Positions 1 through 4,829 of a DNA stretch of 4,829 nucleotides are shown here, piece after piece. The stretch is from a virus. Lineage: Duplodnaviria; Heunggongvirae; Uroviricota; Caudoviricetes. Each line of letters opens with the position of its first letter. Positions within the stretch are counted from its first letter, which is position 1. Position numbers and translations under genes: made by a program. The notes below the pieces were generated by a model. That model made no database searches. It worked only from the letters and a program-made list of their open reading frames with translations, and was not told where the DNA came from. The DNA is taken from the IMG/VR virus record IMGVR_UViG_2579778982_000027, one strand, 5' to 3'.

Positions 1-13
1 TTTCATACGATAG

Positions 14-45
14 TGTCCATTAAAAATGATGGACATTATTTTTGT
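14..45 (+). terminator. Candidate rho-independent terminator for plus-strand transcription entering from the left
   Basis: Perfect 7-bp inverted repeat TGTCCAT (14-20) / ATGGACA (29-35) with an 8-nt loop, followed on the plus strand by TTATTTTTGT (36-45). Stem is short and AT-rich, so weak. Confidence 0.3.
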
Positions 46-85
46 AGAGCCGGAGGAAACAGACCAGACGGTTTAAATGAGCCGG

Positions 86-190
86 TTACTCTAATGCATC
101 AGCAGGCCATGTTCCATTTACTTCATAAGTGTTTTTTAAATTAACAGCATAAAAAGCATTTTCCGAAGGGGAATAAATATATTGATTCAT
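86..190 (-). pseudogene. Tail-fibre assembly protein (Tfa) N-terminal stub, truncated after 34 codons
   Basis: Hand translation from ATG at 190-188 gives MNQYIYSPSENAFYAVNLKNTYEVNGTWPADALE, then TAA at 88-86. The FYS..NAFY...L...YE..G.WP.DA.E pattern matches the N-terminus of phage Tfa chaperones as I recall them (normally about 180-200 aa). None of the three downstream frames continues a Tfa-like sequence. Confidence 0.5.
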
Positions 191-191
191 A

Positions 192-581
192 TTATCTTCC
201 TATTGCGATAATCATAGTTCCATACAAACCATTTCCGGTTGATACTTTTAAGGTTACTGATGTCCTTGTTGTCGTGTACCCCATAAGTTTAAAGGTCGGA
301 GCAGCGGTTAATGAGCCATCTGACCATAAGGCACTAACAGCCAGTGCGCCTGAAGGAAATGCAATAGGGAAATTACCTGTAGTTCCGTTAGTGTCCGCCC
401 CATAAACATTCATCGAAAACATTTGGACAATATGACCACTTGGTAACTGAAACCAGTTTTTGCCAGATGGAAATGCAGACATATCTGGTATCTGATTTTC
501 CCCTGTTCCCACATTCCGTTTTGCCGCTTCTCCCAAACCAACGTTTAAGAAAATGCAGAGATTACGGCTAACTGGCATCAT
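192..581 (-). CDS. Phage tail-fibre protein, C-terminal variable (receptor-binding) domain fragment
   Basis: 129-aa ORF whose N-terminus carries LNVGLGEAAKRNVGTGENQIPDMSAF, the conserved constant/variable junction motif of side tail fibres in Mu/P1/e14-type invertible systems (from memory). Its 5' end faces the invertase start, as stfE faces pinE in e14. An in-frame TAA (591-593) lies just upstream, so no constant N-terminal fibre portion is attached in this orientation. Confidence 0.6.
   Translation of the reverse strand: MMPVSRNLCIFLNVGLGEAAKRNVGTGENQIPDMSAFPSGKNWFQLPSGHIVQMFSMNVYGADTNGTTGNFPIAFPSGALAVSALWSDGSLTAAPTFKLMGYTTTRTSVTLKVSTGNGLYGTMIIAIGR
528..553. other. Candidate hix/gix/cix-like 26-bp crossover site for the invertase
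   Basis: TTCTCCCAAACC-AA-CGTTTAAGAAAA: two imperfectly inverted 12-bp half-sites around a 2-bp core, with the AAACC/NN/GTTT centre typical of Hin-family sites (consensus half-site roughly TTATCAAAAACC). It lies in the codons for the junction motif (IFLNVGLGE), 55 bp before the invertase ATG. Match to consensus is partial, about 10/12 and 8/12 per half. Confidence 0.3.
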
Positions 582-608
582 CCCCGGTTTTTATTCAGGG
601 GATCCATC

Positions 609-1208
609 ATGCTTATTGGCTATGTCCGCGTATCAACAAATGACCAGAATACAGAATTGCAGCGTAACGCGCTGGAGTGCGCAGGATGTGAACTGATTTT
701 TGAAGATAAAATCAGCGGAACGAAATCAGCCAGACCGGGATTGAAAAAACTGCTCAGAACGCTATCAGAAGGAGATACGCTGGTTGTCTGGAAGCTGGAC
801 AGACTGGGCAGAAGTATGAAACACCTGATCACGCTTATTGAGGAATTGCGGGAAAAAGGTGTTAATTTCCGTAGTCTGACGGACAGCATTGACACATCAA
901 CACCCATGGGGCGTTTCTTTTTTCACGTCATGGGAGCTTTAGCCGAAATGGAACGTGAATTAATTGTAGAGCGTACACTGGCCGGGCTGGCAGCAGCACG
1001 CGCACAAGGACGCATTGGCGGACGTCGCCCGAAGTTGACAAAAGAACAACACGAGCAAATAGCGAGGCTGATTAAAAACGGTCATGACAGGAAACAACTG
1101 GCGATCATTTACGACATCGGCATATCGACGATTTATCGTTATCACCCTGTAGGCGATATACAGGCTGAAGAAACAATCAGGCAGATTCAGGAAAATGAAA
1201 ACCGCTAA
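609..1208 (+). CDS. Serine site-specific DNA invertase, Hin/Gin/Pin/Cin family
   Basis: 199-aa ORF with family hallmarks: MLIGYVRVSTNDQ (catalytic Ser in VRVST), LVVWKLDRLGRS, SLTDSIDTS, MGRFFFHVMGALAEMERELIVERT, GRIGGRRPKL and a C-terminal HTH (LAIIYDIGISTIYRY). Closely resembles Pin/Gin as I recall them. SD-like AGGGGA sits 6 nt before the ATG. Appears intact. Confidence 0.95.
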   Translation: MLIGYVRVSTNDQNTELQRNALECAGCELIFEDKISGTKSARPGLKKLLRTLSEGDTLVVWKLDRLGRSMKHLITLIEELREKGVNFRSLTDSIDTSTPMGRFFFHVMGALAEMERELIVERTLAGLAAARAQGRIGGRRPKLTKEQHEQIARLIKNGHDRKQLAIIYDIGISTIYRYHPVGDIQAEETIRQIQENENR

Positions 1209-1230
1209 TCTGACCATTAGCGGTTTTGCG
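1197..1230. terminator. Bidirectional rho-independent terminator between the convergent invertase and U genes
   Basis: Perfect 11-bp inverted repeat AAACCGCTAAT (1199-1209) / ATTAGCGGTTT (1216-1226) with a 6-nt loop CTGACC. T-run follows on the plus strand (GGTTTTG) and an A/T-rich run on the minus-strand side (TTTCATTTTC). It overlaps the invertase stop codon (1206-1208) and lies just 3' of the U stop (1235-1237). Confidence 0.6.
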
Positions 1231-1234
1231 TTAA

Positions 1235-1729
1235 TCAAAACAGCCCTTTAACGGAGCTGGCCGCGCTGTTAAGGGATGATGTGACCTTATCTTTGAAGCC
1301 GGACAGCATATCACTGAACGATGAGGATTGCAGGCGCTCCCGCAAATCCTCATCACAGCGTTCAAGAGTCAGTGAAAATTCTATCTTTTTCGCCTTACCG
1401 TAGCGATCAAACTCGGAGCGGGTCGTATTCGTTTCAGTCAGTACATACATGCCGTAAATCTGTCCGACGCCATCAATCAGAGGCCAGGGGCGTCCTGTAT
1501 ACGCCTGCGTGGTCAGCAGCGACAGCGACACTTCGCCACCTGTGATTTCAGGATAAAGCACACCAGAAAGCACGATGCGATCATCGCCTGCCCCGATATA
1601 CTGCCAGCTTGCTGAACGGTTAACGCGTTCATTTTTCACATGCCGCCAGCTTTTATTTTGCTGTAACTGCTGATGCGGCAATGTGCGCAGCTCAAAAACA
1701 AACATGCCGTAGATCATCATCATGGCCAT
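1235..1729 (-). CDS. gpU: Phage tail protein U (P2 gpU-like)
   Basis: 164-aa ORF directly after T; start region overlaps the T stop (TGA 1736-1738) with a GGAG just upstream. N-terminus MAMMMIYGMFVFELRTLPHQQL...SWRH resembles P2 gpU as I recall it, and size is typical. True start may be one of the later in-frame ATGs (1723 or 1720), which have better spacing from GGAG. Confidence 0.8.
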   Translation of the reverse strand: MAMMMIYGMFVFELRTLPHQQLQQNKSWRHVKNERVNRSASWQYIGAGDDRIVLSGVLYPEITGGEVSLSLLTTQAYTGRPWPLIDGVGQIYGMYVLTETNTTRSEFDRYGKAKKIEFSLTLERCDEDLRERLQSSSFSDMLSGFKDKVTSSLNSAASSVKGLF

Positions 1730-1735
1730 GACTCC

Positions 1736-4579
1736 TCAATCTTTATCGTAAAAACTGCCACGTCCGGCACGGTCGCGTCGTTCCAATTCTGCCCTGACCA
1801 TTTCACCGACCAGTTTCGCCAGTTCGCGGGGATTCTGCGTAACAACGTTATGCAGATGAACATGAATTTCACCGCCAAATCCGGAGACAACAGGCTCCCG
1901 GTTACGGGAAGTTGCAGGAACTGATGCCACTGGCGATCGTATGGCCTCCGCCACCGGGCGGGAGCTGGCCGCAACAACAGGGACCAGCGCCGGAGGCAGA
2001 GGAGTCGGGACCACGGGTGTGATGTTGATTGCGGAAGCAGGCTTACTGACCTGCGCAATCTTCCGCTCCTGCCACTCCCCACGAACAGCAAGTGCGCGGG
2101 GCAGGTTCTTAAAGACAATATCGCCGGGGCCAATGCGTTTTTTCGTCTCATCAACCAGCTTACCTGTGTTATCAGCAATTTTGCTGAGTCTGCGTAGCGT
2201 ACCGGTATTGCTGTCTGTGAGCGGTTTGTTGTCTTTGGGTTTATCACCTCCGGTGCCATTGCCATTTTCCACAGGCTTCGGCGGATTGATTTTCGCCAGG
2301 TCCCCCTGAAGCAAGGCAACCTTGTCCTGAAGAATGGCCGCACGCTGTGCGTCTTCGATTTTCTTGCGCGCCCTTTCAGCTTCATCCGGAAGGACGCCAA
2401 GTTTTTCAAGTATCCACGCCAGCGTATCCAGTAGCATTTTTGCAGGCATCAGAACAAGCTGTAACGCACCGCCAAGAACGTTACCGAATATCTCGCCAGC
2501 ACTGGTACATTTATCCAGCGTTTCCTTGCTGGACTCCATCGGTGACAGCAGCGATTTAAACCAGTTAAACACCTGGCTGATCCCGCTTCCGATTGCGTCA
2601 AAAACAGGACCAAACCGTTCAAAAGTTTCGCGCAACGGGGCCAGCCTTTCCATAATCCCGCTGAACACCCCGGCAAAAAATGCCCTGATGGGATCCCAGT
2701 ATTTCCAGATAAGAACGGCAGCTCCGGCAAGCGCAGCCACGATAAGACCAACCGGACTGAACAGCGCCCCGATAGCACCCCCCAGCAAAGAAACGGAACC
2801 CGTCACCATTCCCCATAGTGCTGGCAGGAGCCTGACAGCATTCATTGATCCGGTCAGGAGGGAAAAACCAAGACGCAGTTTTGCCAGTGGGCCAGCAAGC
2901 ACACCAAGAGCAAGCGACAACGAGCCTACGGTTGCAGTCACTGCCAGCAGCGCACCGCCTGCAATCAGTAGCTGGCGCGTCAGTACAGGATGGGCCTGCG
3001 CCAGTGCCGTCACCTTTGAGACCACCCGCGTTAGCCACTGCGTGACAGAACGCAGCGGACCGTCAATCAGATCTGCAATGCGGATGCGCAACCCTTCCCA
3101 TGCACTGCCGAGTGATTTCAGATCGCCGTCAAGGTTGTTGGCCATAACCTTTGCCGTGCGCTCAGCCTCACCGCGCGCGCCTTCAAGTTCTTTTCTCAGT
3201 TTAGGTAAGGAGCCGTCACCTGCCGCATCAACGAGGGCCATAAATGATGTGAAAGCCTCTTCTCCGGCAATGTCCTTAAAGAACGATACCCGGTCAACTT
3301 CCCCGTATTTGCGGGTGGCTTTATAAAGGTCGGCCAGCAAATCCTCCATCGGGCGCATTTTGCCGTTCGCATCAGAGACGGACACGCCCAGCTCTTTCAG
3401 AGCTTCTGCCGCCGCCTTTGGCGGTGATGCCAGACGAGCCAGGCTGGCACGCATTGCCGTCCCGGCATCACTTCCCCTGATACCCATATTCGCCAGTACG
3501 CCCGCCATCGCTGCGGCCTGCTCCAGCGATATTCCCAGCTTGCCCGCCACCGGACCTGCATATTTCATGGTTTCACCCAGTGCGCGAAGGTCAGTGTTGG
3601 TACGGGTAAACGCTGCGGTAAGTGTGTCACCGACCCGGTCCATCTGGTCAGCAGAAAGGCCGAACTGCGTCAGGATATTTGAGCCAATATCCGCCGTCTC
3701 GCCGAGATCCATACCGCCAGCCGTTGCCATGCTCAGCACGCCGGGAAGCGCAGCCTGAATGGCCTGCGGAGTAAAACCAGCCATTGCAAGAAATGCCTGC
3801 CCACTGGCGGCATCGCCTGCGGTGAACTGCGTTTCAGAGCCAAGTTTTAACGCCTGCTCACGCAGCGCCTTAAACTGCGGGCTGTTTTTGTCGATTCGCG
3901 TCAGTGCCTGAACGCGGGACATCTCTTTCCCGAACCCGATCGCAGGCTGCAAAAAACGCCCGGCAGCATAGCCGCCCGCAGCTGCCGCACCAATTGCCAG
4001 CGCACCACCTGTTTTCAGTTTTCCCGCTGTTTCCTGTGCGCGCGAATACCGCTCACGCGCCCGCGTTACACGCGCAAGCGCCTGCCGTTCGCGTTCAAGC
4101 TGGTTGTTGTACTGTTCGGTGCGTCTGATGGCCTGCTGGATGGTGTTATCGCTGCCTGTCAGGGAAATGCCGTGGCGTTTCAGCTCTCCGCCAAGCTCCC
4201 GCATTTTCTGAATTTCCCGTGTGCGCGATTCATTCAGGCGTTCAAGCCGGGTGCTTAACTGCTGCATCAGCTTTTGTTGTTTTTCGCTGAGCACTGTACC
4301 CGTGCGTTGTAACTGATTAAGGGCGTTAAGCTGGCGTCGTGCTTTCACGATACCCGCATCCGCTTTACTGACAGCGTCGCGGGCGCGCTCAAATGAACGC
4401 GCCTGACGCTCGAGATTTTTGATCGCCCCCTGCGTTCGCTGGATGGAGTCACCAAACTGCCCCATCAGGCGGCGTGCGTTTTCTGCAGGTCGGGTCAGCC
4501 TGTCAACGGCGCTGAAAGCGACCCGGATATCAAGAGTCTTCATTGTCTGCATTCCCGCTGCGAAGTGCCGCCCGCTCAC
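1736..4579 (-). CDS. gpT: Phage tail tape-measure protein (P2 gpT-like)
   Basis: Single long ORF (947 codons from GTG at 4579). Coiled-coil-rich charged N-terminal third, a central TQFTAGDAASGQAFLAMAGF-type tape-measure core, long Gly/Ala/Leu hydrophobic segments around residues 530-630, and position between chaperone E/E' and U. The first codon is GTG; in-frame ATGs at 4552 and 4543, the latter with GGGA about 9 nt upstream, make 1736..4543 (935 aa) a plausible alternative. Confidence 0.9.
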   Translation of the reverse strand: MSGRHFAAGMQTMKTLDIRVAFSAVDRLTRPAENARRLMGQFGDSIQRTQGAIKNLERQARSFERARDAVSKADAGIVKARRQLNALNQLQRTGTVLSEKQQKLMQQLSTRLERLNESRTREIQKMRELGGELKRHGISLTGSDNTIQQAIRRTEQYNNQLERERQALARVTRARERYSRAQETAGKLKTGGALAIGAAAAGGYAAGRFLQPAIGFGKEMSRVQALTRIDKNSPQFKALREQALKLGSETQFTAGDAASGQAFLAMAGFTPQAIQAALPGVLSMATAGGMDLGETADIGSNILTQFGLSADQMDRVGDTLTAAFTRTNTDLRALGETMKYAGPVAGKLGISLEQAAAMAGVLANMGIRGSDAGTAMRASLARLASPPKAAAEALKELGVSVSDANGKMRPMEDLLADLYKATRKYGEVDRVSFFKDIAGEEAFTSFMALVDAAGDGSLPKLRKELEGARGEAERTAKVMANNLDGDLKSLGSAWEGLRIRIADLIDGPLRSVTQWLTRVVSKVTALAQAHPVLTRQLLIAGGALLAVTATVGSLSLALGVLAGPLAKLRLGFSLLTGSMNAVRLLPALWGMVTGSVSLLGGAIGALFSPVGLIVAALAGAAVLIWKYWDPIRAFFAGVFSGIMERLAPLRETFERFGPVFDAIGSGISQVFNWFKSLLSPMESSKETLDKCTSAGEIFGNVLGGALQLVLMPAKMLLDTLAWILEKLGVLPDEAERARKKIEDAQRAAILQDKVALLQGDLAKINPPKPVENGNGTGGDKPKDNKPLTDSNTGTLRRLSKIADNTGKLVDETKKRIGPGDIVFKNLPRALAVRGEWQERKIAQVSKPASAINITPVVPTPLPPALVPVVAASSRPVAEAIRSPVASVPATSRNREPVVSGFGGEIHVHLHNVVTQNPRELAKLVGEMVRAELERRDRAGRGSFYDKD

Positions 4580-4748
4580 GCCAGCTAACCACTTCGCCGG
4601 GCGTCATCATGAAGATTTCGGCGGGCGACCAGTTAAAAATAACGGCAATATCTGCCACAAAGTCTTCTATGTGCTCAAAGCACACAACCGTGATCAGGCT
4701 TCCGTCGCCTGTTCGTTCTTCCCGCCAGAGTCCGCACCGCTCAAAAAA
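4530..4748 (-). CDS. E' extension of tail assembly chaperone (E+E' -1 frameshift product, gpE+E'-like)
   Basis: The -1 frame relative to E stays open from the slippery site to TGA at 4532-4530 (ERCGLWREERTGDGSLITVVCFEHIEDF...NADNEDS) and overlaps the start of T, as in P2 E/E' and lambda G/GT. Stand-alone initiation at ATG 4766 is not required. Confidence 0.55.
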   Translation of the reverse strand, partial: FFERCGLWREERTGDGSLITVVCFEHIEDFVADIAVIFNWSPAEIFMMTPGEVVSWRERAALRSGNADNEDS

Positions 4749-4829
4749 TTTACGGCAACCACACATAACTGAATAAAGTCACGGGATGCCATTTTTTTGA
4801 TCGTCACTTCATCCAGTCGCGGTGATGTC
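4694..4829 (-). CDS. Tail assembly chaperone E (gpE-like), 3' portion; 5' end lies beyond the window
   Basis: Frame is open from the window edge (...TSPRLDEVTIKKMASRDFIQLCVVAVNFLSGADSGGKNEQATEA) and ends at TGA 4696-4694. It is the short ORF immediately upstream of the tape-measure gene and carries the slippery heptamer. Confidence 0.6.
   Translation of the reverse strand, partial: TSPRLDEVTIKKMASRDFIQLCVVAVNFLSGADSGGKNEQATEA
4742..4748 (-). other. Slippery heptamer T_TTT_TTG for programmed -1 ribosomal frameshift
   Basis: On the minus strand the E zero-frame reads AAT TTT TTG (plus 4750-4742). The X_XXY_YYZ heptamer TTTTTTG places the -1 frame onto GAG CGG..., which is the E' ORF. Same heptamer class as reported for the P2 FETUD operon (from memory). 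Confidence 0.55.

Follow-up and report, generated by a model that had tools for sequence, protein, structure and literature searches.

Tail region of the prophage

The window, by which we mean the whole stretch of 4,829 nucleotides analysed here, was recognised from its open reading frames and Pfam matches as the tail region of a P2-like prophage, and our best explanation of the locus includes a P2-like (P88/Xuanwuvirus-like) prophage of E. coli as the host element. Positions 90-4829 run collinear, at 99.87% identity, with a prophage in E. coli JP538, and nothing to the left of position 90 matches JP538. The following features were located, with the evidence for each in brackets; L002 and L003 are unrelated E. 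coli loci and L004 is a sister assembly, all described below.

1-89, minus strand: tnpA-proximal (left) 89 bp of an ISCro1-family IS66 element, running on leftward beyond the window (identity to other copies)
1-36, minus strand: start of the gene for the IS66 accessory protein TnpA (tnpA), with the annotated ATG at 36-34 (annotated in L002, L003 and L004)
10-39, no strand assigned: hairpin internal to the IS, with a perfect core at 14-20/29-35, then a T-run at 39-43 on the plus strand (folding and IS copies)
60-89, minus strand: left terminal inverted repeat IRL, GTAACCGGCTCATTTAAACCGTCTGGTCTG as read on the minus strand (comparison with the right repeat, IRR)
86-190, minus strand: truncated tfa, 34 codons (open reading frame and alignment to the intact 147-aa allele)
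90-97, no strand assigned: target-site copy TCTAATGC, one of two 8-bp direct repeats (other copy in L004)
192-581, minus strand: alternative C-terminal tail-fibre cassette Hv' within the invertible segment, a 129-aa open reading frame with a Gp53-like_C tip domain (Pfam PF21882 at 5.5e-9)
528-553, plus strand: hix-like crossover site TTCTCCCAAACCAACGTTTAAGAAAA, right boundary of the invertible segment (motif search and switch of collinearity)
609-1208, plus strand: intact serine DNA invertase of the Pin/Hin/Gin type, 199 aa (Pfam Resolvase 6e-52, HTH_7 1e-12)
1235-1729, minus strand: gpU
1736-4579, minus strand: tape-measure protein

The FI-FII-E-E'-T-U tail block (window 1235-4829; L046 compared with L045) is inverted relative to the canonical P2 order of L045, and owing to this inversion the neighbour of the invertase in this prophage type is gpU rather than FI. 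A search for additional hix-like cores flanking the inverted FI-U block found none. The sole terminator-like site called in 1-700 lies at 570-589 on the plus strand (AACTGGCATCATCCCCGGTT then TTTATTCAGG), past the hix-like site and ahead of the start codon of the invertase.

An ISCro1-family end within tfa

A preliminary description of this DNA had noted a Tfa N-terminus that stops after 34 codons, and this observation holds: the minus-strand open reading frame 86-190 ends with a TAA at 86-88. The counterpart in JP538 is annotated as a 147-aa 'tail fiber assembly protein'. Residues 1-33 of the window's product are identical to the N-terminus of the intact 147-aa proteins of E. coli JP538 and QA-1986 630, and residue 34 is Glu in the window versus Asp in the intact allele, followed by the stop. 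Alignment to the intact stf-tfa module, which the preliminary description had proposed, showed that homology ends exactly at 89/90 and that every match to an E. coli module begins at 90. The truncation therefore lies at a junction with foreign DNA, with an IS end occupying 1-89 and tfa resuming from 90. On the minus strand the junction reads ...GCA TTA GA|G TAA CCG..., such that the G of the IS-terminal 5'-GTAA completes codon 34 (GAT to GAG) and the remaining TAA forms the stop; codons 1-33 are native.

The intact 147-aa allele matches the Pfam family Caudo_TAP (PF02413) at 1.2e-33 with 116 bits (cut-off 22.1). The 34-aa fragment searched alone gave no match in Pfam and did not reach the Caudo_TAP gathering score. 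The short open reading frame is thus a gene fragment and not by itself a member of the family, and it is presumed to be non-functional.

Bases 1-89 are identical to ISCro1-family copies at two unrelated E. coli loci (L002 and L003), one beside an Ag43 gene and the other within an RHS element. The three aligned sequences split after base 90, a T that all three flanks share by chance. The same 89 bp match thousands of places under the annotation 'IS66-like element accessory protein TnpA', and NCBI annotation names the transposase in complete copies 'ISCro1 family'. Complete copies span 2,699 bp, from GTAAGCGACTCG... to ...CCGGTTAC, and four of them are flanked by 8-bp target duplications (TGCTAATC, TCTCCATT, CATCATCA and TGTTGTCG), the first two being the direct repeats around the copies at the two unrelated loci. 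IRL and IRR (GTAAGCGACTCGTCAGAACCGTATTGATAT) match at 18 of 30 positions and both ends of the element start with GTAA; termini GTAAGCG and GTAACCG are reported for further members of the IS66 family (PMC12888890).

The window carries just the first 12 codons of tnpA. The NCBIfam profile IS66_access_TnpA begins to match at residue 13 of TnpA (1e-88), and a second in-frame ATG, at 6-4, lies closer to the start of the family profile than the annotated one. In L004, where the element is complete, its proteins matched IS66_access_TnpA (1e-88), IS66_TnpB (5e-38) and transpos_IS66 (4e-143). Three hallmarks of the IS66 family are thereby present, namely inverted repeats beginning with GTAA, the tnpA-tnpB-tnpC gene set (in L004) and the 8-bp duplication, which is seen in L004 and not in the window alone.

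The IS end also contains the hairpin and T-run that had been read as the terminus of a convergent plus-strand gene. The structure itself is real: beyond the perfect 7-bp core its arms extend to 11 nt (10-20/29-39, 91% complementary), the plus-strand RNA has a folding energy of -16 kcal/mol (z = -6.5), and TTATTTTTG comes after the structure. However, it is internal to the IS, hairpin and T-run being identical in ISCro1 copies at unrelated loci, and it does not mark the end of a plus-strand gene. The plus-strand frames that open from the window edge correspond to no gene, and the only gene annotated here is tnpA, which lies on the minus strand and runs leftward. Nor does the structure have the character of an intrinsic terminator for a convergent gene, as a simple consensus terminator scan did not call it, its stem is A+T-rich where a G+C-rich one is expected, tnpA occupies the opposite strand and the structure is fixed in the IS. 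An Rfam search of 1-700 returned no match. The annotated tnpA ATG (36-34) sits inside the 5' arm of the hairpin and the ATG at 6-4 just downstream of the 3' arm, suggesting that, in transcripts entering the IS from the co-oriented tfa, the stem may block access to the start of tnpA. Read from the other strand, the hairpin with its T-run may halt transcription out of the IS.

Sister assemblies and the origin of the junction

The tfa/IS junction of the window was found in identical form in four independent NCBI assemblies (L048, L004, L005 and L006). A look-up of the exact 34-aa product had identified it in at least four contigs, and a fifth contig was found through the 129-aa product. One of the assemblies, L048 (GCA_001265535.1), is collinear with the whole window with 4 mismatches, and its contig ends 2 nt past window position 1, which suggests that the window begins more or less where a short-read contig broke off in a repeated IS. 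The near-identical relatives have the accessions GCA_001265535.1, GCA_001285845.1, GCA_001285765.1 and GCA_001283405.1. An exact 32-mer across the junction was absent from GTDB species-representative genomes and from JGI metagenome contigs, and no complete E. coli genome with this junction, or with the one in opposite orientation, came up in BLAST searches.

The window contains 89 bp of the IS; L004 has the complete element behind the junction, and both the element and its far junction are known from this sister assembly. At the near end the sequence is GCATTAGA|GTAACCGG, which gives the 8 bp of TCTAATGC in reverse complement. The far end reads ...aaatgtcatcaggaata TCTAATGC|GTAAGCGACTCG..., that is the rest of tfa, the 8-bp repeat and the other IS end, the letters before the far-end TCTAATGC|GTAAGCGACTCG being ...caggaata. 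This far-side junction rests on one scaffold, L004, which has a single-N join elsewhere. The presence of the rest of tfa and the matching 8 bp at the far IS end points to simple transposition with target duplication in the L004 lineage and speaks against a deletion there. Most of tfa had been supposed lost; in L004 the remaining codons abut the other IS end, and the window itself ends inside the IS. What had been taken for a deletion or recombination scar is accordingly the junction left by transposition of an IS66-family element, whose 8-bp target duplication is visible in the sister assembly.

Taken together, these data make it very probable that an ISCro1-family IS transposed into codon 34 of the second, inverted tfa of an invertible tail-fibre segment. 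On this reading a tnpA-tnpB-tnpC element of about 2.7 kb inserted and, as L004 shows, duplicated the 8-bp target TCTAATGC; the IS ends at 89, tfa resumes at 90, and the terminal GTAA converts codon 34 and supplies the stop, giving rise to the 34-aa open reading frame.

A more complicated history for the genome of the window, in which the inserted IS went on to cause a deletion or inversion next to it that removed or relocated the rest of tfa, is unlikely. It draws on the fact that the window ends inside the IS with the far side out of view, and on L004, where the complete IS leads into an internal point of the tape-measure gene rather than into tfa, an order that could reflect an IS-mediated inversion. 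This join (L004, 12785-12830) is not clean, since it contains a single N and an extra base, and we did not accept the order as proof of an inversion. A second single-N join (L005:8840-8850) connects unrelated parts of the module, passing from tfa1 into the tail-fibre gene H, in both cases at mid-gene. Both joins are probably scaffolding artefacts, because repeated IS copies and mixed segment orientations confuse scaffolders. Against an adjacent rearrangement, moreover, L004 keeps the rest of tfa together with the 8-bp duplication and IRR, and an unbroken tape-measure gene is present in the window, in L048 and in L005.

Recombination by the invertase at a secondary hix-like half-site, deleting most of tfa, is highly improbable. 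An intact invertase gene does lie 420 bp away, and GGTTTAAATGAG bears a faint resemblance to a hix half-site. The preliminary description had placed such a half-site, as a poor match, at about 74-85, next to the truncation; GGTTTAAATGAG in fact sits at 70-81, inside the terminal inverted repeat of the IS, and is identical in ISCro1 copies at unrelated loci. The sequence at 70-81 did not qualify as a hix, gix or cix site, and the break that was to be compared with a crossover site is the IS terminus itself, bearing the IS66 signature of a GTAA end and an 8-bp duplication. The only 26-nt hix-like site in the window at up to 3 mismatches is that at 528-553. The identity of 1-89 to ISCro1 ends refutes the proposal of an invertase scar, and the truncation of tfa is independent of the invertase.

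There is likewise hardly any likelihood that the junction is an assembly chimera produced by joining reads across a repeat: the window does start at what coincides with a contig end in a multi-copy repeat, and sister scaffolds do contain single-N joins, but the same junction recurs in the four separate assemblies and its reciprocal carries the matching 8-bp duplication. Finally, while the exact product was called in several contigs, it would be most surprising if it were a genuine conserved small protein, as in every locus that encodes it an IS end lies directly after codon 34 and supplies the stop, relatives free of the IS read through to 147 aa, and the fragment has no Pfam match.

Insertion of the IS does not appear to have locked the segment in place. 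The hix-like 14-nt core occurs exactly twice in an intact, IS-free prophage (L046), in inverted orientation and 1.85 kb apart. The window's 26-nt site, TTCTCCCAAACCAACGTTTAAGAAAA, agrees by count at 19 of 26 positions with the Salmonella hixL sequence. Collinearity of the window with L004 and L005 switches within 527-544, at the hix-like site; the switch region in L004 and L006 is at 9647-9664. In L004, L005 and L006 the tfa/IS junction is the same to the letter, but the invertible segment lies the opposite way round from the window. In L004 and L006 the constant part of tail-fibre gene H continues into the 129-aa cassette to form a 493-aa protein, after which come the 34-aa open reading frame and then the IS. 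Because the identical junction is found in both segment orientations, at least one inversion took place after the IS arrived, when the segment had already gained about 2.7 kb. A flip that fuses the cassette to the constant part of gene H would yield the alternative fibre without its cognate chaperone, and one of the prophage's two host-range alternatives is for this reason probably disabled.

Recurrent insertions and comparison with known systems

Four separate ISCro1-family insertions were found in this cassette, including that of the window. A Mu-like prophage on a Logan contig (L007:10001-10131, ERR1512448) has a tfa allele (98.7% identity) that is broken at the very nucleotide hit in the window, here by the IRR end, GTAAGCGACTCG, indicating an independent insertion in the opposite orientation; the 34-aa product is the same because both IS ends start with GTAA. 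The two others are in complete genomes. In E. coli E7476 (L008:5088-7785) the tfa allele is a divergent one and ISCro1 sits in it some 4 codons further downstream, duplicating CATCATCA; removing the IS and one repeat restores the tfa frame. In E. coli QA-1986 630 (L009:5283-7981) the element lies in the fibre C-terminal cassette, 180 bp away from the window's site and at a position corresponding to window 267-274, and its duplication is TGTTGTCG.

These cases raise the question of target preference. We compared 40 distinct flanks of the ISCro1 left end, most of them taken from Escherichia sp. MOD1-EC7003, a strain rich in IS copies, and detected weak biases: T at positions 3-4, A at position 6 and G at position 10, counted from the IS end. 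A strong target consensus was considered as an explanation of two hits at one nucleotide and rejected, as the biases are only weak and the window's target fits them poorly. Given this weak preference, the clustering is not obviously explained by sequence alone. The 5' part of tfa in invertible tail-fibre cassettes could tentatively be regarded as a preferred landing site for the ISCro1 family, an idea we hold to be doubtful at present. If the clustering is real, it would suggest regional or structural rather than sequence targeting, for example of DNA organised by the invertase/Fis invertasome. The statistics are weakened by the exact-product look-up, which could find same-site events only, and by the general accumulation of IS elements on prophages (PMC3072379). 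A true insertion hot spot is thus possible but unproven.

The insertion target of the window lies in a near-palindrome, CTAATGCATCAG (91-102), centred on ATGCAT, which might favour insertion in either orientation. In the draft genome of MOD1-EC7003 (NZ_PTRE01; L010-L044) about 30 contig ends stop in the ISCro1 left end, a sign that the element has multiplied greatly there. The cassette itself is shared more widely: L047 (GCA_033739715.1) carries an identical 129-aa cassette and an intact 147-aa tfa by an invertase in a P1-like context (DarA, DdrB and LydB genes), which makes it common to P2-like, Mu-like and P1-like elements.

In summary, the event is an ordinary insertion of a known, abundant IS66-family element into a prophage tail-fibre chaperone gene. 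As routine insertional inactivation of a prophage accessory gene it matters little. It does account for a puzzling 34-codon open reading frame and for the contig end, it shows the hairpin and the supposed hix half-site to be features of the IS, and it warns that one host-range alternative of the tail-fibre switch is probably crippled. That the segment still flipped with an additional 2.7 kb, and that several ISCro1 hits fall in the same cassette, are of minor interest.

With regard to the chaperone, the Caudo_TAP family (PF02413) includes lambda Tfa, P2 gpG and Mu gpU. The intact allele is a 147-aa member, of which the window's fragment represents the first 33 residues; the intact protein aligns to the Pfam model over 133 residues (10-142), most of which the fragment is missing.

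ISCro1 was first named in Citrobacter rodentium ICC168 and is widespread in E. coli. It has reportedly expanded to 24 copies in C. rodentium (PMC3072379) and is also reported from the afa/dr regulatory region of ST131, at a hotspot of IS integration (PMC8764528). Its length is quoted as 2,824 bp (PMC8764528), in contrast to 2,699 bp in the complete copies examined here, and 'ISCro1 family' is therefore a safer name for our element than ISCro1 itself. In other respects the resemblance is close, as window 1-89 is identical to copies with tnpA-tnpB-tnpC, imperfect repeats initiated by GTAA and 8-bp duplications.

Invertible tail-fibre segments have a well-known layout in Mu (G segment, Gin), P1 (C segment, Cin) and e14 (P region, Pin). 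The locus described here resembles these switches in its intact serine invertase, its 26-bp hix-like site, its alternative fibre C-termini that each have their own tfa, and the occurrence of both orientations among near-identical assemblies. It differs from them in that an IS interrupts one of its two tfa genes and lengthens the invertible segment by about 2.7 kb.

Follow-up and report, generated by a model that had tools for sequence, protein, structure and literature searches.

A tail operon that ends at gpU opposite a DNA invertase in a P88-like prophage contig

Genes and features of the contig

The window analysed here is an entire draft-assembly contig, JICA01000128.1 (GCA_000691105.1), 4,829 bp long. 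Its tail genes lie on the minus strand. The gpU gene, coding for the tail tube initiator, is a 164-aa ORF at 1235-1729 (in RefSeq it starts at 1723 and gives 162 aa) which matches Phage_P2_GpU (PF06995, 5.5e-39) over the full profile; the protein shares 46% of its residues with P2 gpU and 99-100% with U of P88 and of phage 503458. Directly upstream is the tape-measure gene T at 1736-4543 (PF10145, PhageMin_Tail, 7e-59), for which RefSeq uses the ATG at 4543, while the longest ORF, of 947 aa, begins with a GTG at 4579. The exact 935-aa gpT product is recorded for this contig and is 33% identical to P2 gpT. Then follow the E' reading frame at 4530-4766 (PF06528, GpE, 1.7e-12) and the 3' part of gene E at 4694-4829, which is cut by the contig end; in the prophage of Escherichia coli JP538 their counterparts are a GpE family protein (24441-24596 of that locus, L002) and an upstream tail protein (24605-24970). 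A TTTTTTG slippery run can be read directly at 4742-4748 in the E/E' overlap, minus strand, and by analogy with E/E' of P2 it may serve a -1 frameshift. The contig thus has the gpU, the tape measure and the E/E' overlap of a P2-type contractile tail, but not the canonical gpD (PF05954) directly after U in the same operon, which is a trait of the P2 gene order and not of the whole family.

The U gene converges with a DNA invertase gene on the plus strand. From the stop of the invertase (TAA, 1206-1208) to that of gpU (TGA at 1235-1237, on the minus strand) there are 26 nt (1209-1234), and on this spacing the sequence and the ORF list agree with an earlier sequence-only reading. That reading had also placed a shared hairpin between the two stops. 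The hairpin is real, at 1198-1227, with arms AAAACCGCTAAT / ATTAGCGGTTTT forming 12 pairs around a loop of 6 and with A-run and T-run flanks, but it does not lie wholly between the stops, since the invertase stop codon is part of its left arm. The minimum free energies of the folded stretches are -16.9 (plus strand) and -17.6 kcal/mol (minus strand), and compared with shuffled sequences z is -4.2 and -3.1, respectively. A terminator scan accepted the hairpin on the minus strand only, with the tail CATTTTCC, where a GC-containing stem-loop is followed by a U-run as in intrinsic terminators; on the plus strand the U-run sits partly in the stem and the scan gave no entry. An identical hairpin is found 3' of U in PhiR44_2 and Chuche, both of which are without an invertase, and most of the divergent loci have a strong hairpin in this position. 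In P88 the hairpin is at 27555-27596. It is likely that the hairpin is the intrinsic terminator of the FI-U late operon on the minus strand, and it probably also ends the invertase transcript on the plus strand. A sigma-70 scan found no consensus promoter in the window.

The invertase (609-1208, plus strand, 199 aa) is a serine recombinase of the Gin/Pin/Cin type, with Pfam matches to Resolvase (6e-52) and HTH_7 (1e-12). Residues 1-184 align with the phage Mu Gin structures 4m6f and 3uj3 (E = 1.5e-91); the active-site stretch MLIGYVRVSTNDQNT lies within this alignment and the residues GYVRVSTNDQ are identical in it, in accordance with the Din-family pattern YxRVSTxxQ with the active-site Ser. 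The architecture is also that of the Din family, a small serine recombinase with an N-terminal catalytic domain and a C-terminal HTH.

To the left of the invertase lies a currently unexpressed alternative receptor-binding C-terminal segment of the tail fibre, H' (192-527, minus strand; Pfam Gp53-like_C, 5.5e-09), whose JP538 counterpart is annotated as a gp53-like domain protein and which belongs to an invertible segment of roughly 1.9 kb. A cix/gix-like crossover site, TTCTCCCAAACCAACGTTTAAGAAAA, is located at 527-553 and its inverted partner is outside the window; by analogy we take it to be a 26-bp Din-type site. The pair can be seen in JP538 as an 18-nt inverted repeat, 94% complementary, with 1,820 nt between the arms (L002 18600-18617 and 20438-20455, corresponding to window 527-544). 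Homology to many other prophages stops exactly at window 527, and the 26-mer occurs once in the 44.7 kb of JP538, where none is expected by chance. In another relative, L011, the H' segment has the reverse orientation and continues the reading frame of the constant part of H, the two forming a 493-aa ORF, and both orientations of the segment therefore occur among relatives, one in the window and JP538 and the other in L011. Inverted crossover sites flanking alternative fibre C-termini and chaperones, with the invertase just outside, are also the arrangement of Mu Gin, P1 Cin and e14 Pin; the difference is that the host element here is P2-type, not Mu or P1.

The left end of the contig (1-89, minus strand) is the terminal 89 bp of an IS66-family element, recognized by a terminal GTAA inverted-repeat end and including the first 12 codons of the element's first ORF (ATG from 36 downward). 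No complete E. coli genome contains a match to this stretch, and the sole match is L011 5212-5300, where a 2.7-kb element encodes HTH_Tnp_1, TnpB_IS66 (4.7e-40) and DDE_Tnp_IS66 (3.7e-103) proteins. The flanks of the element overlap by 8 bp (JP538 L002 20001-20008, window 90-97), which fits a target-site duplication, and the full L011 copy has the TnpA/TnpB/TnpC set, the 8-bp duplication and the terminal GTAA of IS66. Next to it, at 90-190 on the minus strand, lie the first 34 codons of G', the alternative tail-fibre assembly (chaperone) gene, which the element interrupts. The translation of this 5' fragment, MNQYIYSPSENAFYAVNLKNTYEVNGTWPADALE, ends at a stop just within the insertion sequence, and the fragment matches the beginning of the JP538 gene for the tail fiber assembly protein (L002 19658-20101) without a difference. 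A silent tail-fibre chaperone gene broken in this way means some decay in the source prophage, and L011, with the same insertion, has a second rearrangement, an IS-associated inversion which truncates T.

Relatives and the position of gene D

Window 90-4829 is 99.9% identical to the JP538 prophage, which is located at 546-576 kb of NZ_AP025180.1. Among phages, P88 (Xuanwuvirus P88, Peduoviridae) is 93.9% identical over window 598-4829, 88% of the window, and P88, Citrobacter phage Shae_phiSM (PhiSM), Xuanwuvirus P884B11, 503458 and 520873 together range from 93.7 to 93.9% nucleotide identity from 598 or 610 to 4829; phage 500465-2 is 90.1% identical over 480-4829. At least 80% of the window is carried by 616 of 5,426 complete E. 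coli genomes. The window is thus highly similar to and colinear with the genomes of the P88 group; the genus criterion of Xuanwuvirus is whole-genome identity, which is inapplicable to a 4.8-kb contig. The P88 group has the same order of fibre variable segment, crossover site, invertase and hairpin, with U, T and E' on the opposite strand, and differs in the variable segment, which diverges left of about 527-598, and in the C-terminus of the invertase (199 aa here, 195 in the group), while the IS66-family element in the silent chaperone gene belongs to the window copy. The near-identical relatives encode portal, terminase, capsid, lysis, replication, partition and integrase proteins. P88 can be induced with chemicals and is lytic on many E. 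coli strains (PMC6456863), and PhiSM is spontaneously active (PMC5285337).

The sequence-only reading had found no gpD in the window, and tblastn searches with D of P88 and of P2 indeed gave only noise (best E = 1.2-3.6). This absence is uninformative, because the window is the whole contig. In P88 the fibre side is H (22562-24856) and G on the plus strand, G' and H' on the minus strand and the invertase (26977-27564) on the plus strand, followed on the tail side by U (27600-28094), T, E', E, FII and FI (31991-33175), all on the minus strand, and then D on the plus strand (33333-34433). D of P88 has a PF05954 match (1.5e-17) and is 49% identical to P2 D (2e-121). In P88-like phages D is about 6.5 kb away and so beyond the end of the contig; in JP538 the D ORF is intact, and judging from these relatives D would be present in the source strain as well. 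What had been taken for a missing gene is in the relatives a gene placed beyond FI on the other strand.

The same plan was seen in six genomes, P88, JP538, PhiR44_2, Chuche, SEN4 and Kp4860-2, which all begin with V W J I H G and a variable insert, followed by U T E' E FII FI on the other strand and then D and ogr. The insert between H G and U is either G' H' and the invertase, or nothing. This flipped order was found in about 140 loci from more than 25 genera of Enterobacterales. In a set of 80 from IMG/VR, whose U is 99% identical or more, all loci that were long enough have ogr and D divergent from FI, the invertase is convergent with U in 61 of the 80, and in none does D follow U. Another set, of 65 species-representative loci from more than 25 genera with U 52-98% identical, showed the D/FI divergence in 58 and a convergent invertase in nine. 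The same method scored three outgroups as canonical, with U identities of 46-51%: P2, Dagavirus ST13-OXA48phi12.1 and a Fels-2-like element (H G G' H' invertase, then FI to D and ogr).

P2 (Peduovirus P2) has a homologous gene set, an E/E' T-run slip site and ogr adjoining D, and its late promoters are activator-dependent, with the pP/pO pair diverging around one activator site. Its order, H G [fun(Z)] FI FII E E' T U D ogr, is on one strand and the U stop overlaps the D start, whereas in the P88-like layout the FI-U block has the reverse orientation, a terminator closes the operon after U, and D forms a unit of its own that is read divergently; P2 also lacks an invertase. The Fels-2-like element (CP019275.1) has an invertible G'/H' segment and a Gin-type invertase between its fibre genes and sheath operon, but FI FII E T U D ogr trail the invertase on the same strand, while the invertase of the window faces the end of U. 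The invertase DNA of the Fels-2-like relatives is 77-83% identical, Fels-2 and SEN8 matching on the invertase only. The fibre module was said to sit where D should be; its place between G and the sheath operon is the one that it has in the Fels-2-like relatives, and what has changed direction is the sheath operon. SEN4 (Senquatrovirus, Salmonella) and Kp4860-2 (Reginaelenavirus, Klebsiella) share the flipped FI-U and the divergent D, but their U is only 53% and 62% identical and no invertase follows it. The gene that U directly faces there is a fibre gene, G in the case of SEN4 and H in that of Kp4860-2.

We also considered the xnp1 tailocin (xenorhabdicin) as a relative. It has a variable region between the sheath gene and an N-terminal tail-fibre fragment, a position that we read as the canonical order, and it was rejected. 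The Xenorhabdus loci that were found therefore look like separate prophages, not xnp1.

Explanations of the junction

We are confident that the window is an unrearranged piece of a P88-like prophage (Xuanwuvirus-type, Peduoviridae) with a conserved and ordinary layout. The order is conserved in working phages and D lies beyond the contig, hence the junction of U and the invertase is ordinary and no deletion scar. Among the possibilities raised from the sequence, an unfamiliar tail-module layout was the one that held, FI-FII-E-E'-T-U being flipped relative to P2, with D beyond FI on the opposite strand. The observation named beforehand as pointing to a conserved architecture, intact related phages with the invertase directly downstream of U and D elsewhere, has been made, since P88 and PhiSM are active phages.

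The first alternative is a scar: D would have been lost from a decaying prophage by deletion or illegitimate recombination, which also joined the invertase and fibre module to U. D is missing from the window, an IS66-family element is inserted at the left end of the source element, and the relative with this insertion has the inversion in T, all of which speaks for it. Nevertheless, we find this explanation very improbable. The window is merely a 4.8-kb contig, and the same junction is present base for base, with a few percent divergence (94-99.9% identity), in complete phages that can be induced or form plaques, as well as in hundreds of E. coli genomes (the 616 mentioned above), where D is intact 157 bp beyond FI. 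Furthermore, the hairpin after U is alike in phages with and without an invertase.

Less probable still is an R-type tailocin locus, in which a headless phage-tail bacteriocin of the carotovoricin kind would have an invertase that switches its fibre specificity. A contractile-tail module does adjoin an invertase-switched fibre, and gpU has a weak match (5.6e-05) to the pyocin R2 'ripcord' PA0626, but R-type tailocins are tail clusters without head, packaging and replication genes, and the near-identical relatives have all of the non-tail genes listed above, from portal and terminase to integrase, and make infectious particles. Just as slight is the chance that FI-U is a large invertible segment flipped by the adjacent invertase, with the U/invertase adjacency as one of two programmed states: the block directly adjoins the invertase gene and a weak 19-nt inverted match (79%, pair I8) brackets the stretch from the invertase to FI in JP538, but this match is missing from P88, no copy of the crossover site is found near FI/D (with up to 3 mismatches, JP538 still gives a single hit to the 26-mer), and all of the about 140 loci of the U clade, with U identities of 52-100%, have one and the same orientation.

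The FI/D spacer and the flipped tail operon

For the conserved P88-like layout the following picture can be drawn. In the P88-like lineage FI-FII-E-E'-T-U is read from the strand opposite the baseplate and fibre operon V-W-J-I-H-G, and U is therefore the last gene of its operon, its 3' end facing the 3' end of whatever comes after G. In the window this is the Gin-type invertase serving the invertible tail-fibre segment, and both convergent transcription units probably end at the single A/T-flanked hairpin. D has not been lost; it has kept its P2-like place by ogr, on the strand opposite to FI and just past the start of that gene. It would most likely be driven by its own late promoter, with a single Ogr-type dyad shared with the FI promoter, an arrangement resembling the divergent pP/pO pair of P2.

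FI and D are read divergently from a spacer of 127-198 bp (64 loci), and an alignment of 60 distinct FI/D spacers gave one conserved dyad, T(G/C)T-N12-ACAAC. P88 has only three copies of the motif, one between FI and D (33255-33272), one between P and O (14216) and one within the T gene, and in SEN4 it was found at 20788 (FI/D) and 3037 (P/O). The genome-wide count is not above chance, 3 found as compared to 2.1 expected, and what speaks for the dyad is solely its placement and its conservation in the alignment. The annotation of P2 has a single activator site for the divergent pP/pO. The activator consensus of P2 was taken as TGT-N12-ACA; as a search motif it was dropped, a strict scan having missed the annotated sites of P2 itself. 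Because the same motif lies between the divergent P and O genes of P88, the dyad suggests a late-activator site shared by FI and D in the same way as in P/O.

A search around FI-U for sequences by which the block might have been flipped, either long inverted repeats or further crossover sites, gave only short matches at chance level. No description of the flipped tail operon or of its regulation was found in the papers searched on Xuanwuvirus, P88, SEN4, xenorhabdicin and P2-like phages, surveys from 2026 among them. It is about evenly balanced, in our view, whether the in-place flip of FI-U was a single old event that defines a large P2-like clade with rewired late regulation. If it was, the clade would comprise at least Xuanwuvirus, Senquatrovirus and Reginaelenavirus and prophages in more than 25 genera of Enterobacterales. 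The flip would then have broken the link between D and U, whose start and stop, respectively, overlap in P2, and would have created a second bidirectional late promoter, with one Ogr dyad driving FI-U and D in opposite directions.

The textbook order of P2, FI-FII-E-T-U-D, is not universal, and a tail operon that stops at U is therefore no evidence of decay; nor can short contigs prove that a gene is absent. The flipped layout is widespread and puts a variable insert, an invertase, a glycosyltransferase or nothing, between two convergent operon ends. It also appears to give D a promoter of its own, with an activator site common with FI, and the FI/D spacer may be an easy system in which to study a bidirectional Ogr-dependent promoter.

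Gene order around the U/invertase junction

The window was mapped from its ORF list, using sequence and Pfam. A minus-strand tail operon runs from the E' frame with part of E (4530-4829; PF06528, 1.7e-12) through the tape measure gene T (1736-4543; PF10145, 7e-59) to gpU (1235-1729; PF06995, 5.5e-39), which is 46% identical to P2 gpU. It meets a plus-strand serine DNA invertase (609-1208; Resolvase 6e-52, HTH_7 1e-12), with which phage Mu Gin aligns over residues 1-184 (E = 1.5e-91). On the far side of the invertase are a crossover site (527-553), a tail-fibre C-terminal segment, H' (192-527, minus strand; Gp53-like_C, 5.5e-09), and the first 34 codons of a tail-fibre assembly gene, G' (90-190, minus strand). 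A TTTTTTG run (4742-4748, minus strand) within the gene E / E' frame overlap is at the position expected for the -1 frameshift that gives E+E' in P2-type phages.

The stops of the invertase (1206-1208) and U (1235-1237) are 26 nt apart, as the sequence-only reading had it. The hairpin that it placed between them is real (1198-1227), but does not lie strictly between the stops, as its left arm overlaps the invertase gene and contains the invertase stop codon. It was also right that the window has no gpD: tblastn of the window with P88 D and P2 D as queries found nothing (best E = 1.2-3.6). Since the window is one whole contig, identified by an exact-product look-up (JICA01000128.1, 4,829 bp, assembly GCA_000691105.1), this absence is uninformative.

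The prophage of E. coli JP538 is 99.9% identical to the window over 90-4829, and at least 80% of the window is present in 616 of 5,426 complete E. coli genomes. Escherichia phage P88, Citrobacter phage Shae_phiSM, Xuanwuvirus P884B11, 503458 and 520873 are 93.7-93.9% identical over 598/610-4829, and phage 500465-2 90.1% over 480-4829. P88, classed as Xuanwuvirus P88 in the Peduoviridae, was recovered by chemical induction, with many E. coli strains lysed (PMC6456863), and PhiSM is a temperate, spontaneously active phage (PMC5285337). A P88-like prophage whose U matches that of E. coli at 98% identity was also seen in a contig assigned to the Gram-positive genus Vagococcus (Vagococcus sp., NZ_JBQPOM010000071.1), most likely by assembly contamination or mislabelling.

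An in-place flip of the FI-U block

In P88 the genes V W J I are followed by H (22562-24856) and G on the plus strand, G' and H' on the minus strand, and the invertase (26977-27564, plus). The tail block is all on the minus strand, from U (27600-28094) through T, E', E and FII to FI (31991-33175). Beyond FI lies a 366-aa protein (33333-34433, plus) which by homology is gpD (PF05954, 1.5e-17; 49% identical to P2 gpD, 2e-121), and tblastn places ogr after it, at about 34476 (plus), where the RefSeq annotation of P88 lacks it. JP538 repeats this order, with D beginning 157 bp from the FI start; its RefSeq start is internal (27188), and the full ORF (26879-27988) is intact. It is followed by ogr, hok and an attachment site adjoining ihfA. 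PhiR44_2 and Chuche have the P88 order too, without the invertase after U. P2, in contrast, has H G fun(Z) FI FII E E' T U D ogr on a single strand, with the U stop overlapping the D start, and a Fels-2-like element has H G G' H' invertase FI FII E E' T U D ogr. The layouts therefore differ by an in-place flip that takes in FI-U and nothing else; the fibre/invertase module and the D-ogr pair keep their positions.

We scanned IMG/VR with the window U and typed the best 80 of 481 relatives, all at least 99% identical, by tblastn against marker proteins. Among these 80, wherever a locus extends far enough, ogr and D lie on one strand and FI-FII-T-U on the other, and D after U was found in none. 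The invertase is convergent with U in 61, and the rest have fibre genes there or end soon after U. Two IMG/VR loci (L037 and L022) have a second invertase gene adjoining the first in opposite orientation, L037 also with a second tail block (T U INV INV T FII FI D); they could reflect two adjacent P88-like prophages lying back to back, or a misassembly.

A more distant set, from one genome per species, gave 65 loci with U 52-98% identical, from genera including Salmonella, Serratia, Trabulsiella, Kosakonia, Enterobacter, Pantoea, Erwinia, Symbiopectobacterium, Klebsiella, Brenneria, Providencia, Photorhabdus, Xenorhabdus, Pectobacterium, Hafnia and Edwardsiella. D and FI diverge in 58 of them, the others being truncated or remnants, and a convergent invertase follows U in 9; the scan patterns are specific to this U clade, and these counts apply within it only. 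SEN4 (Senquatrovirus, U 53%) and Kp4860-2 (Reginaelenavirus, U 62%) are flipped like the window's clade, whereas the same scoring gives the canonical order for P2, Dagavirus ST13-OXA48phi12.1 (U 51%) and the Fels-2-like element (U 48%). With only three outgroups scored, a single origin of the flip is likely.

It could be imagined that the neighbouring invertase flips FI-U as a programmed inversion, but this is unlikely, as no crossover site is found near FI/D and about 140 loci all have one orientation. The deletion or recombination scar proposed from the sequence is excluded for the junction by its conservation in active phages, and a tailocin by the head, packaging and replication genes of near-identical relatives. 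The U/invertase feature exists as described, but for this common phage group, whose members have already been sequenced and classified, it is the normal architecture. Intact relatives have the invertase directly after U and D elsewhere, the finding that the sequence-only reading named as refuting a rearrangement.

Hairpin, fibre switch and insertion sequence

The hairpin at 1198-1227 reads AAAACCGCTAAT-N6-ATTAGCGGTTTT, and the stretches containing it have energies of -16.9 (plus) and -17.6 kcal/mol (minus), with z = -4.2 and -3.1 against shuffled controls. On the minus strand it is followed by CATTTTCC and was accepted by the terminator scan; a plus-strand terminator here is absent from the scan list, the U-run lying partly within the stem. 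With its AAAA and TTTT flanks, the hairpin could terminate the invertase transcript too. In this clade the operon ends with U, and most divergent loci have a strong hairpin within about 70 nt after U, unrelated in sequence between lineages. Because the P88 group has an identical post-U hairpin with or without the invertase, we infer that it belongs mainly to the end of the tail operon. PhiR44_2 (7960-8098) retains the hairpin together with ~55 bp from the end of the invertase ORF, and Chuche (990-1098) the hairpin alone, which suggests that these phages are deletion derivatives that have lost the invertase module. A glycosyltransferase is found near the invertase position in Chuche. A second terminator-like hairpin (1241-1259, minus strand; CAGCTCCGTTAAAGGGCTG then TTTTGATTAA) lies in the last U codons, its T-run including the U stop codon; the match may be fortuitous, or the two hairpins may together form a tandem stop signal.

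The crossover sites in JP538 are an 18-nt inverted pair 1,820 nt apart, the right one corresponding to window 527-544. The H' segment is silent in the window and JP538, and in the IMG/VR relative IMGVR_UViG_2690316161_000021 (L011) it is inverted and continues the constant part of H in frame, the H'-expressed orientation, so both fibre states exist in nature.

Window 1-89 (minus strand) has no match in complete E. coli genomes and matches L011 only, at one end of a 2.7-kb element with genes for HTH_Tnp_1, TnpB_IS66 and DDE_Tnp_IS66 proteins. By this match it is the terminus of an IS66-family element, including the first 12 codons of the element's first ORF. The element breaks G' after codon 34, and its flanks overlap by 8 bp (90-97), likely a target duplication. 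The repeat is probably the reason why the draft contig stops at the left end of the window. In L011 (4757-12708) the IS borders, at its other end, on the interior of T (window-equivalent 3816), and the contig finishes in a second IS end after the 3' part of G'. The arrangement is consistent with inversion between a pair of IS copies and truncation of T, and L011 is a truly degraded copy. T of the window is intact across that point, and these signs of decay are unconnected to the U/invertase layout.

The FI/D spacer

The FI-D spacer is 127-198 bp long (64 loci). We aligned 60 distinct spacers from many genera, and they share one conserved element, the dyad T(G/C)T-N12-ACAAC, with conserved AT-containing blocks on both sides. 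It occurs mid-region in both divergent late intergenic regions, FI/D (P88 33255-33274; SEN4 20788-20807) and P/O (P88 14216-14235; SEN4 3037-3056). P88 has one other copy, inside T, and SEN4 three, none of them in these spacers; a genome-wide count in P88 gave no excess of the motif over chance. In P88 the FI/D dyad is centred about 88 bp from the start codon of FI and about 70 bp from that of D. In the P2 annotation, a single activator site serves the divergent pP/pO, lying 79 bp from the start codon of P, 95 bp from that of O and 55-56 bp from both transcription starts. From its position and conservation, the dyad is likely an activator site of Ogr type, shared by the two directions of a bidirectional late promoter.

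No description of the flipped layout, or of the apparent activator site shared by FI and D, was found in the literature searched, and these seem to be all that is mildly new. The flip would have created a second pP/pO-like bidirectional late promoter, and D would be uncoupled from U, unlike in P2 with its overlapping stop and start.

Follow-up and report, generated by a model that had tools for sequence, protein, structure and literature searches.

A Gin/Cin/Pin-type invertible tail-fibre segment in a P2-like Escherichia coli prophage probably still flips despite interruption by an IS66-family element

The window analysed here, i.e. the whole 4,829 nt stretch of viral DNA, is best explained as part of an invertible tail-fibre segment of the standard Gin/Cin/Pin type, namely its invertase end, in a P2-like prophage; the segment was interrupted by an insertion sequence (IS) yet still flips, and we estimate the probability of this reading at just under 0.9. 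It draws on sequence features of the window, on their homology to mapped elements and on the finding of both segment orientations in near-identical isolates.

The DNA invertase gene lies at positions 609–1208 on the plus strand and, according to its open reading frame, its Pfam domains and its alignment, encodes a 199 aa member of the Hin/Gin/Cin/Pin subfamily of small serine recombinases. The gene had been predicted to be full length with its catalytic serine and helix-turn-helix (HTH) intact, and this was borne out: the two Pfam domains Resolvase (PF00239, residues 3–135, E 6e-52) and HTH_7 (PF02796, residues 138–180, E 1e-12) are both complete, and the nucleophilic Ser9 in the motif YVRVS9T aligns with that of Gin. 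Residues 1–184 align with the crystallised Gin of phage Mu, scoring 308 bits as against 113 bits for the gamma-delta resolvase, and the HTH matches the Hin DNA-binding domain structure 1HCR (E 2e-11). By alignment, the window enzyme is thus closer to the invertases than to the resolvases; its protein identity reaches 77 % with Mu Gin and 75 % with P1 Cin. Since H106 and M114 correspond to the wild-type Gin state, there is no obvious Fis-independent mutation in the enzyme. Its basic helix-B residues and the R153–L154 pair probably correspond to the residues that Hin requires for Fis activation; the numbers of these Hin residues are given elsewhere (PMC3798978).

An identical protein, annotated as WP_000905082.1, is found at the same position in the complete E. 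coli genome JP538 and in two O157:H7 genomes, the draft contigs described below encode it as well, and in total seven of the compared loci, from E. coli of several backgrounds, encode this protein. The gene is preceded by a probable ribosome-binding site, AGGGGA at 597–602 on the plus strand, 6 nt upstream of the ATG, as read from the sequence; the region upstream of Mu gin shows the same arrangement. A simple scan of positions 1–1800 found no sigma-70-like promoter for the invertase, and we therefore claim none. At its 3′ end, the terminator scan found a perfect 12 bp hairpin, AAAACCGCTAAT-6 nt-ATTAGCGGTTTT at 1198–1227, which overlaps the invertase stop codon. Located in the 26 bp gap between the invertase gene and the convergent gpU gene, it probably serves both as a shared terminator.

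Upstream of the invertase gene lies the invertase-proximal crossover site, a hix/gix-like sequence of 26 bp (TTCTCCCAAACC AA CGTTTAAGAAAA) at positions 528–553, with the 2 bp core at 540–541. With a score of 17.0, against at most 12.2 for every other 26-mer, it is the only hix-like site in the window. Intact relatives carry exactly two crossover sites in inverted orientation, the cores being 1,848 bp apart in JP538. There, the partner site, TTCTTGATTACC TT GGTTTGGGAGAA, is located inside the fibre gene H (positions 7591–7616 in L001 and 9638–9663 in L006). In the source genome, we infer that the partner site likewise lies in H, beyond the IS and outside the window. The window stops 89 bp into the IS, and so, at nearly the same point, does the closest draft contig, L013; the partner site and the remainder of the segment were therefore deduced from assemblies of the same lineage.

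The original prediction had also named a Fis enhancer in the 5′ coding region as usual for Hin-family genes, to be sought as two Fis sites about 48 bp apart in 650–800. Two candidate sites were indeed found in the 5′ coding region that are homologous to gin and cin and synonymously constrained, and their spacing is exactly 48 bp, but their position is 631–693. The proximal Fis-type site (I), TATCAACAAATGACC at 631–645, is centred on 638, i.e. 97–98 bp from the crossover core, and the distal site (II), GCGCAGGATGTGAAC at 679–693, is centred on 686. Site I is identical in Mu gin and differs by one base in P1 cin, site II differs by one base in each of the two, and both fall in the stretch that corresponds by homology to the enhancer given in the P1 record at cin CDS nt 19–90. 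Fis motifs are marked by G/C at −7/+7 and by Y-R steps at positions 3–4 on each side (PMC4784862). Nowhere in the window but at 631–693 do two (G/T)NNYRNNWNNYRNN(C/A) sites occur at a spacing of 48 bp. However, this degenerate pair pattern is expected 0.35 times per shuffled window and matched at least once in 64 of 200 shuffles, i.e. not above chance, and was rejected as stand-alone evidence.

The case for the enhancer therefore rests on homology and on synonymous-site constraint. For the latter, 49 distinct invertase coding sequences were compared, comprising those of the window, gin, cin and viral-contig homologues at 84–100 % protein identity. The entropy at third codon positions was 0.28 and 0.55 bits in the two Fis cores, compared with 1.10 bits in the spacer and 0.95 bits in the rest of the gene, and among the 477 possible pairs of 15-mers spaced 48 bp apart the six most constrained at third codon positions all overlap the Fis-type pair. 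The distance between the crossover core and the centre of site I is conserved as well, being 97–98 bp in 76 of 78 loci, in agreement with the native Hin site-to-enhancer spacing of roughly 100 bp (PMC3798978). As judged from homology and constraint, a recombinational enhancer is present at 631–693.

On the other side of the crossover core lies the fibre cassette, which had been thought to be degraded together with its chaperone gene, a view that holds for the latter only. The 129 aa ORF at 192–581 on the minus strand is complete and matches the gp53-like C-terminal domain (PF21882); the cassette proper extends from 192 as far as the crossover core at 541, and the codons upstream of the core are read-through. 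An identical 129 aa product is encoded in apparently complete prophage late regions, both of the P88 gene order (L011) and of the canonical P2 order (L010 and L014), as well as in the P1-like element L012. In L006 and L008, the same cassette DNA is in frame with the constant part of H, giving a fibre of 493 aa. The missing N-terminus of the ORF is thus accounted for by its being a silent alternative 3′ exon of the tail-fibre gene H.

Several observations on related cassettes may be added here. The identical exon stands together with the identical 26 bp site next to different invertases at L012 9227–9616 and L010 10001–10390; the invertases beside the shared exon and site measure 190, 197 and 199 aa and belong to P1-like elements as well as to P2-like elements of both the canonical and the P88 order. 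In a Mu-like prophage (L009 9361–9999), the fibre gene is joined to a near-identical allele of the exon. Fibre cassettes appear, from these sequences, to move as modules between phage families. In the flipped O157:H7 strain BB24-1 (L003 5970–6699), the annotation splits the fibre gene into two pseudogene fragments and lists a gp53-like ORF separately. The flanks are nevertheless 100 % identical to those of strain FRIK944, and these pseudogene calls look like an annotation consequence of orientation and not like real decay.

The tail-fibre assembly (chaperone) gene, tfa′, is by contrast truly broken. Its remnant at 86–190 on the minus strand starts with an ATG at 190 and retains native codons 1–33 (190 down to 90), followed by a Glu codon and a stop contributed by the IS end, so that the translated ORF is 34 aa long, whereas the full-length gene of relatives encodes 147 aa (444 bp). 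Homology to the tfa′ of intact prophages begins at base 90, and the exact 34 aa product was called on four other contigs. Positions 1–89 hold, on the minus strand, the left, tnpA-proximal end of an ISCro1-like element of the IS66 family, with the terminal inverted repeat ending at 89 and the tnpA start codon at 36–34. Two E. coli chromosomes contain ISCro1-like ends with 100 % identity to this stretch, and their annotation assigns the element to the ISCro1 family and puts tnpA at this end. On the minus strand the end reads GTAACCGGCTC..., and the opposite end of the IS reads GTAAGCGACTCG.... IS66-family elements have terminal inverted repeats starting with GTAA, a tnpA-tnpB-tnpC (transposase) gene order and an 8 bp target duplication. 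Correspondingly, one copy of an 8 bp target-site duplication, TCTAATGC as read on the plus strand, is found at 90–97 of the window; the second copy, at 17476–17483 of L006, adjoins the other IS end and the 3′ part of tfa′. The genes tnpA, TnpB_IS66 and DDE_Tnp_IS66 of the IS are carried by L006, and the assembled IS measures 2,699 bp. By its ends and genes, the disrupting element is a member of the IS66 family resembling ISCro1.

The same tfa′ stretch is uninterrupted in L001. Both junctions are present in the draft assembly GCA_001285845.1: in one N-free stretch, the 5′ part of tfa′ runs through GCATTAGA into GTAACCGGCTC..., and in another, ...CGAGTCGCTTAC is followed by GCATTAGA and the 3′ part of tfa′, a second tfa, the Collar-type exon, the crossover site and the invertase gene. 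Since both junctions occur with the 8 bp duplication in one assembly, they indicate a simple IS insertion inside the invertible segment, which enlarges it from 1,848 to about 4,555 bp; for comparison, the C segment of P1 measures 4,256 bp according to the P1 record. Neither IS junction is present in the complete E. coli genomes. Among 5,426 of these, bases 1–89 were never contiguous with the rest of the window, and the window alignments begin at base 90, 480 or 527.

ISCro1-like elements have hit the fibre/chaperone region at least three separate times, i.e. at 86–97 of the window, at L009 10090–10131 and at L097 7179–9908. In the lineage of the window, the IRL end adjoins codon 33 of tfa′, and at the same tfa position a Mu-like prophage contig (Logan ERR1512448) has the opposite IS end, GTAAGCGACTCG; the cassette allele of this contig shows four differences from the window in the cassette/tfa′ part. 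Strain QA-1986 630 carries a different ISCro1 insertion, between H and tfa. Given the hits at the same tfa position in both IS orientations, the region may be a target hot spot for ISCro1-like elements.

That the segment inverts is seen in a pair of O157:H7 genomes. Between FRIK944 and BB24-1, the flanks show 100 % identity over 7,116 and 13,303 bp and the encoded invertase is identical, while the 1,917 bp between the sites are exactly reverse-complemented with a single mismatch; the inversion end-points coincide with the crossover site at 528–553. From this comparison, which is one between assemblies and not within one culture, the segment inverts by exchange at the 2 bp core.

For the IS-bearing lineage, the evidence comes from four draft assemblies. 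The contig L013 (GCA_001265535.1) covers the entire window and its IS junction with four mismatches and ends 2 bp past window base 1. Between gene D and the crossover core, L007 (GCA_001283405.1) is 100 % identical to L013 along 8,163 bp; past the core, however, it continues with the Collar-type exon, and the gp53-like exon, the tfa′ stump and the IS end are found on the constant part of H instead. Likewise, the window is identical to L006 and L008 over bases 1–541 and departs from them at base 542, directly after the AA core, where it has C and they have G. Only about 18 bp are common to the junctions, which makes site-specific exchange a more economical explanation than homologous recombination. 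As the same IS junction occurs in both orientation states, the inversion postdates the arrival of the IS. The switch thus kept working on its own substrate after the insertion, so far as can be read from these assemblies. The window-type junction was found in 24 complete E. coli genomes and the flipped junction, i.e. this H constant part joined to this cassette, in 0 of 5,426; as these counts were uninformative, we used matched pairs instead.

Gene order in L006 and L007 was taken only from N-free stretches, as both contain a single-N scaffold join (at 12803 and 8846, respectively). Read across these joins, the assemblies present false orders, i.e. an apparently truncated tape-measure gene beside the IS and a tfa that runs on into part of H. 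The idea of a deletion between direct sites, combined with a second IS in the tape-measure gene, was considered for L006 and L007 and rejected since the orders concerned cross the joins. In public drafts, single-N joins of this kind would lead automated analyses of gene context astray. The four differences that separate the window from L013 all fall within 247 bp of the tape-measure gene (2378–2624), and such clustering suggests a small patch exchanged by recombination and not scattered mutation.

IS elements often give rise to deletions beside them. It is therefore conceivable that a deletion next to the IS removed the partner site in the source genome itself, leaving an enzyme that is intact yet locally idle, with or without activity in trans, and the window and L013 both end inside the IS with the far side unseen. 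However, assemblies of the same lineage show the far junction with its target duplication, as is characteristic of a simple insertion, and the flipped state within this lineage speaks for later activity, so that we consider a frozen switch improbable.

A still smaller chance falls to the idea of the original prediction, in which the invertase is an orphan acting purely in trans, the local substrate being dead and the enzyme retained for hix-like sites elsewhere in the genome. The cut in tfa′ and the single crossover site in the window would agree with this, as would the identical 26 bp sites beside other invertases in co-resident or unrelated prophages. In JP538, such a site stands beside the invertase of a second P2-like prophage, of canonical order, whose product is 82 % identical to the window invertase; the P1-like L012 and the P2-like L010 and L097 carry the identical invertase-proximal site as well. 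A precedent also exists, as PinQ of the Qin prophage acts in trans by inverting the e14 P segment (PMC12529663). With identical crossover sites in co-resident prophages, cross-action of the window invertase is plausible, and this part of the prediction stands; action in trans is, however, a known property of the family and not new. What is not supported is the orphan with a decayed local substrate. The adjacent site, the enhancer and the cassette show no damage, the IS has entered the segment itself and both its junctions occur in the same lineage, isolates with identical flanks carry the IS-bearing segment in either orientation, and the other prophages sharing the site have their own invertase. 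The preferred reading therefore remains that of an enzyme flipping its own adjacent segment.

A whole-window search against the 5,426 complete genomes found the region in hundreds of P2-like prophages, the closest being that of JP538 with 99.9 % identity over positions 90–4829. In JP538, the order is J, I, H and tfa, then tfa′ and the H′ exon on the opposite strand and the invertase gene, followed by U, T, E, FII and FI on the opposite strand and finally D and ogr; the prophage adjoins ihfA-pheT. In agreement with this order, the tail-gene context of the window covers 1235–4766 on the minus strand, with gpU at 1235–1729, the tape-measure gene T at 1736–4543/4579 and gpE (E/E+E′) from 4530, all convergent with the invertase gene and assigned by Pfam and the annotation of relatives. 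The adjacency of the invertase gene and a convergent U is also found in the deposited phage genomes P88 and Xuanwuvirus P884B11. On the basis of gene content and order, the source element is a P2-like E. coli prophage with the P88/Xuanwuvirus arrangement. The name Sp13, used for a prophage of O157 Sakai, was dropped, since Sp13 is described as being without most morphogenetic genes, which does not fit.

The tail block FI-FII-E-T-U (window 1209–4829; L011 and L013 compared with L010) is inverted relative to the canonical P2 order. An origin of this inversion by the invertase itself was considered and rejected: no hix-like site above background was found elsewhere in the loci scanned and hence none at the borders of the block, and the order is common to P88 and Xuanwuvirus P884B11.

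The idea that the switch has been domesticated by the host, its inversion being kept because it serves the bacterium, for instance by yielding a fibre-derived protein that blocks phages from outside, could appeal to the precedents reported for PinQ and PinR (PMC12529663; bioRxiv 10.1101/2025.03.28.646004) and to the identical invertase protein in the seven loci from several E. coli backgrounds, but it is very unlikely, as the prophage of the relatives keeps the full late gene set from terminase to tail and the deposited phages share the arrangement, so that ordinary phage function suffices as an explanation.

For the reading of a working switch, the chemical steps, the Fis dependence and the phenotype of each orientation can be proposed by analogy with established Hin/Gin biochemistry. 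Invertase dimers would bind the site at 528–553 and its inverted partner inside H, beyond the IS, while Fis would bind 631–645 and 679–693 in the invertase's own 5′ coding region, and the three sites would assemble into an invertasome on supercoiled DNA. Ser9 would then cut at the AA/TT core, the subunits would rotate by 180 degrees and religation would flip the segment, thereby swapping the C-terminal receptor-binding exon of H along with its cognate chaperone gene. The orientation captured in the window has the gp53-like exon and tfa′ in the silent position. By inserting about 2.7 kb into tfa′, the IS destroys this chaperone and lengthens the segment from about 1.85 to about 4.55 kb; inversion nevertheless continues, because the IS leaves both crossover sites, the enhancer and the enzyme untouched. 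In one orientation, H would carry the Collar-type exon with an intact chaperone and a normal fibre is expected, whereas in the other a fibre without its chaperone is expected.

Gin and the G segment of Mu are among the most similar known systems. There, too, the invertase gene sits immediately beyond the segment, its 5′ end facing the crossover site, the Fis sites occupy the same codons, the residue numbering is the same, the distance from the core to Fis site I (about 97 bp) agrees within 1 bp and two alternative fibre C-terminal exons each come with a chaperone gene. It differs in that the host phage of the window is P2-like, the core is AA instead of GA, the cassettes are of the gp53-like and Collar types, the invertase is the 199 aa form with an unrelated C-terminal tail and one chaperone gene is broken by an IS. 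The Cin/C segment of P1 is a fibre exon and chaperone switch, too, with an enhancer covering the same two Fis-type 15-mers, but its crossover site adjoins the 3′ end of cin, so that the geometry between enhancer and site differs. Salmonella Hin resembles the window system in the 26 bp site, the 2 bp core and the two-site Fis enhancer in the 5′ coding region (PMC3798978), but hin lies inside its own segment and switches a promoter, not a fibre exon. The residues for Fis activation are probably conserved between Hin and the window invertase.

The segments of the P2-like prophages in enteropathogenic E. coli (EPEC) E2348/69 are the same kind of locus, and sequencing of clonal cultures revealed different orientations side by side there, with Hin homologues driving the change (PMC4272514); that work contains no IS-interrupted segment, and one EPEC locus has three sites in a shufflon-like manner, compared with two in the relatives of the window. 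PinQ (Qin) and PinR (Rac) of E. coli K-12 are Hin-family enzymes as well but reside in defective prophages, whereas the window enzyme keeps its adjacent substrate and the late region is largely intact in relatives. The locus is thus an already-known kind of system with an already-catalogued protein, i.e. a textbook phage host-range switch.

Since one orientation would be left without its chaperone, it is tempting to speculate that the IS turned a two-receptor switch into an ON/OFF fibre switch, and that the invertase also flips segments of co-resident P2-, P1- and Mu-like elements, whose 26 bp site is identical, or recombines prophages with one another, although we regard this as doubtful. Should the IS-bearing switch indeed alternate fibres with and without their chaperone, it would illustrate on a small scale how a host-range switch can degrade in nature to ON/OFF, and if the invertase recombines between prophages, large chromosomal inversions would be the consequence. 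The importance of the locus lies mainly in correct annotation, as the invertase protein is encoded in many sequenced E. coli and, with draft contigs ending at the IS, such loci look truncated. A short fibre ORF without an N-terminus beside an invertase is a silent exon and not a sign of decay, and inversion need not stop when an IS enters the invertible segment.

Follow-up and report, generated by a model that had tools for sequence, protein, structure and literature searches.

The locus raises the question of whether the two overlapping reading frames that lie between its tube and tape-measure genes are joined by a programmed -1 ribosomal frameshift. The window, which is the whole 4,829-nt stretch of DNA analysed, comes from a P88-like (Xuanwuvirus) prophage of E. 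coli. It is very probable that the locus is a P2-like myovirus cassette in which E and E+E' are made by programmed -1 ribosomal frameshifting. The features of the cassette and of the neighbouring tape-measure gene are given in Table 1.

Table 1. Position and basis of each feature in the window
Feature	Coordinates	Strand	Basis
gpE-type tail assembly chaperone gene, 3' end (45 codons and TGA)	4694..4829	-	Translation; P2 gpE homology
Upstream in-phase heptamer A_AAT_TTT	4745..4751	-	Codons GTA AAT TTT; overlaps T_TTT_TTG
P2-type in-phase heptamer T_TTT_TTG	4742..4748	-	Codons AAT TTT TTG; same sequence and phase in P2
E' extension, 70 codons after the putative slip (ERCGLWREER...GNADNEDS), stop TGA 4532-4530	4530..4742	-	-1 frame; PHROG 1756; P2 E' alignment
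Phage_P2_GpE domain (Pfam PF06528) within the E' extension	4551..4658	-	Residues 29-64 of the 70-aa extension
Stand-alone 51-codon GTG-start E' ORF ('GpE family phage tail protein')	4530..4685	-	Database annotation (PGAP, P88 record)
Tape-measure gene T, 935 codons, ATG 4543-4541	1736..4543	-	PGAP and P88 record agree on start

Two overlapping frames next to the tape-measure gene

By translation, a gpE homologue lies on the minus strand, and the window holds its final 45 codons. From position 4828 the zero frame reads ...DFIQLCVVAVNFLSGADSGGKNEQATEA and ends at TGA 4696-4694. Gene E begins beyond the edge of the window, at the equivalent of position 5059, and the full gene of 121 codons was taken from a prophage locus that is 99.9% identical (the JP538 prophage, L001). 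The zero-frame product aligns with P2 gpE (BLASTP 5e-12, residues 23-107). It also matches PHROG 103 at 3e-35, and P2 gpE is in the same PHROG at 6e-45. Against Pfam PF10109 (Phage_TAC_7) the E part scores 17.2 bits, which is below the cut-off of 25, but it covers profile positions 2-78, the same as P2 gpE (47.8 bits). No model in NCBIfam matches E, E+E' or even P2 gpE. On these sequence similarities, the zero-frame product is a P2 gpE homologue.

The -1 frame of the minus strand is open from 4778 through the stop TGA 4532-4530 and reads ...KFFERCGLWREERTGDGSLITVVCFEHIEDFVADIAVIFNWSPAEIFMMTPGEVVSWRERAALRSGNADNEDS. The E' extension matches PHROG 1756 at 6e-39, the PHROG that also holds P2 E', and the PF06528 match in this -1 part has a score of 47.4 bits (cut-off 23, E = 1.3e-12). 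When the fused product is compared with P2 gpE+E' (8e-26, 31% identity), the alignment covers both parts and is continuous through the junction, with VNFL here and VGFL in P2 in register. Searched by sequence against solved structures, the fusion gave only a chance match (E = 0.86) and no detectable relative. The 176-aa E+E' sequence is absent from a collection of 15 billion proteins, which is an effect of annotation only.

The end of E' overlaps the start of T by 14 nt. A longer GTG-start T ORF can be drawn from 4579, but it reflects the longest-ORF rule only. In both the JP538 prophage and phage P88 the genes run sheath, tube, E, E', T, U. A promoter and terminator scan of the region from FI to T gave nothing above the shuffled expectation. 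The sequence-only reading had placed the zero-frame stop at 4694-4696 and had a -1 ORF running on to 4530-4532 across the start of T. Both positions hold on the minus strand; what that reading took for the zero-frame ORF is correct at its stop, but is only the 3' part of a gene whose 5' end lies beyond the window.

Slippery heptamers at the junction of the frames

The TTTTTTG at 4748-4742 is divided by the zero frame as AAT TTT TTG, which is the X_XXY_YYZ phase. The proposal that T_TTT_TTG is positioned so as to join the two frames is therefore borne out as far as phase is concerned. The same proposal assumed a single heptamer and overlooked A_AAT_TTT, which is also in phase and begins three nucleotides upstream. 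TTTTTTG occurs 4 times in the window where 1.8 occurrences are expected, and the heptamer alone is thus not rare. With the amino-acid sequence and the local codon usage fixed, ~7% of synonymous resamplings produce an in-phase heptamer at V-N-F-L, and ~16% produce one somewhere in the last 28 codons. Because of these chance rates, the heptamer at a single locus is not significant by itself. It is conservation across homologues that lifts it above chance.

Conservation was scored in 162 homologous loci, chosen by E' homology. A script found an in-phase heptamer in 159 of them. On inspection of those it missed, L027 has the heptamer in phase, which brings the count to 160/162 with intact frames. 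The heptamer is also in phase in L142, but there E' carries an indel, and in L022 E and E' are fused in one frame. The codon before the Phe codon ends in T in 97/97 distinct contexts, even though the residue that it specifies varies among G, N, P, D, Y, S and I. Phe is encoded by TTT in 87 of the 97 contexts and by TTC in the other 10, which are only those that form C_CCT_TTC. The codon after Phe is TTG in 84/97, a codon that accounts for 7% of the Leu codons elsewhere in E, and ATG is found in this place only where A_AAT_TTT precedes.

Most homologues carry T_TTT_TTG only. The Xuanwuvirus phages phiSM and 503458 have the same two frames with a slippery site at the same column, and together with 28 other loci they read GTA AAT TTT ATG, in which A_AAT_TTT is the sole canonical heptamer left. 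L111 reads likewise and differs from the 84-nt context in the window by that one T-to-A change. In the Klebsiella clade, which includes phage ST16-OXA48phi5.4 (Reipivirus), the same two frames have C_CCT_TTC at this column in place of T_TTT_TTG. Since different heptamers (T_TTT_TTG/A/C, A_AAT_TTT and C_CCT_TTC) occupy one column, the selection is for slipperiness and not for a particular sequence. Sequence identity among homologues within each frame is less informative. Over the overlap of 15 codons the mean pairwise identity is 0.57 in the -1 frame, 0.38 in the zero frame and 0.53 in the unused third frame, which does not discriminate among them; the case for the -1 frame is made only from its freedom from stops and from the ER-GDG motif.

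Stimulated bacterial -1 frameshift sites of the dnaX or IS3 type have a conserved hairpin or pseudoknot 5-9 nt downstream of the heptamer and/or an upstream Shine-Dalgarno-like element. The single sequence folds with z = -2.85, yet the window has just one strong local hairpin, starting ~55 nt downstream. The consensus fold of 10 diverse homologues has no structure near the slip site, and only 4 weak pairs ~90 nt away. A downstream RNA stimulator was rejected on these two grounds. In the 20 nt upstream of the heptamer (TGTGTGGTTGCCGTA...) there is no GGAG, AGGA or GAGG, and an Rfam scan of the whole window gave no matches at E <= 1.

In the proposed mechanism, most ribosomes would finish at the zero-frame TGA and produce a 121-aa tail assembly chaperone. 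A minority would slip back one base on A AAT TTT TTG (4751-4742), with no RNA stimulator taking part. On T_TTT_TTG the slipping tRNAs would be tRNA-Phe and tRNA-Leu, as in P2; on A_AAT_TTT they would be tRNA-Asn and tRNA-Phe, and either or both of the sites may be used. The predicted junction peptide is DFIQLCVVAVNFLER for the former and DFIQLCVVAVNFFER for the latter. Ribosomes that slip would read 70 further codons in the -1 frame to give a 176-aa E+E' with a C-terminal GpE domain, terminating 11 nt into the tape-measure gene. On the lambda gpG/gpGT model, the tape-measure protein T may be coated by E and by the E part of E+E', and the E' domain may recruit the tube protein. The fixed ratio of E to E+E' that the slip would set may then govern tail assembly.

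Which heptamer may be used, and other possible routes to E'

The same mechanism could operate with the productive slip mainly on A_AAT_TTT, which is compatible with the main explanation and is a serious, although not the favored, possibility. The junction would then be ...VNFF-ERC and not the ...VNFL-ERC expected from T_TTT_TTG. Loci in which a change of TTG to ATG has left only A_AAT_TTT argue for this choice, and one of them, phiSM, is described as an active, plaque-forming phage (PMC6456863). The single T-to-A difference in L111 points in the same direction. PMC4066793 ranks the H_HH.U_UU.Y class, to which A_AAT_TTT belongs, among the top heptamers for efficiency in E. coli, and U_UU.U_UU.G is missing from those that it rates as efficient in reporters there. 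This absence leaves some doubt about the exact slip site. However, these reporter rankings come from another sequence context. P2 has GGT TTT TTG with no upstream alternative, and it is both annotated and reported as shifting there. The majority of homologues also have T_TTT_TTG as their only heptamer, and a contribution from both sites is possible.

A more tentative suggestion is that A AAT TTT TTG is a tandem double slip site, an intermediate in the turnover of slip sites at which both heptamers are usable. T_TTT_TTG may be ancestral and A_AAT_TTT newer, and sister lineages may since have fixed A_AAT_TTT alone (phiSM) or C_CCT_TTC (Klebsiella Reipivirus). If this is true, two E+E' isoforms would be made that differ at residue 106 (Leu or Phe), and the total shift rate might be higher.

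It is unlikely that the cassette is a dead remnant within a decaying prophage, with an inherited heptamer that is no longer expressed or needed. The window does begin with an IS66-family end (positions 1-89), and the phage DNA that starts at the 89/90 boundary has a tail-fibre assembly gene truncated by it after 34 codons. The prophage may therefore be defective outside the cassette. However, none of E, E', T and U is broken. The region shares 99.9% identity with the JP538 prophage, and the cassette, compared over 430 nt, shares 99.8% with P88, which is an inducible, plaque-forming phage (PMC5285337). The interrupted gene is moreover an alternative copy in an invertible segment and is not necessarily essential. 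The earlier suggestion that the tail module was functional at least recently fits the intact genes and the identity to P88, but it has to be qualified by the broken tail-fibre assembly gene.

It is highly improbable that E' is an independent small gene with a GTG start of its own at 4685, in which case the heptamer would be irrelevant. PGAP and the P88 record both annotate such a 51-aa 'GpE family phage tail protein', and the closest clades have GTG or TTG at that column. However, the 20 nt upstream of the GTG contain no Shine-Dalgarno sequence, and the Klebsiella clade reads GTT GCG at the start column. From the heptamer on, the homologues keep the -1 frame free of stops; ahead of the GTG it codes for a conserved ER-GDG stretch, a region in which the third frame has stops in 7 of the 8 sequences compared. 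The constraint at the heptamer column acts at the nucleotide level, which also argues against a separate gene, as does the P2 product, given as E+E' in PMC3091744. The stand-alone ORF is most likely an annotation artefact of an unmodelled frameshift.

The T tract at the junction has six residues, which is short for efficient polymerase slippage. Fusion by RNA polymerase slippage on this T6, which would yield mRNAs minus one U with no ribosomal shift, is an established way of making fusions of this kind (PMC5009743) and has the homopolymeric tract in its favor, but it is the least credible of the alternatives: functional relatives have T4 (AAT TTT ATG) or T3 (CCT TTC TTG) with the tandem-slippage heptamer always in phase, and the phase-specific third-base T of the preceding codon matters for re-pairing of tRNA and not for a polymerase.

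Relation to P2 and lambda, and what the cassette means

The closest well-described system is that of P2. Both E and E' are homologous to those of P2 and belong to the same Pfam and PHROG families, and the T_TTT_TTG has the same sequence and phase and the same position between the tube and tape-measure genes. The P2 record annotates a -1 shift at the homologous TTTTTTG (GGT TTT TTG). According to PMC3091744, which cites Christie et al. 2002, a shift at TTTTTTG in P2 yields an E of 91 aa and an E+E' of 142 aa, with no structure downstream. No conserved downstream RNA structure is present in either phage, and in both E' finishes only a short way into T, 8 nt in P2 and 14 nt here. The two cassettes differ in several details. 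E has 121 aa here, with ~20 extra N-terminal residues, compared with 91 aa in P2, and the identity of the fused products is only 31%. P2 has 6 zero-frame codons after the heptamer and 15 are found here. The E+E' of 142 aa in P2 compares with 176 aa here, where the linker is 10 residues longer. P2 has GGT where this cassette has the second, overlapping heptamer A_AAT_TTT. P2 also has one FETUD operon, whereas here FI-FII-E-T-U are on the strand opposite D and the baseplate genes, beside a DNA invertase gene.

The cassette also resembles lambda G/GT, which likewise has two overlapping ORFs between the major tail (tube) and tape-measure genes and a -1 slippery site. The lambda heptamer is G_GGA_AAG, which differs from the T_TTT_TTG and A_AAT_TTT found here, and lambda is a siphovirus whereas the present phage is contractile-tailed. 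Sequence similarity between the two cassettes is not expected. Work on G/GT (Levin 1993; Xu, Hendrix and Duda 2004, 2013 and 2014) is reviewed in PMC5009743. In that work the chaperone attaches to the tape-measure protein and the extension to the tube protein, with chaperone and extension both absent from virions. The logic is the same as that proposed here, and no stimulator is required. The review also reports that P2-like phages shift with an efficiency 2- to 3-fold higher. The view of the locus as the chaperone recoding device of long-tailed phages, which the sequence-only reading had put forward from the examples of lambda G/GT and P2 E/E', is supported by the P2 homology of both parts, the gene order and the conserved heptamer. 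The two checks that this reading had set itself, similarity of the zero-frame product to gpE-type chaperones and a slippery heptamer at this position in homologous loci, both turned out to support it.

The cassette carries an ordinary, well-known P2-type frameshift signal that is unmarked as such in databases for P88-like prophages. It leaves the current understanding of tail assembly and recoding unchanged. No frameshift is annotated in the records of P88, phiSM, 503458 and ST16-OXA48phi5.4. The main value of the finding is in annotation, since P88-like prophages are present in hundreds of E. coli genomes in which RefSeq and GenBank treat E' as a gene in its own right, 51 aa long and with a GTG start. 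Recognition of the frameshift would give the correct proteome for a widespread prophage family, and the cassette would serve as an easy marker for tail modules that are intact. The exchange of one heptamer for another at a fixed column is also a small natural experiment on which motifs are sufficient for unstimulated -1 frameshifting in enterobacteria.

Frames and heptamers of the E/E' cassette

All features of the cassette lie on the minus strand of the window. The zero frame reads TSPRLDEVTIKKMASRDFIQLCVVAVNFLSGADSGGKNEQATEA from 4828 and stops at a TGA (4696-4694, minus strand). The -1 frame is open from 4778, reads ...KFFERCGLWREERTGDGSLITVVCFEHIEDFVADIAVIFNWSPAEIFMMTPGEVVSWRERAALRSGNADNEDS and stops at a TGA at 4532-4530 on the same strand, and stops are abundant in the third frame of the region. 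Since the zero-frame codons at the slip site are AAT TTT TTG, the heptamer TTTTTTG is in the X_XXY_YYZ phase, and since the tape-measure ORF begins at ATG 4543, the -1 frame terminates 14 nt into T. A sequence-only reading had claimed an E/E' programmed -1 frameshift cassette at 4530-4829; on direct reading, its coordinates for both frames, the stops, the heptamer and the overlap with T are all correct, which confirms the frames and the in-phase heptamer. Its T_TTT_TTG was right, but it overlooked a second heptamer, A_AAT_TTT, which overlaps the first in phase because the run is A AAT TTT TTG. Only the last 45 codons of E are within the window; the complete zero-frame product, read from the prophage locus of E. 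coli JP538 (L001), has 121 aa. An ORF finder lists a T start at GTG 4579 (947 aa), which is a consequence of the longest-ORF rule only and was rejected in favor of the annotated start.

Features of the window
Feature	Position	Strand	Remarks
TTTTTTG heptamer	4748-4742	-	zero-frame codons AAT TTT TTG
Second in-phase heptamer A_AAT_TTT	4751-4745	-	overlaps T_TTT_TTG
Stand-alone E' ORF, 51 aa, GTG start	4530-4685 (L001 10441-10596)	-	RefSeq (PGAP) and P88 GenBank record
Tape-measure gene T start	ATG 4543	-	annotated start, agrees with P2 layout; 935 aa; 11 nt upstream of E' stop
DNA invertase	609-1208	+	part of Mu/P1-style invertible tail-fibre segment, 192-1208
Alternative fibre C-terminus	192-581	-	part of Mu/P1-style invertible tail-fibre segment
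IS66-family element terminus	1-92		P88-like prophage homology starts at 90; many E. coli copies, annotated as tnpA start, match it at 100%

Homology to P2 and gene order

The P2 annotation has E (91 aa), E+E' (142 aa, with a -1 shift at the join) and T, and the P2 slip site GGT TTT TTG has the same heptamer in the same phase as T_TTT_TTG here. When the products were aligned to P2, the E part alone gave 5e-12 and the conceptual 176-aa fusion gave 8e-26 (31% identity to P2 E+E'). The alignment of the fusion spans the junction, where VNFL is paired with VGFL. For the -1 part, Pfam PF06528 (Phage_P2_GpE) gives 47.4 bits (cut-off 23). The E part scores 17.2 bits against PF10109 (Phage_TAC_7), below the cut-off of 25, and the match covers the profile positions that P2 gpE (47.8 bits) also covers. 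Both parts share PHROG families 103 and 1756 with their P2 counterparts. These similarities support an assignment of the locus as the P2 E/E+E' cassette. Compared with P2, both E and the linker are longer, the zero frame runs on for 15 codons past the slip site instead of 6, and there is the additional overlapping heptamer.

Positions 90-4829 are 99.9% identical to the JP538 prophage, and ~616 complete E. coli genomes carry at least 80% of the window. Over the cassette, identity to Escherichia phage P88 (Peduoviridae, Xuanwuvirus), an inducible phage that forms plaques (PMC5285337), is 99.8%. Along this strand the prophage and P88 both have, in this order, sheath, tube, a 121-aa 'tail protein', a 51-aa 'GpE family phage tail protein', tape measure and a gpU-like protein, with the DNA invertase and tail-fibre cassettes on the far side of the tail block. 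E, E', T and U are intact, the 5' part of E being read from JP538. In P88-like phages the FI-FII-E-E'-T-U block is between the invertase and D (L001 7146-13988) on the strand opposite to D, the baseplate and the fibre genes, whereas P2 has one collinear FI-FII-E-T-U-D operon; therefore, the gene arrangement suggests that the block must be transcribed from a separate late promoter that is divergent from D.

Beyond the window, inspection by eye showed a GC-rich hairpin, GGCGGCGCAGTGCGCCGCC, in the gap that separates the stop of the tube gene from the start codon of E (L001 10990-11015, minus strand). This hairpin may act as an attenuator, or as an mRNA-stability element that separates tail genes of high expression from those of low expression. 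The IS66-family end, at 1-89 outside the P88-like homology, truncates a minus-strand tail-fibre assembly gene (ATG 190, stop after 34 codons). The invertible segment also holds an alternative assembly gene. An 18-nt inverted repeat with 94% complementarity (L001 4600-4617 and 6438-6455) is a candidate crossover site; its right arm, at 527-544, lies within the fibre ORF, and the partner site is in the main fibre gene.

Conservation of the slip site

The heptamer at this locus alone is no more than chance, and the comparative evidence is decisive. The window contains TTTTTTG 4 times, against 1.8 expected. When synonymous codons were resampled with the protein sequence fixed, ~7% of trials had an in-phase heptamer at V-N-F-L and ~16% had one somewhere within the last 28 codons of E. 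The comparison set (n=162) consisted of P2, the extended window and 160 loci from one-genome-per-species bacterial contigs and IMG/VR, for which E' homology was the criterion of choice and the heptamer played no part. A scripted scan of the 162 picked up an in-phase heptamer at this column, and two open frames, in 159; inspection added L027, an in-phase T_TTT_TTG where a long open -1 frame had misled the script. In L142 (1700-1932), an IMG/VR contig, the heptamer is in phase and an indel inside E' leaves the GpE domain in the zero frame, after the stop of E. In L022 (1464-1896), from the degenerate insect symbiont Candidatus Symbiopectobacterium, E and E' share one reading frame across the T6 run, so the fusion is permanent. 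Decay or errors in sequencing probably account for these two anomalies. In all 97 distinct 84-nt contexts, T is the third base of the codon that precedes Phe, whichever residue that codon specifies (G, N, P, D, Y, S or I). Phe itself is written TTT in 87 contexts and TTC just in the 10 with C_CCT before it. TTG follows in 84 contexts, while its share of the Leu codons in the remainder of these E genes is 7%. This pattern indicates that the column is under phase-specific nucleotide selection, the requirement of a tandem-slippage site. The claim of a cassette as in P2 is thus upheld by the homology of both parts, the gene order and the heptamer kept in relatives.

The heptamer at this column varies between genera. 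Citrobacter phage phiSM, phage 503458 (375-392 in both loci) and 28 other loci have GTA AAT TTT ATG, which destroys T_TTT_TTG and leaves A_AAT_TTT as the sole heptamer; phiSM is reported to be fully functional and to form plaques (PMC6456863). One IMG/VR locus (L111) matches the 84-nt context of the window but for a single T-to-A change, that in GTA AAT TTT ATG. The Klebsiella Reipivirus clade has C_CCT_TTC (430-450 in the ST16-OXA48phi5.4 locus), and a few Yersinia, Serratia and Edwardsiella loci have T_TTT_TTA or T_TTT_TTC. In E. coli reporters, H_HH.U_UU.Y heptamers, including A_AA.U_UU.U and C_CC.U_UU.C, are among the most efficient, and U_UU.U_UU.G is not listed among these (PMC4066793). 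Therefore, the slip here may use T_TTT_TTG, A_AAT_TTT or both. It is possible, if somewhat doubtful, that the upstream A_AAT_TTT is the main site; the products of the two sites differ at residue 106 only (Leu or Phe). The turnover of the slip site is a minor curiosity.

RNA downstream of the site is more stably folded than shuffled sequence (z = -2.85), with the sole strong hairpin beginning ~55 nt downstream. A consensus fold of ten diverse homologues had no structure near the slip site, there is no SD-like element upstream of the heptamer, and Rfam gave no match. P2 and its Burkholderia relatives are likewise reported to have no stimulator structure at the site (PMC3091744).

Expression of E' and predicted role

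PGAP annotates E' as starting independently at GTG 4685. This start is unlikely, since it has no Shine-Dalgarno sequence and is not kept in the Klebsiella clade, and the -1 frame is open from the heptamer on, with a conserved ER-GDG stretch in its product. Transcriptional slippage as the source of the fusion is at odds with relatives that have just T4 or T3 at the column and still always have a ribosomal heptamer. E' is without any annotation in the phiSM and ST16-OXA48phi5.4 records, and the P88 (PMC5285337) and phiSM papers do not discuss frameshifting in E/E'. In a 15-billion-protein collection, E and stand-alone E' are each on ~1000 contigs and the exact 176-aa fusion does not occur. The cassette is of a well-known kind, and this instance was previously unannotated.

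In lambda the ratio of the short chaperone to its frameshifted form is ~30:1, and P2-like phages shift 2- to 3-fold more (PMC5009743). By analogy with lambda G/GT, the slip would set the E:E+E' ratio, E and the E part of E+E' would coat the tape-measure protein, the E' domain would recruit the tube protein, and neither product would end up in the virion.
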